Below, piece by piece: positions 1-64,000 of a stretch of 64,000 nucleotides of DNA. Numbering within the stretch: the first letter of the stretch is position 1; every line of letters starts with the position of its first letter. The translations under genes were made by a program, and so were the position numbers. Source of the DNA: an uncultured Bacilli bacterium (GTDB lineage: Bacteria > Bacillota_I > Bacilli_A > RF39 > UBA660); assembly GCA_947626115.1 (NCBI GenBank), contig CANQQX010000001.1:10000-73999 (forward strand), in the 5' to 3' direction. Under the pieces are notes generated by a model, which saw nothing but the letters and a program-made list of their open reading frames with translations, did no database searches and had not been told where the DNA came from.

Positions 1-1
1 A

Positions 2-154
2 GATATAGAAAATTTAGAAAAAATGAATAAGTATGTAATTGCGGATAAATTATTTATCGTAGAAGATAATGTTTATAGACATGATGCTCTAAAAACTGGT
101 TACTTAGTATTTTCTTATTTAATGGATGGCGTTAAAAATGACCTTCACAACTAG
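2..154 (+). CDS. 3' end of an upstream gene (partial, product not identified)
   Basis: An open frame enters the window in frame 2 (...FSYLMDGVKNDLHN*) and stops at TAG 152-154. It overlaps the annotated whiA start region. Confidence 0.3.
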   Translation, partial: DIENLEKMNKYVIADKLFIVEDNVYRHDALKTGYLVFSYLMDGVKNDLHN

Positions 155-1043
155 ATTAAAAGAAGAAATTAGTAAACTTGATAATAATGAAATAGAAGCA
201 AGATGTATTCTAGATGCTTTTTTACGCTATAATTCTTCCATAAAGGATAATATTACTATTACTTTAGAAAATGCTTCTGTTACTAGATTTATTTATAAAA
301 TTATCAAAGAATTTCTAGGAGTATCACCTAAAATAATAGTCAGAGTCCAAAAAAGATTTAGAGTTAAACAAATATATATTTTAGAAATAAACGAAAAAGT
401 GGATTTTATTAAAAGTGCAATTGATTTAAAAAGTTTACCTAATTTAGATAGTGATGAAGAAAAAATTGCCTTTTTAAAAGGTGCTTTTCTTGGTATAGGT
501 AATGTTTCTAATCCTAAAACTAGTGGTTATCATTTAGAATTTATTTTAGATAATAAAAAAGATGCTGATTACATCGAAAAAATACTTAATTATTTTAAAT
601 TAAATGCTAAAGTTATTAAAAGAAATTATAAATATATTACTTATATTAAAATGAGTGAATCTATAAGTGATTTAATTAAGATGTTTAAAGCCATTAATTC
701 TCTATTTGAATTTGAAGATACTCGTATTTATCGTGATCATAAAAATATGGTTAATCGTCTTAATAATTGTGAACTTGCTAATCAAGAAAAATCGATTAAA
801 AGTGGTCTAAATCAACTGGAAGATATCAAATATTTAGAAGATAACGATTTAATAAGTTTGCTTGATGAACATGTTGCTTTAGTTATCTCTTACCGGAAGA
901 AATATCCTGATGTATCTTTGTCAGAACTTGCTAATATTATAAGTATGGAAACTGATTATCAAGTAGGTAAATCTGGTATTAATCATCACTTTAGAAAGAT
1001 CAAAGCTATTAAAGAAAATCATATTAAAAATAAGGAGAAATAA
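126..1043 (+). CDS. whiA: Probable DNA-binding cell-cycle/sporulation regulator WhiA
   Basis: 305 aa, the right size for WhiA. It has degenerate LAGLIDADG-like motifs (FLKGAFLGIGNVSNP) and a C-terminal HTH-like region. The start may instead be the in-frame ATG at 138 (MTFTTRL...). Confidence 0.6.
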   Translation: MALKMTFTTRLKEEISKLDNNEIEARCILDAFLRYNSSIKDNITITLENASVTRFIYKIIKEFLGVSPKIIVRVQKRFRVKQIYILEINEKVDFIKSAIDLKSLPNLDSDEEKIAFLKGAFLGIGNVSNPKTSGYHLEFILDNKKDADYIEKILNYFKLNAKVIKRNYKYITYIKMSESISDLIKMFKAINSLFEFEDTRIYRDHKNMVNRLNNCELANQEKSIKSGLNQLEDIKYLEDNDLISLLDEHVALVISYRKKYPDVSLSELANIISMETDYQVGKSGINHHFRKIKAIKENHIKNKEK

Positions 1044-1492
1044 TGAAAGAAACAAGTGTTACCATTATTAGTACTAATATAAATAAGCATATCTTAGATA
1101 ATTACAAAGATTATCATGTCGTAGAACAAAAATTTAAAATAGATGAATTACTTAACTATAAGAAAGTAATATTTTTTAATGTGCTTCATTATTATGATGA
1201 TGAAAAAATAAAAGAGATATTTAAAACTTTAGAAGATAATAACATTAAATATATAAATTTTACTAATAATATAGAAGAAGCATTATATACATCTTATTTA
1301 ATTATTTATGATGATAAAAAAATATTAGCAGAAGGCGTAACTGATGAAGTTTTAAAATGTGAAAAATTAATTAAAAAAGTTGGTTTGAATTTGCCTTTTA
1401 TTACTGAGTTATCTCTTCTTTTAAAAGATTATGACTTAGTAGATAAAATATATAAAGATAATGCATCTTTAAAAGGTGCCCTATGGAAATAA
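1043..1492 (+). CDS. Hypothetical protein
   Basis: 149-aa ORF whose ATG overlaps the whiA stop (TAATG), consistent with operon membership. No recognisable motif. Confidence 0.5.
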   Translation: MKETSVTIISTNINKHILDNYKDYHVVEQKFKIDELLNYKKVIFFNVLHYYDDEKIKEIFKTLEDNNIKYINFTNNIEEALYTSYLIIYDDKKILAEGVTDEVLKCEKLIKKVGLNLPFITELSLLLKDYDLVDKIYKDNASLKGALWK

Positions 1493-2046
1493 GAAAGTTA
1501 TTAAATGAATCAGGTATTCTTGGAGTTATTTCAACTTATCAAAGTAAATTAACTAAATTTAAGACACTTTTAGATTTAAATATTCCCAATGTTGAAAAAG
1601 CTTTAAAAATAGTTAGATTAGATGAGAGTATTTTAAATAAAAAATATGAAGATTTAACTATAAGTGAGTTATGGAAGATAGAACTTATAACTAAACTAAG
1701 AGAAAAAGTAATTATTGTTGGTAATTTATCTTTAGCTTTAAATAACCAAGATATTGAATATATGCAAAAATTGTTTAAGAAATTAAATCGGGATTTTCAT
1801 AAACAAATTATTATCATTGATAATGATGTTAAGGTATTCTTTAATTTAGTTAAAACTATCATAGTTATTAGAAATCATGAAATAGTTTATAAAACAAATG
1901 ATTTTTATGATGATGATCTATATAAATATACTAAAATGCCTAAAATAATTGAATTTGTTAAGTTTGTTAATCAAGATAAGAAAAGAATTAATAAGACTAC
2001 TGATATTCATGAACTTATTAAAGATATTTATCGGAGTGTATCATGA
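1483..2046 (+). CDS. Hypothetical protein
   Basis: 187-aa ORF overlapping its neighbours by a few nt in the same operon. No recognisable motif. Confidence 0.5.
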   Translation: MEIRKLLNESGILGVISTYQSKLTKFKTLLDLNIPNVEKALKIVRLDESILNKKYEDLTISELWKIELITKLREKVIIVGNLSLALNNQDIEYMQKLFKKLNRDFHKQIIIIDNDVKVFFNLVKTIIVIRNHEIVYKTNDFYDDDLYKYTKMPKIIEFVKFVNQDKKRINKTTDIHELIKDIYRSVS

Positions 2047-2750
2047 AAGTAATGTTATTATTAAGTTATGATGGCTCTAAATTTTATGGTTTTCAAAGAC
2101 AAAAAAATGTGAGAAATGTGCAAGGATATTTAGAAAATACTTTAAGTAATATTTTAAATGAAGATATTTTAGTTAAAGGAGCAGGCAGAACAGATGCTGG
2201 TGTTCACTCTTTATATCAAGTAGTTCATTTTGAAACTAATAAAGATATAACTAATTTAAAACACAAATTAAATAATGTTTTAGAAGATATTAAAATAAAA
2301 AAAGTAAAAGTAGTAGATGATGATTTTCATGCAAGACATAGTGCATTATCTAAAACATATCTTTATAAAATAGATTTAAGTGGCCAAAAAGATAGTAATT
2401 ATTATAACGTTATTAAATATAAATTAGATATCAAAAAGATGAAGGAAGCATCTAAGTTGTTTTTAGGTATTCACGATTTTCATAATTTTGTTTCTGGGTT
2501 TAGAGAAGATTATCATAGTACAATTTATAAAATAAATATTTATAAATTTAATAATACTTTATATTTAAAATTTACGGGTAAGGCTTTTTATCGTTATATG
2601 GTAAGAAATTTAGTTGGGACTTTAATTGAAATAGGTAAAGGTAAAATAGATGAAAGTGTTATAAAAGATATGCTAGATTATCCAGAGTTAGAAAAAAGAT
2701 TACCAACTGCTAGTCCCAATGGCTTATATTTATTAAAGATAAAATATTGA
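2043..2750 (+). CDS. truA: tRNA pseudouridine(38-40) synthase TruA
   Basis: Carries the GAGRTDAGVHS catalytic-Asp motif typical of TruA, and 235 aa is the expected size. Confidence 0.85.
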   Translation: MKVMLLLSYDGSKFYGFQRQKNVRNVQGYLENTLSNILNEDILVKGAGRTDAGVHSLYQVVHFETNKDITNLKHKLNNVLEDIKIKKVKVVDDDFHARHSALSKTYLYKIDLSGQKDSNYYNVIKYKLDIKKMKEASKLFLGIHDFHNFVSGFREDYHSTIYKINIYKFNNTLYLKFTGKAFYRYMVRNLVGTLIEIGKGKIDESVIKDMLDYPELEKRLPTASPNGLYLLKIKY

Positions 2751-2839
2751 CTAATTTAAAGTGAAGATACCGACTTTTTTAAAGTGTATACCCCGACTAA
2801 TTTAAAGTGAACATATTGACTTTTTTAAAGTGGCTATTA
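2748..2839. repeat. Array of four 23-bp direct repeats with core gacTWWTTTAAAGTG
   Basis: AAAGTG recurs at 2758, 2781, 2804 and 2827, an exact 23-bp period. The units alternate between gactaatttaaagtgaa and gacttttttaaagtg, between the truA stop and the rplM promoter. Confidence 0.6.
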
Positions 2840-2910
2840 TAAAAACATTTTTATTCAAAGGAATAATTTATTCTATTTGACAAAATATCATACAAAAAGT
2901 GCGATTTTAT

Positions 2911-2939
2911 TTGACAAATTAGCACTTTTTTCATATAAT
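2911..2939 (+). promoter_or_regulatory. Sigma-A type promoter for rplM-rpsI
   Basis: TTGACA (2911-2916), a 17-nt spacer, then TATAAT (2934-2939), about 80 nt upstream of rplM. Confidence 0.6.
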
Positions 2940-3018
2940 TTAACATGGTACATTTTATTTATGGAGTTTATTAAGCCGTGGGAAAGTTTAATAGATAACA
3001 TAATGAAAGGAATTTATT

Positions 3019-3450
3019 ATGAAAACATTTATGCAAACAAAAGAAACAGTTGAAAGAGATTGGTATGTAATTGATGCAGCTGGTAAAACTTTAGGTCGTG
3101 TTGCTACTAAAGCTGCTCATATACTTCGTGGTAAACATAAACCAACTTACACTCCACATGTTGATTGTGGTGACAACGTTATCGTTATTAATGCTAGTAA
3201 AGTAGTATTAACTGGTAATAAGTTAGAAGACAAAAAATATTATAATCATTCAGGATATCCAGGAGGCCTTAGAAAAAGAACTGCCAAAGTTATGCTTGAA
3301 AGTTATCCAGAAGAAATGCTTGAAAGAGCAATCAAAGGAATGCTTCCACATAATAGATTAGGTAGAGCAATGGGTAAAAAGTTATTTGTTTATGCTGGTA
3401 GTGAACATAAACATGAAGCTCAAAAACCAAAGGCACTAGAAATTGATTAG
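3019..3450 (+). CDS. rplM: 50S ribosomal protein L13
   Basis: The N-terminal sequence [16 protein letters not shown]...[20 protein letters not shown] is a hallmark of L13. 143 aa. Confidence 0.95.
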
Positions 3451-3458
3451 GAGGATTT

Positions 3459-3878
3459 ATGGCAAATAAACAAGTATGGACTGCAACTGGTAGAAGAAAA
3501 AGATCAGTAGCACAAGTTAAATTAGTTGGTGGAACTGGTAAAATTACTGTTAATGGTAAAGATGTTGAAGAATATATGCCATTTGCTACATTAGTAATGG
3601 ATTTAAAACAACCATTAGTAGCTACTAATAATGAAAATAGATTCGACATTGATATTACTGTTAATGGTGGTGGTTTCTCAGGTCAAACTGGTGCTATTAG
3701 ACTTGCTATTACTAGAGCATTATTAAAATTTGATGAAAATACAGATCAAACAAGAGAAGATAGTTATAGACATATTTTAAAAGCTCAAGGTTTTGTTACT
3801 AGAGATCCTAGAGTTAAAGAACGTAAGAAATATGGTTTAAAGAAAGCTCGTCGAGCTCCACAATTCAGCAAGCGCTAA
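3459..3878 (+). CDS. rpsI: 30S ribosomal protein S9
   Basis: Starts [12 protein letters not shown] and ends RRAPQFSKR, the characteristic S9 C-terminus. 139 aa, immediately after rplM. Confidence 0.95.
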
Positions 3879-3896
3879 CCGCTTTCAATGTGTTTC

Positions 3897-3920
3897 AAAA
3901 AGTCCTTAGGGACTTTTTTC
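3897..3920 (+). terminator. Rho-independent terminator after rpsI
   Basis: Hairpin AAGTCC-ttag-GGACTT followed by T6. Confidence 0.7.
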
Positions 3921-4012
3921 TTTGATAAAAAAAATATTTTTATTTTGTATGGTATAATAAAAAAGAAAAGTATTATTAAATAATTTAGTTTAAAAAATGA
4001 GGAGTTAAGAAT

Positions 4013-4591
4013 ATGAAATTTGAAAAAGAAATAACTGTTGAGATTAATACTAGTCTTAAAAATCTTGAAAGCATTTTGAAAGAAAACAATTTTAAAATAA
4101 AAGAAATATATGATATAAACGATATCTATTTATTAAATAAAAATATTGAAAAAAGTAATAATACTTTGGAATTATTAAAAAATTGTGTTTTGATTAGACA
4201 TATTATTGAAAAGAATAAAGAATATAAAATGATTACTTATAAATATAAAGATTATAATGATAAAAATGAAATAATTAAGCAAGGCAAAATAAATTGTTAT
4301 ATAGATTCAATAGATGAAGCTGAGCAATTATTTAAATATTTAAACTATGAAAAATTGTTAGAAATATATGACCATTCTTTCGTATATGCTAATGATGAAG
4401 ATGAATTTGTTGTTCAAAGTGTTAATAATAAACATATTTATATAGAAGTAGAAGATAAATGTCATTATATAGATAAAGAGTACAAAAATATTGAAGAGAT
4501 GAAAAAAGTAATTAACAAATATAATATTTCAATTAAAAGTAATGATTATTTTGTAAAAAAAGCAGAAGTTGAAATGTTAGAAAAAAAATAA
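4013..4591 (+). CDS. CYTH-domain protein (class IV adenylate cyclase / triphosphatase fold), tentative
   Basis: 192 aa, opening with an EIE/EIT-type strand (MKFEKEITVEIN) and carrying acidic YIEVED-type motifs arranged like CyaB/CYTH proteins. Weak motif-level call only. Confidence 0.35.
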   Translation: MKFEKEITVEINTSLKNLESILKENNFKIKEIYDINDIYLLNKNIEKSNNTLELLKNCVLIRHIIEKNKEYKMITYKYKDYNDKNEIIKQGKINCYIDSIDEAEQLFKYLNYEKLLEIYDHSFVYANDEDEFVVQSVNNKHIYIEVEDKCHYIDKEYKNIEEMKKVINKYNISIKSNDYFVKKAEVEMLEKK

Positions 4592-4609
4592 ATTTAAAGA
4601 GGTACAATA

Positions 4610-5149
4610 ATGAATAAGATATATATTGTTAGACATGGTCAAACTGATTGGAATGTTAAAGGATTATTACAAGGAACTACAGATATTAAGTTAAATGAAG
4701 AGGGCATTAATCAAGCAAAAGAATTAGCTAATAATTTAGATTTAAGTAAAATTGACATTTGTTTTTGTTCTCCTTTAAAAAGAACTAAACAAACTGCTGA
4801 AATATTAGTGGGTGATAAACTAAAAATAATTTATGATTCAATGATAGTAGAAAGAAATTTTGGCAATTATGAGGGAAAACCAATTGACTTTAATTTAATT
4901 GAACAACAATGGGATTATAAATTAAATGATAGTTCACATAATATAGAAAGTTTAAAAGATTGTTTATTTAGAGCTAAACAATTTTTGGATAAAATAAAAA
5001 AAGAATATCCTAATAAAACAATTTTAATAATTTCCCATGGTAGTTTTATAAAAGCTTTACATTTTAATTTAATAGGATATGATGAAAATACGGATTTTTT
5101 ATCATTTAATCCTAAAAATTCTATAGTTTATGAATATGAAATGGATTAA
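4610..5149 (+). CDS. Histidine phosphatase family protein (phosphoglycerate mutase-like)
   Basis: N-terminal RHGQTDWN catalytic motif with a conserved His near the C-terminus (ISHGSF). Confidence 0.8.
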   Translation: MNKIYIVRHGQTDWNVKGLLQGTTDIKLNEEGINQAKELANNLDLSKIDICFCSPLKRTKQTAEILVGDKLKIIYDSMIVERNFGNYEGKPIDFNLIEQQWDYKLNDSSHNIESLKDCLFRAKQFLDKIKKEYPNKTILIISHGSFIKALHFNLIGYDENTDFLSFNPKNSIVYEYEMD

Positions 5150-5204
5150 ATATAAATTAATTGATGATTGATTATTAACAAAAATGTTAGTATAATTATT
5201 TTAA

Positions 5205-5326
5205 CATCTTATAAAGAGCGATGGAGGGACTAGCCCTAGGAAGTCGCACCAACCTATTTAGTTAGGTGGTAATGCTAGATCTATAAGATAACTTTATACT
5301 CAAGGTTATCTTGGGTGTTTTTTTAT
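5205..5326 (+). promoter_or_regulatory. SAM-I (S-box) riboswitch with an intrinsic terminator in the expression platform
   Basis: tcttataaagagcgatggagggactagccctaggaagtcgcaccaacc...ggtggtaatgctagatctataagat matches the S-box consensus (CTTATCAAGAG..GGAGGGAC.GGCCC..GAA..C.GCAACC...GGTGCTAA...AGATAAG). It is followed by the hairpin aagataac/ggttatctt plus T7, which overlaps the 3' strand of P1. Confidence 0.85.
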
Positions 5327-5402
5327 GAGATGCTAAAGAAAGGAGTATCTATGAAAAAATTATTTTAGGTGGGTTTACTTTTAATTAGGAAGGAGTTTTA
5401 TT

Positions 5403-6185
5403 ATGATAGAAAAAGTAAATCCAAGTCATCCTGATAAGATAGCTGATAGAATAGCTGGGGCAATAGTTGATTTAGCTTATACTAAATGTGAAAATCCAAA
5501 AGTAGCAGTAGAGATTTTAATTGGGCATGGTGTATGCCATATAATAATGGAAACATCAGAAAAATTTACAAAAGATGAAGTAGAAAAAATATTAAAGAGA
5601 ATTGCGGGTGATATCAAATTAGATTTAAAAGTTTATAAACAAGATGCACATCTAGCCTTAAATCAAGAAAATGATATTAGATGTGGTGATAATGGTATTT
5701 TTAAAGGTGTACCTTTAACTAAAGAAGAAAAGGAGTTATCAAAAATAGCAAGAGAGATATATCAAGAATATCCTTATGATGGTAAATATATTTTAGATCA
5801 AGACAAATTAGTCATATGTCAAAGTAATGCTTTAAAAGAAGATTTAATTAAAAAATATCCTGAAGCTATTATTAATCCATTAGGTAATTGGACAGGTGGC
5901 ATAAATGTTGATAGTGGTGCTACCAATAGAAAATTAGGTTCTGATATGGGACATAGTGTTACTGGTGGAGGACTACACGGTAAAGATTTATCGAAAGCTG
6001 ATGTTTCTCTAAATATTTATGCTTTTAAAAAAGCTCAAAAATTACAAAAAGAAGTAAATATTAGTTGTGCTATTGGTGATACTTTTGTAGATGGTAAGTC
6101 ATATAAGGAAATAGTTGAAGAAACTAGACAATATATTAAAGAAGTTGGTGGCTTTGAAAAATTTGCTGAATGGGGATTATTTTAA
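5403..6185 (+). CDS. metK: Compact S-adenosylmethionine synthetase (MetK)-like protein
   Basis: N-terminal SHPDKIADRIAGAIVD matches the MetK GHPDKIADQISDAVLD motif. CGDNGIF aligns to GAGDQG, and INPLGNW...GGGLHGKDLSKADVS aligns to INPTGRF...GGGAFSGKDPTKVDRS, all in colinear order. The protein is only 260 aa against about 385 aa for MetK. The RBS is aggaaggag. Confidence 0.5.
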   Translation: MIEKVNPSHPDKIADRIAGAIVDLAYTKCENPKVAVEILIGHGVCHIIMETSEKFTKDEVEKILKRIAGDIKLDLKVYKQDAHLALNQENDIRCGDNGIFKGVPLTKEEKELSKIAREIYQEYPYDGKYILDQDKLVICQSNALKEDLIKKYPEAIINPLGNWTGGINVDSGATNRKLGSDMGHSVTGGGLHGKDLSKADVSLNIYAFKKAQKLQKEVNISCAIGDTFVDGKSYKEIVEETRQYIKEVGGFEKFAEWGLF

Positions 6186-6249
6186 TAAACTTATGTTATA
6201 ATTAAATTGTTAAAAACTTCTTGACTCTTCCCTTAAGGGTAGATGTATA

Positions 6250-7290
6250 GTGATATTGAAGGGAGAAATTATGATAAAAATTGGTGATTTTGCAAAAATG
6301 TTTAATATTTCAATTAAAACTGTAAGATATTATGAAAGTTTAGGTTTAATTGTACCTAAATATGTTGATATTTATACAGGATACCGGTATTTTGATGATG
6401 AAAATGTTAAAAGAATGCAAGAAATTTTAGCGCTAAAAAAATTAGGTTTTACTCTAGATGAAATTAAAAATTTTTCTTCTATAGAAATAGCTAAAAAAAT
6501 TAAACAGTTTGAAAAAGAAATAGCAAACATTAAAGAAAAAATAACTAATTTAGAAGAATTCTCTCTTCAAGGAAAGAAGGTTTTAAATATGTTAAATTTT
6601 ATTAATGATGAAAATGCTATAGGTAAATGGAAGTTACTTGGTATCTCTTTAAATACGGAAGATGCTAAAAATAATAAATATATAGAAGATGATTATAACA
6701 TCAAAGAATTATATTTACTTCCTAATGGGGAAAAGTATTGGGTTATATCTTGGTCTAAAGGAATAATCTATATAAATGATAATCCTAATTCATATGAAAT
6801 AGAAGATAATAAATTATATTTGAAAGTTGTAGATCCACTTAGTAACAAAGATTCAAAAGTAGTAGTTTATCAAAATATTAATCATAATAGTTATTCTGTA
6901 GAAGATATAAAACATAAAGATAATACAAATATTGAATTTAGGGAAGATAAAGAAGTAGTAGGTATATGGCAAGCTATAGATTTTGTCAATAACCCAAATA
7001 GTTTTAATCCTGATAAATTACAATCAACAAAAGAAAGTCTTGCTTTAGATAAATTAATTTTTGAACCAAAAGAAGAAGTACATATAAGATATCAAGATAA
7101 TGATTATATGCGTGATAGCAAATATACTAAAAATTATATCGTTAATTTAATGTTACCTGATACATTAGCAAAATATGAAATACAAACTATTAATAATAAA
7201 AAATATTTAATAGTAGAATGGAAAAGTGGCGATTATGTTTTTGGTGGTATTATTAATGGCTATTATGTTTTAGAAAAAATGAAAGATTAA
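6250..7290 (+). CDS. MerR family transcriptional regulator with a large C-terminal domain of unknown function
   Basis: MerR HTH (IKIGDFAKMFNISIKTVRYYESLGLI) plus a coiled-coil. The true start is probably the internal Met (MIKIGDF, about 6271). Confidence 0.75.
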   Translation: MILKGEIMIKIGDFAKMFNISIKTVRYYESLGLIVPKYVDIYTGYRYFDDENVKRMQEILALKKLGFTLDEIKNFSSIEIAKKIKQFEKEIANIKEKITNLEEFSLQGKKVLNMLNFINDENAIGKWKLLGISLNTEDAKNNKYIEDDYNIKELYLLPNGEKYWVISWSKGIIYINDNPNSYEIEDNKLYLKVVDPLSNKDSKVVVYQNINHNSYSVEDIKHKDNTNIEFREDKEVVGIWQAIDFVNNPNSFNPDKLQSTKESLALDKLIFEPKEEVHIRYQDNDYMRDSKYTKNYIVNLMLPDTLAKYEIQTINNKKYLIVEWKSGDYVFGGIINGYYVLEKMKD

Positions 7291-7347
7291 AGTTTTGGAC
7301 TTTAGTCTTTTTATAATATATAATTAATTAAGAAAAGGAATGATATT

Positions 7348-7833
7348 ATGCCAAGAATTTATCATACATTTCCGTCATTTTATCAAAGTGATAGCGAAAT
7401 ACTTATTTTGGGTACTATGCCATCACCTAAATCAAGAGAGTTAGGATTCTATTATATGCATCCCCAAAATAGATTTTGGCATGTGTTAGAAAGTGTATTT
7501 CAAGATAAAATAGAAAATTCAATTGAAGATAAAAAAGAATTTTTAATTAGACATAAAATTGCTCTATGGGATACTTGTGCATCATGTGAAATAGATAAAG
7601 CAAGTGATAGTACAATAAAAAATATTAAACCTAATAATATAAGTTTAATATTAAAAAATTCTAATATAAAATATATATTTACAACAGGTAAAAAAGCTCA
7701 TGAATTATATCAAAAATATATTTATAATAAAACTAAAATAGAAGATATTTGTCTATATTCTCCAAGTCCTGCTAATTGTACAATTACATTTGATGAGTTA
7801 GTTGAAAATTACAAAATAATTAATAAAAAATAG
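7348..7833 (+). CDS. Uracil-DNA glycosylase superfamily protein (Mug/TDG / DNA-deoxyinosine glycosylase-like)
   Basis: ILILGTMPSPKSRELGFYYMHPQNRFWHVL aligns to E. coli Mug [30 protein letters not shown]. 161 aa. Confidence 0.65.
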   Translation: MPRIYHTFPSFYQSDSEILILGTMPSPKSRELGFYYMHPQNRFWHVLESVFQDKIENSIEDKKEFLIRHKIALWDTCASCEIDKASDSTIKNIKPNNISLILKNSNIKYIFTTGKKAHELYQKYIYNKTKIEDICLYSPSPANCTITFDELVENYKIINKK

Positions 7834-7914
7834 TACTGTCTAAAGATTGTAAAATGTTTATATTTTGCTATTCATAAACATTAATACTTGTTAAAATTAA
7901 ATAAAGGAGTGTTT

Positions 7915-8505
7915 ATGAAAGAAACTATTAAAGAAAGCTATTTTGATTTGGAAGCTAGGATTAGAGCATTAGGGCCAATAAAAGAAATAGTTAATAATCC
8001 TGATGCTATAAGAAGTATTATTGCCTATGATGGTGATCGTCACTTTTTACAAGCTTTTCTAGAAGCTGTTAATAATGCTATTGATGCAGGGCAAATAAGA
8101 GAAGAAGATTTACGCTTTTTTAGAAGTGGTGAATTTATGGATGCAATTGTTCATTTAGATGAAACTATTGAAACAGTAAATCCACATGAAATGCAAACAG
8201 CTGAAAGATTAGATAAAATTAACTATGTATCTGTATTTAAAGATGCTAAGACTTTATCTGTAAGTTATACTCATCCGGAAATTATTGCTGCTTTATGTGG
8301 TGAATCAAAAGATAGTAAACCAAGTGATTTAACATGGTGGGCAACTTGTGGTACTTTTGGTAATTTACCTAATGAAACCCAACAAACAATAGAAATGGAA
8401 ATTTTTAAAAGAGATAATATGGAAGTACTTGCTAAACTTATGAATGTAGGTAAAGGTAATAATAAATCTTATAGCGAAGTTAGAGAAGAATCTTATCATA
8501 GATAA
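7915..8505 (+). CDS. Hypothetical protein
   Basis: ORF with RBS aaaggag followed by the ATG at 7915. No recognisable motif. Confidence 0.5.
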   Translation: MKETIKESYFDLEARIRALGPIKEIVNNPDAIRSIIAYDGDRHFLQAFLEAVNNAIDAGQIREEDLRFFRSGEFMDAIVHLDETIETVNPHEMQTAERLDKINYVSVFKDAKTLSVSYTHPEIIAALCGESKDSKPSDLTWWATCGTFGNLPNETQQTIEMEIFKRDNMEVLAKLMNVGKGNNKSYSEVREESYHR

Positions 8506-8561
8506 TGAATTTTAGGAGTATTTTAAATAATACTTCTTTTTATTTTACATAAATTTATATT

Positions 8562-9206
8562 ATGAAGAAATATTTATCTGTATTATTTACTTTTTTTCTC
8601 AGTGTTTTAATTTTATATGCTCTAAAAGTGGAAGCAATTATGCCTTTAACTGGTAAAACTATTGTAATTGATCCAGGTCATGGATTTAAAGATCCTGGCA
8701 CTAGTTATGGTAAGATTTATGAAAAAGATATTAATTTAAATATAGCATTATTTCTAGAAAAAGAATTAGGAGCACTTGGAGCAGATGTTATTTTAACTAG
8801 AGATGGAGATTATGATTTATCTATTCCTAATGCAAATATGCGTAAAAGAAGTGATTTTAATAATCGTATCAAATTAATTAATGAAAGTAATGCTGATATG
8901 TATTTAAGTATTCATCTAAATTACTTGAGTGATGCTTCCTATTATGGACCTCAAGTATTCTATAATAAAGATAATGAAGGACTTGCTGAAGTTATGCAAA
9001 AAGTAATGAATGAAGAATTAAAAGGAAAAAGGGAAATAAAAAAAATACCAAGTGATACATATATGTATAGTAAACTAAATGTACCAGGTATTTTAATTGA
9101 ATGTGGATTTTTATCTAATGGTGTAGAAAGAAATAAATTAATAACTGAAAAATATCAAAAAAAGATAGCTGAGTCTATTGCTAAAGGAGTTCTTGAATAT
9201 TTTTAA
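8562..9206 (+). CDS. N-acetylmuramoyl-L-alanine amidase (Amidase_3, CwlD-like), secreted
   Basis: Signal peptide followed by the IVIDPGHGFKDPG zinc-binding motif of Amidase_3. Confidence 0.8.
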   Translation: MKKYLSVLFTFFLSVLILYALKVEAIMPLTGKTIVIDPGHGFKDPGTSYGKIYEKDINLNIALFLEKELGALGADVILTRDGDYDLSIPNANMRKRSDFNNRIKLINESNADMYLSIHLNYLSDASYYGPQVFYNKDNEGLAEVMQKVMNEELKGKREIKKIPSDTYMYSKLNVPGILIECGFLSNGVERNKLITEKYQKKIAESIAKGVLEYF

Positions 9207-10086
9207 TATCAAGTAATTTTATTAATTTAATAAATTCTTTAATATCTTTTTTATTATTAATAACTTGATAAGCATTTTTATTTAATTTTAAGGCAATTTT
9301 ATAAGCAATATCATGTAATTCTTTTAAAGAAAAATTATATATTTCATCTTTATTTCTAGGATTATACCAATTATTTTTATCTCTATTTAATAATTCTTCT
9401 CTAAAGCCTTTATTATAAAATGTTGTTTCACTAAATTTAACTTCATTATTTGGAAATAAAATATCGACAATTTTATATAATTTAGATTTAATGCCATGAA
9501 TATCAGTAATAAAATAGCGATAAATATAATAACCAGTATTATGTGATTTATTCATTATTTTGCCAATATTATTTTCTTCATAAGTATTTAAAAATACATA
9601 ATTAATAGTATTTTTTAAATTATCAGTAAATTTTAATTTAGGAATTAAAATTTTATATAATTTATTGTGCCATTTATCATGATATAAATTATCATAAATA
9701 TAGAAGTCTAGTAAAAATTCTATTTTACCATGGGGTATATTTAAATTATTTACTTGATAATTTATATAAGGATGCATTATTGTATCTAAAGTTAAATGAT
9801 TAATAAAACCATATAACATATTAGTAACACTAGAATCATTTTGTAAATTATTATCTTTTATATAAGTAATTAAATTAGTAAAAAATTTATCTAAATTCTT
9901 TTTATGACATCTTACCCCTAACTTACGATAGTAATCCCATTTATAAGGATAATAATATAAATTATCAAATCCTTGATTAAACATATCAAAATATTTAATA
10001 TTACTATTAATACTTTTTTGCTCATCTTTATTTAAATTATCTAATACATTATGACCAAATTTATAATGAAAATATAATGTTGGCAT
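9181..10086 (-). CDS. Hypothetical protein (His-rich N-terminus; function unknown)
   Basis: 301-aa ORF on the minus strand, convergent with the amidase. No confident motif. Confidence 0.4.
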   Translation of the reverse strand: MPTLYFHYKFGHNVLDNLNKDEQKSINSNIKYFDMFNQGFDNLYYYPYKWDYYRKLGVRCHKKNLDKFFTNLITYIKDNNLQNDSSVTNMLYGFINHLTLDTIMHPYINYQVNNLNIPHGKIEFLLDFYIYDNLYHDKWHNKLYKILIPKLKFTDNLKNTINYVFLNTYEENNIGKIMNKSHNTGYYIYRYFITDIHGIKSKLYKIVDILFPNNEVKFSETTFYNKGFREELLNRDKNNWYNPRNKDEIYNFSLKELHDIAYKIALKLNKNAYQVINNKKDIKEFIKLIKLLDIKNIQELL

Positions 10087-10117
10087 TTAAATCACCTAGA
10101 ATATTATAACAAATTTC

Positions 10118-10148
<31 letters not shown>

Positions 10149-10213
10149 ACAACAAAAATAGATATATTTATCTTGTTTCTTATGATATAATTTAAATTGT
10201 AGGTGAATAACAT

Positions 10214-11149
10214 ATGGGGTCTAAAACATTTAAAACATTAGATGAGCAAATTGAATTATTAAAAAGTAAGGGACTCGTAATTGATGATATAGATTATGCG
10301 AAAGAGATTCTTTTAAGAGAAAATTATTTCTTTTTAAGTGGCTATAGACATTTATTTCTAAAAGATGATGGTTCGCGTAAATTTATACCAAATACCAATT
10401 TTAGAGAATTATATGGTCTATTTTATTTTGATAGACAATTAAGAAACATTTTATTTAAAAATATTTTAATTGTGGAAAACAACCTTAAAAGTATTCTATC
10501 TTATGTAATGAGTAAAAATCATGGCTTTAAAGAACAGCACTATTTAAATGCGAAGAATTTTACGCAAGATGCTAGTAAATCAAGGCAAATAAATGATTTA
10601 CTAAGGAAGATGAAAAGGCAAATTAATGTTAATGGTAAACAACATACGGCAACTAGCCATTATATATCTAATTATGGTTATATTCCTTTATGGGTAGTTG
10701 TTAAAGTTTTATCATTTGGTATTGTGGGTGAACTTTATTCCGTACTGCAAAAAGAAGATCAAAATGAAATTGCAGATATTTATGATGTATCTGTTCGTAA
10801 TCTAATTGATTATTTTCCAATACTAGCAAATTATCGTAATTTATGTGCGCATGAAGATTTATGTTTCAATAATACTACACATAAAAATATTGAAAATACT
10901 AAATATCATGATTTATTAAATATCCCCAAAAATGAAGAAGATGAATATATTTATGGTTTAAATGATTTATTTGCTATTATAATAATTATGAAGCAAATCT
11001 TACAAAGAGATGATTTTACTTTAATGATGAATGAAATAAGTTATGAACTTGACGTACTTGATGGTAGATTAAAAACAATTGAAATAAGTAAAGTATTAAA
11101 GGAAATGGGATTTCCAGAAAATTATAAAGAAATTGTGAGGGTGAATTAA
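10214..11149 (+). CDS. Abi-like abortive-infection protein (Abi_2 / AbiD-AbiF family)
   Basis: The N-terminus TLDEQIELLKSKGLVIDD...ENYFFLSGYRHLF is the characteristic opening of Abi_2 proteins. 311 aa. Confidence 0.75.
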   Translation: MGSKTFKTLDEQIELLKSKGLVIDDIDYAKEILLRENYFFLSGYRHLFLKDDGSRKFIPNTNFRELYGLFYFDRQLRNILFKNILIVENNLKSILSYVMSKNHGFKEQHYLNAKNFTQDASKSRQINDLLRKMKRQINVNGKQHTATSHYISNYGYIPLWVVVKVLSFGIVGELYSVLQKEDQNEIADIYDVSVRNLIDYFPILANYRNLCAHEDLCFNNTTHKNIENTKYHDLLNIPKNEEDEYIYGLNDLFAIIIIMKQILQRDDFTLMMNEISYELDVLDGRLKTIEISKVLKEMGFPENYKEIVRVN

Positions 11150-11150
11150 A

Positions 11151-12275
11151 ATGAAACAAAATTCTGATAAAAAAACAAGAGCTGTTGTCTATACTATATT
11201 AATTTTATTACTAGGGGCTTTTCTAGCTTATGGAGTAATTTATAAATTTCCAACATTATTCCAAGAGACTATAACTAAAATTGAAAGAGATGTTACTGTT
11301 ACTGATAAGGGAATAGCTGATGCTGTTGAAAAAGTTTATGATGCGGTTGTTGTAGTATCTAATTATAAAGGTGATACTCCTTATGCATCTGGTAGTGGCT
11401 TTGTTTATAAAAGTGATGATAAAAACTTTTATATTATAACTAATCATCATGTTGTATCTGGTGGTGATAATTTTAAAATAACTTATAGTGATGGATCAAC
11501 TGAAGAGGCAACCTTACTTGGTGGTGATATCTATGCTGATATAGCCATATTAAAATCAAAAGTAAAAAAAGATGTTGAACCAGTTAGTATTGGTAAAACA
11601 GAAAGTTTAAGAGTAGGTGATACGACATTTACAGTTGGAGCTCCTTTAGCAGATACTTATTCTTGGACAGTTACAAGAGGAATTATTTCTGGTAAAGAAA
11701 GACTTGTTGAGGTTGAGGTAGAAACTGATGATGGTAAAAAAGCACCTTATATTATGAATGTTCTTCAAACTGATGCTGCTGTTAACAGCGGTAACTCAGG
11801 TGGACCTTTGTGTGATTCTAATGGTGAGGTAATCGGCGTAATTTCTGCTAAAATAAGTTCAACTGGTGTTGAAGGTATGGGCTTTGCTATACCGGTAGAA
11901 GTAGCAGTTGAAAAAGCAGAACAAGTAATAAATGGAGATGCTACTGATTATCCAACAATTGGTGCATTTATGTATGATATAGAAGAAGCTTTAAGTGATT
12001 TTAGATATTCAAGCTATGTAAGAAGATATAATTTTACATCTGGTGCATTTATCATTGGTGTTGAATATAATAGTCCTGCATCTAAGGCTGGTTTACAAGA
12101 AGGGGATGTCATTATAAAAGTAAATGATAAAGAAATAAGCAATGTTGCATACTTTAGATATGAACTTTATAAACATAAAATAGGTGATACTCTTGAGGTT
12201 ACTTATTTAAGAGAAGGCAAAGAAAAGAAAGCATCAATTAAATTAACTGTAAATAAAAGTAGTATTTTAGGGTGA
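11151..12275 (+). CDS. htrA: HtrA/DegP-family serine protease with C-terminal PDZ domain
   Basis: N-terminal TM anchor, trypsin-fold motifs (HHVV, GNSGGPL) and a PDZ-like C-terminus. Confidence 0.9.
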   Translation: MKQNSDKKTRAVVYTILILLLGAFLAYGVIYKFPTLFQETITKIERDVTVTDKGIADAVEKVYDAVVVVSNYKGDTPYASGSGFVYKSDDKNFYIITNHHVVSGGDNFKITYSDGSTEEATLLGGDIYADIAILKSKVKKDVEPVSIGKTESLRVGDTTFTVGAPLADTYSWTVTRGIISGKERLVEVEVETDDGKKAPYIMNVLQTDAAVNSGNSGGPLCDSNGEVIGVISAKISSTGVEGMGFAIPVEVAVEKAEQVINGDATDYPTIGAFMYDIEEALSDFRYSSYVRRYNFTSGAFIIGVEYNSPASKAGLQEGDVIIKVNDKEISNVAYFRYELYKHKIGDTLEVTYLREGKEKKASIKLTVNKSSILG

Positions 12276-12280
12276 TGTAA

Positions 12281-12901
12281 ATGGAAACGGTTCAATCATC
12301 AAAAAGAATAATGGCCTTTTTACTTGATATATTACTTGTATTCTTTCTTGCATCTTTAGTAACAAGTATTCATTTTATTAATCCTTATTATAAAAAATAT
12401 GAAGAATCTTTTGAAAAATATAGTGAAGTAACAAATAATTATTTAGAAGAAAAAATAAGTGAAAAAGAATTTTTAAAATTAAATTATGTCAATTATTATA
12501 ATGTATCACGATTTAGTGTTCCTTATAATATTGCTATAGTAGTTATCTTAATTTTATATTTTGCTGCTTTTCAAAAGTTTAATAATGGTCAAACAATGGG
12601 TAAACAAATTATGAAAATAAAAGTTGTAAATAATGATGATGATAAAGATGTATCATTTCTAAAATATTTACTTAGAAGTTTACCAATATATTATATTTCT
12701 ATTGGTTCAATAATACCACTTTTGTTAAATTCATTAATACTACTATTTGTTAAAGGTAAAATATATTATATAGTAAGTACTTGTATTAATTATGCTTTTG
12801 TTATTCTTGGTTTAATTACATTAGTTGTAATGCTATCAAGAAAAGACAAAAGAGGATTACATGATTTAATGGCAGGTACCAAAGTCATAGAAATTAAATA
12901 G
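12281..12901 (+). CDS. RDD family membrane protein
   Basis: Opens RIMAFLLDILLV and ends KRGLHDLMAGTKV with the conserved R/D/D positions. Multiple TM segments. Confidence 0.7.
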   Translation: METVQSSKRIMAFLLDILLVFFLASLVTSIHFINPYYKKYEESFEKYSEVTNNYLEEKISEKEFLKLNYVNYYNVSRFSVPYNIAIVVILILYFAAFQKFNNGQTMGKQIMKIKVVNNDDDKDVSFLKYLLRSLPIYYISIGSIIPLLLNSLILLFVKGKIYYIVSTCINYAFVILGLITLVVMLSRKDKRGLHDLMAGTKVIEIK

Positions 12902-12930
12902 AAGCAAGTTATTTTGCTTCTATTTTTATA
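12900..12930. terminator. Bidirectional terminator hairpin between convergent genes
   Basis: AGAAGCAA-gttatt-TTGCTTCT with T-rich flanks on both strands. The stop codons of both the RDD gene and srtB lie inside the hairpin. Confidence 0.6.
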
Positions 12931-14069
12931 AGTTTAGCATGAACTACTAATTTTTTAGCACTACCATGGCAAGTAGATAAGGTAAGAGTTTTATCACTAG
13001 TAGTAACAGTAGTATTAAAATCAGCAATAGATCTACCTTTAACTAAATCAATAAATGTTTGATATTCTTCATCACTGGCAAATTCAGTTTGAATATAATC
13101 ACTTGTAGTTTCCAGAGTATAAACACTATAAATTTGCCATAAAGTATTATATTTTTCTGATGACATTTTAATAATTCTATTATCTTCTGTATTATACCAG
13201 CTTCTTGATAATAAATTTTTTAAAGTACCAAACATAGTTTGATTTTTCATATTGTGGCCATAAATAATAGTATTTCTACCATAGTCATCTTTGCTATTAC
13301 GATAATCCATAAATAGCCAACCACCACTATTTTTAGTTTTATCAAAGGAATGATTTAAATAATAATCGTTATCACTAGTTTGAACTACCGGGTAATTTAC
13401 ATTAGTACCACCCACAAATAACCATGCTACTGTATCACTGTTAGTTTTTTTAAGTGAATCAAAATTAACATCAATTAATTTCATTTTTATAAAATTCCAA
13501 TAAGGCGTGTTTGGTTTTTCATCGCTTTTAACTATTTCTGCTTCATCACTTTCATACTCATTTACTTCAGTAGTATCATTTATTTCCTTTATTAAATCTT
13601 TTGTTTTTGGTGTTTCAATAAGATAATTTATAATTTTATAGGTAGAAAAAACTAGTACAGGAATCATAATTAAAAGAATTATAAGACTTATTAATTTTCC
13701 TTTATTAAGTTTTTTTCTTTTAGTTTTTTCTTTATTATGATTATCTTCTTTTTGGCTATTTGTTATCTCTTGTTTTATTTTTATATCATTATTATCATTT
13801 TTAATGTTTTTTATTTGTTTTTCTTCTTCATTTGTTATTAATTTTTTTTCATTTAGTTTATTTTCTTTTTTGACAAAGTTTAAATCTTCTTTTTTAATAA
13901 TACTATCTTTTTTTAATTCATGATTTTCTACTAATTTTACAATATCATCTAAAGTTATAGTATAAATAGACTTATCGTTTTTATTTTTATATTCATCTTT
14001 TAATTTAGGCAATTCAATATTATCTTTTTCATTTTTTACCCTTTTTATATCACTCATTTGAACCACCAC
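12909..14069 (-). CDS. srtB: Class B sortase
   Basis: Catalytic motifs IIYGHN and TLTLSTC (TLXTC) and a conserved Arg region. Carries a roughly 120-aa Lys/Glu/Asn-rich N-terminal extension before the TM anchor. Confidence 0.8.
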   Translation of the reverse strand: MVVQMSDIKRVKNEKDNIELPKLKDEYKNKNDKSIYTITLDDIVKLVENHELKKDSIIKKEDLNFVKKENKLNEKKLITNEEEKQIKNIKNDNNDIKIKQEITNSQKEDNHNKEKTKRKKLNKGKLISLIILLIMIPVLVFSTYKIINYLIETPKTKDLIKEINDTTEVNEYESDEAEIVKSDEKPNTPYWNFIKMKLIDVNFDSLKKTNSDTVAWLFVGGTNVNYPVVQTSDNDYYLNHSFDKTKNSGGWLFMDYRNSKDDYGRNTIIYGHNMKNQTMFGTLKNLLSRSWYNTEDNRIIKMSSEKYNTLWQIYSVYTLETTSDYIQTEFASDEEYQTFIDLVKGRSIADFNTTVTTSDKTLTLSTCHGSAKKLVVHAKLIKIEAK

Positions 14070-14158
14070 TTATATTATACATTATTTTAATTAAAATTAG
14101 TAGAAGTTATTTGTCATACTATTAATATTTTGATAAAATTAATATGAATGGAGGATTT

Positions 14159-15886
14159 ATGAAAAAATTTTATAGTATAATTGAGAATAAAATAAAAGAT
14201 GCTTTAAATAAATGTAATTATCAAGTAGATAATGTTATAGTAAGTGAATCTAATCGTCCTGATTTAGGAGAGTATCAATATAATGGAATAATGTCTCTTG
14301 CTAAAATTTATCATAAAAATCCGGTAGAAATAGCTAGTGAAATAGTAAATGTATTAAAACAAGATGATTTTTTTCATGATGTTAATGTTGCTGGTCCTGG
14401 TTTTATTAATATGTCTATTAGTGATGAAGCTTTAATAGATTTTACTAATTTAGATGATTACGAATATCCCAAGAATGATAAATTAATTTTCTTTGATTAT
14501 GGGGGCGCTAATGTGGCTAAAAGTTTACATGTTGGTCATTTAAGAAGTGCTAATATTGGCGAAGCTTTAAAAAGATTATGTGAATATCTTGGCTATAAAA
14601 CTATATCTGATACTCATTTAGGTGATTGGGGGCGCCCTTTAGGTTTAGTAATTTATGAATTATCTTTAAGATATCCAGATTGGCCATTTTTTCAAGAAAA
14701 TTATGTAGGTGAATATCCTAAAGTAGATATTACTAGTGAACTTTTAGAAGAAGTTTATCCCTTTGCATCAATTAGAGCTAAAGAAGATGAAGAGTATTTA
14801 AAGATGGCTCAAAGTATGACAAAGAGACTGCAAAATAAAGAAAAAGGTATTTATGATTTATGGCTGCAAATAATGGATGTATCAAAGAAAGATATTAAAA
14901 ATATTTATGATAGATTAAATGCTAAATTTGATTTATATAAAGGAGAAAGTAATGCAGAAGATTATGTCCCAGAATTACTTGAATATTTAGATAAACTAGA
15001 TATTGTGAAAGAAAGCAAAGGTGCTAAAGTAATTGATGTCAAAGAAGATACAGATACTAAAGAAATGCCACCGATGTTACTAATTAAATCTGATGGTGGT
15101 CTTCTTTATAGTACGACAGAACTTGCTACTATTTATGATCGCATTAAAAACTATCATCCCAATGAAATATGGTATATTGCAGACAAAAGACAAGAATTGC
15201 ATTTTACCCAAGTATTTCGAGCAGCATATAAAGCTAATATAATAAAGAATGAAAAACTAGTATTTGCAGGATTTGGCACAATGAATGGTAAAGATGGGAA
15301 ACCATTCAAAACTCGCGATGGTGGCGTAATGCGTCTTATTGATTTACTAGATTCAGTAAAGAGTGAATGCCTAAAGAGATTAAATCCGGAAATAAAAGAT
15401 AATCGTGATGAGATTGCTGATAAACTGGCAATTGCCACAATAAAATATGCCGATATGTTACCAAGTCGTGAAACAGATTATAATTTTGATTTAGAAAAGT
15501 TTTGTGATTTAGAGGGTAAAACTGGCCCTTATATTGTATACTCTACTATTAGAATGAAATCACTTTTAAATAAAGTAAATGAAAGCAATATAAATTGTTC
15601 AAAATTAAAAGTAATAGTTAATGAATATGATAGAGCTTTATTATTATCATTAAATAAATTAGACAATGTCTTGAATAATGCATTTAATGATAAATCGTTA
15701 AATGCTATAACAGATTATCTTTATGAATTATCAACTAATTTTAATCGTTTTTATACAGAATGTCATGTTTTAAATGAAAGCGATAAAAATAAACAAGAAT
15801 CATGGGCATATTTAACAAGTATAGTTTACAAAGTAAATAAAATATTATTAGATATATTAGCAATAGATATACCTGATAGAATGTAA
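14159..15886 (+). CDS. argS: Arginine--tRNA ligase
   Basis: HVGHLRS class-I signature, GPGFINM, and a C-terminal DALR-type anticodon-binding region. RBS ggagg before the ATG at 14159. Confidence 0.9.
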   Translation: MKKFYSIIENKIKDALNKCNYQVDNVIVSESNRPDLGEYQYNGIMSLAKIYHKNPVEIASEIVNVLKQDDFFHDVNVAGPGFINMSISDEALIDFTNLDDYEYPKNDKLIFFDYGGANVAKSLHVGHLRSANIGEALKRLCEYLGYKTISDTHLGDWGRPLGLVIYELSLRYPDWPFFQENYVGEYPKVDITSELLEEVYPFASIRAKEDEEYLKMAQSMTKRLQNKEKGIYDLWLQIMDVSKKDIKNIYDRLNAKFDLYKGESNAEDYVPELLEYLDKLDIVKESKGAKVIDVKEDTDTKEMPPMLLIKSDGGLLYSTTELATIYDRIKNYHPNEIWYIADKRQELHFTQVFRAAYKANIIKNEKLVFAGFGTMNGKDGKPFKTRDGGVMRLIDLLDSVKSECLKRLNPEIKDNRDEIADKLAIATIKYADMLPSRETDYNFDLEKFCDLEGKTGPYIVYSTIRMKSLLNKVNESNINCSKLKVIVNEYDRALLLSLNKLDNVLNNAFNDKSLNAITDYLYELSTNFNRFYTECHVLNESDKNKQESWAYLTSIVYKVNKILLDILAIDIPDRM

Positions 15887-15888
15887 AA

Positions 15889-15920
15889 ACTGATAGAAAA
15901 TTCTCTATCAGTTATTTTTC
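15889..15920. terminator. Bidirectional terminator hairpin (argS / fem-like gene)
   Basis: ACTGATAGA-aaattc-TCTATCAGT followed by a T-run. The stop codon of the minus-strand gene lies inside the stem. Confidence 0.6.
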
Positions 15921-17162
15921 TTGTTTTATATCTTTTTTATCAAATGTTTTAGCTAATATACCATTTCTTAAAAGTATTTCATAACTTTTTGGTTCAACAA
16001 TTAAATCAAATTCGCCAATAAATTCATATATTCTAGGATTAAATCCTAATTTAAATCTATTTAAACCACTATAGGGATTTTCTACTTCAAAATTACCTAC
16101 AACTCCATTAAGATCTAAATAATCATATTTATCTTGATAGTATTTAATAATGCTATAATGAAGAAAATAATTAGGAGCAAATCTTTTATAATTCTTATCG
16201 AAAGCACTAAATACAATACTAACCATATTATTATGTTTAATAACTAAAGCTCCAGCTAAATATACTTTGTTATTATCAGCAATTCCTTTAGTAGCTTCCA
16301 TAATATCATTTTTATACGATAATAATACTTTATCACTATTCATTTTTGCATTAATTACTTTTTCACTATTATTATTGGCAAGTTTTGTATTTAATTTATT
16401 ATTTCTATTTGTTTCTTCATCATAAATATACTGACTATTTTGTAAAAAAGCATTATAATCAATAGATACTAAAAATAAATCAATATTATCGTCTTTAGAA
16501 AAGACAGTATAATAATCTTGATAATAATATTCATTATTATCTTTTTTATTTTTCATTAAATTATAAAATTCTTTAATTTTATCTTTATCAACTAATTCAA
16601 ATTGTAAACCTTTTCTAATAGCTTTTTTAATTTTATTTTTAGTATTTTTATTAAGTTTTTCTGAAGTATAATTTTTTAAATCGATAAAAGCATTGAATCT
16701 AGGAAGTTGAGCTTCAAAATATAAATTATCTGCTAATTTTTTATAGCCATTATTTTCTAAAATATTTATAATCTTTTTATTTTCATTATAAGTTATTATA
16801 AAATTATTAGTATCTATTTCGCCAATTGGTAAATTAGGATTTATTTTAATAAAAATAACATTTTTTTCATAGTAATATTCTTTTAATTTAGTAGTAAATT
16901 CTCTTACTAATTTTAAATTATTATAATCTATTAAAAATCCTCTTGGAGCATAGCCATAAAAACATTTAATACCGATTGGCTTAATTAAAATTAAAGAAGC
17001 CGCAACTATATTGTTATTTTCATCTACCATACCAATTAAATCATAATCATAATCTACTTCAGCCATTAACATTCCATAGTTAACAGTTTGGTAAAAATTA
17101 GATAATAAATGATTTTTTTGATAATTAGTAAATTCTTCAATACTAAGGATACGTAAATTCAT
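15912..17162 (-). CDS. FemAB-family aminoacyltransferase (peptidoglycan interpeptide bridge formation)
   Basis: 416 aa, with a FemABX-like length and N-terminal pattern (LSIEEFTNYQK...YQTVNYG). Confidence 0.6.
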   Translation of the reverse strand: MNLRILSIEEFTNYQKNHLLSNFYQTVNYGMLMAEVDYDYDLIGMVDENNNIVAASLILIKPIGIKCFYGYAPRGFLIDYNNLKLVREFTTKLKEYYYEKNVIFIKINPNLPIGEIDTNNFIITYNENKKIINILENNGYKKLADNLYFEAQLPRFNAFIDLKNYTSEKLNKNTKNKIKKAIRKGLQFELVDKDKIKEFYNLMKNKKDNNEYYYQDYYTVFSKDDNIDLFLVSIDYNAFLQNSQYIYDEETNRNNKLNTKLANNNSEKVINAKMNSDKVLLSYKNDIMEATKGIADNNKVYLAGALVIKHNNMVSIVFSAFDKNYKRFAPNYFLHYSIIKYYQDKYDYLDLNGVVGNFEVENPYSGLNRFKLGFNPRIYEFIGEFDLIVEPKSYEILLRNGILAKTFDKKDIKQEK

Positions 17163-17252
17163 ACTTCATCTTCCTTTTTCTGAGTAATTATTATAACATA
17201 TATTTCTTGAATTATAAAGAAAATATTAGTATAATTTAAGTAGGGTGATGTT

Positions 17253-17804
17253 ATGTTTAGTAAAATACTTGGAGAAGTGAAAGGAATTTTTAATATTATA
17301 ACTTTAGCAGAAATGATTGATGCTTTAATTTATGTTATTATTGGTTTAATATTTTTTGTAAATCCAGCATTAAGTTTTACATTAGTAGCCATTATAACAG
17401 GAATAGTATTAATTATAAATGGAGTAATATCTATATGTTCTTATTTTAAAAGAGCTAATATTGATTTATATAATTATAATTTAATATTTGGTATTTTGTT
17501 AATAATTGTAGGTATAGCTACTTTATTTATGGATTATTTATTAGCTATTACTTTAGGTATTTATTTAATTGTTAGTGGCCTTCAAAAAGGAGCATATGGT
17601 ATACTTTTAAAGAAATTTAATGATTCAAGTTGGTTAACAGTACTAATTATTGGTGTTTTATTTGTGGTACTAGGTATTATAACAATATTTACTAGTCCTG
17701 ATGCAGCAGTTAAAGTAGCAGGTATTTGTTTACTAGGTTATGGTTTAATTGATTTTATCAATACTCTATTACTTCGAAGAAGAGCACAATACTTTTTAAA
17801 ATAA
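17253..17804 (+). CDS. DUF308/HdeD-like membrane protein
   Basis: Four paired TM helices with Gly-rich repeats. Has a paralog at 28958. Confidence 0.5.
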   Translation: MFSKILGEVKGIFNIITLAEMIDALIYVIIGLIFFVNPALSFTLVAIITGIVLIINGVISICSYFKRANIDLYNYNLIFGILLIIVGIATLFMDYLLAITLGIYLIVSGLQKGAYGILLKKFNDSSWLTVLIIGVLFVVLGIITIFTSPDAAVKVAGICLLGYGLIDFINTLLLRRRAQYFLK

Positions 17805-17805
17805 G

Positions 17806-17837
17806 TAAACTAGATGTGTCAAACATCTAGTTTTTTA
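17806..17837 (+). terminator. Rho-independent terminator
   Basis: AACTAGATGT-gtcaa-ACATCTAGTT followed by T6. Confidence 0.7.
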
Positions 17838-17888
17838 TTGTTAAAGAATTAGTTATTGGTTATACTAAAATTATAAAGGTGGTAGTGT

Positions 17889-19118
17889 ATGAATATTAAG
17901 GAAATAGTGGCTAGAGAGATACTTGATAGTAGGGGTAATCCCACTATTGAAGTAGAAATGACTTTAGCAAATAATATAAAAGCTGTGGCTAGTGTACCAA
18001 GTGGGGCGTCAACTGGTTCAAAAGAAGCACTTGAACTAAGAGATAATGATTTAGGAAGATATCATGGTAAAGGTGTTTTAAAAGCTGTTGAAAATGTTAA
18101 TACAGTAATTAGAAATGCTTTAATTGGGCAAAAGTTAGATCAAGTATTTGTTGATAAAACTTTACTTAAATTAGATGGAACACCAAATAAAAGTAAACTT
18201 GGGGCTAATGCCATGTTGGCTGTATCTTTAGCTAGTTTAAAATGTCTTGCTAAACTTCAAAATAAAGAATTATATGAGTATGTAACTTATGGTAAAGTAA
18301 GTTTGCCAATACCGATGATTAATATTGTTAATGGTGGCGTTCATGCTGATAATAATTTAGATATTCAAGAATTTATGATTGTGCCAATCATGAAAGGTGA
18401 AGCAAGAAGAATTGAATGTGCTAGTGAAATATTTCATACATTAAAAAGCATTTTAAAAAAGAAGGGTTATAGTACTGGTGTTGGTGATGAAGGCGGATTT
18501 GCTCCCAATTTAAGTAAAACTACAGAAGCACTAGATTTAATAATGGAAGCAATTAATGAATCAAATTATCATCCTGGTAAAGATGTTTTAATTGCCCTAG
18601 ATGTAGCAGCATCTGAACTTTATGATAAAAATAAAAATGTTTATAAAATTGATGGTAAAGAATTATCTAGCAATGATTTAATTAAATATTACGTTAATTT
18701 AGTTAGAAATTATCCAATTATTAGCATTGAAGATCCTTTCTATGAAAATGATTTAGAAAGTTTTGGCGTTTTAACTAAATTAATTGGTGATAAAATTATG
18801 CTAGTTGGTGATGATTATTTTTGTACTAATGCAACCCTTTTAGAAGCTGGTATTAAAGTGGGTGCTGGTAATGCTATCTTACTTAAAGCAAATCAAATTG
18901 GTACAATTTCGGAAATGACCAAAACAATAATTACTGCCAAGAAAAATGGCTATAAAACAGTTATTTCTCATCGTAGTGGTGAAACTGAAGATACCTTTAT
19001 TGCTGACCTTGCCGTAGGTTTTGGCATTCCGTTTATAAAAACAGGTTCAGTTTGCAGGGGTGAGCGAATCGCTAAATATAATCGTTTAATGAAAATTGAA
19101 GCAGAATTAAATAAATAA
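17889..19118 (+). CDS. eno: Enolase
   Basis: ILDSRGNPTIEVE N-terminus, with conserved enolase sequence throughout. Confidence 0.95.
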   Translation: MNIKEIVAREILDSRGNPTIEVEMTLANNIKAVASVPSGASTGSKEALELRDNDLGRYHGKGVLKAVENVNTVIRNALIGQKLDQVFVDKTLLKLDGTPNKSKLGANAMLAVSLASLKCLAKLQNKELYEYVTYGKVSLPIPMINIVNGGVHADNNLDIQEFMIVPIMKGEARRIECASEIFHTLKSILKKKGYSTGVGDEGGFAPNLSKTTEALDLIMEAINESNYHPGKDVLIALDVAASELYDKNKNVYKIDGKELSSNDLIKYYVNLVRNYPIISIEDPFYENDLESFGVLTKLIGDKIMLVGDDYFCTNATLLEAGIKVGAGNAILLKANQIGTISEMTKTIITAKKNGYKTVISHRSGETEDTFIADLAVGFGIPFIKTGSVCRGERIAKYNRLMKIEAELNK

Positions 19119-19142
19119 CGACTAGTTTTTCTAGTCTTTTTA
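19119..19142 (+). terminator. Rho-independent terminator after eno
   Basis: GACTAG-ttttt-CTAGTC followed by T5. Confidence 0.7.
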
Positions 19143-19169
19143 TTTTATAATTTTATTAGGTGATTTAAA

Positions 19170-22100
19170 ATGAAAAAACAAGTTGATGGTAATACTGCCT
19201 GTAGTAAAATAGCATATCTTTTTAGTGAAATATGTAGTATCTATCCAATAACGCCATCAAGTCCAATGGCATCAAATATTGATTATTTAACACATAGTGA
19301 TTTAAAAAATTTATATGAAAGCACTCCTAAAGTAATTGAAATGCAAAGTGAAGCCGGTGCTGCCGGAACACTTCATGGAGCATTGTTATCAGGGGCACTT
19401 TCTTCAACATTTACAGCTAGTCAAGGACTTTTATTAATGATTCCAAATATGTATAAAATAGCAGGTGAATGTCTACCAGGAGTAATCCATGTTGCCAGTA
19501 GAACGGTCGCAACTCATGCCCTATCCATTTTTGGTGATCACTCTGATATATATGCAACAAGACAAACTGGCTTTTGTATGTTATCATCATCTAATGTTTT
19601 TGATGCCCAAAACTTAGCAGCAGTTGCTCATTTATCGGCAATTAAAGGAAGTCTTCCTTTCTTACATTTCTTTGATGGATTTCGTACAAGTCATGAACTT
19701 AATACTATTGAAGAATTAAAAAGAGAAGATGTATTAAAATTAATTTCTTGGGATAGTATTAAAGCATATAAAGAAAGATGCTTAAATGTAGGCTGTAATA
19801 AACAATATGGTTTAGCAGAAAATGAAGACATTTATTTTCAATCAGTTGAGGCTCGTAATAATTTATATAATAATATTCCTGATATAGTTAATAATTATAT
19901 GCAAGAGATAAATAAAATAATGGGTACAGATTATAAACCATTTAATTATTATGGAAGTATTAATGCTCAAAATATAATTATTGCCATGGGAAGTATAACA
20001 GATACTATTAAACTTGTTATAGATGATTTAAATAAAAAAGGTATGGAAGTAGGTCTTATTAATGTTCATTTATATAGACCATTTAGTACTAAATATTTAT
20101 TAGATGTAATACCTTCTACTGTTAAAAATATTGCTGTTCTTGATAGAACTAAAGAAGCAGGTAGTATGGGTGAACCATTATATCTAGATGTGGTTAGTGC
20201 ACTTAAAGATAAAGATATTAACATTGTTGGCGGCCGCTATGGTTTATCTAGTAAAAATACGACACCAAAAGATATTTATAGTGTTTATCAAATGTTAGAT
20301 AGTAAACTACAAAATAATTTTACGATTGGTATAAATGATGATGTTACTAATTTAAGTTTAAAAGAATATGATTATCAAATTAATTTAAAGGCAAGAGAAA
20401 TCAAAATATTTGGCTTTGGTTCTGATGGTATGGTTAGTGCTTCCAAAGAAATTCTCAAAATAATTGCTAAAGATGATTTTTATGTTCAAGGTTATTTTGA
20501 ATATGATTCTAAGAAAAGTGGTGGAGTAACTGTATCTAATTTAAGATTTGCAAAAGATAAAATAAATGCACCATATTATGTGGAAAATCCGGAAATAGTA
20601 GTAGTTACTAAAGAAGAATATTTTCATAAATTTAATATTTTAGATAGTATTAAAGATGGCGGAATACTTTTAATAAATTCAACTAAAGAGAAAAGTGAGT
20701 TAAACGACTTTTTACCTAATAGTGTTAAACAAATTATTAAAGATAAAAATATTAAAGTATACTTTATTAATGCTTCTAAAATAGCTCTAGATAGTGGTAT
20801 TAAAGATAAGATAAATAAAATAATGGAAATAATTATTTTAAATTTATTAAATATAGAAAATGCTACAGACAAAGTAAGCAATTTAATTAAGGAAACGTTT
20901 GTTACCAAAGGAGAAGAAGTTATTAATAGTAATTTAAAAGCTATTAATAATGCTACTCACAATTTACAAACTTTAGATGTTACTTTAAATGATAAAGAAG
21001 ATATTAAAATAGAAGATAATATTTTTGCAAAAATAAATGCAAGACTTGGTAATACTTTAAGTGTTAGTGAACTTATGCCTTATCGTAGTGGTGCTTTTCC
21101 AGCTGATTTAACAAAATATGAAAAGCGTGGTATTGCTTATCAAGTACCAGTATGGGATCCAGTAAAATGTATTGAATGTGGTAAATGTAATATCGTTTGT
21201 CCACATGGAGTTATTCGTCCTCTACTTCTTAAAGATAAGGTAGGAAAAGATGCAACAGGAGTTAAAGATTATAATTTCTATTTAGCAATATCCGAAAAAG
21301 ATTGTACATCTTGTGGTTTATGTATTAAAAATTGTCCTACTAATGCTTTAAGTTTTGGTAATGGTAGTAAAGAAAATAGAGAAATTGTTGATAAATATTT
21401 TGATACTTATGAAAATCCAAAAGTTTTAGATAAATTTAATATTAAAGGGGCAAGTTTAGAGCAAAGTAAATTTAAATTTCATGGTGCATGTGCTGGATGT
21501 GGAGAAACTCCTTATATAAAATTACTTACCCAATTATTTGGTGATGAGTTAGTTGTAGCCAATGCTACTGGTTGTTCATCAATTTATGGTGGCAGTGCCC
21601 CATCAACTCCTTATAGTATTCCATGGGCAAACTCTTTATTTGAAGATAATGCTGAATTTGCTTTAGGTATTCATTCATCTTATAAAATTAAAAGAGATAG
21701 AATAGAAGAAATTATGAAAAGTTCTTTAAATACTGTTTCTAGCGATTTAAAAGAGATATATCAAAAATGGTTAGATAATAGAGAAGATGCTACTATTACT
21801 AGAGAAGTAGCCAAACTATTAGAAGATAAAAATATACCAAAAGAACTAAAAGACTTAAAAGAATATATTCCATCAAGAGTAGTTTGGGCTTTTGGTGGTG
21901 ATGGCTGGGCCTATGATATTGGTTTTGGTGGCTTAGATCATATGTTAAGTCAAAATGAAAATATTAAATGTTTAGTTTTAGATACAGAGGTATATTCTAA
22001 TACTGGTGGTCAAGCAAGTAAATCAAGTAAGATGGGTGCAGTTTGTGAATTTGCTGACTTTGGTAAAAAAACTTATAAGAAAGATTTGTTTAGAATTGCG

Positions 22101-22505
22101 ATGAGTTATCCAAATTGTTATGTCGCAAGTATTTCTCTTGGTGCTAATATTATGCATACAATCAAGATAATGAAAGAGGCTATGGAACATAAGGGACCTG
22201 CTATTATAATTGCTTATTCACCTTGTGTTGAACATGGTATTAAAACTGGTATGTCTTGTTCTATTTCAGAAGAAAAACTAGCAGTTGATGTTGGATATCA
22301 ATTATTAATGCATTATAATCCAGAAGAAGAAAAATTATATATGGATAGTAAGGAACCAGAATTTAATCGTTATGAAGAATTTTTAGATAATGAAGTTAGA
22401 TTTAATGCTTTAAAAATTAAAGATAGAGAACTTGCTGATGTTTTACTTACTAATCAAAAAGAAAATGCCATTAAAAGATATAATTATTATAAAAAATTAT
22501 TGTAA
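19170..22505 (+). CDS. nifJ: Pyruvate:ferredoxin (flavodoxin) oxidoreductase, single-polypeptide PFOR
   Basis: 1111 aa. Two ferredoxin-type CxxCxxCxxxCP motifs (CIECGKCNIVCPHG; CTSCGLCIKNCPTN) and a TPP-binding C-terminal region (GGDGWAYDIGFGGLDH). Confidence 0.9.
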   Translation: MKKQVDGNTACSKIAYLFSEICSIYPITPSSPMASNIDYLTHSDLKNLYESTPKVIEMQSEAGAAGTLHGALLSGALSSTFTASQGLLLMIPNMYKIAGECLPGVIHVASRTVATHALSIFGDHSDIYATRQTGFCMLSSSNVFDAQNLAAVAHLSAIKGSLPFLHFFDGFRTSHELNTIEELKREDVLKLISWDSIKAYKERCLNVGCNKQYGLAENEDIYFQSVEARNNLYNNIPDIVNNYMQEINKIMGTDYKPFNYYGSINAQNIIIAMGSITDTIKLVIDDLNKKGMEVGLINVHLYRPFSTKYLLDVIPSTVKNIAVLDRTKEAGSMGEPLYLDVVSALKDKDINIVGGRYGLSSKNTTPKDIYSVYQMLDSKLQNNFTIGINDDVTNLSLKEYDYQINLKAREIKIFGFGSDGMVSASKEILKIIAKDDFYVQGYFEYDSKKSGGVTVSNLRFAKDKINAPYYVENPEIVVVTKEEYFHKFNILDSIKDGGILLINSTKEKSELNDFLPNSVKQIIKDKNIKVYFINASKIALDSGIKDKINKIMEIIILNLLNIENATDKVSNLIKETFVTKGEEVINSNLKAINNATHNLQTLDVTLNDKEDIKIEDNIFAKINARLGNTLSVSELMPYRSGAFPADLTKYEKRGIAYQVPVWDPVKCIECGKCNIVCPHGVIRPLLLKDKVGKDATGVKDYNFYLAISEKDCTSCGLCIKNCPTNALSFGNGSKENREIVDKYFDTYENPKVLDKFNIKGASLEQSKFKFHGACAGCGETPYIKLLTQLFGDELVVANATGCSSIYGGSAPSTPYSIPWANSLFEDNAEFALGIHSSYKIKRDRIEEIMKSSLNTVSSDLKEIYQKWLDNREDATITREVAKLLEDKNIPKELKDLKEYIPSRVVWAFGGDGWAYDIGFGGLDHMLSQNENIKCLVLDTEVYSNTGGQASKSSKMGAVCEFADFGKKTYKKDLFRIAMSYPNCYVASISLGANIMHTIKIMKEAMEHKGPAIIIAYSPCVEHGIKTGMSCSISEEKLAVDVGYQLLMHYNPEEEKLYMDSKEPEFNRYEEFLDNEVRFNALKIKDRELADVLLTNQKENAIKRYNYYKKLL

Positions 22506-22536
22506 AAAAATAAGCATTCTAAATTAGAGTGTTTAT

Positions 22537-22848
22537 TTACTTTGATAAATCTTTAAATAATTCATCAACATTATTATAAGTTTTGACTTTCTTTTTACCA
22601 CTTATAATTTTATCTGCTTCTTTCAATGCTTTTTTTAAACTTCTACTTGGTTTAGTGTATATTTTGCATAGTTCACATTCATCTTCTGCTAGTTTAAAAG
22701 GCATTGCTTGCTCTTTAACACTTTGAATCAAAAATAAGTTTAAAGCAGTATCAGTATCAAAACCTAATTTTTTAAATAAAGAATCAGCTTGTTTTTTTAA
22801 TTCTTTATTAACTTTAATTTTAATTGTAGCCAATTTTAACACCCCCAT
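22537..22848 (-). CDS. RelB/DinJ-family antitoxin-like protein, orphan
   Basis: The N-terminus ATIKIKVNKELKKQADSLFKKLGFDTDTALNLFL...AMPF and the C-terminal ...VDELFKDL both resemble E. coli DinJ. There is no room for a RelE/YafQ toxin gene downstream. Confidence 0.5.
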   Translation of the reverse strand: MGVLKLATIKIKVNKELKKQADSLFKKLGFDTDTALNLFLIQSVKEQAMPFKLAEDECELCKIYTKPSRSLKKALKEADKIISGKKKVKTYNNVDELFKDLSK

Positions 22849-22992
22849 TTACTAAATAAATTTTATCATATATTATTGGTTCAAATATAAAAAAGTATTA
22901 AAAAAGTTATAAATATACAAAAATTAACAAATTATTTACTTTTTGGCAAACATTTGTTATATTATATTTAATTGAATTGGGGGGATATTATA

Positions 22993-25900
22993 ATGAGAGA
23001 TTATTTATTAAGACAATTAGAAGGCTATATTTTAAATAGACATATAAATGATGCAAGATATGTTGATTATGAAGATGTTAGTTTATCTTCTGAAGATGAA
23101 CAAGGTAAAAATAAATCTTATGTTTTTAAAATAAAGCAAAATTTTTGGCGAAGAGAATCTGCTACTGTAAGAATAACTATGTATGATGATATCATTAGAA
23201 CTATATATTGTAATTGTAATGACTTTAAAAGATTTCATTCTTGTTGTCATATTCCTGCTGCTATAATGAATTCTGATGTTTTTGAAGAAATGGAAAGAGA
23301 TAATAAAAGTATATCTAAAATAATATTAAATACTTTTTCTAATGATAAAAGTATTATTAAGAAAAAAATAAAAGTATTATATTATTTAATTATAGATCAT
23401 TATTATAGTCATAATAGATTAAGTTTAAAATTAAAAATAGGTTATGATAAATTATATACTGTTGGGCAAAAATATAATAATTTTAAAAGTACTTATGAAA
23501 ATGGCGGAATTATAAAATTTGGTAAAGAATTTACCTATAATTCTAAAGAACATTATTTTGATGAAGAAGATAAAAATATAATAGAATTTATTTTTGATTA
23601 TGGCACTTTTAATTATGATTGCATAAACTTTAGACATAATGATACTAATAAATTTTTAAAATTATTAAGTAATAAAACATTTTATGTAGAAAATATTGGT
23701 TATATTGAAGGCATTAAAGATAATTTTCCTTGTGAAATTAGTTTAAGTAAAAAAGATGATATTTATAATTTAGATATTGATTATAAAAATATTGAACCAA
23801 TTTCTGATAATTATGAATATGTATTATATAATAAAGATGTTTATCATTTGAATAGTGGGTATCAAAAATTAATACAATTATTAGAAGATAATCATATAAA
23901 AGAGTTAGAATTTACAAAAGATGAGTTAAATAATTTTAATAAAGGAATTTTACCAGTTATTAAAAATGATCTTAAAATAGATAATAATTTAAAAGAAGTT
24001 ATTAGTTTTATGAAACCAACTGTAAAATTATATTTTGATATGAATTTAGATAATATAATTTGTAAAATAAAATTATTATATAATAATGAAGAAATAGATT
24101 ATTTTGATAATTCAAAAGAAATATTAAGAGATGTAGATTTTGAAAACGAAATAATAGAAGATTTAAAAAATTATTATTTTAAAATTGAAAATAATAAAAT
24201 TATTTTAGATGATATAGAATTAATCGTAAACTTTTTGGAAAATGGTTTAAATGAACTTTCTCAAAAATATGAGATTTTTACATCAGAAAAATTAAAGAAT
24301 ACTAATATTAGAAAAAAATTAAATGTTAGTAGTAATTTCTCAATTGGGGAAGATAATATCATGCATTATTCTTTTAAAATAGATAATATTAATGATAATG
24401 AAATTAATAATCTTGTTAAATCTTTAAAATATAAGAAAAAGTATTACAAACTTAAAAATGGTGATATTGTTTCTTTAAATGATGATTCTATTAAAGATTT
24501 AAGTAATTTATTAGATGATTTAAGTATTGATGCTAAAGATAATGAAGGAGTTATTCCTAAATATCAAGCAATTTATTTAGATTATTTAAAAAGAAATAAA
24601 TATCCTAATATTAAAACTAATAATTTATTTGATAATTTTATAAAAAATTTTAAAGAATATCAAAATACTTCTTTAGAATTTAGTCCTAGTGAAAGAGAAA
24701 TCTTAAGACCATATCAAATTGAAGGAGTAGAATGGTTATATAATATTCATAAATGTGATCTTGGCGGAATTTTAGCAGATGAAATGGGGTTAGGTAAAAC
24801 AATTCAAACAATTTATTTTTTCAAGAAAATATTGGCAAGTGATAAAGATAGTAAATTTTTAGTAGTATGTCCTACTTCGCTTTGTTATAATTGGTTAAAA
24901 GAATTTGAAAAATTTGCTAAAACATTAAAAGTAACAATTTTAAATGGTAATAAAAATCTAAGAGTAAAAAATATTACTGATGATAAGGCTAATGTTTACA
25001 TTACTTCTTATGGAATATTAAGAGAAGATATATCTTTATATGAGAATAAAAACTTTAAAGTATGTGTAATTGATGAAGCTCAAAACATAAAAAATCCTAA
25101 TTCATTAATTACTAAAGCAGTTAAAAAAGTAAATGCTGATACCAAAATTGCTTTAACAGGTACACCTTTAGAAAATTCTATTTTAGAATTATGGAGTATA
25201 TTTGATTTTATTATGCCAGGCTTTTTAAGTAGTGCTGCTAAATTTAATGAAAAATATCATTTTAAAGATATTAATGATGATGCCAAAGAAAAAATAGCCA
25301 ATTTAAAAGCAATAACATCACCATTTATTTTAAGAAGAAAGAAAAATGATGTAGTTAAAGAATTACCAAATAAAATAGAGAATAATATTTTTATTGATTT
25401 ATGTGAAGAACAAAAACAAATATATGCTTTAGAAGTTAAAGAAGTAAAAGAAAAGATAGAAGAATTATTACAACAAGGAAGTTTTAGTAGTAAAAGAGTA
25501 GAAATAATAACCCTTTTAACTCGTTTAAGACAAATATGTATTGATCCTAGATTAATTTATGAAAATTATAATAAAGAAAGTTCTAAAATAGAAGAATTAG
25601 TTAAGATAGTTTTAACAAGTATTTCTAATGGTCATAAAATTCTTTTATTTACTAGTTTTAAAAAAGCCTTAGATATTGTTAGAGAAAAATTTACGGAAAA
25701 TAATATAACTTATTATCAAATTGATGGTAGTGTTAATAGTAAACTTAGACAAGATTTAGTTGATAAATTTAATAATGATAAGACAAATGTATTTTTAATA
25801 ACTTTAAAAAGTGGTGGTACAGGTCTTAATTTAACAAGTGCTGATGTAGTAATTCACTTAGATTTATGGTGGAATCCACAAGTAGAAAATCAAGCCACTG

Positions 25901-26100
25901 ATAGGGCCCATCGTATTGGTCAAACAAAAAAAGTTGAAGTTATTAAATTAATTGCCAATGGTACAATAGAAGAAAGAATATTAGAATTACAAAAGAAAAA
26001 ACAATTGCTTTCTGATGAATTAATTGAAAAAGGCGAAGAAGGTAATATTAGTTTAGCAAATTTAACCGAAAATGATATAAAGAGATTAATTGGAATTTAA
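22993..26100 (+). CDS. SNF2-family helicase with N-terminal SWIM zinc finger
   Basis: SWIM motif CNCNDFKRFHSCCH, followed by helicase motifs GLGKT, DEAQNIKN, LTGTPLEN and DRAHRIGQ. RBS gggggg before the ATG at 22993; the ORF track starts at 22972. Confidence 0.85.
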   Translation: MRDYLLRQLEGYILNRHINDARYVDYEDVSLSSEDEQGKNKSYVFKIKQNFWRRESATVRITMYDDIIRTIYCNCNDFKRFHSCCHIPAAIMNSDVFEEMERDNKSISKIILNTFSNDKSIIKKKIKVLYYLIIDHYYSHNRLSLKLKIGYDKLYTVGQKYNNFKSTYENGGIIKFGKEFTYNSKEHYFDEEDKNIIEFIFDYGTFNYDCINFRHNDTNKFLKLLSNKTFYVENIGYIEGIKDNFPCEISLSKKDDIYNLDIDYKNIEPISDNYEYVLYNKDVYHLNSGYQKLIQLLEDNHIKELEFTKDELNNFNKGILPVIKNDLKIDNNLKEVISFMKPTVKLYFDMNLDNIICKIKLLYNNEEIDYFDNSKEILRDVDFENEIIEDLKNYYFKIENNKIILDDIELIVNFLENGLNELSQKYEIFTSEKLKNTNIRKKLNVSSNFSIGEDNIMHYSFKIDNINDNEINNLVKSLKYKKKYYKLKNGDIVSLNDDSIKDLSNLLDDLSIDAKDNEGVIPKYQAIYLDYLKRNKYPNIKTNNLFDNFIKNFKEYQNTSLEFSPSEREILRPYQIEGVEWLYNIHKCDLGGILADEMGLGKTIQTIYFFKKILASDKDSKFLVVCPTSLCYNWLKEFEKFAKTLKVTILNGNKNLRVKNITDDKANVYITSYGILREDISLYENKNFKVCVIDEAQNIKNPNSLITKAVKKVNADTKIALTGTPLENSILELWSIFDFIMPGFLSSAAKFNEKYHFKDINDDAKEKIANLKAITSPFILRRKKNDVVKELPNKIENNIFIDLCEEQKQIYALEVKEVKEKIEELLQQGSFSSKRVEIITLLTRLRQICIDPRLIYENYNKESSKIEELVKIVLTSISNGHKILLFTSFKKALDIVREKFTENNITYYQIDGSVNSKLRQDLVDKFNNDKTNVFLITLKSGGTGLNLTSADVVIHLDLWWNPQVENQATDRAHRIGQTKKVEVIKLIANGTIEERILELQKKKQLLSDELIEKGEEGNISLANLTENDIKRLIGI

Positions 26101-26190
26101 TGTTATAAAAAAGAATATTTAGAAATACAATCTAATATTCTTTTTGTATACATTTAAAAAATGAGTTAAAAATAATAAAGAGATATAAAT

Positions 26191-26724
26191 ATGAGTTTAA
26201 AAAAGTATAATCAAAAAAGAAATTTTAATAAAACGAAAGAACCTAAAGGTAAAAAAGAATCATCATCAAAGAGGCTTAAATTTTGTGTCCAACATCATTT
26301 AGCAAGTCATGACCATTATGATTTTCGTTTAGAATTTAAAGGCGTTATGAAAAGTTGGGCAGTACCTAAAGGTCCATCATATAATCCGAAAGATAAAAGG
26401 CTAGCCGTAAATGTTGAAGACCATCCCTTATCATATCGTAATTTTGAAGGAATTATTCTCGAAGGTGAATATGGTGGCGGTACTGTTATGCTTTGGGATA
26501 GAGGTACTTATAAATTATTAGAAGTAAATAAAGATTCTTTTAAATTTACTTTATATGGTAAAAGATTAAAAGGTAATTGGGCATTAGTTAATTTTAAAGA
26601 TAATAATTGGTTACTAATAAAAGAAGAAGATAAATATGCTAACTTTATAGATATAAAAAAATATACAAGAAGTATCAAAAGTAATTTAACTATGAGAGAA
26701 ATAAAAACAAAATTTTCAAAATAA
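26191..26724 (+). CDS. Stand-alone LigD-type 3'-phosphoesterase (PE) domain protein
   Basis: FCVQHHLASHDHYDFRLE...KSWAVPKGPS is the LigD PE-domain signature. 177 aa, with no ligase or polymerase domains. Confidence 0.8.
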   Translation: MSLKKYNQKRNFNKTKEPKGKKESSSKRLKFCVQHHLASHDHYDFRLEFKGVMKSWAVPKGPSYNPKDKRLAVNVEDHPLSYRNFEGIILEGEYGGGTVMLWDRGTYKLLEVNKDSFKFTLYGKRLKGNWALVNFKDNNWLLIKEEDKYANFIDIKKYTRSIKSNLTMREIKTKFSK

Positions 26725-26731
26725 AAAAAAC

Positions 26732-26755
26732 GAGACCACATAACCTTGTGGTCTC
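26732..26755. terminator. Hairpin terminator between convergent genes
   Basis: GAGACCACA-taacct-TGTGGTCTC, flanked by A8 on the + strand, which reads as T8 on the minus strand. Confidence 0.6.
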
Positions 26756-26873
26756 AAAGAATAAAAAGGGGTTGACTAGTGTGATACTAGCACCAATTCA
26801 AGGTTTTTCTCGAATTGGTGATTACTATCCTAATCGATTTTTATCCTTTTGTCAACCTTATTTTAACAATTTT

Positions 26874-28262
26874 TTAAAGTTTTTGTTTTAGGATATCTCT
26901 TGCCGCTACTAAGCCAGTTGCAGCAGCTACAACAATGTTTCCTGCCTTACCTGCACCATCCCCAACAAAATAGATATTATGTCCTTCTAATTTCATATTA
27001 TTATCAGTAGTTATTTCATTACTGAAGAATTTAATTTCTGGTCCATAAAGTAATGTTTCCCCATTATTAACACCAGGAATTATTTTATCTAAAGTTTCTA
27101 AACCTTCTAAAATATTTTTAATAATACGATGCGGAAGAACTAGAGCAAGATCACCTGCAACAACATCTTTTAATGTTGGTTCAATAAATCCTTTGTTAAT
27201 TTTTTCCATTGTTGAGCGTCTACCCATCTTTAAATCTCGAAGTGATTGAATAATTGGTTTACCATCACCTAAAGTATTAGCAATCTTGGCAATACATTCT
27301 CCATATTCTCTCGTATTAGTAACAGGATGAGTTAAATTAACTCTAGAAATAAAAGCGAAGTTAGAATTATTTGATTTAGTTTCTTTTAAAGCATGACCAT
27401 TAACACAGATATAGCCATAATAATTTTCTTTCGTAACAAATCCTTCAGGATTAGTACAGAATGTTCTTATTTGATCATTATAAGTATCAGTCTTAATAAA
27501 TATTGTTGGATCATAGATAATACTACAAATATCTTTAAGTATTTCTTTTCTTACCTCAACTCTAACACCAATTTCAATACTTTGAGATACATAAGGTATT
27601 TGGTATTTATCAGCAAGTTCTTGTACCCATTTAGCACCAGTTCTGCCTGGAGCAACAATTACATATTTAGATGTAACTTTCTTTTCACTTTTACCTTCTT
27701 TATAAATAATATTATAAGTACCTTTTTCTTCTTCAATATCTATTACATCAGCATTTTCTAAAGTTTCAACCTTTTTATCTTCTAAATACTTAGTAAAGTT
27801 ATGAATATATTCTGGTAATTTATCACTACCTAAATGCTTTTGTTTAATAATTAAAAGATTAGCGCCTTCCTTAGCAATTTTCTCTTGAATTTTTCTTGCT
27901 TCATCCATATTAGATGGATAAACATCACTATCCATCCCAAATTTATTAAATATTTCTTCCGTATCATCAATTAATTTATTTGCTTCACTAATAGACATAT
28001 ATTTAAATAAATCAGATTTACCAAGTTTCGGAATAAAATTAAGTTTACCATCAGAGAATGTTCCAGCACCCCCAAAACCTGATAAGATATTACAAGGATT
28101 ACAATTAACACATACATTAGTTGTTTTCATTGGACAAACTCTGTTATGCGCAAATTTGCCTTTATCCATTAATAATATTTTTAATTTCGGATTATTTTGA
28201 ATTAATTCATAAGCTGCAAATAATCCCGCTGGTCCAGCCCCTATTATTACTACATCATACAT
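26874..28262 (-). CDS. FAD-dependent oxidoreductase (uncharacterised COG2509-like dehydrogenase)
   Basis: N-terminal dinucleotide-binding motif VVIIGAGPAGLFAA and a C-terminal FAD-binding motif (YFVGDGAGKAGNIV). Confidence 0.7.
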   Translation of the reverse strand: MYDVVIIGAGPAGLFAAYELIQNNPKLKILLMDKGKFAHNRVCPMKTTNVCVNCNPCNILSGFGGAGTFSDGKLNFIPKLGKSDLFKYMSISEANKLIDDTEEIFNKFGMDSDVYPSNMDEARKIQEKIAKEGANLLIIKQKHLGSDKLPEYIHNFTKYLEDKKVETLENADVIDIEEEKGTYNIIYKEGKSEKKVTSKYVIVAPGRTGAKWVQELADKYQIPYVSQSIEIGVRVEVRKEILKDICSIIYDPTIFIKTDTYNDQIRTFCTNPEGFVTKENYYGYICVNGHALKETKSNNSNFAFISRVNLTHPVTNTREYGECIAKIANTLGDGKPIIQSLRDLKMGRRSTMEKINKGFIEPTLKDVVAGDLALVLPHRIIKNILEGLETLDKIIPGVNNGETLLYGPEIKFFSNEITTDNNMKLEGHNIYFVGDGAGKAGNIVVAAATGLVAARDILKQKL

Positions 28263-28394
28263 ATTACCACTCCAAGATAAATTTTATCATAGATAAATAT
28301 AAAATACTATTATTTAATTTCTATGAAAAATTTGCTATAATTAATTAAATAAATACAAAAATAGACAAAAATTTTTATTTTTTGCAATAAAAAA

Positions 28395-28423
28395 TTGATA
28401 AATAAAAAAATTAATTGTATAAT
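28395..28423 (+). promoter_or_regulatory. Promoter TTGATA-17-TATAAT
   Basis: Near-consensus -35 and -10 elements with a TG immediately 5' of the -10. Almost identical to the promoter at 28912. Confidence 0.5.
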
Positions 28424-28447
28424 TTTAGTAGTGAAAGGAGTTTTAGG

Positions 28448-28882
28448 ATGTATACTTATGATACTGATTATTCTGGTTTAGAAAGCAGTATGAATCAAGC
28501 CGCTAATACTGCAGCTGGTATGGGAATTTGGGTAATCATTTCTTTAGTTATAGCAATTATTGGTGGTATTGTTGTTTACTATGTATTCTTTAAACCAGAT
28601 AAAGATATGCCAAATAAGTTCTTAACATGGTTAAAAGATTTCTTCAATTTTCATAAAATGTTAGTTGAAGATATGCTAAAAGTAATTTACATTGTTTTAG
28701 CAATATTCATTACTTTAGCATCATTCTCATTAATAGCTGTTAACTTTGTTAGTTTCTTACTAGTATTAATCCTTGGAAATTTAATTTTAAGACTTATGTT
28801 TGAATTTAGTCTTATAAATATTATGATTTGGAAAAATACTACAGATATTAACAAAAGACTTAAAACTAGCAAAAAAGACTAG
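28448..28882 (+). CDS. Small polytopic membrane protein, hypothetical
   Basis: RBS aaaggag before the ATG at 28448, with hydrophobic helices throughout. The ORF track starts at 28415. Confidence 0.45.
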   Translation: MYTYDTDYSGLESSMNQAANTAAGMGIWVIISLVIAIIGGIVVYYVFFKPDKDMPNKFLTWLKDFFNFHKMLVEDMLKVIYIVLAIFITLASFSLIAVNFVSFLLVLILGNLILRLMFEFSLINIMIWKNTTDINKRLKTSKKD

Positions 28883-28911
28883 AGAAATCTAGTTTTTTTA
28901 ATGTAATAAAA

Positions 28912-28940
28912 TTGATTATTCAAAAATTTAATTGTATAAT
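28912..28940 (+). promoter_or_regulatory. Promoter TTGATT-17-TATAAT
   Basis: Shares the ttaattgtataat block with the promoter at 28395. Confidence 0.5.
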
Positions 28941-28957
28941 TAATTTAGGTGATATAT

Positions 28958-29566
28958 ATGAAAAAAAATAATTCTTTACTTACTCCAATTGTATTTTTAG
29001 TAATTGGTGTAATATTGTTTACTGATCCAGATTCAATGGTCAAATTTATTTCTTATATTTTAGGAGGACTATTAATTATCGTTGGTGTATATCGTTGCGC
29101 TAGTTATTATATTCAAGATAAAAGAATGGGTGTAGTTAACAATAATGAACTTGCCTTTGGTATAACAGCATTTATATTAGGTTTATTATTTATCGTACTT
29201 GCTTCTGCTATAGAATTCTTAATTAGAATATTCTTTGGTGTATATCTAATATTAATTGGCATTAGTAAAGTTTATCAAACATTCTTTACTACTGATAGAT
29301 CATCTAAATTCTATGCTTTAATAGTAGTAGGTATTATCTTCTTACTTGGTGGTGTATATACAATTGTTGAATCAAATATTACTTTATCAATAATTGGCTT
29401 ATTTATGATTATATATGGAGTAGTTGATTTTATTAGTTATTTTGTATATAAAGATAATGGAAATAGTAATCCAGTTAAAGAAACTGTAATTGTAAAAGAA
29501 ATAACTAGTGAAGAAGAAGAACTAAAAAAAGATAAGAAACATAAAAAATCTAAAAAAGGTGAATAA
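28958..29566 (+). CDS. DUF308/HdeD-like membrane protein (paralog of the 17253 gene)
   Basis: Same TM/Gly repeat organisation as the 17253 protein, with a Lys/Glu-rich C-terminal tail. Confidence 0.45.
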   Translation: MKKNNSLLTPIVFLVIGVILFTDPDSMVKFISYILGGLLIIVGVYRCASYYIQDKRMGVVNNNELAFGITAFILGLLFIVLASAIEFLIRIFFGVYLILIGISKVYQTFFTTDRSSKFYALIVVGIIFLLGGVYTIVESNITLSIIGLFMIIYGVVDFISYFVYKDNGNSNPVKETVIVKEITSEEEELKKDKKHKKSKKGE

Positions 29567-30372
29567 TGATTAAAAAAATATTGATACCGCAAGTTTATTT
29601 ACCAATTATTTATATAGTAGTAGCATTAATTATCTATGCTATATTAAATAAGATAATTGTAACAGCTTTGAAAATAAATAAATTTGATAAAAGAAAATCA
29701 GCATTACAATTAAAAAGAGAAAAAACAGTAATTAATCTATTAAAAAGTATTTTAAAATATATTATTGCTATAATATTAATATTAGCTATTTTAAATGTAT
29801 ATGGTATTAAAACTACGACTATAATTGCATCATTAGGTATTGCAGGCGCTATTATTGGTTTAGCGTTTCAAGATACAATTAAAAATTTATTATCAGGAAT
29901 TTTAATTATATTTGATAATCATTATATGCAAGGTGATATAGTTACTATTAATGGTTTTCGTGGTGAAGTTATTGATTTGGGTCTCCAAACCACAAAAGTT
30001 AAGGCTTATAATGGGGAAGTAATGATAATTAATAATAGTTTAATAACAAGTGTTATTAATCACAGTATGTATAATACTAGTCTTTATTTAGAATTTCCGG
30101 TAAGTAAAAATTTATCATTAGAAAAGTTAGAAAAAATACTTTCAAAAGTTAATGAAAAATTACAACTACTACCCGAAGTAGAAAAAGATATGGAACTACT
30201 TGGAATTGAAAAATTAAATGGTAATAGTTATTTGTATAAAGTATTAATTGAATGTAAGCCAGATAATCATTTTAGTGTGAATCGTGCTTTTATGAAATAT
30301 TTAAAAGAAGAATTTGATAAAGAAAATATTCCAACACCTGGTGATTATTTAGAAATAGAAAGGAAGAATTAA
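29566..30372 (+). CDS. Small-conductance mechanosensitive channel (MscS family)
   Basis: Pore-lining helix GIAGAIIGLAFQDTIKNLLSGILII and the MscS beta-domain motif (GDIVTINGFRGEVIDLGL). Confidence 0.85.
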   Translation: MIKKILIPQVYLPIIYIVVALIIYAILNKIIVTALKINKFDKRKSALQLKREKTVINLLKSILKYIIAIILILAILNVYGIKTTTIIASLGIAGAIIGLAFQDTIKNLLSGILIIFDNHYMQGDIVTINGFRGEVIDLGLQTTKVKAYNGEVMIINNSLITSVINHSMYNTSLYLEFPVSKNLSLEKLEKILSKVNEKLQLLPEVEKDMELLGIEKLNGNSYLYKVLIECKPDNHFSVNRAFMKYLKEEFDKENIPTPGDYLEIERKN

Positions 30373-30374
30373 AA

Positions 30375-30836
30375 ATGGCAAAAAAGGTAAGTAAAAAAAG
30401 AAGTAAAAAAGAAGAGCAAATGAGCGAAAAAACGGAAAAGACAGTTTTAGTATTACTCGTAATAATAATTATTTTACTAGCGGTTATTTTGGGGATAGTT
30501 ATACTTAAAAAGAATAATAATATAGATAATAATGATTCTAATTATAAAGTTAATATTGATGATAACGATGATGGTATTAAAGTTACGGATGATATTATGG
30601 ATAATCAAACTACAACAGATAACAAAAGTTATATTGGAAAAGATAAAGCTATTAGTATTGCTTTAAAAGATTTAAAACTAACTAAAAATGATGTTTATGA
30701 TTTGGAATGTGAACTTGATAAAGAATTCAATCAAACAGTTTATGAAGTAACATTTAATTATAAAAATTTAGAATATGAATATTATATTAATCCTGAAACT
30801 GGTAAAATAATACATTCATTTAAAGAATTAGATTAG
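30375..30836 (+). CDS. Membrane-anchored PepSY-domain protein
   Basis: N-terminal TM anchor. The C-terminal region (KDKAISIALKDLKLTKNDVYDLECELD...YEVTFNY...EYYINPETGKIIH) has a PepSY-like pattern. Confidence 0.5.
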   Translation: MAKKVSKKRSKKEEQMSEKTEKTVLVLLVIIIILLAVILGIVILKKNNNIDNNDSNYKVNIDDNDDGIKVTDDIMDNQTTTDNKSYIGKDKAISIALKDLKLTKNDVYDLECELDKEFNQTVYEVTFNYKNLEYEYYINPETGKIIHSFKELD

Positions 30837-30850
30837 AAAGGAAAAAGAGA

Positions 30851-31729
30851 ATGGAAAAAGCAAAAGTATATTTTACAAAGGAATTAACACCAGAAGCTGT
30901 AGTCAAATTATTTAAAAAATTAGAAAGGGATTTACCTGGCAAAGTAGCAGTTAAAGTTCATTCCGGTGAAGAAGGCAACCAAAATTATTTAAGACCTGAA
31001 TTTATGAAACCGATGGTTGAATATGTTAATGGTACAGTAGTAGAGTGTAATACGGCTTATGATGGTGAAAGAGATACAACCGAAAAACATGTTAAATTAA
31101 TGGCAAATCATGGTTGGAGTAAATATTTTAATGTTGATATTATGGATAGTGAAGAAGATGCTATTTTAGAAATACCTAATGGTAAAGTAATTAAGAAAAA
31201 TTATGTTGGTAAAAATTTATTCAATTATGATTCAATGTTAGTATTGTCTCACTTTAAAGGCCATCCAATGGGAGGATACGGTGGAGCATTAAAACAACTT
31301 TCAATTGGTGTTGCTTCATCTAAAGGTAAGAGATATATTCATTGTACTGGGACAGAAAATGCTTCATATGAAGATATGTTCCATCAAAATCAAGAAAAAT
31401 TTCTAGAAGCAATGGCCGATGCTGCTTCATCTGTAGTTAAACATTTTGGCAATAATATTGCTTATATAAATGTTATGTGCAATATGTCAGTTGATTGTGA
31501 TTGCTGTAATGTAGCAGAAGATCCTTGTATGAAAGATATTGGTATTTTAGCGTCAACTGATCCAGTAGCAATTGATGAAGCATGTCTTGATTTAGTTAAG
31601 AATTCTAATGATCCAGGTAAGGAACATTTACTTGAAAGAATTAATTCAAGAAAAGGTCATCATACAATTGAAGCTGCTGAAGAGTTAGGTATTGGTACAA
31701 CTGATTACGAATTAATAAATGTTGATTAA
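30851..31729 (+). CDS. DUF362-domain protein
   Basis: 292 aa with conserved Cys residues near the C-terminus (VDCDCCN) and an overall pattern like DUF362 proteins. Motif-level call. Confidence 0.45.
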   Translation: MEKAKVYFTKELTPEAVVKLFKKLERDLPGKVAVKVHSGEEGNQNYLRPEFMKPMVEYVNGTVVECNTAYDGERDTTEKHVKLMANHGWSKYFNVDIMDSEEDAILEIPNGKVIKKNYVGKNLFNYDSMLVLSHFKGHPMGGYGGALKQLSIGVASSKGKRYIHCTGTENASYEDMFHQNQEKFLEAMADAASSVVKHFGNNIAYINVMCNMSVDCDCCNVAEDPCMKDIGILASTDPVAIDEACLDLVKNSNDPGKEHLLERINSRKGHHTIEAAEELGIGTTDYELINVD

Positions 31730-31751
31730 AGCAAAGCAATTTGCTTTTTTC
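31728..31751 (+). terminator. Rho-independent terminator
   Basis: AAAGCAAA-gcaa-TTTGCTTT followed by T-run. Confidence 0.65.
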
Positions 31752-31772
31752 TTATGTTAAAAAAACTTTGAA

Positions 31773-32621
31773 TTATCTTTTCAAAGTTTCTTCTTTGTCT
31801 TGACTCTTAAGCATCTCTAAATTGGCATGCCAATAATTAAAGGAATCTTTATCTCCAAGTATTTTTGCTTCTTTCATTTTTAAAATGAAAAATTGTTCTT
31901 TTTGTTCTAAAGTATAATTATCCCATTCTTCTGGTGATGCTTCTAAAGGATGCTCACTTATAATATTTTTAATATTGCTTTCATAATAATTAACTCCCAC
32001 ATCATCACCTAAAGATTGTGCTTCTTTTTTTAGCTTTTCTAATTCTTCTAGAATTTTATTTAAAGGATGTTTTATTGGTTTATTATCTTTTTTATATGGC
32101 GATATATTAAAGTTAATAATAATTTTAGAAATACCATCATGTTGTAATTTAGATAAATCTTGGGTTAAATTAAAATTACTAATATCTAAATTTTTTTCTC
32201 TAAATTTTAATTTTAAATAAGCTAGTCCATAATCTTTTTTTGGCTCTACAAAAATTGTGAATTTACTATTTTGAAGATCACTGCCACTCATTGTTTCTTC
32301 ATAATGCCCATTTGATGCTAAAAGGTTATTAATAAGTTTATTGATACCAAATGTATTAAATTCACCATTAATAGAAAATTTTTCCATTGTTTGCTTTATA
32401 AACCATTCTAAATTTTTGGAAGTTTTACCAAATTGTTTTATGGTATATTGATAACTACTACGAGCTTCATTATAAATTAAACGAGCTGTTTTAAATTTTA
32501 AAATTATATCTTCATCTTTAATTTCTTGGCCGTTTTCCTTTTGATAGACAATACCATTTGTAATTGTATAATTTTTTAATAGATTATTTATTTCTCCAAT
32601 AGTTATATTAATCACCACCAA
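31773..32621 (-). CDS. Hypothetical protein
   Basis: 282-aa ORF on the minus strand. No recognisable motif. Confidence 0.45.
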   Translation of the reverse strand: MVVINITIGEINNLLKNYTITNGIVYQKENGQEIKDEDIILKFKTARLIYNEARSSYQYTIKQFGKTSKNLEWFIKQTMEKFSINGEFNTFGINKLINNLLASNGHYEETMSGSDLQNSKFTIFVEPKKDYGLAYLKLKFREKNLDISNFNLTQDLSKLQHDGISKIIINFNISPYKKDNKPIKHPLNKILEELEKLKKEAQSLGDDVGVNYYESNIKNIISEHPLEASPEEWDNYTLEQKEQFFILKMKEAKILGDKDSFNYWHANLEMLKSQDKEETLKR

Positions 32622-33082
32622 TAAATCTGAATATATTTTAACATTTTTTTATTAATTATTAAATAATACATGTGGTTAATGTTGTTAGTGCCTTAACTGA
32701 AAGTGATGAACCTTCTTATTGTTGACGTACTTTAAAATCTAGAATGATTATCGTGCAATTGAAAATGAAGGCAAATGAATATAAAGATTTAAAGGAATTA
32801 GAAAAGAATCTTTAAGAGATAATATGACTGATTTAGAAGTATTTACTTACTAATATTGTGGGAAATAACTACGAGCGAATTAGTAGAAGAACATAAAATA
32901 ATGGCTTAAATCAAAATATAAAAATAGCACAAACTGGTGATAAGATTGCCAATAATACTAGAAAGAATATTGAAAGTAAACTTGGTAAAAGTGTTATTTC
33001 TATTTCAAATGATTTACATTATAAATATCTTGATAATAAAAAAATAAGAATAACATGGTATAATGTTAATAGAGGAATAGTT

Positions 33083-33988
33083 ATGAAGGATGAATTAGGA
33101 AGAATAGTATTAGATAATTATTTACCACTTAATCATTATACTACTGGTCGTAAAGAGAAAATATGGTTAATGAAAGATGGTCAAACATTTTTATTTAAAA
33201 CTGGTGCAACAAACTACGAAATTTTAGCCGAGTTAATTTCAGAAAAACTAGCTAAACAATGTGGCTTTCCTACGGCTGAATACCGTCTTGCTATATATAA
33301 AGGAAAACTTGGGGTAGTAACACCTTCTTTCTTAAAAAAAGGTGAAATTATTGTTACTGGTGATGAATATATTACTCATGCCAAAGAAATAGCTAAACAA
33401 AATAATATTAATTTGGAATTTAAAGGTAATAGTGTCGAAAATTTATTAAATGCTTGTGCCTTGCAAGATACTAATGCTAATTTATCACAAATATTATTTC
33501 AATTATTAACTATTTATTGCTTTGATTTAACTATTATGGAATCAGATCGTAATTTAACTAATATAAGTATTATTAAAGATTTAAAAGGTAATATTAAAAT
33601 TGCTCCAATATATGATTGTTCTACAATGGCCAAAATGAATACTAATATTGATTCTTTAGTAAATAATATTAGAGATGATAGTCATGTATATAATATAACT
33701 GATAATATAAGTTATGCCTTAAAATTAACAGATGATGATAGTTTAGGTTTTATGAATGAATTTAGTAAATTGTGTGAAATGTTTCCCAAAGAATTATCTA
33801 TTATAATGGCAGGAATTGAAAAAATAGATGTAGAAGAAGCAATTTTAGCAGTTGAAAATGATATTCAAACAGAGCAAAATAATTTTGCTATACCTTTTAA
33901 TGTTAAATATTGGTTAAAGAAAGCTATAACGTATCGAAAAAATGATTTACTAAGTGTTTATCGCAAAAGTATTGCTAAATTAAAATAA
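33083..33988 (+). CDS. HipA C-terminal-domain-like putative Ser/Thr kinase (HipT-like, N-terminal HipA domain absent)
   Basis: ESDRNLTNISII...KIAPIYDCST aligns to the HipA catalytic region GATDGHAKNFSVF...LTPFYDIIS. The upstream EILAELISEKLAKQCGFPTAEYRL aligns to HipA YCLLLAKELGLNVPDAEII. Promoter tggTATAAT and RBS agagga precede the ATG. Confidence 0.5.
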   Translation: MKDELGRIVLDNYLPLNHYTTGRKEKIWLMKDGQTFLFKTGATNYEILAELISEKLAKQCGFPTAEYRLAIYKGKLGVVTPSFLKKGEIIVTGDEYITHAKEIAKQNNINLEFKGNSVENLLNACALQDTNANLSQILFQLLTIYCFDLTIMESDRNLTNISIIKDLKGNIKIAPIYDCSTMAKMNTNIDSLVNNIRDDSHVYNITDNISYALKLTDDDSLGFMNEFSKLCEMFPKELSIIMAGIEKIDVEEAILAVENDIQTEQNNFAIPFNVKYWLKKAITYRKNDLLSVYRKSIAKLK

Positions 33989-34005
33989 GAAGTTTTTGAA
34001 GCTTC

Positions 34006-35727
34006 TTATTTTAATTCACTATTATAAAGTTGTTTATAAGTAGGAGATTTTTTAATTAATTCTTTATGTGTACCAATATCTTTAACTTCGCCATTATCAA
34101 CAACATAAATAATATCGGCATCAATAATAGTAGACAATCTATGCGCAATAATTAAAACTGTATGATCTTTAACTAAATCATCTATTACTTTTTTAATATA
34201 AGTTTGTGATTTATTATCTAGAGCACTAGTAGCTTCATCAAAAAGAATTATTTTACTTTGTTTAGCAAGAGCCCTTGCAATAGATAATCTTTGCTTTTGC
34301 CCACCAGATAAATTAACTCCGCCTTCACCTAAAATAGTATCGTATTTTTTGGGAAGAGACATTATATAATCATCAATATAAGCCATTTTACAATATTCTC
34401 TTATATCTTTAAGATGCATTTTATCATTTAATAATAAGAAATTTTCTTTTATAGTTTTATTAAATAAGAATGGTTCTTGTCTAATAATAGCTACATTTTT
34501 TCTTAAATCTTCTTCAGTTAAATCTTCTATATTTATGCCATCAATTGTAATATTACCTTCTTTTGTATCAAATACTCTAGTAAGTAAATTAAATATAGTG
34601 GTTTTACCTTGACCACTTTTACCAACAATGCCAATTTTTTGGTTAGGTTTAAAGGTAACATTAAAGTTCTTTAAAACATCTCCTTCATTAGGATAACTAA
34701 AAGTTACATTATTAAAGTTAATAACACCTTCGCAATTTTTTAAATGCTTCTTACCAAATTCAACATCAGGAAATAATTTGTTTTCTAATATTTCATTAAT
34801 TCTTGTTACTGATACTAATACTTCATTATATGTTTTAGTAAATGAAGTAATATTTTCAATAATCCATGTATAACGATAAATATAGTAAGTTATGGCAATA
34901 AAGAAAGTTAAACTAATTTGTCCTTTGTATAAAAGAATTGCTCCAGTGATAAATGATCCTACTTCTAAAAAAGATTTTAATATATTAGATATTACATCAT
35001 AAATAAAATATAAATCTATTTCATTACTTGATGCTTCAAGTGATTTCTTTATTAATTCTCTTAAATTATAAAATAAAGAATTTTTAATACCTAAAGTTTT
35101 TATTTCTCTTACTCCTCTAATAGATTCAGTAACTTGGGACACTGCTTCATCGTTAATCTTTTTCCTTTTCTTATGAACTTTTTCTAATTGGGGGTGAAAG
35201 AATTTAACTACAAAAGCAAAAATAATTATAAACACAATAATTTCTAGAGCAATAATATATGAATTATAAAGGATATAAATATATATAATAACTGATGCAA
35301 TAAGTCTTGTAACTATACCAAATATTTCATCAAAAGAATTTATAATAGTAGATGTATCATTAGTAACCCTGTTAATAAATTCCCCACTAGTTTTTTCTTC
35401 AAAAGCATAAGCAGGAAGTGATAAAACTTTTTGATAAGTGAGATATGAACACTCACGAGCCATTTTTGTTTCTATTTTAGATAGTTTAGCAAATGAAAAT
35501 CTTTCCAGTAAACTACCAAATATTTCGGAAAATAAATAGATAAGTAAAAATAATATAGCATTATTTAAATTGAGTTTAGTAATTTCTTCTATTGCTCGAC
35601 CATTTAAATAACCAATTAAAATATAAGAAAAACTACTAATAAAAATACCTAAAAAACATAATAGTATTTTAATTTTATATTTTTTTGCCATATTTAAAAT
35701 AGTTTTAAATTCTTTTAACTTTTTCAT
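34006..35727 (-). CDS. ABC transporter, fused permease/ATP-binding exporter (MsbA/MdlB type)
   Basis: Six TM helices followed by Walker A (GKSGQGKTT), the signature LSGGQKQRLSIARAL and Walker B (ILFDEATSALD). Confidence 0.85.
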   Translation of the reverse strand: MKKLKEFKTILNMAKKYKIKILLCFLGIFISSFSYILIGYLNGRAIEEITKLNLNNAILFLLIYLFSEIFGSLLERFSFAKLSKIETKMARECSYLTYQKVLSLPAYAFEEKTSGEFINRVTNDTSTIINSFDEIFGIVTRLIASVIIYIYILYNSYIIALEIIVFIIIFAFVVKFFHPQLEKVHKKRKKINDEAVSQVTESIRGVREIKTLGIKNSLFYNLRELIKKSLEASSNEIDLYFIYDVISNILKSFLEVGSFITGAILLYKGQISLTFFIAITYYIYRYTWIIENITSFTKTYNEVLVSVTRINEILENKLFPDVEFGKKHLKNCEGVINFNNVTFSYPNEGDVLKNFNVTFKPNQKIGIVGKSGQGKTTIFNLLTRVFDTKEGNITIDGINIEDLTEEDLRKNVAIIRQEPFLFNKTIKENFLLLNDKMHLKDIREYCKMAYIDDYIMSLPKKYDTILGEGGVNLSGGQKQRLSIARALAKQSKIILFDEATSALDNKSQTYIKKVIDDLVKDHTVLIIAHRLSTIIDADIIYVVDNGEVKDIGTHKELIKKSPTYKQLYNSELK

Positions 35728-35739
35728 TTTGCACTTCCT

Positions 35740-36309
35740 TTATATTTTTAAATCATTACTAATAGTATATTTACTAATTCTTTCTAATTCTTCTAAAACT
35801 CTTTTTGTTGCTTGTGGTGATGTATACCAATTCTTTTTGCCAAATTCACCTTCTATTCCAAAAATATCAATTTTATTTAAAGGAAAGTTTAATTTATCTG
35901 CAGTCATTAATGCTCTTCTGGCTAAATATGATTTACATACAAATAATATATTTTGATAATTATTTAAGTCTTTTAATAGTTTTTTAGAAAATATTAAGTT
36001 TTCTTTTGTATTAGTGGCATTTTTCTCTAAAATACAAGGTATATCTAAATTATATTTTGCAAAATAATTATAGATAATTTCTGCTTCGGTAGATGTTATA
36101 TCTTGATTTTTTATTCCTTTATTTCCTGATATTATAATAGTTGTATTTTTATCTATTTTTTCCTTTTGAACTAAATTGTATAAAACAATGGCAGTTTCTT
36201 CATATAAATTGTTGCCAAAGACAATAACTAAGTCATATTTTTTTAATTCATCAAATTCTTTGCCAATAAATAAAAATTCTGTTATTTTATCTTTTGTATC
36301 ATTAATCAT
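35740..36309 (-). CDS. DUF218 (YdcF/ElyC-like) domain protein
   Basis: 189 aa with a pattern typical of YdcF-like proteins (VIVFGNNLYEE...TNTKENLIFSKKLL). Confidence 0.5.
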   Translation of the reverse strand: MINDTKDKITEFLFIGKEFDELKKYDLVIVFGNNLYEETAIVLYNLVQKEKIDKNTTIIISGNKGIKNQDITSTEAEIIYNYFAKYNLDIPCILEKNATNTKENLIFSKKLLKDLNNYQNILFVCKSYLARRALMTADKLNFPLNKIDIFGIEGEFGKKNWYTSPQATKRVLEELERISKYTISNDLKI

Positions 36310-36407
36310 TTTTTACCACTCCTTGCACACTAATTTTATCATTTATTCTTTAATTAATAAATATTTTTGTTATAATTAATATGTATATATTTGGGGGATT
36401 TTTTATG

Positions 36408-37406
36408 CTAAAAGAAATAAAAATTGAACTTACGAATCGTTGTGCCAGAAATTGTATTCATTGTTCTAGTAGTGCTACTAGTAATTTAGCTAGTGTTAAA
36501 GAACTAGATTTAGATGATGTTAGTAAAATTATAATTGAAGCTAAAGAAATGAGTGTTGATAACATTGTCTTCACTGGTGGTGAGCCATTAATGTATGATG
36601 GCATATTTGCTTTAGTTAGTTTAGTACACAAATTAGGCATGAAATCGACATTATATACATTTGCTTATCGTAATGAAGAAAATTTATTAAAGTATCAAAA
36701 GTTAATTGAATTAGGACTTGATAAAATAGTTTATTCTTTAGCAGATTCTCTATCACCTGAAGAAGATGAATCAACCTACTCATTAGAAGAATTTTTTGAT
36801 AAAATACTTACAAATAGTCAGGCTAAATTAGATTTTCATTATGCCGTATCTAAAGATTCTTTTAATAATTTATTTACTACAATTACTAATACAATTGATA
36901 CATTTAAAGATAAAAGTTATTTTGAAAAAGTTAGTTTACTTCGTTTTGTACCACATGGTAAGGGAAGTAATATGATGAATTTAAGTAAAGAAGAACTATT
37001 GAAAATTAAAGAATTTTATTTGCATTATAAAGATCGAGATAAAATAAGATTAGGTACACCTTGGAATATTTTAAGTATTAAAAATAATCCATGCATTATT
37101 GCTAATGAAATAATGATTATTGGTTTTGATGGTCTTGCTTTTCCATGTGATTCAATTAAATATTTTAAAGGTTTAGGGGTAGCTGGTAATATCAAAGAAG
37201 ATAGTCTTGCTACTATGTATAATTCAGAATATTTTAAAATTTTGAGAGCATATCAAAATACTAGTTGTACTAAATGTGAAGATTATGCTATTTGTAAAAG
37301 TGGTTGCTTAGGTCAAAAAATAATTGCTACTTATGAAGAAGATAGAGATAAAGATAAAGTACTTAGAAGATGTATTCAAAGTCGTGATCCAAAATGTATG
37401 AGGTAA
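36408..37406 (+). CDS. Radical SAM enzyme with C-terminal SPASM domain
   Basis: CARNCIHC (CX3CX2C) at the N-terminus and FTGGEPL. A complete SPASM signature is present: C-X12-G-X4-C, then CTKCEDYAICKSGC (CX2CX5CX3C), then a final Cys. Start taken at MLKEIKIELTNRC. Confidence 0.8.
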   Translation, partial: LKEIKIELTNRCARNCIHCSSSATSNLASVKELDLDDVSKIIIEAKEMSVDNIVFTGGEPLMYDGIFALVSLVHKLGMKSTLYTFAYRNEENLLKYQKLIELGLDKIVYSLADSLSPEEDESTYSLEEFFDKILTNSQAKLDFHYAVSKDSFNNLFTTITNTIDTFKDKSYFEKVSLLRFVPHGKGSNMMNLSKEELLKIKEFYLHYKDRDKIRLGTPWNILSIKNNPCIIANEIMIIGFDGLAFPCDSIKYFKGLGVAGNIKEDSLATMYNSEYFKILRAYQNTSCTKCEDYAICKSGCLGQKIIATYEEDRDKDKVLRRCIQSRDPKCMR

Positions 37407-37407
37407 G

Positions 37408-38364
37408 ATGAAAAAAAGATACGAAGTTTATGACTTATATTGGTATTTTGCTTATGAAAGACAAAATATCTTTTGGCAAAAATTAAAAGGTATGTCAGCT
37501 CCTTGGACAAAAGATCCTATTTTACAAGAATATAAATTTTGTAATAGTTATCGGGTTAATGATCGAGTTAGTCAATATCTTTTAAAAAATGTTATTTATA
37601 ATGGTAAGAAATATAACAATGAAGATATGTTATTTCGGATTATTTTATTTAAATTATTTAATAAAGAAAGTACTTGGGAATTATTACTTAAAAATTTTTC
37701 GGATATAACATTAAGTACTTTTGATAGAGATAAATATTCTAAAGTATTAGAGAGTGCTATTAAAAATGGTGAAAGTATTTATAACGATGCCTATATAAGT
37801 TGTGCAAATAAAGCCTTTGGTTATGATCGAAAACATGATAATCATTTAGCCCTACTTTATAAAATGTTTATAACAGATCGAATGCAAGATAAAATAATTA
37901 AATGTACGAAAATGGAAGAGGCATTTAATATTATTAAAAGTTATCCTTTAATAGGTAATTTTATGGCATATCAACTAGTTACTGATATCAATTATAGTAA
38001 TGTTGTAAATTTTTCGGAAGATGAATTTACTATTGCAGGTCCTGGTTCTATTCGTGGCATAAAGAAATGTTTTATAGATAAAGGAGATTTAAGTAACGAA
38101 GATATTATAAAATACATGTATAATCATCAAGGTGAAGAATTTAAAAGATTACATTTAGATTTTAAAAGAATCGGTAATAGACCATTACAACTAATAGATT
38201 GCCAAAATATCTTTTGTGAACTTGATAAATATTGTCGCGTAAAATTTCCTAATTTAAAATCCAATCGAACTAAAATAAAGAAAAAATATATTCCTAAAAA
38301 AGATAAGATAGAATATGTATATCCAGAAAAGTGGAAAATAAATAATCTTAATGATATAATTTAA
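37408..38364 (+). CDS. Hypothetical protein, translationally coupled to the radical SAM gene
   Basis: 318-aa ORF starting 1 nt after the radical SAM stop. No recognisable motif (KKRYEVYDLYWYFAYERQNIFWQ...FCNSYRVNDRVSQYL). Confidence 0.5.
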   Translation: MKKRYEVYDLYWYFAYERQNIFWQKLKGMSAPWTKDPILQEYKFCNSYRVNDRVSQYLLKNVIYNGKKYNNEDMLFRIILFKLFNKESTWELLLKNFSDITLSTFDRDKYSKVLESAIKNGESIYNDAYISCANKAFGYDRKHDNHLALLYKMFITDRMQDKIIKCTKMEEAFNIIKSYPLIGNFMAYQLVTDINYSNVVNFSEDEFTIAGPGSIRGIKKCFIDKGDLSNEDIIKYMYNHQGEEFKRLHLDFKRIGNRPLQLIDCQNIFCELDKYCRVKFPNLKSNRTKIKKKYIPKKDKIEYVYPEKWKINNLNDII

Positions 38365-38377
38365 ATAGGGTGATATA

Positions 38378-38878
38378 GTGAAAGGTTTGATAATTTATTT
38401 TTCTCATGCGGGAGAAAATTATATGCGAGATGGTATTAAAAATATTACGAAGGGTAATACTGAAATAGTTGCTGAAAAATTGCAAAACCTTACTAATGCC
38501 AATATTTTTAAAGTTGAAAGTATTAAGGAATATCCTTACAATTATCAAGAATGTTGTGATGTGGCTAAAGAAGAATTAAATAAAAAGGAAAGACCTGAAT
38601 TAAAAAAATATTTAAAAGATATTGATAATTATGATGTAATATATATCGGGAGTCCTATTTGGTGGGGAACAATGCCAATGCCACTTTTTAGTGCTTTAGA
38701 AAAATTAAATTGGCAAGGTAAAATAGTAAAACCATTTACCACTCATGAAGGTAGTGGCTTAGGGAATGTGATGAGTGATTTAACTAAAGTTTGTCCTGGT
38801 GCTGAAATAAATAATGGTTTAGCTATTCGTGGTAGTGATGCAGAAGAATCAGAAGAAATGCTTAAAAGTTGGATTTAA
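38378..38878 (+). CDS. Flavodoxin (Flavodoxin_4-like)
   Basis: LIIYFSHAGEN...YDVIYIGSPIWWGTMPMP is the flavodoxin-family WWG motif. GTG start, 13 nt after the previous gene. Confidence 0.7.
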   Translation: MKGLIIYFSHAGENYMRDGIKNITKGNTEIVAEKLQNLTNANIFKVESIKEYPYNYQECCDVAKEELNKKERPELKKYLKDIDNYDVIYIGSPIWWGTMPMPLFSALEKLNWQGKIVKPFTTHEGSGLGNVMSDLTKVCPGAEINNGLAIRGSDAEESEEMLKSWI

Positions 38879-38897
38879 ATTATAAGAGGTGTGAGTT

Positions 38898-39998
38898 ATG
38901 AGTAAAGAAAAGAATTCTAAAAAGAAAGAAAAGAAAAATAAAACTGGATTAATTATAGGTGTAGTTCTAGGAGTAATCGTTTTAGCAGTTGGTGGTTATT
39001 TCTTATATAAATATATTAAATTTAAAACTCCTATAGATGAAGTATGGGGTGAAACTTATTATGTTTATTTAAAGGATAGTCAAAAAGATGAAAAGAAAGC
39101 GACTATTCCCAAAGAAGCTAAGGAAGAAAAAGTAAAATTTGTTAAACCAAAAAAGCAAAAAGATCCCGTCATGGTAGTAACTTATGAAATTAAAGAAGAA
39201 GTACATACTAACATTTATTTTATTGAAGAAAATAAAGTAAATGCTTATGTTTATGAACAACCAACAACTTTAGAATTATTATTTAATATTGAGAAAAATG
39301 AATATAATTACTATATTCATAGTGTTAAAGATACAGAAGAAAGTTATGATTCACTAGATAAACAAATAGAAAATAAAGATAGTGAAGAAGAAAATCAAGA
39401 ACCAGAATATACTTTTCCAAAAAAAGAAGATGGTACTTTAGAAGATTATAAAGAAAAATTTATTGAACCCGAAATTAAAGATGATGGTTTTATTGAATTT
39501 GATCCAAATGGTAGCGAAAGTGATTTAAAAGAGAAAATAGAAGAATCTGTTGATGAATATTTACCACAAGAAGAAGTAGTAACCCCAGAAGTTGAAGAAG
39601 ATGTTAATAAAAAGTTAGAAGATGTTAAAGAATTATTAGAAAAACAAAAAGAAGCTAAATTAGAAGAAATTTTTAATAAATTACAAGGCGTTTGGTATAA
39701 TGAAAAAAATAATGCAATGCTAACTTTTAGCTTAAATGAAGGCAAAAAGCATTTTGCTTCCGGTTGGTTTGCATCTGAAGGATATGCCTCAGGTAATATG
39801 GAAGATATTAAATTAGAAGATGATACTTATTCATTCATTGTTGATGATAAATATCTGAATGAAAAAGTAGATTTTGAAGTTAATATAACTGATTTAGATA
39901 ATAAAACAATTAAATTAGGAGATACAAAATATATTTTTATTAATAAAGATTATAATAAAAGTTATGATATTATAGGTAAAAAGTATTTCGGATATTAA
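38898..39998 (+). CDS. Membrane-anchored acidic protein, hypothetical
   Basis: Lys-rich N-terminus, one TM helix, then a long Glu/Lys-rich extracytoplasmic region. Confidence 0.45.
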   Translation: MSKEKNSKKKEKKNKTGLIIGVVLGVIVLAVGGYFLYKYIKFKTPIDEVWGETYYVYLKDSQKDEKKATIPKEAKEEKVKFVKPKKQKDPVMVVTYEIKEEVHTNIYFIEENKVNAYVYEQPTTLELLFNIEKNEYNYYIHSVKDTEESYDSLDKQIENKDSEEENQEPEYTFPKKEDGTLEDYKEKFIEPEIKDDGFIEFDPNGSESDLKEKIEESVDEYLPQEEVVTPEVEEDVNKKLEDVKELLEKQKEAKLEEIFNKLQGVWYNEKNNAMLTFSLNEGKKHFASGWFASEGYASGNMEDIKLEDDTYSFIVDDKYLNEKVDFEVNITDLDNKTIKLGDTKYIFINKDYNKSYDIIGKKYFGY

Positions 39999-40165
39999 AA
40001 AATTATAATATTTTATACAAAATATAATTAAATAAATAATTGTTATTAGTAGATGATAATAAAATATTAAACATTGCTGAAAATTTAATAAATATTGACA
40101 CTATAAGATTAAAAATAATTCTTTTTTAATTATTATAATGATAAAATTATTATAAGGAGTTTGAG

Positions 40166-40708
40166 ATGGAAGCAAAATTAATCGTAAATATAAAAGAATA
40201 TGTTGAAAATAATTTAACTGAAGGCAATTTAGTAGTAGTGGAAGCAATTAAAGTGGCACCTATTAGAGCAAGAAAAGGAAATATTGGTGAAACAATTATT
40301 TCTTGGAGTGTTGATCAAAATGGAAATCCAGTTAAAGAAAAAGAAGCAGCGGTAACAATTGATGCTACCGGTGAAACTGGATGGATTGCAACTAAAGTTG
40401 ATAATGATGGAAATCCTGTTGTTGATCAAAATGGCAATTATAACGAATGGATAATACCAAATGAAACATTTTTAAAAAATTATGAACAAGATCCCAACAA
40501 TCCAGATTTATTTAGAAAAGTTGCTCAATTTCAATCTTTTGTTCAAATAAATGAAGATATAACATTTAATGACCGTTATAATGGTATGTATACTTTAGCT
40601 AAAGGTGGTTATTTAAATATAACTAATTTAGATAAAATATATGCAGTATCTAAAAGAGATTTTGAAGATACCTATAAAATAATTGTAGATAATAATTTAA
40701 CTAGATAG
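40166..40708 (+). CDS. Hypothetical protein
   Basis: 180-aa ORF with repeated DQNGNPV-like segments. No recognisable family. Confidence 0.4.
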   Translation: MEAKLIVNIKEYVENNLTEGNLVVVEAIKVAPIRARKGNIGETIISWSVDQNGNPVKEKEAAVTIDATGETGWIATKVDNDGNPVVDQNGNYNEWIIPNETFLKNYEQDPNNPDLFRKVAQFQSFVQINEDITFNDRYNGMYTLAKGGYLNITNLDKIYAVSKRDFEDTYKIIVDNNLTR

Positions 40709-40787
40709 GTCGTTATTATTGGTAGTATAAAATATTAAAATGCTTTAAAAAATAAAGCAAAACAAATGAAATCTTTATATATTAAAA

Positions 40788-40816
40788 ATACTAACAAAAA
40801 GCGTTAGTATTTTTTG
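40788..40816 (+). terminator. Rho-independent terminator
   Basis: ATACTAAC-aaaaagc-GTTAGTAT followed by T5. Confidence 0.65.
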
Positions 40817-40826
40817 CAACTTTCTC

Positions 40827-40854
40827 TTGATTCTCGGGGGGGGTATATTATAAT
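40827..40854 (+). promoter_or_regulatory. Promoter TTGATT-16-TATAAT with a G8 homopolymer inside the spacer
   Basis: TTGATT (40827-40832), ctc, GGGGGGGG (40836-40843), tatat, TATAAT (40849-40854). RBS agaggg and the ATG at 40882 follow. Confidence 0.5.
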
Positions 40855-40881
40855 AATCTTATAATAAGAGGGTTATTATAG

Positions 40882-42345
40882 ATGAAAAAAGTAATAAAAA
40901 ATAATTATAAAATAATAATTGGATTTATCATAGGATTACTATTTTCTATAACAACAGTATATGCAATTGATGCCTATATCGAAAGTAATAAAGTAGCCTA
41001 TAATAATCATAATAAAACCAATGTCGAAGAAGCCATAGATGAATTATATGAAAGAAGTGGCATACATAAGACTAAATGGGTAGATCCAGTTTTAAATGGA
41101 GCAGATCCAGTATTAAAGGAACCATTAATACCAGTCGAAATAAAGAATAATGGTGATGTATATTATGCAAGTTTAAATAGTGAATGGTATAACTATAGTG
41201 AAAAAAGATGGGCCAATGCTGTAATATTAACTGATAGTGCTAAAACATACAAAGTTGGCGATAAAATATCAGATAGCGATATCAAAGGATATTTTGTGTG
41301 GATACCAAGATATCAATACATAATATGGGATGAAGGAAAATATAATAACTTAATTGATTATAGTCAATTAACTGATATTAAGGAAAATCCAACTGTAGAA
41401 ACAGCATTATGGAGAATAACTGGAAATAAAAATAAATTAATAAAAATAAAGTTTGGTAATGTTGAAAAAGCACCAAAGATGAATGAATCAGAAGCTATAT
41501 TAAATAAATATTATACCCATCCAGCCTTTACTTTAGGAGATAAAGATTTAAATGGTATTTGGGTTGGTAAATTTGAAACAGGAATTACAAATATTATAGT
41601 TGTGAAACCAAATGTTAATTCTATGCGCAGTCCTGCAGTAAAAGGATTATTTGATACAGCCAAAGATTTTGATAACACGTTAGATAGTCATATGATGAAG
41701 AATACAGAATGGGGAGCAGTAGCTTATCTTTCGCATTCACAATATGGAGCAGGAAGAGTAGTAAATGTAAATAATGCCAGTGATTTTGTAACAGGGTATA
41801 GTGCTACATTAGAAACAAATCAAGATATAATGCCAGGAGAATCAGGATTAAGTAGTGATAGTACAAAAACTCAACCATGGAATACACCAGTTGGATATTT
41901 AGCATCAACGACTGGAAACATTAGTGGTATCTATGATATGAATGGTGGAGTTGGTGAAATGATGGCAGGATATAGTCAAAATGCTGGTGATAGAAGTGGT
42001 TTTTCATCAGAAGAAATATTAACTCAAATAAAAGAAGGTTATATAGATGAGTATTCTGCTGATAGTTCAATAACAGATCATACATCTTATGATAAAAGAA
42101 TATTAGGTGATGCTACTGGAGAATTAGGACCTTTCTATAGTTACTTCGATATTAATGGAAATGCTTTACCACGTAGCAATTGGTATGGTAGTTTTTCTGC
42201 ATTCATTGATCCTGTTGGATATTGGTTTGTTCGTGGTGGCAATTATGCTAGTGGTTCTATTGGAGGACAGTTTAATTTCGATAGAAATTCAGGTATTGGC
42301 AGTGGTGATGTCGGTATGCGTTTAATTCTTGCGCCAATAAAATGA
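40882..42345 (+). CDS. Membrane-anchored surface protein with FGE-sulfatase (SUMF1)/DUF1566-like C-terminal domain, tentative
   Basis: N-terminal signal anchor. Three FGE-family-like motifs occur in order: NTEWGAVAYL (like TEAEWEYAAR), GIYDMNGGVGEM (like GLYDMSGNVWEW) and WFVRGGNYASGS (like RGGSW). Confidence 0.4.
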   Translation: MKKVIKNNYKIIIGFIIGLLFSITTVYAIDAYIESNKVAYNNHNKTNVEEAIDELYERSGIHKTKWVDPVLNGADPVLKEPLIPVEIKNNGDVYYASLNSEWYNYSEKRWANAVILTDSAKTYKVGDKISDSDIKGYFVWIPRYQYIIWDEGKYNNLIDYSQLTDIKENPTVETALWRITGNKNKLIKIKFGNVEKAPKMNESEAILNKYYTHPAFTLGDKDLNGIWVGKFETGITNIIVVKPNVNSMRSPAVKGLFDTAKDFDNTLDSHMMKNTEWGAVAYLSHSQYGAGRVVNVNNASDFVTGYSATLETNQDIMPGESGLSSDSTKTQPWNTPVGYLASTTGNISGIYDMNGGVGEMMAGYSQNAGDRSGFSSEEILTQIKEGYIDEYSADSSITDHTSYDKRILGDATGELGPFYSYFDINGNALPRSNWYGSFSAFIDPVGYWFVRGGNYASGSIGGQFNFDRNSGIGSGDVGMRLILAPIK

Positions 42346-42458
42346 ATTGAATATTAATTAATAGATAAAATTCTATTAGTTTCTTATTTAATAATCTACA
42401 AGTTATCTTAAAAATATGTTATCATATTAATGATGCATTTAAGAGGTGACAAATAATT

Positions 42459-43385
42459 ATGAAAATAGGTATTCCAAGAGCATTTTTATATTATAAATAT
42501 CATGTTTTATGGGAAACTTTTTTTGAAGAGTTAGGTATAGAATATATTGTTAGTCCAGAAACTAATAAAGATATTTTAAAAAGAGGGACAATGCATGCCA
42601 TAGATGAATCTTGCTTATCTAGTAAGATTTATACGGGACATGTTGATTATTTAATTGATAAATGTGATTATATTTTTATTCCAAGAGTAGCCACTCTTGG
42701 TAGTCATAAAGATACAGTTTGTTCTAAATTTCAAGCTATCTATGATGTTATTAACAATACTTATAGAGAAAAAAATTTAAAAATATTATATTATAGTATT
42801 GATGTTATTAATAAAGATACAGAAATTAAGGCATTTCTTAAAATGGGTAAATTTTTAGGTAAGAAAAAAGTCCAAATAATGAAGGCATATTATATTGCTA
42901 AACAAGCTGAAAAAACAGCCAAAATGATAGATCTTAATAATCAAAATAATTTATTTAAAAGTGATAAACCAAAAATACTTATTGTATCTCATCCTTATAA
43001 TATTTATGATGAATATGTGGGAAAACCTATTACAAGTACTTTAAAAGAACTGGGATGTGAGCCAATACTTGCTTGTGTTGTGGATGAAAAACAAGCCAGA
43101 GATAGAGCTAAAAAAATTAGTAAAACTTTGCCTTGGACTTTTAATAAAGAATTAGTGGGAGCCATAGATATATATAAAGATAAAGTTGATGGCATAATTT
43201 TAGCATCATCATTTCCTTGTGGACCAGATTCACTTGTTAATGAAATGATTATCAGAAGATTTAAAGGTAAACCAATAATTAATTTAACACTTGATGGTCA
43301 AGAAGGAACAGCTGGTTTAGAAACAAGATTAGAAAGTTTTGTTGATATAATAAAAATTAGAAAGAATGAAGTAGTAAATGAGTAA
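42459..43385 (+). CDS. Acyl-CoA dehydratase activase-related protein (DUF2229-like), first copy
   Basis: Characteristic opening MKIGIPRAFLYYKYHVLWETFFEELGIEYIVS and a C-terminal SSFPCGPDS motif. Confidence 0.6.
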   Translation: MKIGIPRAFLYYKYHVLWETFFEELGIEYIVSPETNKDILKRGTMHAIDESCLSSKIYTGHVDYLIDKCDYIFIPRVATLGSHKDTVCSKFQAIYDVINNTYREKNLKILYYSIDVINKDTEIKAFLKMGKFLGKKKVQIMKAYYIAKQAEKTAKMIDLNNQNNLFKSDKPKILIVSHPYNIYDEYVGKPITSTLKELGCEPILACVVDEKQARDRAKKISKTLPWTFNKELVGAIDIYKDKVDGIILASSFPCGPDSLVNEMIIRRFKGKPIINLTLDGQEGTAGLETRLESFVDIIKIRKNEVVNE

Positions 43386-44445
43386 AGTAAAAGTTAATTT
43401 TCCGAGATTTGGATCTTACAATGTTGCCGTAAGACATATTATTACTAAAGGTTTGGGTTGTGATTATGTTGATTCACCACCAATTACAAAAAAGACTTTA
43501 GAAATAGGAGCTAAAAATTCCCCAGATTTTGTATGTACTCCTTTTAAATACCAATTAGGTGGTTATATTGAAGCAATTGAAGCTGGTGCTAATACCTTAA
43601 TTCAAGTAGGTGGCGCTTGTCGCCTTAATTATTATGGTGAATTACATGAACAAATTTTAAAAGATTTAGGTTATGATGTTAAATTTGTTAATATGGCTAA
43701 TGCTGATTTTGCTAAACCAATAACTTTTTATGAAGAATTTAAAAAAATTACACCTAATTTAAATATTAAAAAGATAACTAGTGCCGTTCTTCTTGCGGTT
43801 AGAATGGTTAAAATAATTGATAAAGTAGAAGATTTTATTCGGGAAAATGTTGGCTTTGAAGTAGTGGATGGTTCTTTTAATAAATTACATCAAGAATTTT
43901 TAGAAGATTTAAAAGAAGTTAATGATAAAAAAGAATTAGCATTAATTTATAAACTTTATATGCGGAAGTTTAAAAATATTGAAATAAATAAACCAAAGAA
44001 TCCCTTAAGAGTAGGAATAGTTGGTGAATATTATACAATAATGGATGAATATAGTAATCATTATATGGAAAAGGAACTTGCTAAAAAAGGTATTATAATT
44101 GAAAGATGGATGAATGTATCAAATACAATATTTATTAATACCGAAAAAGAAACAAAACAAAGTATTAAAAATTATGCTAAATATGATATGGGTGCTACAT
44201 CAATGTATACGATAAAAAAGGCTTTAGATTACGCTAAAGATGGCTTTGATGGTATTATTCATGTTAAAAGTTTTGGCTGTACTCCGGAAATAGATACAAT
44301 GCCAGTATTACAAAGAATTAGTGAAGATTATAAAATACCAATTATTTATTTTAGTTTTGATACACAAACTAGTGATGTTGGTATTAATACGCGAATTGAA
44401 GCTTTCTATGATATGATTATGATGAGAAAGGATGTTAAAGAATAA
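43378..44445 (+). CDS. Acyl-CoA dehydratase activase-related protein (DUF2229-like), second copy
   Basis: Overlaps the previous gene and carries the analogous C-terminal KSFGCTPEID motif. Confidence 0.55.
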   Translation: MSKVKVNFPRFGSYNVAVRHIITKGLGCDYVDSPPITKKTLEIGAKNSPDFVCTPFKYQLGGYIEAIEAGANTLIQVGGACRLNYYGELHEQILKDLGYDVKFVNMANADFAKPITFYEEFKKITPNLNIKKITSAVLLAVRMVKIIDKVEDFIRENVGFEVVDGSFNKLHQEFLEDLKEVNDKKELALIYKLYMRKFKNIEINKPKNPLRVGIVGEYYTIMDEYSNHYMEKELAKKGIIIERWMNVSNTIFINTEKETKQSIKNYAKYDMGATSMYTIKKALDYAKDGFDGIIHVKSFGCTPEIDTMPVLQRISEDYKIPIIYFSFDTQTSDVGINTRIEAFYDMIMMRKDVKE

Positions 44446-45404
44446 TGAAAAAAGCATATATGGGTGTAGATATTGGTTCAATATCTACTAAAGGAATAAT
44501 TATCGATGAAAATAGTAATATACTTGCTAGTGAATATATTTGGACTGAAGGAGACCCAATCGGGGCAGTAAAAAAATTAATTGGTATTTTAAAAGGACAA
44601 TTAAATAGAAAAAAATATAAAGTGGTTGGGGTTGGTACAACAGGTTCTGCTCGTAAACTCATTGGCGTAATGCTAGGAGCAAATATTGTTAAAAATGAAA
44701 TAACTGCTCATGCTATTGGCACATTATCTTTATATCCTGATGTTAAAACTATTTTTGAAATAGGTGGACAAGATTCGAAAATAATCATTATTGATAATGG
44801 TGTAGTAGTTGATTATGCGATGAATACTTTATGTGCTGCTGGTACAGGTTCATTTTTATCAAGTCAGTCTAAAAGATTAGGCCTTGAAGTAGAAGAGTTT
44901 GGCGAGATTGCTTTAAAGAGTAAGAATCCTACTAATATTGCTGCTCGTTGTACAGTTTTTGCCGAAAGTGATTTAGTTCATAAAGCGCAAATTGGTTATA
45001 AAAAAGAAGATATAGTTGCAGGTCTATGCAAAGCGGTTGTTAATAACTATTTAAATAATGTTGGTAAAGGTAAAAAAATAAAACCACCAATTGTTTTCCA
45101 AGGTGGTGTATCTAAAAATGTTGGCGTTATTAAAGCATTTGAAGATGCTACTGGTGAAAAAATCATCGTAGATCCTAATTCGCATTTAATGGGTGCTCTA
45201 GGTGTTGCCCTTCTTTCCCAAAAAGAAAAAGAAATTGATTTTGATTTTGATATTGAAGATGTAACTTTTGAAACTAAGGGCATTGAATGCAAAGGATGCG
45301 CTAATAATTGTGAGCGAATTTGTGTTTATAAAGATGGTGTTTTAATTGATGCTTGGGGTAATAAATGTGATAAAGGGGCAATTAAAGTACCAGCAAAAGT
45401 TTAA
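44445..45404 (+). CDS. CoA-substrate-specific enzyme activase (BadF/BadG/BcrA/BcrD ATPase family)
   Basis: MGVDIGSISTKGIIID actin-like ATPase N-terminus, ATGSARKLIG, and C-terminal Cys residues (CKGCANNCERIC). Confidence 0.7.
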   Translation: MKKAYMGVDIGSISTKGIIIDENSNILASEYIWTEGDPIGAVKKLIGILKGQLNRKKYKVVGVGTTGSARKLIGVMLGANIVKNEITAHAIGTLSLYPDVKTIFEIGGQDSKIIIIDNGVVVDYAMNTLCAAGTGSFLSSQSKRLGLEVEEFGEIALKSKNPTNIAARCTVFAESDLVHKAQIGYKKEDIVAGLCKAVVNNYLNNVGKGKKIKPPIVFQGGVSKNVGVIKAFEDATGEKIIVDPNSHLMGALGVALLSQKEKEIDFDFDIEDVTFETKGIECKGCANNCERICVYKDGVLIDAWGNKCDKGAIKVPAKV

Positions 45405-45465
45405 AAAGTATAATAGATTTAGTTTATAGATTGTGTTAAAATAGGGAACTAAGGAGGGTAATTTT

Positions 45466-45759
45466 TTGAAAAAATTTAATACTAATAATATTGTAAAAGT
45501 TAAATTAACTGAATATGGTTTAAAATTATTAGAAAAGTCACATTATGAAATGTTAAAAAGGATGACTCCTGAATCAGCAAAATTAGTTGGTCCATTTCAA
45601 GCACCAGAAGTAGATGAAAATGGTTATAGTGAATTTCAATTATGGGAATTAATGTATTGGTTCGGCCCATATATGTATAATTTTTCGAATCAACCTTTTG
45701 AAACTGATATTTTAATTGATGAATTAAAATTAGAGGATGTTGAATCAAGAACACGCTAA
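45466..45759 (+). CDS. Hypothetical small protein
   Basis: 97-aa ORF with RBS aaggagg. No recognisable motif. Confidence 0.4.
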   Translation: MKKFNTNNIVKVKLTEYGLKLLEKSHYEMLKRMTPESAKLVGPFQAPEVDENGYSEFQLWELMYWFGPYMYNFSNQPFETDILIDELKLEDVESRTR

Positions 45760-45858
45760 TTTAAGCAGTCATTTTGTGGCTTGCTTTTTATTTTTAATTT
45801 TTTTCTTGACTTTAACCTTGGGTAATAGTTTATATTAGACTTAAGGAAGGGAGAAAAT

Positions 45859-46503
45859 ATGTTAATAAATGAAGTAGAAAATATTGTAGGACTTTCCAAA
45901 AAAAGTATTCGTTTTTATGAAGAAAATGGTTTACTTAGCCCTAAAAGAAAAGAAGATAATGGTTATCGTATTTATACAGAAGAAGATATTCATAAATTAA
46001 AAGTTATTAAATTTTTAAGAGAGTTAGATGTTCCAATTAGAGAATTAAATTTATTAAATGAAGGTAAATTAACTTTAGAAGAATGTCTAAAAATGCGTAT
46101 TGATAAAATAAAAGATTTAGAAGGAAAATTTTTAAGAGTAAAAAAATTATGTGAAGAAATTATCAATGAAAAACTAGAATATAATGATATAGATATTGAT
46201 AAATATTTTATTAATATTAGAGTCTTAAATAAGGAGGGATTTACAATGCATAAAAATAAAAGTAATAATAGAAAAAAAATAATAGGTGCTACTATATCAA
46301 CCTTAATATTTTCTAGTATATTTATCTTTTTAATATCTGTTATTAGTTATTTTCAATTTACGGAAAGTGAAAATATACCTTGGTTTATATATATTTTCTT
46401 AATGATAATATTATTATTACCAATTTTAGCAGTATTGTATAATTTAGTTATGAGAATTAAAGAAATTTTAGGAGGTGAAGAAGATGAAGCTAGTAAATAT
46501 TGA
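45859..46503 (+). CDS. MerR family regulator with C-terminal transmembrane segments
   Basis: MerR HTH (IVGLSKKSIRFYEENGLLSP...GYRIYTEEDIHKL) followed by two hydrophobic helices. Confidence 0.7.
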   Translation: MLINEVENIVGLSKKSIRFYEENGLLSPKRKEDNGYRIYTEEDIHKLKVIKFLRELDVPIRELNLLNEGKLTLEECLKMRIDKIKDLEGKFLRVKKLCEEIINEKLEYNDIDIDKYFINIRVLNKEGFTMHKNKSNNRKKIIGATISTLIFSSIFIFLISVISYFQFTESENIPWFIYIFLMIILLLPILAVLYNLVMRIKEILGGEEDEASKY

Positions 46504-46819
46504 TTATATTCCAGGTGAAGAAATAGAAGAAGCACTAGGTTTAGTTAAAGGACAAATTGTACAATCAAAAAATATAGGTCGCGATTTCATGGCAGGTCTT
46601 AAAACTATCGTTGGTGGTGAAATAGTTAGTTATACGGACATGATTGCCTTAGCAAGGAAAATGGCTACGAAAAGAATGGTTGATGAAGCTGAAAGTCTAG
46701 GAGCTGATGCAATTATTAATGTTCGTTATGGATCTTCTGCTGTTATGGGTGGTGCAGCAGAAATAATTGCCTATGGAACCGCCGTTAAATTAAAAAAGCA
46801 AAAGAATACAAAAGATTAG
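46484..46819 (+). CDS. YbjQ/UPF0145 family protein
   Basis: IPGEEIEEALGLVKGQIVQSKNIGRDFMAGLKTIVGGEI...AESLGADAIINVRYGSS is the typical YbjQ sequence. RBS ggagg before the ATG at 46484. Confidence 0.8.
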   Translation: MKLVNIDYIPGEEIEEALGLVKGQIVQSKNIGRDFMAGLKTIVGGEIVSYTDMIALARKMATKRMVDEAESLGADAIINVRYGSSAVMGGAAEIIAYGTAVKLKKQKNTKD

Positions 46820-46955
46820 TTAATTCATAATTAATCTTTTTAATTTTGGAAAAATGTGTAAATTTGTCTTTTAAAGGAGAATAACATAGAAAATATTAGC
46901 CCTTTAAAAAAGTAAAAAATTGTTATATAATACGATAACATTACAGGGGTGTAAT

Positions 46956-49319
46956 ATGCAAAAAAATGAAATAATTGAACTTATCAACAAAAAAACTATT
47001 GAAGCAAAGAAAATTATTAATGAAATTAATGAATTAAAACTTATGCTTAAAAACTATGATAACAAAATCACAAATAATTATACAAATGAAGAAAAAATAA
47101 ATATTTTTATGGATTATTTTAAAGGTAGAGATAATGTGTATCCGTATCTTTCTATTGATAAAAAAGATCCTAGCAAAAAGTATTATGTACCAAAATGCGC
47201 TAATGAATGGAATAAAAATGTCTGTAATAAAACTATGAATAAAAAATGTAAAGATTGTAATTATTGGCTTGATAAACCAATTGATAAAGAAGTAATTAGA
47301 AATCATTTATTTAATAATAATCATATTGGTATTTATCCTATGTTAGAAGATGAAACTTGTTATTTTCTTGTTTTTGATTTTGATGATAAGAAAAACGAAA
47401 ATGATATAAAAGAAGATGTACTTGCTTTTGCTAATATATGTGATAAATATAACGTTCCAATTTCAATCGAAAGAAGTAGGTCTGGTCATGGATACCATAT
47501 ATGGATTTTTTTTGAAAATAATATCAAAGCATTAACAGCAAGAAAAATGGGAAGTTTACTATTATCAAAAACAATGGAAATAAGAGATAATTTAAAAATA
47601 AATTCTTTTGATAGAATGTTTCCTAATCAAGATACTATGCCTAAAGGTGGCTATGGCAATTTAATTATGCTTCCTTTTCAAAATGAACCTATGAAGTGTA
47701 ATAACACAGTTTTTTTAGATAGGAACTTTAATGTTTATAATGACCAATATTATTATTTAGCTAAAGTTAAAAAAATGAGTTATGATGAAGTTCTAAGTAT
47801 TATAAAAATATTATCTGAAAGTACAATAGACATTAGTAGTGAAAATATAGAATTAAAAGAAGAAATAAATAAAAAAGAAAAAAATAATTTTGATTTTCCA
47901 AAAAGTATTAATTTAATATTAGATAATATGGTTTATATAGATAAAGCAAATTTAAGTTCAGCAGTTAAAAATTGTTTTAGAAGACTTGCAACATTTGCAA
48001 ATCCAGAATTTTTTAAAAAGCAACGAATGAGAATGTCTGTTCATAATATTCCTATGATAATAGATTGTAGTAAAGAAGATGATAAATATTTGATGCTTCC
48101 AAGAGGAAAATTTGAATATTTATATAATTTATGTAAACAAAATGATATAAAAATGAATATTGTTGATAAAAGAAATAAAGGTAAAAAAATTAATATAAAA
48201 TTTAATGGCAAATTAAGAGAAGACCAACAAGATGCATTAAATGAAATGTTAAAATATGAAAATGGAATACTTGAAGCCCCAACTGGATTTGGCAAAACTG
48301 TTATATGTTGTAAATTAATTGAAGTGAGAAATGTTAATACACTTATTATTACTTTTAATTTATCACTTTTAAAACAATGGAAAGAAAGATTAAAAGAGTT
48401 TTTAAATATTGATGAAGTTGGCCAAATTGGTGATGGAAAAAATACTTTAACAAATAAAATTGATGTAGCAAGTATTAAAGCAATTTATAATGATGGAAAA
48501 TTTAATGATATGGTTAAAAATTATGGAATGATAATTATAGACGAGTGTCATCATTCATCGGCTTATACATATGAAGCTGCCTTGAATATGGTTAATGCTA
48601 AATATGTATATGGTGTATCCGCAACTCCCGAAAAAGAAAATGGACATACACCAATTATTAAAATGCAATGTGGTGATATTAGATATAAAGTTAATATGAA
48701 AGAATATAATAAAAAATTAAATTTAAAAATGAAAGTGTATAATAAAAGTGTTCATTTGAATTTTGTTAATAAAAATGTAACCGATTATAAAATCAATGAA
48801 ATATATGATTTAATATCTAAAGATGTTATAAGAAATGAAGTAGTTATTAAAGATGTGGAAAATGAATTTAAAAGTGGTAAAAATATTCTAGTTTTAACAG
48901 AACGAATTGAACATTTAGAGTATTTGTATGAAAAATTATCTAAAATAACTAACAATATAATTGTATATCGAGGTGGATTAAGTAAAAAGATTTTAAAAAA
49001 ATATGATGAATTAAATGATAACATAAAGAAAAATAATGAAAATAAAATTATAATTGCTACAAGTTCTTGTATTGGTGAAGGATTTGATGATTCTAGTTTG
49101 GAAGTTTTATTTTTAACTATGCCTATATCTAGTATAAATAGAATCGTACAATATACCGGAAGATTACATAGAAAAAATGAAAATAAAAAAGAAATAATTG
49201 TTTATGATTATGTTGATGATAATTTTTCAATGATTAGAAATATGTTTTTAAAAAGAAAGAAAGCATATGAAAAAGTTGGTTATGAAATTATTGAAAATAA
49301 TTGTCAAATGTCATTATAA
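46956..49319 (+). CDS. Fusion protein: N-terminal archaeo-eukaryotic primase-polymerase (AEP/PrimPol-like) domain + C-terminal SF2 DECH-box helicase (ResIII-like)
   Basis: N-terminal half: Cys-rich CANEWNKNVCNKTMNKKCKDCNYW, acidic FLVFDFDD (hhDhD-type motif I) and SRSGHGYHIWIFF (sGxGxH-type motif II), in AEP spacing. C-terminal half: Walker A APTGFGKTV, IIIDECHH (motif II), SATP (motif III) and QYTGRLHR (motif VI). RBS aggggtg before the ATG at 46956; the ORF track starts at 46920. Confidence 0.55.
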   Translation: MQKNEIIELINKKTIEAKKIINEINELKLMLKNYDNKITNNYTNEEKINIFMDYFKGRDNVYPYLSIDKKDPSKKYYVPKCANEWNKNVCNKTMNKKCKDCNYWLDKPIDKEVIRNHLFNNNHIGIYPMLEDETCYFLVFDFDDKKNENDIKEDVLAFANICDKYNVPISIERSRSGHGYHIWIFFENNIKALTARKMGSLLLSKTMEIRDNLKINSFDRMFPNQDTMPKGGYGNLIMLPFQNEPMKCNNTVFLDRNFNVYNDQYYYLAKVKKMSYDEVLSIIKILSESTIDISSENIELKEEINKKEKNNFDFPKSINLILDNMVYIDKANLSSAVKNCFRRLATFANPEFFKKQRMRMSVHNIPMIIDCSKEDDKYLMLPRGKFEYLYNLCKQNDIKMNIVDKRNKGKKINIKFNGKLREDQQDALNEMLKYENGILEAPTGFGKTVICCKLIEVRNVNTLIITFNLSLLKQWKERLKEFLNIDEVGQIGDGKNTLTNKIDVASIKAIYNDGKFNDMVKNYGMIIIDECHHSSAYTYEAALNMVNAKYVYGVSATPEKENGHTPIIKMQCGDIRYKVNMKEYNKKLNLKMKVYNKSVHLNFVNKNVTDYKINEIYDLISKDVIRNEVVIKDVENEFKSGKNILVLTERIEHLEYLYEKLSKITNNIIVYRGGLSKKILKKYDELNDNIKKNNENKIIIATSSCIGEGFDDSSLEVLFLTMPISSINRIVQYTGRLHRKNENKKEIIVYDYVDDNFSMIRNMFLKRKKAYEKVGYEIIENNCQMSL

Positions 49320-49358
49320 TCTTTAAATTTATGGTAAAATAAAAGTAGGGTGACTGCT

Positions 49359-51020
49359 ATGTATAAAAACGATGAAGAATTAAGTAAAATATTAGATGAA
49401 TTATTATTAAACGCAGAAAACGAGTGTGTAGAGTTCAAAAAAGCTGAAAATAATTTTGACGTTGATATTTTAGGCAAATATTTTTCTGCATTGGGTAATG
49501 AGGCAAATTTAAAAAATAAGCAATATTCTTGGATTGTTTTTGGAGTTGATGATAAAACTCACAAATTAACAAATACAAACTTTTACAAAGATAGCAATTT
49601 TAATAAATTAAAAAAGCAAATTTCTGATAATACAACAGATAATATTGGATTTATAGAAATATATGAATTGATAAAAGATAGCAAAAGAGTAATAATGTTT
49701 CAAGTACCAGCGGCTTCGGGAACTCCTATTAATTGGAAAGGGTTTCCTTATGGTAGAAATGGTGAATCTTTAACTTCTTTAACATCAAATAAAATAGAGC
49801 AAATTAAAGCAACAGCAAATTATGATTGGTCAAGACAAGTAATAGAAGATGCAACTATAGATAATCTAGATAAAAAAGCAATTCAAATGGCAAGAGAACA
49901 ATTTAAAATAAAATATAAAGGTAAAAGTATTTCTGATGAAATAGACGATTTATCAGATATTGATTTTTTAAATAAGGCAAAATTGACTTTGAATAATAAA
50001 ATTACAATGGCATGTATGTTATTATTAGGTAATAATGATGATGACTATCTAATGAATGGTTATACACCGAGAATGACTTGGAAATTGTATGATGAATTTA
50101 ATGTTATAGACTATGAACATTTTGGCATTCCTTTTATTGTAAATGTTGAAAAATTAAAAGCAAAGATTAGAAATTTAAGATATAGATATATGGTTAATGA
50201 TAATACATTGTTTCCAAATGAAGTAGATCAATATGATAATTATATTCTTCGGGAATTGATTAATAATTGTATTGTTCATCAAGATTATAAGCTTCGTGGA
50301 AGTATAAATGTTATGGAATTTAAAGATAAACTGATAATAACAAATGAGGGTAATTTTATTCCTGAAACAATTGAAAATGTTTTAAAGGATGGTTTCTCTT
50401 CTCCATATTATAGAAATCAATTTTTGGCTAATGCTATGGTTAATTTAAATATGATTGATACTGTTGGAAGTGGAATAAGAAGAGTATATGATATTCAAAA
50501 GAGAAAATTTTTTCCAATGCCTGATTATGATTTAAGTAGAGATAATCATGTTAAAGTAACTTTATATGGAAAAATTATAGATGAAAAATATAGTAAAATA
50601 TTATTTGAAAAAACAAATTTAGATATAGATAAGGTTATGTTACTTGATAGAGTTCAAAAAAATTATGAAATTACAAAGGAACAATGTGATTATTTAAGAA
50701 AAGATAATTTAATAGAAGGTAGATATCCAAATATTTATATTTCATCTGATATTGCTAAAATAACCGGAAACAAAGAAGAATATGTGTATAATTCCGGATT
50801 AGAAAATGAATTTTATATGGAAATTATTATGAAATATTTGAATGAATATGGTTCAGCAAGTAGAAAAGAGATTGTTGCATTATTGAATGATAAACTTCCT
50901 AAATCATTAGATAATAAGAATAAAATTAATAGAGTAAGATACTTATTAGATGTTCTAAAAAAAGATGGAAAAATTTATAATGATGCAAAATCAGGAGGAT
51001 CATGTTGGAAAGTTAAATGA
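49359..51020 (+). CDS. Schlafen/AlbA_2 + HATPase_c_4 family ATPase (often misannotated as RecG-like), with C-terminal winged-helix
   Basis: N-terminal ENECVEFKKAENNF fits the AlbA_2 (divergent AAA/Schlafen-like) opening. The central FPNEVDQYDNYILRELINNCIVHQDY...IITNEGNFIP fits the HATPase_c_4 pattern. RBS tagggtga before the ATG at 49359; the ORF track starts at 49350. Confidence 0.55.
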   Translation: MYKNDEELSKILDELLLNAENECVEFKKAENNFDVDILGKYFSALGNEANLKNKQYSWIVFGVDDKTHKLTNTNFYKDSNFNKLKKQISDNTTDNIGFIEIYELIKDSKRVIMFQVPAASGTPINWKGFPYGRNGESLTSLTSNKIEQIKATANYDWSRQVIEDATIDNLDKKAIQMAREQFKIKYKGKSISDEIDDLSDIDFLNKAKLTLNNKITMACMLLLGNNDDDYLMNGYTPRMTWKLYDEFNVIDYEHFGIPFIVNVEKLKAKIRNLRYRYMVNDNTLFPNEVDQYDNYILRELINNCIVHQDYKLRGSINVMEFKDKLIITNEGNFIPETIENVLKDGFSSPYYRNQFLANAMVNLNMIDTVGSGIRRVYDIQKRKFFPMPDYDLSRDNHVKVTLYGKIIDEKYSKILFEKTNLDIDKVMLLDRVQKNYEITKEQCDYLRKDNLIEGRYPNIYISSDIAKITGNKEEYVYNSGLENEFYMEIIMKYLNEYGSASRKEIVALLNDKLPKSLDNKNKINRVRYLLDVLKKDGKIYNDAKSGGSCWKVK

Positions 51021-51127
51021 TTTGCTTTTTGTCGCTTTTTTGCCGCCTTTTGCTGCTTTTTTGCCGCTTTTTGCTGCTTTTTTGCCGCTTTTTGCTGCTT
51101 TTTTGCCGCTTTTTGCTGCTTTTTTGA
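51021..51127. repeat. GC-rich tandem repeat of about 4.7 x 21 bp (ttttttgccgctttttgctgc), equivalent to about 10 phased T5-6 tracts at about 10.5-bp spacing
   Basis: Read directly from the sequence. The units sit at 51036, 51057, 51078 and 51099, plus a partial unit at 51021. Each unit consists of two tttttgcNgc half-units. Confidence 0.85.
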
Positions 51128-51167
51128 ATTACATTATTGTGCTGAGTTAAAGATTTTTTAAAAAAAT

Positions 51168-51195
51168 TTGACAAATTAAAAAAATTGTGTATAAT
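51168..51195 (+). promoter_or_regulatory. Strong orphan promoter TTGACA-16-TATAAT immediately downstream of the phased T-tract array
   Basis: TTGACA (51168-51173) and TATAAT (51190-51195), preceded by gtg. Confidence 0.55.
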
Positions 51196-51269
51196 TTTAT
51201 AGCAAGTGAGGAGATATAAACAATTTGTGAGCTATCTCGGGTAAAAAACCTACACAATGAATAATTGGA

Positions 51270-51296
51270 GTCACGAATATTGTTCGTGGCTTTTTC
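51270..51296 (+). terminator. Intrinsic terminator closing a ~95-nt transcript from the 51168 promoter
   Basis: GTCACGAA-tattg-TTCGTGGC (8 bp with one G-U pair) followed by T5. Confidence 0.5.
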
Positions 51297-51591
51297 ATAT
51301 TTTAAACACGAATAATAAGGGGAATAGCACCGGTACATTAAAATATGTATTTTTAAAGTGAGTATGTATAAGTTTAAACGAGCTACATAGGGAGTAATTC
51401 TTACACGCATAATTGCGGAGTCACTATCATTTTAATATGGTATTTGACAACGCAATTTTTTATTTTAGTTATAATTGTTATTGATGGGAAAATAATATGT
51501 TATTTATTTAAATAATAACTTAAAAAAAACAAGTTTTTTTAGTATCCCATACCAAAATTAGTCACTGAAAAGTGGCTTTTTAAAATAATTA

Positions 51592-51867
51592 AATATTAAA
51601 GAATTAATTAATTTTTTAAGAGATTTGTTTTTAAAAAGTTTTGCTGGAGTATCAACTAAACATTTACAACAATATTTAGATTGGTTTGTATATCAAAAAT
51701 ATTTAACATATAGTATAGAAATTTTAGAACAACCACAAGTACTTATGAATTATGCACTTAGTAGAAAATCATATATAAAAATTTCTGACATTTACTCTAT
51801 GGATTTTCCAGTTAACATATATGATATTTATTCCGACTATAATTTTTCTCCATCACCTCAAATCTAA
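51592..51867 (+). pseudogene. IS1595-family transposase C-terminal remnant
   Basis: ...FLKSFAGVSTKHLQQYLDWFVYQ matches the IS1595 transposase C-terminal motif (SFWS..K....HVSKKHLQRYLDEFAFRYN). In-frame stops lie immediately upstream, so only about 40 codons of transposase-like sequence remain. Confidence 0.4.
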
Positions 51868-51909
51868 TACACAGCAAAAAAATTAAAAAAATTATATGAT
51901 AAAATTTAA

Positions 51910-52713
51910 ATGAGAGGTGATAATGTGGAAGAAAGAAAAGAAGAAGAACAATTTTATCAAAATCTATTAGTGGCAGGTGATGATTTACCTGAAAATATTG
52001 CTAATACTCCAATTAAGGATTTAGAATTATCTAATAGAATTAAAAATTCTCTTACAAAAAGAATGAGAATAACTACATTAGGTCAATTATTAAGAACTGA
52101 TTATAATTATTTTCTTAGGGCATGTAGATGCCATAGTTATCTAGGAGAACTAGCTATAAAAGAAATAAAAGATTTTATTCATAATTTAGGTTATATATTC
52201 CCTAATGAATACCCATCTATGAAAGAAATTACAAATGCAAAAAAAGCTAAAGGTATAAAATTATTAGAAGATTATGGTTTCTCTACTCGACTTTGTGGTG
52301 CTTTATATAGAAATGGTATTTTTACCCTTGAAGATTTACAAGCTGTTGGTAGTGTAGTAGAAAAACTAGAGGGTGTTGGTCCTATAAAAGTTAAAGAATT
52401 ATATGAAAAATTAGAAAAATTACAAATAGGATTAGAAGATAAAACTCCTGAAACTGTTAAATTAGCAAATCCTAAATTAGTTGCAAATGGTTTAGAATTT
52501 GCCCCAACAGTTGAGAAAATGCAAGAACTTCAACAATCAAATGAAGAAATAAGAAATAGAATTGCACAAAAAGAATTATTATTAAAAGAGTATGAAGAAA
52601 TACTTCGTGAAAGAGAAGACTTGCTTAAAAAGGAAAGAGAATTAGATGATTTGATTGCTAAAAAGTTACAAGAATTATCTAATAACAAAGGAGCTGAAAT
52701 CAATGGACGATAA
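51910..52713 (+). CDS. Protein with two tandem RNA polymerase alpha-subunit C-terminal-domain (alpha-CTD)-like HhH modules plus C-terminal coiled coil
   Basis: IKDLELSNRIKNSLTKRMRITTLGQLL...GELAIKEIKDFIHNLGY fits the alpha-CTD pattern (LeLSvR..N.L....I.T.g.L.......G.....EI...L...G). LLEDYGFSTRLCGALYRNGIFTLEDLQAV...GVGPIKVKELYEKL is a second copy. Confidence 0.5.
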   Translation: MRGDNVEERKEEEQFYQNLLVAGDDLPENIANTPIKDLELSNRIKNSLTKRMRITTLGQLLRTDYNYFLRACRCHSYLGELAIKEIKDFIHNLGYIFPNEYPSMKEITNAKKAKGIKLLEDYGFSTRLCGALYRNGIFTLEDLQAVGSVVEKLEGVGPIKVKELYEKLEKLQIGLEDKTPETVKLANPKLVANGLEFAPTVEKMQELQQSNEEIRNRIAQKELLLKEYEEILREREDLLKKERELDDLIAKKLQELSNNKGAEINGR

Positions 52714-52864
52714 TAGTATATTAGCAATGTTGCATTTAGATTCTGAAATAGAAGATTTGAAAGAAGAAATAAAAAGATTAAAAACAATTAATGAATTAAC
52801 TAAAATAAATATTGAAAAGAAAAAATTATATTTAGAAAAATTAAATATAGAAAGTAATAATTAA
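52703..52864 (+). CDS. Small coiled-coil protein, hypothetical
   Basis: About 53 aa from MDDNSILAML..., overlapping the end of the previous gene. Weak call. Confidence 0.3.
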   Translation: MDDNSILAMLHLDSEIEDLKEEIKRLKTINELTKINIEKKKLYLEKLNIESNN

Positions 52865-52923
52865 AAGAGACTAGATTTTAATCTCTTTTTTTTGCTAAAA
52901 TATTATGTAGAAAGAGTGATTGT

Positions 52924-53565
52924 ATGAAAAAGATTATTTTAAGTTTATTAGTATGTTTATTTTTATTTACTGGTTGTGGTAGTAATAATTTAGAATCTGG
53001 AGAAATTGAAGGATATGCTTATGAAGAAACTGATAAAGTAACAAATTATGTTAAAATAGTAACAAATAGAGATAAAGTTATTATTGCGGAGTTATATCCC
53101 GATATTGCACCTGAAACTGTAGCTAATTTCCAAAAATTAGTTAAAGAAAAATTTTATGATAAATTAATATTTCATCGCGTAATTAAAGATTTTATGATTC
53201 AAACTGGTGATCCTTTAGGTAATGGTACCGGTGGTAGTGATGAAACTATTAAAGGTGAATTTAAAGAAAATGGCTTTGAAAATACTTTAAAACATGATTA
53301 TGGCGTACTATCAATGGCAAGACAAGATGACCAAAATCCAGATACCACAGATGATTTTAATAGTGCTAGTAGTCAGTTCTTTATTTGTGTTAATAGTAAC
53401 GAGAATTTAAGTTATTTAGATGGAAATTATGCTGCCTTTGGTAAAGTAATCGCGGGTTATGATGCCGTTGAAGAAATCTCTAAAGTAGAAACTGATGAAT
53501 ATGATAAACCAATAAATACCGAAATGATGCGGACAGTTAGATTTGTTAAAGTATCTAAAAAATAA
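52924..53565 (+). CDS. Cyclophilin-type peptidyl-prolyl cis-trans isomerase, lipoprotein
   Basis: Lipobox LFTGCGS, with FHRVIKDFMIQTGDPLGNGTGG as the cyclophilin signature. Confidence 0.85.
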   Translation: MKKIILSLLVCLFLFTGCGSNNLESGEIEGYAYEETDKVTNYVKIVTNRDKVIIAELYPDIAPETVANFQKLVKEKFYDKLIFHRVIKDFMIQTGDPLGNGTGGSDETIKGEFKENGFENTLKHDYGVLSMARQDDQNPDTTDDFNSASSQFFICVNSNENLSYLDGNYAAFGKVIAGYDAVEEISKVETDEYDKPINTEMMRTVRFVKVSKK

Positions 53566-53623
53566 GAGTCATTAATTTGACTTTTTTATTTGGTTGAGTA
53601 TAATACCAATTCAAGGGGATAAT

Positions 53624-54475
53624 ATGTTAAAAGAATTAGATGCTAAAAATATGAAAGTTGTTTATCAACATGCTTTTTTCAAATTAATTAGAGTAAGTGA
53701 AGAAGGTAAAGATAAATTAGATCCTATTATATTTATTGAAGGACAAATGGGATGTTTTACACAATATTTAGAAAATAGATTTGCTAAGAATAAAGATACT
53801 TGTTATCAATATCAAAAATATTTTGAATATGATGATGAAATAAATACTCCTTATATATTTTTATATAATTATCCTATTAATAGTAATCATAAAGATATTA
53901 TTACTAATGATCTATTTGCTAAAGCTTTAATGGTAGCACTAGAAATATTAAAATTAGAAAATGTTACAATTATGGGAATTAGTAATGGTGGTATGATTGG
54001 TACACTTGCAAGTAATAGTAAAAGAGTAAGTAGAGTAATTACTTTACATGCCCCAATATTTGGTGTACCACTTTTACAAAGAGATAAATTAGATTTAATC
54101 AAAAAAGAAATGTATTTACCAGAAAGATTTATTTATGATTTATCTAAATTATATATAAATAATAATTTTGGCTTTATGCAAGAAAATAAGAATGGTTTTA
54201 GTGATTTACAAGATATTTGTGATTTAGATAAAATTACTTTTACAAATAGTGATATAGTAAATAATATAAGTAAAAATAAATTAGCAAATTATCTTGCTTA
54301 TATGAATTATCTTTTATTAGGAATTCGTTCAGATGGCATTGTAACCTTTGATAAAGAAAGAATTAAAAAAGAAGGTATTAATTTTATCGAAGAAAAAGGT
54401 ATTAGTCATTTTGAATTAGGTACACCAAATTATACCAATGCTTATTATGAAAAACTTGTTAGAATTAAAAAATAA
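53624..54475 (+). CDS. Alpha/beta hydrolase (GXSXG lipase/esterase-like)
   Basis: Nucleophile elbow GISNGG, with a conserved Asp and His downstream. RBS aagggga before the ATG at 53624. Confidence 0.55.
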   Translation: MLKELDAKNMKVVYQHAFFKLIRVSEEGKDKLDPIIFIEGQMGCFTQYLENRFAKNKDTCYQYQKYFEYDDEINTPYIFLYNYPINSNHKDIITNDLFAKALMVALEILKLENVTIMGISNGGMIGTLASNSKRVSRVITLHAPIFGVPLLQRDKLDLIKKEMYLPERFIYDLSKLYINNNFGFMQENKNGFSDLQDICDLDKITFTNSDIVNNISKNKLANYLAYMNYLLLGIRSDGIVTFDKERIKKEGINFIEEKGISHFELGTPNYTNAYYEKLVRIKK

Positions 54476-54659
54476 TGTATAAAAATAAATAGATGGTTAA
54501 TAATAATAGTGTAGAGGTTGACTCTACGAAAAAGAGAGCGCTTATTTTTAGTGCTCTTTTGTTATTTAATATTGACTTACATACATTCGTTTGTTATTAA
54601 ATTAATGCTTGAATATTTTAAAAAAAGTATTAAAATATTTTAGAAAAGTGGGTGTTTTT

Positions 54660-57476
54660 ATGGATAAAATAATTATTCGGGGTGCAAGAGAAAATAATTT
54701 AAAAAATGTTGATTTAGAGTTACCTAAAAATAAATTAATTGTTATGACGGGAGTATCAGGTAGTGGTAAAAGTAGTCTTGCTTTTGATACCATTTATGCT
54801 GAAGGGGAAAGAAGATATGTTGAAAGCTTATCTGCTTATGCTCGTCAATTTATAGGTAATAGTGAAAAACCTGATGTTGATTCAATTGAAGGACTTTCAC
54901 CAAGTATTTCAATTGACCAAAAAACTACGAATAAAAACCCAAGATCAACTGTTGGTACTATAACTGAATTATATGATTATTTAAGATTACTTTATTCAAG
55001 AATTGGTATTCCTTATTGTCCTACTCATAAAATACCTATAAAAAGCCAAAGTATTGAAGAAATGACTAATAAAATTTTAGCTTTAGAAGAAGGCACTAAA
55101 ATAGAAATATATGCTCCAGTAGTTAGAAGTGAAAAAGGAACGCATAAAGATTTAATTGAGGATTTAAGAAGTAAAGGATATACTAAAATTAAAGTTAATG
55201 GGGTAATGTATAATGCTACTGATGAGATAACTTTAGAAAAAAATATTAAAGATGATATTTATGTTTTAATAGATAAACTACTAGTGACACCTGATGAGCG
55301 AAGCCGAATTTTTGAAGCTGTTGAAACTAGTTGTAAGATGGCCAAAGGCTTAGTAATTATTCGCATTAATGATGAAGAAGATATGTTAATGAGTGAAAAT
55401 TATGCTTGTCCATATTGTAACTTTTCCATATCTGAACTTGAACCAAGAATGTTTTCCTTTAACTCACCATATGGAGCTTGTGATGAATGTAAGGGGCTTG
55501 GCACAAAACTTAAAATAAGTGAAGATTTACTAATACCTGATCGTAATAAAAGTATCAAAAAAGGGGCAATTGTTGCTATTAATCTTGATAATAATATGTA
55601 TATGAGTAGTTTAAAGACAGTTGCGGAACATTATAATATTGATTTAGATATACCTGTTAAAGATATGCCTAAAAAAGATTTAGATATTATTCTTTATGGT
55701 ACGAAAGATATTATGGATTTTCATTATGTAGCTAAAAATGGTAGTACGAGAGATACTAAATCAAGATATGAAGGTATTATTAATAATTTAGAAAGAAGAT
55801 ATTTAGAAACTAATTCATCTTGGATAAGAGAGTGGATTGAAGGCTTTATGGTTGAATCTACTTGTGAATGTTGTCATGGTACAAGATTAAAAGATGAAAT
55901 TCTAGCAGTTAAAATAAATAAGAAAAATATTTATGAAATGACCGAAATGGCGATTGATGAATTAAGAGATTTCTTAAATAATTTAAAACTTACAAAAGAA
56001 GAAGAAGAAATTAGCCGTTTATTATTAAAAGAAATACTTGCGAGATTAGATTTTTTAATGAATGTTGGTCTTAATTATTTAACTTTAGCTAGAAGTGCGG
56101 CATCATTATCTGGCGGTGAAGCCCAAAGAATTAGACTAGCTACCCAAATAGGTAGTAAACTTTCTGGTGTTTTATATGTTTTAGATGAGCCATCAATAGG
56201 GCTTCATCAAAGAGATAATGAAAAGTTAATTAATTCCCTAAAAGAAATGCGAGATTTAGGTAATACTTTAATTGTCGTTGAACATGATACTGATACAATG
56301 CTTGCAGCTGATTATTTAGTAGATGTTGGTCCTGGTGCAGGGGAAGCTGGTGGCTATATTGTTGCTAAAGGTACGCCAGAAGAAGTAATGAAATGTGATG
56401 AAAGTATTACGGGTCGTTATTTAAATGGAAAAGAGAAAATTGAAATACCGAAAAAACATCGTAAAGGAAATGGCCAATTCTTAGAAGTAAAGGGAGCAGC
56501 GGAAAATAACTTAAATAATATTAATGTTAAATTCCCACTTAATAAATTTATTGTGGTAACAGGTGTTTCTGGTTCTGGAAAAAGTACATTAGTAAATGAA
56601 ATACTTTATAAAACATTACATCGCGAATTCTATAAATCAAAAGATATTCCTGGTAAATGCAAAAAAATACTCGGAATGCAAAATGTTGATAAAGTAGTAA
56701 ATATCAGTCAAGATGCAATAGGTAGAACACCTAGAAGTAATCCTGCTACATATGTTGGGGTATTTGATGATATTCGTGATGTCTTTGCTAATATGAAAGA
56801 GTCTAAAATGCGTGGTTATGATAAAGGAAGATTCTCATTTAATGTTAAAGGCGGAAGATGTGAAGCTTGTTGGGGTGATGGTGTTAAGAAAATTGAAATG
56901 CACTTCTTACCTGATGTCTATGTTCCGTGTGATGTCTGTGGTGGTAAACGCTATAATAAAGAAACTTTAGACGTTAAATTTAAAGGTAAAAGTATTGCTG
57001 ATGTTCTAGATATGCGGGTTAGTGAAGCCCTACCATTCTTTGAAAATATCCCAAAAGTTAGAGATAAATTACAAGTTATGTATGATGTTGGTTTATCTTA
57101 TATAACTCTTGGTCAAGGAGCACCTACTTTATCCGGTGGTGAAGCAGGAAGAGTAAAACTTGCGAAAGAATTACAAAAGAAACCTACCGGTAAATCAGTC
57201 TTTATCTTAGATGAACCTACTACTGGTCTTCATTCAGCTGATATTAAAAAATTGCTTGAAGTTTTAAATCGTATTGTGGATAATGGTGATACCGTTATTG
57301 TTATTGAACATAACCTAGATGTTATTAAACAAGCTGATTATATTATTGATTTAGGCCCTGAAGGTGGAAAATTTGGTGGTAATGTAATTGCTACTGGTAC
57401 ACCAGAAGAAGTTGCTAAAGTAGAAGAATCTTATACAGGCCAATTTTTAAAGAAAATATTTGCCAAAGAGAAGTAA
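54660..57476 (+). CDS. uvrA: Excinuclease ABC subunit A
   Basis: Two ABC modules (GVSGSGKSSL and GVSGSGKSTL), zinc fingers and LSGGEAQR signature motifs. Start taken at MDKIIIRGAREN. Confidence 0.95.
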   Translation: MDKIIIRGARENNLKNVDLELPKNKLIVMTGVSGSGKSSLAFDTIYAEGERRYVESLSAYARQFIGNSEKPDVDSIEGLSPSISIDQKTTNKNPRSTVGTITELYDYLRLLYSRIGIPYCPTHKIPIKSQSIEEMTNKILALEEGTKIEIYAPVVRSEKGTHKDLIEDLRSKGYTKIKVNGVMYNATDEITLEKNIKDDIYVLIDKLLVTPDERSRIFEAVETSCKMAKGLVIIRINDEEDMLMSENYACPYCNFSISELEPRMFSFNSPYGACDECKGLGTKLKISEDLLIPDRNKSIKKGAIVAINLDNNMYMSSLKTVAEHYNIDLDIPVKDMPKKDLDIILYGTKDIMDFHYVAKNGSTRDTKSRYEGIINNLERRYLETNSSWIREWIEGFMVESTCECCHGTRLKDEILAVKINKKNIYEMTEMAIDELRDFLNNLKLTKEEEEISRLLLKEILARLDFLMNVGLNYLTLARSAASLSGGEAQRIRLATQIGSKLSGVLYVLDEPSIGLHQRDNEKLINSLKEMRDLGNTLIVVEHDTDTMLAADYLVDVGPGAGEAGGYIVAKGTPEEVMKCDESITGRYLNGKEKIEIPKKHRKGNGQFLEVKGAAENNLNNINVKFPLNKFIVVTGVSGSGKSTLVNEILYKTLHREFYKSKDIPGKCKKILGMQNVDKVVNISQDAIGRTPRSNPATYVGVFDDIRDVFANMKESKMRGYDKGRFSFNVKGGRCEACWGDGVKKIEMHFLPDVYVPCDVCGGKRYNKETLDVKFKGKSIADVLDMRVSEALPFFENIPKVRDKLQVMYDVGLSYITLGQGAPTLSGGEAGRVKLAKELQKKPTGKSVFILDEPTTGLHSADIKKLLEVLNRIVDNGDTVIVIEHNLDVIKQADYIIDLGPEGGKFGGNVIATGTPEEVAKVEESYTGQFLKKIFAKEK

Positions 57477-57490
57477 AATTCTCTTTTTTA
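57466..57490 (+). terminator. Rho-independent terminator after uvrA
   Basis: GAGAA-gtaaaa-TTCTC followed by T6. Confidence 0.5.
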
Positions 57491-57613
57491 CATTAATAAA
57501 CAATTTCATTAAAATGAAATTACTTTATACATAGGAAATGAAAATTTTTAAATTTTTACTTGAATAAATTTTTAAATAAAGTATAATTTAATAGGCATAT
57601 AAGGAGAACAATT

Positions 57614-58243
57614 ATGAGTAACTTAGCAAAAATAAAATTATATTTAATTAAAAGTGGCTTTGATAAAGATGTTGTATTAACTTTACCAAAAATATTTGTG
57701 CAAGAATATTTAGAAAAAGATTATGATAAATTAAGTGAATTATTAGATGTTTTTATTGATTATGTCTACAAATCACCAAAATATTTGAATCAACAGGCCA
57801 AATTTGGTAATATTTCTTGTGTTCATAATAAAGATGCAGAATTAAATCATGAAAGTGTATATAATAGTTTTAAAAATAAAATAATTGAATCTTTTCACAC
57901 ATTTATTACTAGACAGCCACTTAATAGTATTTTAAGTATTGGTGGTAATCCTAAAAATGCTAATGATAATAATTTATTTTTTAATGAATGCATTGTTGTT
58001 GATCCAAATCAATATGGTGATTTAGTTTGTTTACAACCATATTTTAATGTTTTAGATAAAAAAGGAAATGAAATATATTTTATCAGAATTAATGATTTAT
58101 CTAATCTTTTATTAAGTAAAGGCATTAATTTAGAAGATGTAAGTATAATTATGACAACTAATAATAATGGTTTATATATTAATCCTTTAGCCATAAAAAG
58201 TTTAGGTTCAGTAGAAGTAGAGCATACAAATCTTAAAAAGTAA
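57614..58243 (+). CDS. Hypothetical protein
   Basis: 209-aa ORF with RBS aaggag. No recognisable motif. Confidence 0.45.
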   Translation: MSNLAKIKLYLIKSGFDKDVVLTLPKIFVQEYLEKDYDKLSELLDVFIDYVYKSPKYLNQQAKFGNISCVHNKDAELNHESVYNSFKNKIIESFHTFITRQPLNSILSIGGNPKNANDNNLFFNECIVVDPNQYGDLVCLQPYFNVLDKKGNEIYFIRINDLSNLLLSKGINLEDVSIIMTTNNNGLYINPLAIKSLGSVEVEHTNLKK

Positions 58244-58289
58244 TTCACAGGTTACTTTTTTTGTTTTATAATATTATTAAGGTGATAAG

Positions 58290-59099
58290 ATGAATCCAAT
58301 TGCATTTACAATCGGTAACTTTCAAGTTAGATGGTATTCTTTAATGTTACTTACTGGTATGCTTATCTCAATATTTATGGTGATAAGAGAAGGTAAAAGA
58401 TTTAATATACCAAAAGATTTTATGTTTAATTTAGCCTTTTGGGTTATTATTGTAGGCATTATTTGTGCTCGTATATATTATTGTATTTTTAACTTTGAAT
58501 TATATCAAAATAATCTTTTAGATATTTTTAAGATTTGGGAAGGCGGACTTGCTATTCATGGTGGTATTATTGGTGGTCTTATCACAATAATTGTTTATAC
58601 CAAAAGATACAATATTAATACTTTTAAAATAACCGATATAGTTGTTGTACCATTACTTTTAGCCCAAGCTATCGGGAGATGGGGTAATTTCTTTAATAGT
58701 GAAGCCCACGGAGCAGCGACAACTTACTATCATTTAAAAGAATTACATATACCAGAAAAAATAATTGAAGGTATGAAAATAGGTAATGTTTATTATCATC
58801 CCACATTTCTTTATGAAAGTATTTATTGCTTAATTGGTTTTATAATTTTACTTTTTGTAAGAAGATATCGCTATTTAAAAAGAGGACAACTTACTTGTCT
58901 TTATATGATGTATTATTCTGTTGGTCGTTTCTTTATTGAAGCTTTACGGACAGATTCACTAATGTTCTTTGGCTTTAGGGTAGCCCAAATAGTATCAGTT
59001 ATTTTATTTATTACTGGTTTAGTAATATTTATTATGCTTAGTAGAAAAGGACGCTTTGAAGATTTATATAATGAAGAACAAAGTGGACCAGTTAGATAG
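58290..59099 (+). CDS. lgt: Prolipoprotein diacylglyceryl transferase
   Basis: Lgt signature GRWGNFFNSE, the GGLAIHGGIIGG motif and a polytopic membrane topology. Confidence 0.9.
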   Translation: MNPIAFTIGNFQVRWYSLMLLTGMLISIFMVIREGKRFNIPKDFMFNLAFWVIIVGIICARIYYCIFNFELYQNNLLDIFKIWEGGLAIHGGIIGGLITIIVYTKRYNINTFKITDIVVVPLLLAQAIGRWGNFFNSEAHGAATTYYHLKELHIPEKIIEGMKIGNVYYHPTFLYESIYCLIGFIILLFVRRYRYLKRGQLTCLYMMYYSVGRFFIEALRTDSLMFFGFRVAQIVSVILFITGLVIFIMLSRKGRFEDLYNEEQSGPVR

Positions 59100-59111
59100 G
59101 AGAAATAATTT

Positions 59112-60008
59112 ATGTATGATTTAATAATAATAGGTATGGGTATTGGTGGTGTAACTGCAGGTATTTATGCCAAAAGAGCCAACTTAAATGTTTTGCTTAT
59201 AGATAAAGGTGCTGTTGGTGGCATGCTTAATAATATTGAAACTATTAGTAATTACCCTGGCTTAATAAATATTAATGGGGCTGATTTTTCTCAAAAATTA
59301 TTAGAGCAAATTAAAGATTTAGAAATACCTTATCAATTTAGTGAAGTAATTGATTTAAAAATTCAAGGTGATGAAAAAATAGTAGTAACTAAAAATGAAG
59401 AATTACGTGCTAAATATGTGATAATTGCAACGGGTACTAAGCCTAAATTTTTAGGCCTTGATAATGAAAAAGATCTTTTAGGTCGTGGCATTAGTACTTG
59501 TGCAACTTGTGATGGAGCATTTTATAAAGATAAAGATGTAGCTGTAGTAGGTAGTGGTTCAAGTGCTTTACAAGAATCTTTATATCTTGCTAAAATATGT
59601 CATAAAGTTTATATTTTAAATCGTAAAGATAGATTTAAAGGGGAAAAATATTTAGAGACTAAAGTTAGAAATACTAAAAATATGGAAATTATTTGTAATG
59701 TAAATATTAAAGAATATAATGAAGTCAATGGCAAAATAGAAAGTATTATTTTAGATAATGAGCAAAAATTAGATGTTGCTGGAGTATTTATCTATATTGG
59801 TTATAAACCTAATACAGAAATATTTAATAATTTAAATATTTTAGATGAACAAAGTTATATCAAAGTAAATGAAAAATATGAAACAGAAATAGATGGAGTA
59901 TATGCCATTGGTGATGTTATAAAAAAAGATGTCTATCAATTAGTAACTGCAGCCAACGATGCAATATATGCTATTAGTAATATATCAAAAAAAGTACTAT
60001 ATATATAA
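59112..60008 (+). CDS. trxB: Thioredoxin-disulfide reductase
   Basis: FAD motif IIIGMGIGG, redox-active CATCDG, and the second dinucleotide-binding site VAVVGSGSSA. Confidence 0.9.
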   Translation: MYDLIIIGMGIGGVTAGIYAKRANLNVLLIDKGAVGGMLNNIETISNYPGLININGADFSQKLLEQIKDLEIPYQFSEVIDLKIQGDEKIVVTKNEELRAKYVIIATGTKPKFLGLDNEKDLLGRGISTCATCDGAFYKDKDVAVVGSGSSALQESLYLAKICHKVYILNRKDRFKGEKYLETKVRNTKNMEIICNVNIKEYNEVNGKIESIILDNEQKLDVAGVFIYIGYKPNTEIFNNLNILDEQSYIKVNEKYETEIDGVYAIGDVIKKDVYQLVTAANDAIYAISNISKKVLYI

Positions 60009-60098
60009 ATGAGAGGAGAATTTTATGTGAGTTTATAAATAAAAAATATTAATTAATTTTAGAAATGTGTTAAAATAAATATGAAAGGGAGTTCAAAT

Positions 60099-60335
60099 AT
60101 GAAAAAAGAAGATAAAAATTATAAATATTTTAGAAAAGAAGAAGAAACTTTAAAAAAGAAATATGTTAATGAATTCATTATAATTTATAATGAAGAAGTT
60201 GTATTCCATAATAAGGATTTAAACAAAGTAATTGACTATGCAAGACAACTTGAAGCTGGGAAATATATTATACAAAATTGCGAAACAAATGAAGCAAATA
60301 ATATTCAAATGTTTCATACTAGGGTAACATTTTAA
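60099..60335 (+). CDS. Small conserved protein, partner of the downstream retropepsin-like gene
   Basis: RBS aaagggag before the ATG at 60099. Its stop TAA overlaps the next start (TAATG). About 78 aa. Confidence 0.45.
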   Translation: MKKEDKNYKYFRKEEETLKKKYVNEFIIIYNEEVVFHNKDLNKVIDYARQLEAGKYIIQNCETNEANNIQMFHTRVTF

Positions 60336-60949
60336 TGCAAGATTTTACTGCGTTTACAAAAGAAGAAAAGGGAAGAATAAAAGTATTAAAAACTCAGATT
60401 TCAATTATTATAGACAAAAAGATAAATCCATATTATAAAAAAGATAATGATTCATATGAGGCAATTTGGGATACAGGAGCAACAAATACTGTTATATCAG
60501 AGAAATTAGCCAAAGAATTAAATTTAACATCTGTCGGAAAAGCAAGAGTTGGTACTGCTGGTGGAATTATAGAAGTTGATAAATATATTTTGGGATTAAA
60601 ATTGCCAAATAATTTACAAATAAAAAACGTAATGATAACTGCTGGAAAATTATATGGTACAGATTTTTTAATCGGAATGGATATTATTACTTTAGGTGAT
60701 TTTTCAGTTACAAATTTAAATGGAAAAACTACTTTTTCGTTTAGATATCCATCTTGTGAAACTATTAATTACGTAACTGAAGCAAAAGAATTACAACGCA
60801 AAGAATTACAAAAACAATTAAAGCAAATTGAAAAAGAGATAAAAAAAGGTGGTAAATGTCCTTGTGGAAGCGGTAAACAATTTAGATATTGCCATGGCAG
60901 AGAACAAATGAAGCAAGTGAAGGAAAGTTTAGAAAAAATTAGTGTTTAA
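60335..60949 (+). CDS. Retropepsin-like (clan AA) aspartic protease with C-terminal SEC-C zinc-binding motif
   Basis: Active-site IWDTGATNTVIS (DTGA), a second hydrophobic-Gly motif FLIGMDII, and C-terminal CPCGSGKQFRYCHG as the SEC-C motif. Confidence 0.65.
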   Translation: MQDFTAFTKEEKGRIKVLKTQISIIIDKKINPYYKKDNDSYEAIWDTGATNTVISEKLAKELNLTSVGKARVGTAGGIIEVDKYILGLKLPNNLQIKNVMITAGKLYGTDFLIGMDIITLGDFSVTNLNGKTTFSFRYPSCETINYVTEAKELQRKELQKQLKQIEKEIKKGGKCPCGSGKQFRYCHGREQMKQVKESLEKISV

Positions 60950-60969
60950 TATGTAAATGAAGTGATAAT

Positions 60970-61725
60970 ATGATAAAAAATTTATTAGTAATTTTTACTG
61001 ATCCTTTTAATGTTTTATTTATAGTTATAATTATTTTGCTAACTATTTACTATGCTAAAATAATTGGCTATATGGGTGAATTTTGGGTTAGACAAGAATT
61101 AAAAAGATTAAATAAAAAAGAATATATAACTTTGAATAATATTATGTTGAAAGAAAATAATGAAACACATCAAATTGATCATATAGTATTATCTAAATAT
61201 GGTATATTTGTTATTGAAACTAAAAATTATAGTGGAATAATTAAAGGCAATAAATATAGTAATGAATGGATGCAAATACTAGGAAGAAATAGATATTATT
61301 TTAAAAATCCTATTTATCAAAATTATGGTCACATAAAAACTTTAAGTAGTATATTAAATTTAGATGAAAAATATTTTATATCTATAATCTGTTATTCTAA
61401 TCATTCTAGACTAAAAGTTAATGATAAAAATGTTATTAATTTGGATTTTTTAAATAAAACTATATTAAATTATAATGATATTATTTTAGATAAAAACTTG
61501 GAAGAATTAAAAAATAATATAATACAAAATAATATTGTTGATAAAAAAATACGCAAAGGGCATGTGAAAGAAATAAAATCTAAAATAAAAGACCAAAATG
61601 CTTTAATTGAAAATGGTATTTGTCCTAAATGTGGTGGTAATTTACTAAAAAAGCATAGTAAATATGGCTATTTTTTAGGATGTAGTAATTATCCAAAATG
61701 TCGTTTTATAAAAAATATTAAATAA
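60970..61725 (+). CDS. NERD-domain protein with C-terminal topoisomerase-type C4 zinc finger
   Basis: GEFWVRQEL...HQIDHIVLSKYGIFVIETKNYSG is the NERD core. CPKCGGNLLKKHSKYGYFLGCSNYPKCRF is a zf-C4_Topoisom-type finger. N-terminal TM helix. Confidence 0.75.
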   Translation: MIKNLLVIFTDPFNVLFIVIIILLTIYYAKIIGYMGEFWVRQELKRLNKKEYITLNNIMLKENNETHQIDHIVLSKYGIFVIETKNYSGIIKGNKYSNEWMQILGRNRYYFKNPIYQNYGHIKTLSSILNLDEKYFISIICYSNHSRLKVNDKNVINLDFLNKTILNYNDIILDKNLEELKNNIIQNNIVDKKIRKGHVKEIKSKIKDQNALIENGICPKCGGNLLKKHSKYGYFLGCSNYPKCRFIKNIK

Positions 61726-61780
61726 CTTAATAGGAGTTTTATTATTTTTATTGTATAATTAATTTGTAGGTGATTTTTCT

Positions 61781-62632
61781 ATGTTAGTAAGTAATAATTG
61801 GCAAGATTATAAAATACTTAAAACAAGTAAAGGAATGAAACTTGAAAGTTGGCAAGATATTTTACTTTTAAGACCAGATCCTGTGATTACTTGGGATTTA
61901 GGTGATTTTTCCGAATATAAAATAAACGCTATCTATCATCGTAGTAATACTGGTGGAGGACATTGGGAAAATAAATTAAAAACACCTGAAAATTGGGTAA
62001 TTAATTATAAAGATTTAAAATTCTTAATTAAAGAAATGGGTTTTAAGCATACAGGTATATTTCCCGAACAAGCCTGTAATTGGGATTATGCCATGGATAA
62101 AATAAAGGAAAGTAATAGAGAGATAAAAGTATTAAATTTATTTGCCTATACTGGAGGAGCTACGGTTGCTTGTCTTAAAGCTGGGGCTAAAGTTACTCAT
62201 GTTGATTCATCTAAAGGCATGATTGAATGGGCGAAAGAAAATGTTAGACTTAATAATTTAGAAGATAAACAGGTGCGTTATTTAGTCGATGATGTTATTA
62301 AATTTGTGAAAAGAGAAATAAGACGTGGCAACAAATATGATGCCATTATTATGGATCCTCCTAGTTATGGCAGAGGTGCTAATGGTGAAGTTTGGTCATT
62401 AGAGAGTGACTTAGAAAACCTAATTAAATTATGTAAGGAAATATTAGATGATAATTTTCTTTTCTTTATAATTAATACTTATTCAACTAATCTACCTAAT
62501 ATATCTTTAGAAAATATTTTAAAACTTAATTTTAAAAATAAAAAAATTTTAGTTGATGATTTATGCTTACCAATTGAAAATAGTAATTTATATTTATCTT
62601 GTGGTATTACAGGAAGAGTAGAAAATGAATAA
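61781..62632 (+). CDS. Class I SAM-dependent RNA methyltransferase (RlmI/YwbD-like)
   Basis: SAM-binding LFAYTGGATVACLKAGA...THVDSS, acidic loop YLVDDV, and the catalytic IIMDPPSYGRG (DPP motif). Confidence 0.65.
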   Translation: MLVSNNWQDYKILKTSKGMKLESWQDILLLRPDPVITWDLGDFSEYKINAIYHRSNTGGGHWENKLKTPENWVINYKDLKFLIKEMGFKHTGIFPEQACNWDYAMDKIKESNREIKVLNLFAYTGGATVACLKAGAKVTHVDSSKGMIEWAKENVRLNNLEDKQVRYLVDDVIKFVKREIRRGNKYDAIIMDPPSYGRGANGEVWSLESDLENLIKLCKEILDDNFLFFIINTYSTNLPNISLENILKLNFKNKKILVDDLCLPIENSNLYLSCGITGRVENE

Positions 62633-63284
62633 TTTAAACATTTTATATGAAGATAATCATATTATAGTAGTCGAAAAGAAACCTAATGTTTTATGCCAAG
62701 GTGATTATACTAAAGATTTAGATTTACTAACAATGATAAAACATTATTTAAAAGAAAAATATCAAAAACCAGGTAATGTTTATTTAGGACTTGTTCATCG
62801 TTTAGATCGTCCAGTCGGTGGCATTATGGTTTTTGCTAAAACTAGTAAAGCAGCATCTCGTTTATCTAAAATAATTCAAAATCACGAAATGGTAAAAGAA
62901 TACCTACTAGTTTGTTATGGTAATGTAGATAAAAAAGGCACCATGGAAGATTACATTGAAAAGTTAGATGAAAAAAGTATTATTACAAATAAAGAACAAG
63001 GCAAATATGCTAAATTAGAATATGAACTTATTAAAAAAAGTGATAATTTAAATTTAGTTAAAGTTAATTTGATTACTGGTCGTCATCATCAAATACGTTT
63101 GCAATTTGCAAGTAGGGGATGCCTTTTATATGGTGATCAATTATATGGTAAGGAAGATCGAAAGCAAATTGCTCTTTTTGCTTATCATTTAAAATTTAAA
63201 CATCCGGTTAAAGGTGAAGTAATGGATTTTACTTTAATGCCAAAGGGTGGAATATGGAGTGAATTTAATGAAGATACAAAATAA
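62625..63284 (+). CDS. RluA-family pseudouridine synthase
   Basis: Catalytic-Asp motif LVHRLDRPVGGIMVFAKT (HRLD) and overall RluA-like length. Confidence 0.7.
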   Translation: MNNLNILYEDNHIIVVEKKPNVLCQGDYTKDLDLLTMIKHYLKEKYQKPGNVYLGLVHRLDRPVGGIMVFAKTSKAASRLSKIIQNHEMVKEYLLVCYGNVDKKGTMEDYIEKLDEKSIITNKEQGKYAKLEYELIKKSDNLNLVKVNLITGRHHQIRLQFASRGCLLYGDQLYGKEDRKQIALFAYHLKFKHPVKGEVMDFTLMPKGGIWSEFNEDTK

Positions 63285-64000
63285 TATAATAGAAAATTTA
63301 GCTCATACATTAAACATTAGTGTTAAAAGTGTTGAAGCAACTTTAAAATTACTTGAAGAAGGAAATACAATTCCGTTTATTGCCAGATACAGAAAAGAAG
63401 TAACTGGTAATTTAGATGAAACAGTTATTAGAGCAATTGAAACCGAATATACTTATGGGGTTAATTTACAAAAACGGAAAGATGAAGTAATTAGACTTAT
63501 TGATGAAAAAGGTTTACTTACTGATGAGATTGCCAAAAAGATTAATGATGCTCAAAAGTTAGTCGAAATTGAAGATATTTATCGTCCTTTTAAAGAAAAG
63601 AAAAAAACTAAAGCAACTGAAGCTATTAAAAATGGTTTAGAGCCTTTAGCGAAAATAATTATGAGTTTTAAAGTAAATGGAAAACTAGAAGATTTAGCCA
63701 AGAAATATTTAAATAATGATGTTAAAACTGTAGATGATGCTATAGAAGGTGCTAAATATATTATTGCGGAATGGATAAGTGACAATGCATCATTTAGAAA
63801 ACAAATTAGATATTTAACTTTTCATAATGGTGTTCTTACAAGTAAAAAGAAAAAGAATGCGGTAGATGAACTTAAAACTTATGAGATGTATTATGATTTT
63901 AAAGAAGAAGTAAAATATATTAAGAAATATCGTGTTTTAGCCATTAATCGTGGTGAAAGCGAAGGAATATTAACAGTAAGCATTTCTTTAGATGAAAATA
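63268..64000 (+). CDS. tex: Transcription accessory protein Tex (5' partial; runs off the window)
   Basis: MKIQNNIIENLAHTLNISVKSVEATLKLLEEGNTIPFIARYRKEVTGNLDE is the conserved Tex N-terminus. No stop before position 64000. Confidence 0.75.
   Translation, partial: MKIQNNIIENLAHTLNISVKSVEATLKLLEEGNTIPFIARYRKEVTGNLDETVIRAIETEYTYGVNLQKRKDEVIRLIDEKGLLTDEIAKKINDAQKLVEIEDIYRPFKEKKKTKATEAIKNGLEPLAKIIMSFKVNGKLEDLAKKYLNNDVKTVDDAIEGAKYIIAEWISDNASFRKQIRYLTFHNGVLTSKKKKNAVDELKTYEMYYDFKEEVKYIKKYRVLAINRGESEGILTVSISLDEN

What the first reader, a model, noticed from the sequence alone, without database searches (positions are those of the whole stretch)
51021..51127. GC-rich 21-bp tandem repeat made of helically phased T-tracts, immediately 3' of the island genes
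There are about 4.7 contiguous copies of ttttttgccgctttttgctgc. Each copy is two tttttgcNgc half-units, so a T5-6 tract recurs every about 10.5 bp for about 10 turns. That is the classic signature of intrinsically bent DNA. The array is markedly GC-richer than the surrounding genome. It lies directly after the stop of the Schlafen-like ATPase and 40 bp upstream of a near-consensus promoter. It could act as plasmid-type iterons or an origin, since the adjacent gene encodes a primase-helicase. It could also be an UP-element or curvature enhancer for the 51168 promoter, or a nucleoid-protein binding site. It is not a CRISPR array: there are no spacers.
Basis: seen in the sequence. Interest (0 to 1): 0.55.

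Follow-up and report, generated by a model that had tools for sequence, protein, structure and literature searches.

The report
Repeat array behind Schlafen defence gene
The T-rich 21-bp tandem repeat is real, and it is the local form of a feature shared by a whole family of bacterial Schlafen-ATPase defence genes: a short array of ~11-bp direct repeats at the stop codon whose sequence changes together with the protein's last DNA-binding domain, so it is most likely the protein's own docking site and not a replication origin or promoter enhancer.

Summary
Window 51024-51126 holds 4.9 copies of a 21-bp unit, which is nine T4-6-GYYGC half-units spaced 11/10/11/10 bp. It contains no A, is 43% GC against 24% in the flanks, and occurs once in the window. 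Three wedge models rank it as by far the most curved 100 bp of the 64 kb.

The array belongs to the gene that ends 3 bp upstream (49359-51020), which encodes Schlafen/AlbA_2, a GHKL ATPase and two winged helices. It is not tied to the AEP primase-helicase or to the 51168 promoter. Related Bacilli share the gene promoter, the gene and the array, but the flanks differ. Among 79 homologues at 43-76% identity, 48 have a tandem array of mostly 11-12 bp at or over the stop codon, against 8 of 183 control ORF ends. Each lineage has its own unit sequence. One subclade carries its array in the gene's promoter instead.

Two independent mosaics (L115, L108) show the array motif switching together with the last winged helix while the rest of the protein, and the AEP-helicase, stay 85-91% identical.

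Best reading: a cognate multi-site docking or operator array for the Schlafen-ATPase-HTH protein. Its output (autoregulation, roadblock or sequestration) was not tested. I found no prior description in the papers I searched.

The parts
51024..51126 (+). Tandem array: 4.9 x 21 bp, which is nine T4-6-G(C/T)(C/T)GC half-units at alternating 11/10-bp spacing. It is proposed to be the cognate multi-site docking/operator array of the upstream protein.
   Evidence: anatomy and chance; curvature; a homologous array sits at the same position in relatives.
49359..51020 (+). Gene for a 553-aa Schlafen(AlbA_2)-GHKL ATPase-wHTH-wHTH protein (the 'Schlatpase-HTH', or pSlfn HisKinase-HTH, class). ATG at 49359; the listed ORF starts at GTG 49350.
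   Evidence: Pfam PF04326 and PF13749. The exact protein is on record from ATG 49359. AF2 model with pLDDT 87. Foldseek hits 3LMM, the SLFN11 N-domain and PDK GHKL. Conserved residues E20/E22/E25/K27, the N-box E299/N303 and D367/G372.
50799..51017 (+). Coding region of the last winged helix (wHTH-2, residues 481-553). H3 is N519-K535 and contains R525-x-R527-Y528; the wing is 539-552. This is the proposed reader of the array.
   Evidence: AF2 topology H-b-H-H-b-b. Foldseek finds winged-helix DNA binders: SSV1 F-112, AspA, Fur, H1 and Z-alpha. It is the fastest-evolving domain, less conserved than residues 1-400 in 149 of 159 close pairs. It swaps together with the array motif in L115 and L108.
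49328..49358 (+). The gene's own promoter-proximal region: extended -10 TGgTAAAAT (49332-49340) and RBS GGGTGA (49348-49353). This is the left edge of the DNA shared with other species.
   Evidence: DNA homology to relatives without the AEP-helicase begins at 49294-49349. TGnTA(A/C)AAT plus GGTGA is conserved in 5 loci.
46956..49319 (+). AEP-TOTE primase-polymerase fused to an SF2 helicase. It is a neighbour that recurs with the Schlafen gene in three genomic contexts, but it is dispensable for the gene-array unit.
   Evidence: Pfam PF22548, ResIII and Helicase_C. PADLOC PrimPol. Present in the window, L016 and L115/116; absent in L012, L013, L018-27 and L109-114. 85% identical throughout in L115.

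Best explanation
The array is a cluster of cognate binding sites for the protein encoded immediately upstream. That protein is a bacterial Schlafen nuclease-GHKL ATPase with two C-terminal winged helices.

Proposed mode of binding: each ~10.5-bp half-unit offers one site, made of a GC-rich 5-mer core in the major groove and a T-tract minor groove next to it. All sites lie on one face of the helix, so several winged-helix domains of an oligomer can dock side by side on already curved DNA.

Shown here:
- The gene and the array form one inherited unit across species.
- The same architecture (an ~11-bp direct-repeat array at the stop codon, or in one subclade in the promoter) is present across a family that has diverged to 38-45% identity.
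- The array sequence is lineage-specific, and it switches together with the last winged helix.

Inferred, not shown:
- Physical binding.
- The stoichiometry.
- The functional output. I think the output is control of the protein itself. This could be negative feedback or a transcriptional roadblock at its own 3' end, or holding the tRNA-cleaving effector in an ordered DNA-bound state. It could also insulate or control downstream defence genes.
For: 1. Linkage to the gene.
- A scan of 185,579 genomes for at least 3 units gave 14 loci. Six low-GC Bacilli loci have the array directly after the stop of a homologue (...YNDAKSGGSCWK[VIL]K*). The stop codons differ (TGA, TAA, TAG) and so do the downstream sequences.
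- DNA homology to the window runs from about 60 bp upstream of the start codon to the end of the array and no further.

2. Family-wide feature.
- In 79 metagenomic homologues at 43-76% identity, 48 have a TRF array (period 8-24, at least 2.5 copies) within -30 to +170 of the stop. Only 8 of 183 control ORF ends in the same loci do. The periods are 11 (20 loci), 12 (12), 10 (3) and 21-23 (9). 34 of the 48 arrays start within -27 to +25 of the stop.
- The unit sequence differs by lineage: AAGAGATTTAG, ACGCAATTTAA, ACGAGATTTAG, ATTTATTCAAG, ATTTAACCGAG and others.
- The subclade without a 3' array has TAGTCATAGAA x3-4 at -66 to -21 of its start codon, which is an operator position.
- Rhodobacterales plasmid homologues at 38% identity have TACGAAAGA or TAAGAAAG repeats in the 62-nt spacer before the next gene.
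- A second paralogue in L109/L110 has its own array, GCGTTAAGAT x at least 12.

3. Covariation with wHTH-2.
- L115 is 91% identical to the window protein in residues 1-400 and 84% in 401-480, but 44% in 481-553. Its array is WWTTYGCAGAG instead of T5-6GCYGC. Its AEP-helicase is uniformly 85% identical.
- L108 has an N-terminal 405 residues 72-87% identical to the L077/L090 group. Its wHTH-2 is 69% identical to L080 and 32-35% to L077/L090, and its array motif is of the L080 type.
- L068 and L073 are 97% identical outside wHTH-2 and 80% inside it, with changes in helix 3. Their cores are AAACGC versus TACGAGC.
- The partial rank correlation of array similarity with wHTH-2 identity, given identity of the rest of the protein, is 0.126 (permutation p = 0.001).

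4. The protein can bind DNA. The AF2 model shows two winged helices, and the structural neighbours are DNA-binding winged helices.

5. Published context. The SLFN+GHKL module ('Schlatpase') tetramerises on ATP, and more than 90% of such proteins carry a C-terminal HTH (bioRxiv 10.64898/2026.05.29.728809). pSlfn-HisKinase-HTH makes up 19.2% of prokaryotic Schlafens, and the fused domains are regarded as sensors (PMC13056530). Neither paper mentions these arrays.

6. Established knowledge. The PhoB winged helix binds head-to-tail to 11-bp direct repeats made of a 7-bp core and a 4-bp A/T spacer. This is the same unit plan as the array.
Against: - No binding experiment exists, and AF2 cannot model the DNA.
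- wHTH-2 is encoded within 220 bp of the array. A single recombination tract would move both, so the mosaics show a co-inherited module and do not prove recognition.
- In the crude k-mer analysis, array similarity correlates at least as well with the rest of the protein (Spearman 0.35) as with wHTH-2 (0.245).
- 22-31 of the 79 homologues have no detectable tandem array.
- An 11-bp spacing is tight for a 63-kDa protomer per site.
- In the window there is no copy of the motif in the gene's own promoter, so classical autorepression does not apply here.
- Arrays persist where the gene has decayed (L010, L017, L091, L007). That argues for a role not strictly dependent on the cis gene, or for neutral persistence.
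Confidence: 0.65

Rival explanations
1. Structural element only. The phased T-tracts make a static bend that acts without a dedicated protein. It could enhance the strong 51168 promoter by wrapping RNA polymerase, or it could attract nucleoid proteins.
For: This is the most curved segment of the window by a wide margin. It lies upstream of a 12/12 promoter. Arrays of the family are enriched for predicted curvature: 12-13 of 33 are in the top 5% of their own locus, against about 1.7 expected.
Against: The array spans about -77 to -180, and a separate A/T stretch occupies the UP position. The promoter and its RNA are absent downstream of the homologous arrays in other species. Most arrays of the family are not notably curved, yet they keep their position and period. 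Some arrays sit in 35-60-nt operon spacers with no room for a promoter.
Confidence: 0.1
2. RNA-level element. The repeats are transcribed as the 3' UTR of the Schlafen mRNA and act as an RNA ligand, substrate or antidote for the RNase. This would be a type III toxin-antitoxin-like arrangement.
For: The Schlafen domain is an RNase in related proteins (PMC13056530; bioRxiv preprint). No terminator lies between the stop codon and the array, so the array is probably co-transcribed. The repeats are lineage-specific, as in ToxIN-type systems.
Against: The periods cluster at 10-12 and 21-23 bp, which is one or two turns of B-DNA. Inverted copies of the motif occur in several loci (L084, L053, L044, L109 paralogue). 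One subclade has the array in promoter DNA. Covariation is with a winged helix and not with the SLFN domain. Folding of the array is weak, with z of -2.0 to -2.5 from GCYGC self-pairing only. The units are far shorter than the 36-45-nt type III antitoxin repeats (from my own knowledge).
Confidence: 0.1
3. Replication-origin iterons, or a priming site, served by the adjacent AEP primase-helicase on a mobile island.
For: Direct repeats lie next to a primase-helicase gene. The AEP-helicase and Schlafen genes recur as a pair in three contexts. One 2.6-kb contig (L037) has a 99-nt terminal overlap, which could mean a circle.
Against: The gene and array occur without the AEP-helicase in most contexts. 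The array motif changes in L115 while the AEP-helicase stays 85% identical throughout. There is no DnaA-box cluster. No integrase or mobility genes were seen beside the two island genes (46920-51020). Only 5 of 72,556 plasmids carry a homologue, and there it sits inside restriction-modification operons. No relatives were found in viral contigs. The L037 overlap lies inside arrays that flank the gene, an arrangement that also exists on a chromosomal contig (L091).
Confidence: 0.03
4. A neutral, slippage-prone minisatellite that hitch-hikes at the 3' end of the gene and has no function.
For: Copy number varies by one 21-bp unit between samples of the same protein (window versus L001; L109 versus L110). 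Arrays remain after gene decay (L010, L017).
Against: The same position, period and unit plan persist across lineages at 38-45% protein identity, while each lineage has a different and internally homogeneous sequence. The excess over control ORF ends is 61% against 4%. The array is identical in 9 of 10 human-gut samples of one species, with one base change in the tenth. One subclade has moved the array to the promoter.
Confidence: 0.07

Closest known systems
PhoB/OmpR-type tandem recognition of direct repeats (pho boxes)
   Same: Winged-helix domains bind head-to-tail to direct repeats with an 11-bp period. Each unit is a 5-7-bp core plus a 4-6-bp A/T-rich spacer, all sites lie on one face, and the DNA is bent. 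The unit plan of this array (T4-6 plus GCYGC) and of most family arrays (such as ATTTAG-ACGAG) is the same.
   Different: The winged helix here gives no Trans_reg_C hit and is not attached to a receiver domain. The arrays sit at the 3' end of the regulator's own gene and not in target promoters. Binding is not shown.
Partition centromeres next to the gene of their binding protein (R1 parC with ten 11-bp ParR iterons; F sopC directly downstream of sopB; pNOB8 AspA)
   Same: These are short tandem direct repeats phased with the helix, placed beside the gene of the cognate DNA-binding protein. Binding is cooperative and wraps or spreads on the DNA. AspA appears among the structural neighbours of the C-terminal module.
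   Different: There is no ParA/ParM/TubZ motor gene. The context is chromosomal defence islands. The protein carries a nuclease and a GHKL ATPase.
Iterons of theta plasmids bound by Rep proteins with two winged-helix domains (RepE, pi, RepA)
   Same: Tandem direct repeats lie adjacent to the gene of a protein with two winged helices, and the repeat sequence is lineage-specific ('incompatibility-like').
   Different: There is no Rep homology, no DnaA boxes and no A+T-rich unwinding element. The period is 11 bp and not 17-22 bp. The family is rare on plasmids.
Prokaryotic Schlafen defence proteins: the pSlfn HisKinase-HTH class (PMC13056530) and the 'Schlatpase' supradomain of SLFN-pAgo (bioRxiv 10.64898/2026.05.29.728809)
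   Same: The SLFN(AlbA_2)+GHKL module and the C-terminal HTH are the same, and so is the defence-island context. The C-terminal 'sensor' domain evolves faster than the nuclease.
   Different: Those papers characterise Ig-like and Argonaute sensors. In what I read of them they describe neither a ligand for the HTH class nor a DNA repeat array next to the genes.
Phased A-tract curved DNA upstream of promoters (for example Clostridium perfringens plc)
   Same: A5-6/T5-6 tracts are in helical phase in a low-GC Gram-positive genome, upstream of a strong promoter in this window. Curvature is predicted.
   Different: There are nine to ten tracts and not three. They lie further upstream (-77 to -180). 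They are conserved with the upstream gene and not with the promoter.
LacI operator O3 at the 3' end of lacI (roadblock, truncated non-stop mRNA, tmRNA tagging; Abo et al. 2000, from my own knowledge)
   Same: A binding site for a protein sits at the 3' end of that protein's own gene, which gives a route to negative feedback. Most arrays here start within about 25 bp of the stop codon.
   Different: lacI has a single palindromic operator and not a direct-repeat array. For this family the mechanism is purely an inference.

Membership tests
Prokaryotic Schlafen-GHKL-HTH proteins (pSlfn HisKinase-HTH / Schlatpase-HTH) - applies to the gene that owns the array | N-terminal Schlafen AlbA_2 domain with the conserved acidic motif | tested here: met
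   PF04326 with E = 3e-13 over residues 23-141. E20, E22, E25 and K27 are invariant or at least 90% conserved in 35 homologues. Foldseek matches the SLFN11 N-domain.
Prokaryotic Schlafen-GHKL-HTH proteins (pSlfn HisKinase-HTH / Schlatpase-HTH) - applies to the gene that owns the array | GHKL (HATPase_c_4, PF13749) ATPase domain with N-box and G-box | tested here: met
   PF13749 with E = 8e-15. E299 and N303 are invariant, and D367 and G372 are at least 90% conserved. Foldseek matches PDK GHKL domains.
Prokaryotic Schlafen-GHKL-HTH proteins (pSlfn HisKinase-HTH / Schlatpase-HTH) - applies to the gene that owns the array | C-terminal helix-turn-helix domain | tested here: met
   AF2 shows two winged helices at 409-460 and 483-552 with pLDDT 87. 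Foldseek neighbours are winged-helix proteins, with weak E-values of about 1e-2 and target TM of 0.6-0.84.
Prokaryotic Schlafen-GHKL-HTH proteins (pSlfn HisKinase-HTH / Schlatpase-HTH) - applies to the gene that owns the array | tRNA cleavage / anti-phage activity | not testable with these tools
   Shown only for other pSlfn classes in the literature. The defence-island context of the family is supported: of the downstream genes in 48 loci, 9 are hsdR, 14 carry ResIII, and others carry SIR2, nSTAND, PglZ or JetA.
Plasmid/satellite replication origin with iterons | Adjacent gene for a replication initiator that co-occurs with the iterons | tested here: not met
   The AEP-helicase is absent from most loci that keep the array. 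It does not covary with the array motif.
Plasmid/satellite replication origin with iterons | DnaA boxes or an A+T-rich unwinding element beside the iterons; residence on a replicon or mobile element | tested here: not met
   DnaA-box matches are at chance level and none cluster at the array. 5 of 72,556 plasmids carry a homologue. Viral contigs give none. Autonomous replication itself cannot be tested here.
Intrinsically curved DNA (phased A/T-tracts) | A/T tracts of at least 4 bp repeated in phase with the helix (10-11 bp) over several turns, with predicted curvature | tested here: met
   Nine tracts at a mean spacing of 10.5 bp. The array is the most curved 100 bp of the window under 3 models. 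Anomalous gel mobility cannot be tested here.
UP element of the 51168 promoter | A/T-rich DNA at about -40 to -60 contacted by the alpha-CTD | tested here: not met
   The array ends 41 bp upstream of the -35 hexamer, at about -77. The -40 to -60 stretch is a different A/T-rich sequence.
REP/BOX-like dispersed repeat | Many copies scattered through the genome, unrelated to particular genes | tested here: not met
   The array is unique in the 64 kb. Each genome hit in the 185,579-species scan has one locus, and 6 of the 14 loci lie at the same gene's stop codon. The whole source genome was not available.
CRISPR array | Repeats separated by unique spacers of similar length | tested here: not met
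   The units are contiguous head-to-tail with no spacers.
Type III toxin-antitoxin RNA repeats (ToxIN-like) | Tandem repeats of about 36-45 nt upstream of the toxin gene, separated from it by a terminator | tested here: not met
   The repeats are 10-11 bp (21 bp at most) and lie downstream of the gene. There is no terminator between them.
PhoB/OmpR-type response-regulator binding sites | Direct repeats of 10-11 bp with a core and an A/T spacer, bound by a Trans_reg_C winged helix | tested here: inconclusive
   The DNA side is met. The protein has no Trans_reg_C hit. It may therefore work in the same way, but it is not a member.

The most novel reading that the evidence does not exclude
The most abundant class of bacterial Schlafen immune nucleases (Schlafen-GHKL-HTH) carries its own DNA ligand in cis. 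On this reading the helically phased array at the gene's stop codon acts as a scaffold. The protein assembles on it into an ordered, DNA-bound and nuclease-silent oligomer, which would be the DNA counterpart of the guide-RNA filament that silences SLFN-pAgo. Infection cues that disturb this complex would release ATP-driven tetramers that cleave tRNA. The array would then act as a DNA 'antitoxin' or licence. It would co-evolve with the winged helix as an exchangeable specificity module.
Probability: 0.15. Interest if true: 0.85.

Novelty: new variant of a known kind. Interest (0 to 1): 0.66.

Why it matters
Bacterial Schlafens were shown in 2025-2026 to be tRNA-cleaving antiviral effectors. The class with a C-terminal HTH is among the most common of them: HisKinase-HTH fusions alone make up 19% of prokaryotic Schlafens, and more than 90% of SLFN-GHKL proteins carry an HTH. 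What that HTH recognises is unknown.

This analysis gives a concrete, sequence-level candidate ligand for it, in hundreds of lineages at once. The candidate is the ~11-bp repeat array at the gene's own stop codon, or in its promoter. Natural 'swap experiments' (L115, L108) show that the winged helix and the array are exchanged as one module.

This makes the regulation of the class directly testable with EMSA, ChIP, array deletion and domain or array swaps. It would also explain why assemblies often break right after these genes.

If the arrays turn out to be ordinary operators, the result is still a useful annotation rule and a set of orthogonal protein-DNA pairs.

Tried and rejected
- **Coding reading of the repeat.** The ORFs at 50965-51150 (+) and 51013-51174 (-) exist only because the array has no A on the + strand. 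Relatives have pure 11-bp periods and different stop codons, so no reading frame is kept.
- **Known RNA families.** No Rfam family matches 50900-52000, even at E up to 10.
- **Nucleotide similarity.** Megablast of 46900-51900 against plasmids found nothing. blastn of 51130-51620 against phages found nothing. Viral contigs hold no relative of the protein.
- **Exact-protein look-up with the GTG start** failed. It worked with ATG 49359.
- **Literature on the 'TOTE' system.** Two searches found nothing, so what Pfam's 'TOTE conflict system' comprises remains unchecked.
- **Hairpin or terminator reading of the array.** Only weak GCYGC self-pairing is predicted, with z of -2.0 to -2.5.
- **Curvature as the conserved property of the family.** Rejected as the general explanation. 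It is enriched but not universal.
- **Global covariation statistic.** The k-mer similarity against domain identity gave only a weak partial correlation (0.126). I rely more on the mosaics.
- **A circular 2.6-kb element (L037).** The 99-nt overlap lies inside arrays that flank the gene, so the question stays open.
- **The downstream structured RNA.** A covariance model found no further copies in the window or in 17 other loci.
Full report
**1. The observation**

TRF reports 51024-51126 with period 21, 4.9 copies, 95% matches and score 185, and it also reports the half-periods 10 and 11. The pattern TTTTTGCNGCTTTTT with up to one mismatch occurs nine times, all inside the array. Shuffles give 0.18 expected, and none of 100 shuffles reached nine.

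The nine cores (GTCGC, then alternating GCCGC and GCTGC) are spaced 11,10,11,10,11,10,11,10 bp. The 103 bases contain no A. GC is 42.7%, against 23.9% in the flanks. The array begins 3 nt after the TGA stop of the gene at 49359-51020 and ends 41 nt before a 12/12 consensus promoter.

I computed the DNA path with three dinucleotide wedge models. The parameters were recalled from memory. A synthetic phased control was strongly curved and an unphased control was straight. The array is the most curved 100-bp segment of the 64 kb under all three models, with an end-to-end/contour ratio of 0.37-0.57. The next best segment is at least 0.72 and the median is about 0.95. The description, and the prediction of a bend, therefore hold.

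**2. What the array belongs to**

The upstream gene encodes SLFN_AlbA_2 (PF04326) and HATPase_c_4 (PF13749). The gene before it encodes an AEP-TOTE primase-polymerase fused to an SF2 helicase.

A pattern scan of one genome from each of 185,579 species, requiring at least three consecutive units, returned only 14 loci. In six low-GC Bacilli genomes the array lies directly after the stop codon of a homologue (...YNDAKSGGSCWK[VIL]K*). The stop codons differ, and so does the sequence beyond the array.

DNA homology between the window and these loci starts 10-65 bp upstream of the start codon. That stretch holds the gene's own TGnTAAAAT -10 element and GGTGA ribosome-binding site. Homology ends inside or at the end of the array.

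The AEP-helicase accompanies the gene only in the window, L016 and L115/116. Elsewhere the upstream neighbour is a Fic protein, a TM2 protein, YfhO or other genes. The strong promoter and the RNA it drives are found only in the same species.

The conserved unit is therefore promoter, gene and array. It is not dispersed like a REP element.

Within one human-gut species the array is the same in nine of ten samples, with one base change in the tenth. Elsewhere the copy number differs by one 21-bp unit between samples that carry the identical protein (window versus L001; L109 versus L110).

**3. A family-wide feature**

The representative library holds 1,779 clusters with E up to 1e-10 for this protein. 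With an alignment of 35 diverse members I fetched 80 metagenomic loci at 43-76% identity.

Reading the 3' ends shows a short head-to-tail direct-repeat array in most loci. It begins at, or a few codons before, the stop codon, and each lineage has a different unit. Examples are AAGAGATTTAG, ACGCAATTTAA, ACGAGATTTAG, AGTTTAAGTAG, ACTTTAGATAA, ATTTAACCGAG, ATTTATTCAAG, AAGAATTATTAG, and TTTTTTGCTGY in the closest relative.

- 48 of 79 loci have a TRF array (period 8-24, at least 2.5 copies) within -30 to +170 of the stop, against 8 of 183 other ORF ends in the same loci.
- The periods are 11 bp (20 loci), 12 (12), 10 (3) and 21-23 (9).
- 34 of the 48 arrays start within -27 to +25 of the stop.
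- The one sizeable subclade without a 3' array carries TAGTCATAGAA x3-4 at -66 to -21 of its start codon, with an inverted copy further upstream. This is an operator position.
- Alphaproteobacterial plasmid homologues at 38% identity have TACGAAAGA or TAAGAAAG repeats in the 62-nt spacer before the next gene.
- A second, distant paralogue in L109/L110 has its own array, GCGTTAAGAT x at least 12.

Most units follow one plan: an A/T run of 3-6 bp followed by a 5-7-bp core. Periods of one or two helical turns, and inverted copies in several loci, point to duplex DNA as the functional form and not RNA.

**4. Which protein part goes with the array**

The AF2 model (pLDDT 87) shows the SLFN domain, the GHKL domain and two C-terminal winged helices at 409-460 and 483-552. 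A model of the C-terminal 154 residues alone gives the same topology. Its Foldseek neighbours are DNA-binding winged helices: SSV1 F-112, the pNOB8 centromere protein AspA, Fur, histone H1 and Z-alpha. The E-values are weak, about 1e-2.

The last winged helix is the fastest-evolving part. In 149 of 159 pairs with 70-99% identity over residues 1-400 it is less conserved than the rest, by 15 points on average.

Two independent mosaics are informative.

- **L115/L116.** These are 91% identical to the window protein over residues 1-400 and 84% over 401-480, but 44% over 481-553. Their array is WWTTYGCAGAG and not T5-6GCYGC. The AEP-helicase in front of the gene is 85% identical from end to end.
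- **L108.** Residues 1-405 are 72-87% identical to the L077/L090 group. Its last winged helix is 69% identical to L080 and 32-35% to L077/L090, and its array is of the L080 type.

L068 and L073 are 97% identical outside the last winged helix. They differ in helix 3 and in the array core.

The lineages with R-x-R-Y in helix 3 (the window clade, L029, L030, L115 and L036) have TTGC-containing units. The many lineages with K-(I/V)-x-N have TTAG or TTAA units.

A crude pairwise statistic is only weakly positive: the partial rank correlation is 0.126, with permutation p = 0.001.

One caveat applies to all of this. The winged helix is encoded within 220 bp of the array, so one recombination tract carries both. 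The data prove a co-inherited module. They make recognition likely but do not prove it.

**5. Context and literature**

Downstream neighbours in 48 loci are dominated by defence genes. Fourteen carry ResIII, nine of them with HSDR_N (type I hsdR). Others carry SIR2, nSTAND NTPases, PglZ, JetA, DUF499/DUF1156, or a further SLFN-GHKL protein.

Two recent papers frame the protein. PMC13056530 shows that prokaryotic Schlafens are tRNA-cleaving anti-phage effectors fused to sensor domains. Its HisKinase-HTH class makes up 19.2% of them. The preprint 10.64898/2026.05.29.728809 names the SLFN+GHKL module 'Schlatpase' and finds it in 60,692 proteins. It reports that more than 90% have a C-terminal HTH, that ATP drives tetramerisation, and that SLFN-pAgo is kept silent in a guide-RNA filament.

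Neither paper mentions repeat arrays beside the genes. Further searches of the paper library found no such description either.

**6. Mechanism**

The best-supported reading is that the array is the cognate multi-site docking or operator array of the Schlafen-GHKL-HTH protein, read by the last winged helix.

The unit plan and period match the way the PhoB winged helix binds head-to-tail to 11-bp direct repeats, with the core in the major groove and the wing over the A/T minor groove. This comparison rests on established knowledge and was not tested here. In the window's clade the A/T spacer has become a T5-6 tract and the core is GC-rich. That combination gives an unusually strong static bend, which would pre-shape the DNA for wrapping.

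The typical array has about four units. That would suit a tetramer, but this is speculation.

The output is unknown. The promoter-borne arrays of one subclade argue for autoregulation. For 3' arrays there are three possibilities:

- a roadblock at the end of the gene, possibly producing non-stop transcripts as for LacI at O3;
- insulation or control of downstream defence genes;
- sequestration of a toxic nuclease on DNA.

I put 0.65 on 'cognate binding-site array' and much less on any single output.

**7. Rivals**

- **A purely structural bend or promoter enhancer (0.10).** This fails on conservation. The promoter is not conserved with the array, and most family arrays are not strongly curved.
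- **An RNA-level, type III TA-like role (0.10).** This is disfavoured by the DNA-like periods, the inverted copies, the promoter-borne arrays, and covariation with a winged helix.
- **An origin for the AEP primase-helicase (0.03).** This is contradicted by loci that lack that gene, by L115, by the absence of DnaA boxes, and by the family's rarity on plasmids.
- **A neutral minisatellite (0.07).** This does not explain a 61% against 4% excess that keeps its position and period across deep divergence.

**8. Open points**

- Arrays survive where the gene has decayed (L010, L017, L091). One array follows a DUF4143 ATPase fragment with no Schlafen gene nearby (L007).
- L037 may be a 2.5-kb circle or an array-gene-array arrangement.
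- The recurring AEP-TOTE-helicase and Schlafen pair was not examined further.

**9. Verdict**

The repeats are probably protein-binding iterons on bent DNA, and the AlbA_2 protein is the likely binder. They are not origin iterons for the primase-helicase, and they are not an UP element.

The array is a new variant of a known kind (an operator or iteron array). It is attached in an unusual place to a topical and uncharacterised class of immune nucleases, and the attachment holds across the family.

Noticed in passing
window 51146-51300 and 51355-51426: A perfect TTGACA-16-TATAAT promoter (51168-51195), with an A/T-rich UP-like stretch before it, drives a structured RNA of about 70 nt (51204-51276). 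The RNA ends in an intrinsic terminator (51267-51293) whose 5' arm overlaps the 3' strand of the closing stem, which is a riboswitch-like geometry. A second copy of the same fold lies at 51355-51426. Between the two copies 18 pairs are predicted, 7 of them with compensatory double changes. There is no Rfam match even at E up to 10, and a covariance model finds no further copies in the window or 17 other loci.
   Followed up: partly
window 51625-51867 (+): An 80-aa ORF looks like the C-terminal fragment of an IS1595-type transposase, judging by my reading of the sequence; it has no Pfam hit. Two same-species metagenome contigs (L001, L003) end on either side of 51530-51810, which suggests a repeated element here.
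   Followed up: no
window 51910-52713 (+): A 267-aa protein has an RNA-polymerase alpha-CTD-like domain (PF03118; NCBIfam rpoA C-terminus) followed by a coiled-coil tail. It is a stand-alone alpha-CTD paralogue lying just downstream of a strongly bent, promoter-rich region.
   Followed up: no
window 46956-49319 with 49359-51020; L016; L115/L116: The AEP-TOTE primase-polymerase-helicase gene and the Schlafen-GHKL-HTH gene recur as an adjacent pair in three different genomic contexts. This suggests a two-gene module. I found no literature on the 'TOTE' system in the library.
   Followed up: partly
L010 7259-7395; L017 634-823; L091 370-450; L007 6880-7020: Arrays persist without an intact gene. 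L010 has the last 16 codons plus 6 units. L017 has the last ~35 codons plus mixed TTTCACCAC, TTTTTGCYGC and TTTGCAGAG units. L091 has a remnant 3' end plus array upstream of an intact copy. L007 has about 17 T-tract units after a DUF4143 ATPase fragment, with no Schlafen gene in the 8 kb.
   Followed up: partly
L037 1-2637: A 2,637-nt metagenome contig holds only a Schlafen-GHKL-HTH gene, a GC-rich stretch of about 400 nt, and long 21/22-bp arrays at both ends with a 99-nt exact terminal overlap. It is either a small circle or an array-gene-array arrangement collapsed by the assembler.
   Followed up: partly
L109 5730-5765 and 8544-8640; L110 7953-8095: Directly after the T-tract array in L109 comes a second small array, ATCTT(A/G)CTTAA x3. 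The second Schlafen-GHKL paralogue in the same locus is followed by a palindrome and then GCGTTAAGAT x at least 12, long enough to leave an assembly gap of Ns.
   Followed up: no
L103 4159-4920: One homologue is followed by a very long array, about 60 units of a 12-bp repeat (AAGGATTAGGAG and variants) extending more than 750 bp past the stop codon.
   Followed up: no
window 5206-5289 (+): A SAM riboswitch (RF00162, 64.6 bits). It is the only Rfam match above the gathering threshold in the window.
   Followed up: no
window 2749-2832: A 23-bp tandem repeat with 3.7 copies and 73% matches (unit GACTAATTTAAAGTGAACATACC), TRF score 91, among the higher-scoring arrays in the window. It was not examined.
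   Followed up: no

Follow-up and report, generated by a model that had tools for sequence, protein, structure and literature searches.

The window analysed here, a stretch of 64,000 nucleotides from an uncultured Bacilli bacterium, contains three consecutive genes for a small protein, a retropepsin-like aspartic protease and a NERD protein (Table 1), situated among core genes (uvrA, lgt, trxB and rRNA-modification genes). The original prediction had placed this trio between trxB and a methyltransferase, in agreement with the TrxB-like protein found upstream and the Methyltrans_SAM protein found downstream. It had also described an ORF of ~78 aa whose stop overlaps the start of a 204-aa DTGA protease, which was borne out at 60333-60337: the TAA stop of the small gene (60333-60335) and the ATG of the protease gene (60335-60337) have one base in common, and this overlap implies that the two genes are probably translationally coupled. 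For the small gene an alternative ATG is present at position 60081 and would yield a protein of 84 aa. The start at 60099 was favored because it is preceded by a GGGAG Shine-Dalgarno sequence (60086-60090) and because the homologues are 77-78 aa long. No terminator-like site was detected in the region between the small, protease and NERD genes, and promoter-like matches in this AT-rich DNA did not exceed the shuffled background.

Table 1. Coordinates of genes and sequence features at the locus (positions in the window).
Feature	Position	Strand	Description
TrxB-like Pyr_redox_2 protein with CATC motif	59112..60008		upstream flank
Small partner gene	60099..60335	+	78 aa, divergent DUF5678-like ORF
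Conserved C-terminal tail of the small protein, residues 62-78	60282..60332	+	ETNEANNIQMFHTRVTF; family consensus xPGxxxYTQTFHSRVxF
TAATG stop/start overlap of small gene and protease gene	60333..60337	+	read in sequence
Retropepsin-like aspartic protease gene	60335..60949	+	204 aa; Pfam, AF2, Foldseek
Codons of the catalytic motif D46-T47-G48-A49	60470..60481	+	invariant in 94 homologues; corresponds to HIV-1 protease D25-T26-G27-A28
Codons of the SEC-C zinc knuckle C175-x-C177...C186-H187	60857..60895	+	Pfam SEC-C; CPCGSGKQFRYCH at residues 175-187
NERD and topoisomerase-type zinc-ribbon gene	60970..61725	+	251 aa; Pfam
PF10672 (Methyltrans_SAM) methyltransferase	61781..62632		downstream flank

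The clan AA assignment of the protease was confirmed by the Pfam profiles gag-asp_proteas (PF13975; 39.4 bits, cut-off 28.2) and Asp_protease_2 (PF13650; 35.0 bits, cut-off 24.3). Its match to SEC-C (PF02810) was marginal, with 21.3 bits against a cut-off of 20.4. The protein is composed of a core (residues 1-140), a long helix (146-171), the SEC-C zinc knuckle (175-187) and a terminal helix (187-203). It had been expected to end in the SEC-C motif; the motif is present, but a helix of 17 residues still follows it. Foldseek searches of the PDB with the AF2 model (pLDDT 95.5) gave APRc, HIV-1 protease and Ddi1 as the best matches, and the probability was 1.00 for each of APRc, the HIV, FIV and EIAV proteases and Ddi1. 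As modelled, the protease is a single-lobe retropepsin with a catalytic DTGA motif. Its fold, DTGA, flap glycines and G-x-D motif align with HIV-1 protease and Ddi1; the C-terminal helix and SEC-C motif distinguish it from the retroviral and Ddi1 enzymes. In the alignment of 94 homologues, G114 and M115 never vary and D116 is kept in at least 90% of them; this G-x-D motif was aligned to G86 of HIV-1 protease. The conserved catalytic residues and the confident model speak for an enzyme that is probably active. Retropepsins act as homodimers in which each subunit contributes one aspartate, and the protease presumably forms a homodimer as well. The cysteines C175, C177 and C186 are invariant in the homologue alignment. 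The SEC-C motif was found in 71 of 81 homologues, and about 6 of the 10 without the canonical motif carry a Lys/Arg-rich tail instead. Membership in TIGR02281 (clan_AA_DTGA) was rejected at 16.6 bits against a cut-off of 57.95, the DTGA motif alone being insufficient, and the curated profile search returned no profile that assigns the protease to a housekeeping family.

The small protein matched Pfam DUF5678 (PF18929) over residues 24-64 of the 84-aa form (28.7 bits, cut-off 23.2, E 1.2e-6). DUF5678 had not been mentioned in the original prediction. Because many homologues were matched weakly or were unannotated for DUF5678, the protein is regarded as a divergent branch of this family. The small-protein family comprises 1986 clusters at 50% identity. 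In the AF2 model (pLDDT 73) an alpha-beta-beta-alpha-beta core is followed by the C-terminal tail, which is the most conserved segment of the protein. The homologue alignment shows no variation at Q59, C61 and R75, and conservation of at least 90% at Q70, H73 and V76. Mean pLDDT values were 57 for residues 61-70 and 42 for residues 71-78, with values below 50 at residues 65-67 and 73-78; the tail is strongly conserved yet predicted to be disordered. No significant relative was found in the PDB (best Foldseek E 0.64, best hmmsearch E 0.21), and no HTH, RHH or AbrB-like fold or profile was detected in the protein. With no significant PDB match in fold or sequence, an identity as an RHH, HTH or RelE-like protein is unsupported. 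Among the top 150 cluster representatives the small domain was duplicated in tandem in P0270 and P0383, and some ORFs were extended at the N terminus; fusions of small protein and protease were absent from this set (0 of 150).

To assess the linkage of the two genes, the surroundings of protease homologues, of which 887 were found, were inspected. Of 84 cellular loci, 82 have a homologous DUF5678-like gene of ~78 aa directly upstream of the protease gene and in the same orientation (HMM E <= 1e-19), and 79 of 80 viral contigs have the small gene upstream as well. The linkage is near-obligate, and the test of conserved synteny suggested for the pair came out in its favor. The usual spacing in homologous loci is an overlap of -1, -4 or -8 nt or a gap of <30 nt. 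The pairwise-identity matrices of small protein and protease were correlated with r = 0.54, compared with a maximum of 0.25 in 500 shuffles. The small gene and the protease gene are inherited together and translationally coupled. A reciprocal scan was performed for the small gene with the narrower small-protein alignment A8. Solo small genes were found in 6 of the 45 viral loci with enough downstream sequence, and proteases without a recognisable small gene in 3 of 164 loci (p = 0.004, a value that mixes two differently seeded searches). The apparent solo protease in homologue L030 was considered as a dead pseudogene, and this was ruled out because its DTGS motif is intact. The small protein is acidic (median pI 5.4) and the protease basic (median pI 8.9). 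Together with the occurrence of solo small genes and the great rarity of solo proteases, this difference gives the pair an asymmetry that appears toxin-antitoxin-like.

Contact between the two proteins was addressed by a covariation analysis of 141 non-redundant pairs. The top inter-protein MI-APC pairs join Q70 of the small protein to N51, V53, T102 and G104 of the protease, and V72 is the fifth-ranked partner of Q70. Among the top-5 partners of the tail positions, protease residues 46-53 are enriched (7 of 65 versus 6 of 305, odds ratio 6, p = 0.003). Residues 99-113 are enriched as well (p = 0.005), in a segment that, like the composite "site", was defined after the top pairs had been seen. 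The signal is modest: 141 pairs contribute to it, shared phylogeny is left uncorrected and the partner slots are not independent. In the alignment to HIV-1 protease, N51, V53 and V72 correspond to D30, V32 and I47, which presumably line the S2/S2' subsites. Placement of T102 and G104 on the HIV enzyme was discarded, as the pairwise alignment is unreliable in that segment. Covariation between the tail and the active-site loop is suggestive and would fit direct binding of the small protein to the protease, with the tail as a putative docking segment.

The pair is distributed widely and unevenly. At least 544 genomic and at least 180 viral matches were counted. The family is found chiefly in uncultivated lineages; Leptospira LE1-like phages and Tenacibaculum also carry it. 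The pair occurs in more than 12 phyla, CPR lineages included, with a patchy pattern and proteases that are only 35-45% identical. Three relatives whose proteases are 71-80% identical (loci L008-L010) lie in wholly different contexts and share none of the flanking genes of the window. The most closely related genomes lack the pair at the syntenic site; in them lgt is followed directly by the methyltransferase gene or an unrelated gene lies between the two. The genes immediately next to the pair are diverse and include tRNA synthetases, LmuA, DpnII, methyltransferases of types I and II and PglW/MADS genes. In individual cases the neighbours belong to restriction-modification, Gabija-like, Lamassu or BREX/MADS systems, and many chromosomal neighbours are housekeeping genes. 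When ~730 neighbour ORFs were clustered all against all, no third gene recurred in more than 3 of ~83 loci. The neighbours on viral contigs are those of temperate phages, namely integrase, CI-like repressor, Ant and endolysin, and for 30 of 80 viral copies the nearest contig end is at most 3 kb away (17 expected). Cultured phages gave 5 weak matches only, and no match to the pair was obtained among the PLSDB plasmids. Assignment of the pair to any PHROG was rejected, since matches were weak or absent. This distribution is best read as that of an autonomous two-gene cassette which spreads horizontally and passes between bacteria and temperate phages. Its patchy presence across phyla, absence from the closest relatives, accessory slot in temperate phages and occasional defence neighbours fit a mobile module of the conflict type.

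The same data weigh against a housekeeping cytoplasmic protease that is inherited vertically together with a chaperone. Such a role would suit the window copy with its core-gene neighbours, but we regard it as very improbable given that the syntenic site of the closest related genomes lacks the pair, that close homologues sit in unrelated contexts, that the family is phage-borne and spans its many phyla at low identity, and that no curated housekeeping family was reached.

We propose instead, with a probability of roughly 0.5, that the autonomous mobile pair works like a type II toxin-antitoxin or abortive-infection module, with the small-protein tail lying in the protease cleft, and that the NERD gene is unrelated to it. 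The acidic small protein would bind the basic protease. Its disordered tail (YTQTFHSRVxF) would occupy the substrate cleft and place Q70 in a pocket, S2 or S2', to which N51, V53 and V72 contribute. The protease would therefore be held inactive, either because the tail acts as a pseudo-substrate or because it serves as a pro-segment that is provided in trans and cleaved slowly. In HIV, the cleft of the protease is filled by the peptide just upstream of it (transframe/p6*), which keeps the enzyme in check until it is cut; the proposed role of the tail resembles this restraint. The difference is that the putative pro-segment would be a folded protein encoded by its own, translationally coupled gene, with neither a polyprotein nor a retroelement context. 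The SEC-C knuckle, or the Lys/Arg-rich tail present in some homologues, would tether the protease to a polyanionic surface, for example that of the ribosome, RNA or the membrane. Once the small protein is lost or displaced by phage infection, element loss or stress, the protease would cleave cellular or phage proteins. The ribosome is the leading candidate for the tether because the SecA metal-binding domain binds ribosomes; its binding to SecB and ribosomes is described in bioRxiv 10.1101/613315. Like the SEC-C motifs of SecA, YecA and YchJ, that of the protease is a CxCxSGx8C(H/C) zinc knuckle located at or near the C terminus after a flexible or helical linker. Unlike in those proteins, it is fused to a protease and appears to be interchangeable with a plain polybasic tail.

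The comparison with type II toxin-antitoxin modules extends over several features. Both consist of two adjacent, co-directional small genes in one operon, with a stop/start overlap and with an acidic small and a basic larger product. Both are mobile and patchy in spread, occupy accessory regions of prophages and sites beside defence genes, and have orphan small genes and almost no orphan large ones. They also have in common that the small protein ends in a conserved, disordered tail. They differ in that most type II antitoxins carry a DNA-binding fold, whereas no DNA-binding domain was recognisable in the small protein of the pair. We know of no described toxin-antitoxin toxin with a retropepsin fold, and none was found in the literature searched. 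Searches for DUF5678, for retropepsin-like toxin-antitoxin systems and for aspartyl proteases with SEC-C in defence likewise returned nothing relevant. More tentatively, the pair might represent a new, retropepsin-effector class of toxin-antitoxin or abortive-infection systems, in which the zinc knuckle would park the protease on the ribosome or another polyanionic surface, the small-protein tail would thread the cleft, and the orphan small proteins of phages would serve as counter-defence.

The retropepsins of retroviruses and of eukaryotic Ddi1 are well understood; of the bacterial ones only a handful (APRc, RimB and RloA) have been characterised. One retropepsin subfamily now appears as one half of a very widespread two-gene cassette for which no literature was found and which has no entry in the defence-model library searched. 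If the protease is a regulated toxic effector, it would add a new enzymatic class to toxin-antitoxin and abortive-infection biology. The proposed mechanism, if true, would also provide a simple bacterial model of retropepsin inhibition by a pro-segment in trans and, for the enigmatic SEC-C motif, a role beyond SecA that can be tested. The Leptospira LE1-like phages and Tenacibaculum are experimentally accessible carriers of the family.

APRc (RC1339) of Rickettsia conorii, which we take to be the best-characterised bacterial retropepsin, was the best structural match of the protease (PDB 5c9f, Foldseek E 7e-8), with which it shares the single-lobe clan AA fold and the catalytic DTG; sequence identity, in contrast, is only 14%. 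APRc is reportedly membrane-embedded and surface-exposed and is said to act on autotransporters and immunoglobulins, and to our knowledge it has neither a small partner gene nor a SEC-C motif. The RloA2 structure 9g59 matched the protease model weakly (Foldseek rank 47). The PADLOC candidate PDC-M08, a multi-gene phage-defence candidate, has a retropepsin-like domain in its B component. The PDC-M08B model was matched by 72 of 94 members of the protease family (best E 1.1e-8; window protease E 2.3e-3), but the similarity is confined to the domain level, as the model covers ~128 positions and contains neither the helix nor the SEC-C tail. Neither PDC-M08 nor any other meaningful PADLOC model matched the small protein or 36 relatives, and no paper on PDC-M08 was found in the literature searched. 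With the B model matched weakly and the small protein unmatched, membership of the pair in PDC-M08 was rejected. RimB of Pseudomonas is described as a cytoplasmic retropepsin-like enzyme that takes part in ribosome modification via RpsF polyglutamylation (PMC11957791), and it provides a precedent for a bacterial retropepsin at the ribosome. The RloA proteins are periplasmic bacterial retropepsins (PMC12239564). As far as these descriptions go, both differ from the pair in that they belong to other families or operons (rimABK, secreted), have no DUF5678 partner and no SEC-C motif, and are not mobile cassettes.

The observations on the tail can be read in another way, with the small protein as a dedicated substrate. 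Clipping of its tail would either activate it as an effector or toxin or release a short peptide, and the protease would be a maturase or a protease-type antitoxin. Conservation and disorder of the tail and its covariation with S2/S2' residues would suit a true substrate equally well, and the invariant Q59, C61 and R75 and the near-invariant H73 could be functional themselves. The gene order is no obstacle, since toxin-first arrangements exist among known toxin-antitoxin families. We nevertheless consider such a processing role doubtful. Solo small genes in phages without the protease are hard to square with a need for maturation or neutralisation, and a protein of 78 aa that has no fold match offers no hint of enzymatic or pore-forming activity. 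Moreover, in the consensus Q70 is flanked on both sides by Thr, and beta-branched residues such as Thr are poor P1 residues for retropepsins.

The small protein could also be an activating or targeting adaptor of a regulated, non-toxic protease, for example in a phage lysogeny/induction switch that cleaves a repressor or host factor, for which the action of ImmA on ImmR provides a model. Viral pairs do adjoin CI-like repressors, anti-repressors and integrases, and translational coupling and co-inheritance would suit any obligate heteromer. However, most cellular copies, including that in the window, lie outside recognisable prophages among housekeeping or defence genes with no repressor nearby, no recurrent neighbour presents itself as a possible substrate, and cargo for lysogenic conversion or defence is just as typically found in a slot between lysis genes and integrase. 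An adaptor role is therefore unlikely.

The remaining proposal, that of the original prediction, joined small protein, protease and NERD/zinc-ribbon nuclease in one three-gene defence or toxin system. The third gene itself was as described: a protein directly downstream of the protease gene with NERD (PF08378; 102.9 bits, cut-off 22.1) and Zn_ribbon_Top1 (PF01396; 58.4 bits, cut-off 32) domains. The three families named for the profile search (Asp_protease_2/PF13650, SEC-C/PF02810 and NERD/PF08378) thus all scored above their cut-offs, SEC-C marginally. The trio lies on one strand with 20 nt from the protease stop to the NERD start and with no terminator-like site, NERD domains are present in BREX PglW and in a MADS kinase, and the arrangement recurs in other contigs. 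Those contigs, however, belong to the same strain, as they were located via identical proteins. With tblastn and phmmer (E up to 1), none of 167 other loci carrying the pair, L008-L010 included, yielded a NERD homologue at a distance of up to ~6 kb. Failure of the three genes to co-occur elsewhere had been named as grounds for refutation, and for the NERD gene this is what was found, because none of those loci has a homologue near the pair; conserved synteny fails for this gene. Its GC content is distinctly lower (~18.5% versus 24-28% in the adjoining genes), and the lgt-methyltransferase junction carries different cargo in related genomes. As a conserved system the trio is refuted at the level of sequence comparison, and we give it next to no probability. 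What stood of the conflict-type reading was the linked small protein and retropepsin in a mobile setting; the NERD gene is not part of it and is best read as a chance neighbour, an unrelated occupant of the same variable chromosomal slot. Its product has an N-terminal hydrophobic segment and gave a full-length match to phrog_21557, a PHROG of unknown function.

The three co-directional open reading frames of the original prediction were present as claimed, with the overlap between the small gene's stop and the protease start. In a Pfam profile search, the 204-aa protein matched gag-asp_proteas and Asp_protease_2, as predicted, with SEC-C reached marginally. The NERD and zinc-finger domains assigned to the next gene downstream were both matched. 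The small protein, which had been left unnamed, reached Pfam DUF5678. The three genes lie between a TrxB-like gene on the upstream side and, downstream, a methyltransferase gene of family PF10672 (Methyltrans_SAM).

Genes of the examined locus, in window coordinates
Gene	Position	Length	Remarks
Small gene	most likely start 60099	78 aa	GGGAG 8 nt 5' of start; homologues 77-78 aa
Protease gene	60335-60949	204 aa	ATG shares one base with the TAA stop of the small gene
NERD gene	60970-61725	251 aa	starts 20 nt after the protease gene; NERD and topoisomerase-type zinc ribbon (Pfam)

Protease homologues were detectable 887 times in the protein collection. In a pattern scan with each species represented by one genome, at least 544 relatives were confirmed, and 80 loci were kept. 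They came from uncultured Bacilli/Tenericutes-like MAGs, Bacteroidota, Chloroflexota, Nitrospirota, Acidobacteriota, Verrucomicrobiota, Planctomycetota, Spirochaetota, Thermotogota, Desulfobacterota and three CPR lineages. For the linkage test, ORFs were called in each locus and an HMM was built from the upstream ORF. A small-protein homologue preceded the protease in 82 of the 84 cellular loci with a callable upstream ORF (E ≤ 1e-19), and the match reached the C terminus of that ORF, directly before the protease start, in every case. The genes mostly overlapped by 1, 4 or 8 nt or were separated by less than 30 nt. In IMG/VR, at least 180 viral contigs carried the protease, and the pair was adjacent in 79 of the 80 loci kept. 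The predicted pairing was thus right and even understated. Pairwise identities among the small proteins tracked those among the proteases (matrix correlation r = 0.54; no shuffle above 0.25), indicating that the two are inherited as a unit. The small-protein family gave 2,364 matches in an indexed search and comprised 1,986 clusters at 50% identity, and its members measure ~80 aa almost without exception.

The NERD gene is no part of this cassette. No NERD homologue was found near the pair by tblastn with the window protein in the 87 cellular and 80 viral loci, or by phmmer (E ≤ 1) among the full set of 3,996 ORFs (80 aa or longer) in these 167 loci (1.68 Mb). Contigs with all three genes encode identical proteins and therefore represent the same strain. 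The proposed three-gene defence or toxin system failed this conserved-synteny check and is ruled out as a conserved system. All-against-all clustering of neighbour ORFs yielded no family recurring in more than three loci; together with the missing NERD gene, this leaves a cassette of two genes without a conserved third partner. At ~18.5%, the GC content of the NERD gene is the lowest of the region; the genes next to it have 24-28%, and other parts of the 10 kb reach 35%. Because of this low value and a full-length match of the protein to phrog_21557 (function not assigned), the NERD/zinc-ribbon gene may be a separate horizontal acquisition. The N terminus of the NERD protein holds a hydrophobic, probably membrane-spanning segment.

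Relatives of the window locus were retrieved by a metagenome search with the downstream methyltransferase as query. In the closest one, L094 (UvrA 87%, Lgt 76% and methyltransferase 82% identical), lgt is followed directly by the methyltransferase gene with a 93-nt gap and no cargo (4059-5849). In a second relative, L095 (1-2105), this position is taken by an unrelated ORF of 335 aa whose N terminus is hydrophobic over one segment; in the window (59100-61780), trxB, the pair and the NERD gene occupy it. The stretch between lgt and the methyltransferase gene is therefore a slot of variable content. The trxB-like gene is likewise non-syntenic in both relatives. The uvrA-lgt interval varies too: a 209-aa ORF without Pfam or PHROG match in the window (57614-58243) is replaced in L094 (1704-4037) by a membrane protein of 777 aa whose C terminus is Gly-rich. 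Loci L008-L010, whose proteases are 71-80% identical to that of the window, have no flanking genes in common with it.

The protease model, predicted with 94 homologues, had a pLDDT of 95.5 and comprised a retropepsin lobe (residues 1-140), a long helix (146-171), a SEC-C knuckle and a terminal helix. Its top PDB matches were APRc of Rickettsia, the HIV-1, FIV and EIAV proteases, and Ddi1. D46-T-G-A, G114, M115, C175, C177 and C186 were invariant in the 94 homologues, and D116 was at least 90% conserved. The predicted fold and the motifs place the protein among the clan AA retropepsin-like proteases. A profile search did not assign it to the curated family TIGR02281. SEC-C was kept in 71 of 81 non-redundant cellular homologues. 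About six of the ten without a canonical match carry C-terminal Lys and Arg runs instead, which we take to mean that binding to a polyanionic surface would be the role of the C-terminal module. The prototype of SEC-C, the metal-binding domain of SecA, has SecB and ribosomes as partners according to a preprint (bioRxiv 10.1101/613315). The helix-plus-SEC-C tail (window 60764-60949, residues 144-204) matched the PADLOC models 'E2'/'E1-E2' in all 94 members (best E 9.6e-9), and 67 of them also matched PDC-S12. 'E2' and 'E1-E2' represent CBASS-type accessory proteins. These profile matches suggest a portable module common to several defence-associated proteins.

The model of the small protein, of moderate confidence (pLDDT 73), shows a helix, a beta-hairpin, a second helix and a strand; neither its fold nor its sequence had a significant match in the PDB. 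Confidence was low over the last ~17 residues (block means of 57 and 42, with values under 50 at residues 65-67 and 73-78). This tail, with consensus YTQTFHSRVxF, is the most conserved part of the family: R75 is invariant, and Q70, H73 and V76 are conserved to at least 90%. Conservation without predicted structure is what usually marks a segment that folds on a partner, and the protease is the sole constant genomic partner. In P0270 (181 aa) and P0383 (188 aa), two family members, the domain is duplicated in tandem within one polypeptide and the tails of the copies are degenerate; such duplications would match a dimeric partner.

Covariation was calculated as mutual information with APC correction from 141 non-redundant pairs of small protein and protease (effective number, 125). 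Between the two proteins, the top four links of the tail all came from Q70, with protease N51, V53, T102 and G104 as partners; V72 ranked fifth for Q70. Top-5 partners of the tail (66-78) fell in the active-site loop 46-53 in 7 of 65 cases versus 6 of 305 for small-protein positions outside the tail (odds ratio 6.0, p = 0.003), and in segment 99-113 in 13 of 65 versus 23 of 305 (p = 0.005). They were under-represented in the C-terminal helix and SEC-C portion. When the sequences are aligned on their motifs, N51, V53 and V72 match HIV-1 protease D30, V32 and I47, which line the S2/S2' subsites. Sub-clades with other tails (AYTVTI..., AYTNYI..., xVHxFQGNVxP) differ correspondingly in pocket-surrounding residues. 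The signal is coherent but modest; it comes from few sequences and is uncorrected for phylogeny.

With median pI values of 5.4 and 8.9, respectively, the small protein is acidic and the protease is basic. When viral contigs were entered from the small gene, the protease followed in 39 of 46 loci; of the other seven, one was ended by the contig edge, and six had solo small genes with unrelated ORFs after them (L239, L244, L260, L268, L275 and L284; full-length, conserved tails intact, no downstream protease gene). Entered from the protease, 3 of 164 loci lacked a recognisable small gene (p = 0.004 versus the viral solo small genes). This excess of solo small genes is expected if the small protein neutralises a protease that does harm on its own. 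The phage-borne orphans could then be orphan inhibitors serving counter-defence. As the most likely mechanism, at a probability of about 50%, we propose a cassette of toxin-antitoxin-like or abortive-infection-like type whose small-protein tail would occupy the cleft of a surface-anchored retropepsin. However, the one clear solo protease of the 164 loci (L030, 1493-1969; 158 aa, DTGS, without SEC-C, preceded by an unrelated 186-aa ORF) is apparently intact, and the small protein has no DNA-binding domain, which type II antitoxins typically carry. Of the two main rivals, a small protein that is a true substrate or pro-form is unlikely, and a non-toxic cofactor in a regulatory protease is slightly less likely again.

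Elsewhere, the pair adjoins a DpnII restriction-modification system with Mrr, a Gabija-like OLD/UvrD pair with a Dcm methylase, LmuA, type I and II methyltransferases and PglW/MADS-like kinases; housekeeping genes were just as frequent as neighbours. On viral contigs it is flanked by integrases, CI-like repressors, anti-repressors and endolysins or amidases, and 30 of 80 copies lay within 3 kb of a contig end (17 expected). This position is typical of lysogeny-expressed accessory cargo of temperate phages.

Among known systems, the B component of the PADLOC candidate PDC-M08 is related to the protease at domain level only, and the small protein matched no PADLOC model. The characterised bacterial retropepsins APRc, RimB and RloA differ from the protease of the pair in localisation, operon and partners. 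Full-text literature searches returned no paper on DUF5678 function, retropepsin toxin-antitoxin pairs or PDC-M08. The pair family is nearly absent from cultured resources, with no match in PLSDB plasmids and five weak matches in GenBank phages, three of them Leptospira LE1-like phages. The one LE1-like phage examined, the cultured vB_LinZ_10-LE1 (L238 2651-3444; KF114880.1 44708-45501), carries the pair. Its 80-aa small gene is annotated as hypothetical in GenBank, and the overlapping 183-aa protease gene, absent from that annotation, encodes AIWDTGAM, LIGMDII and a basic tail (...RKTSRRR).
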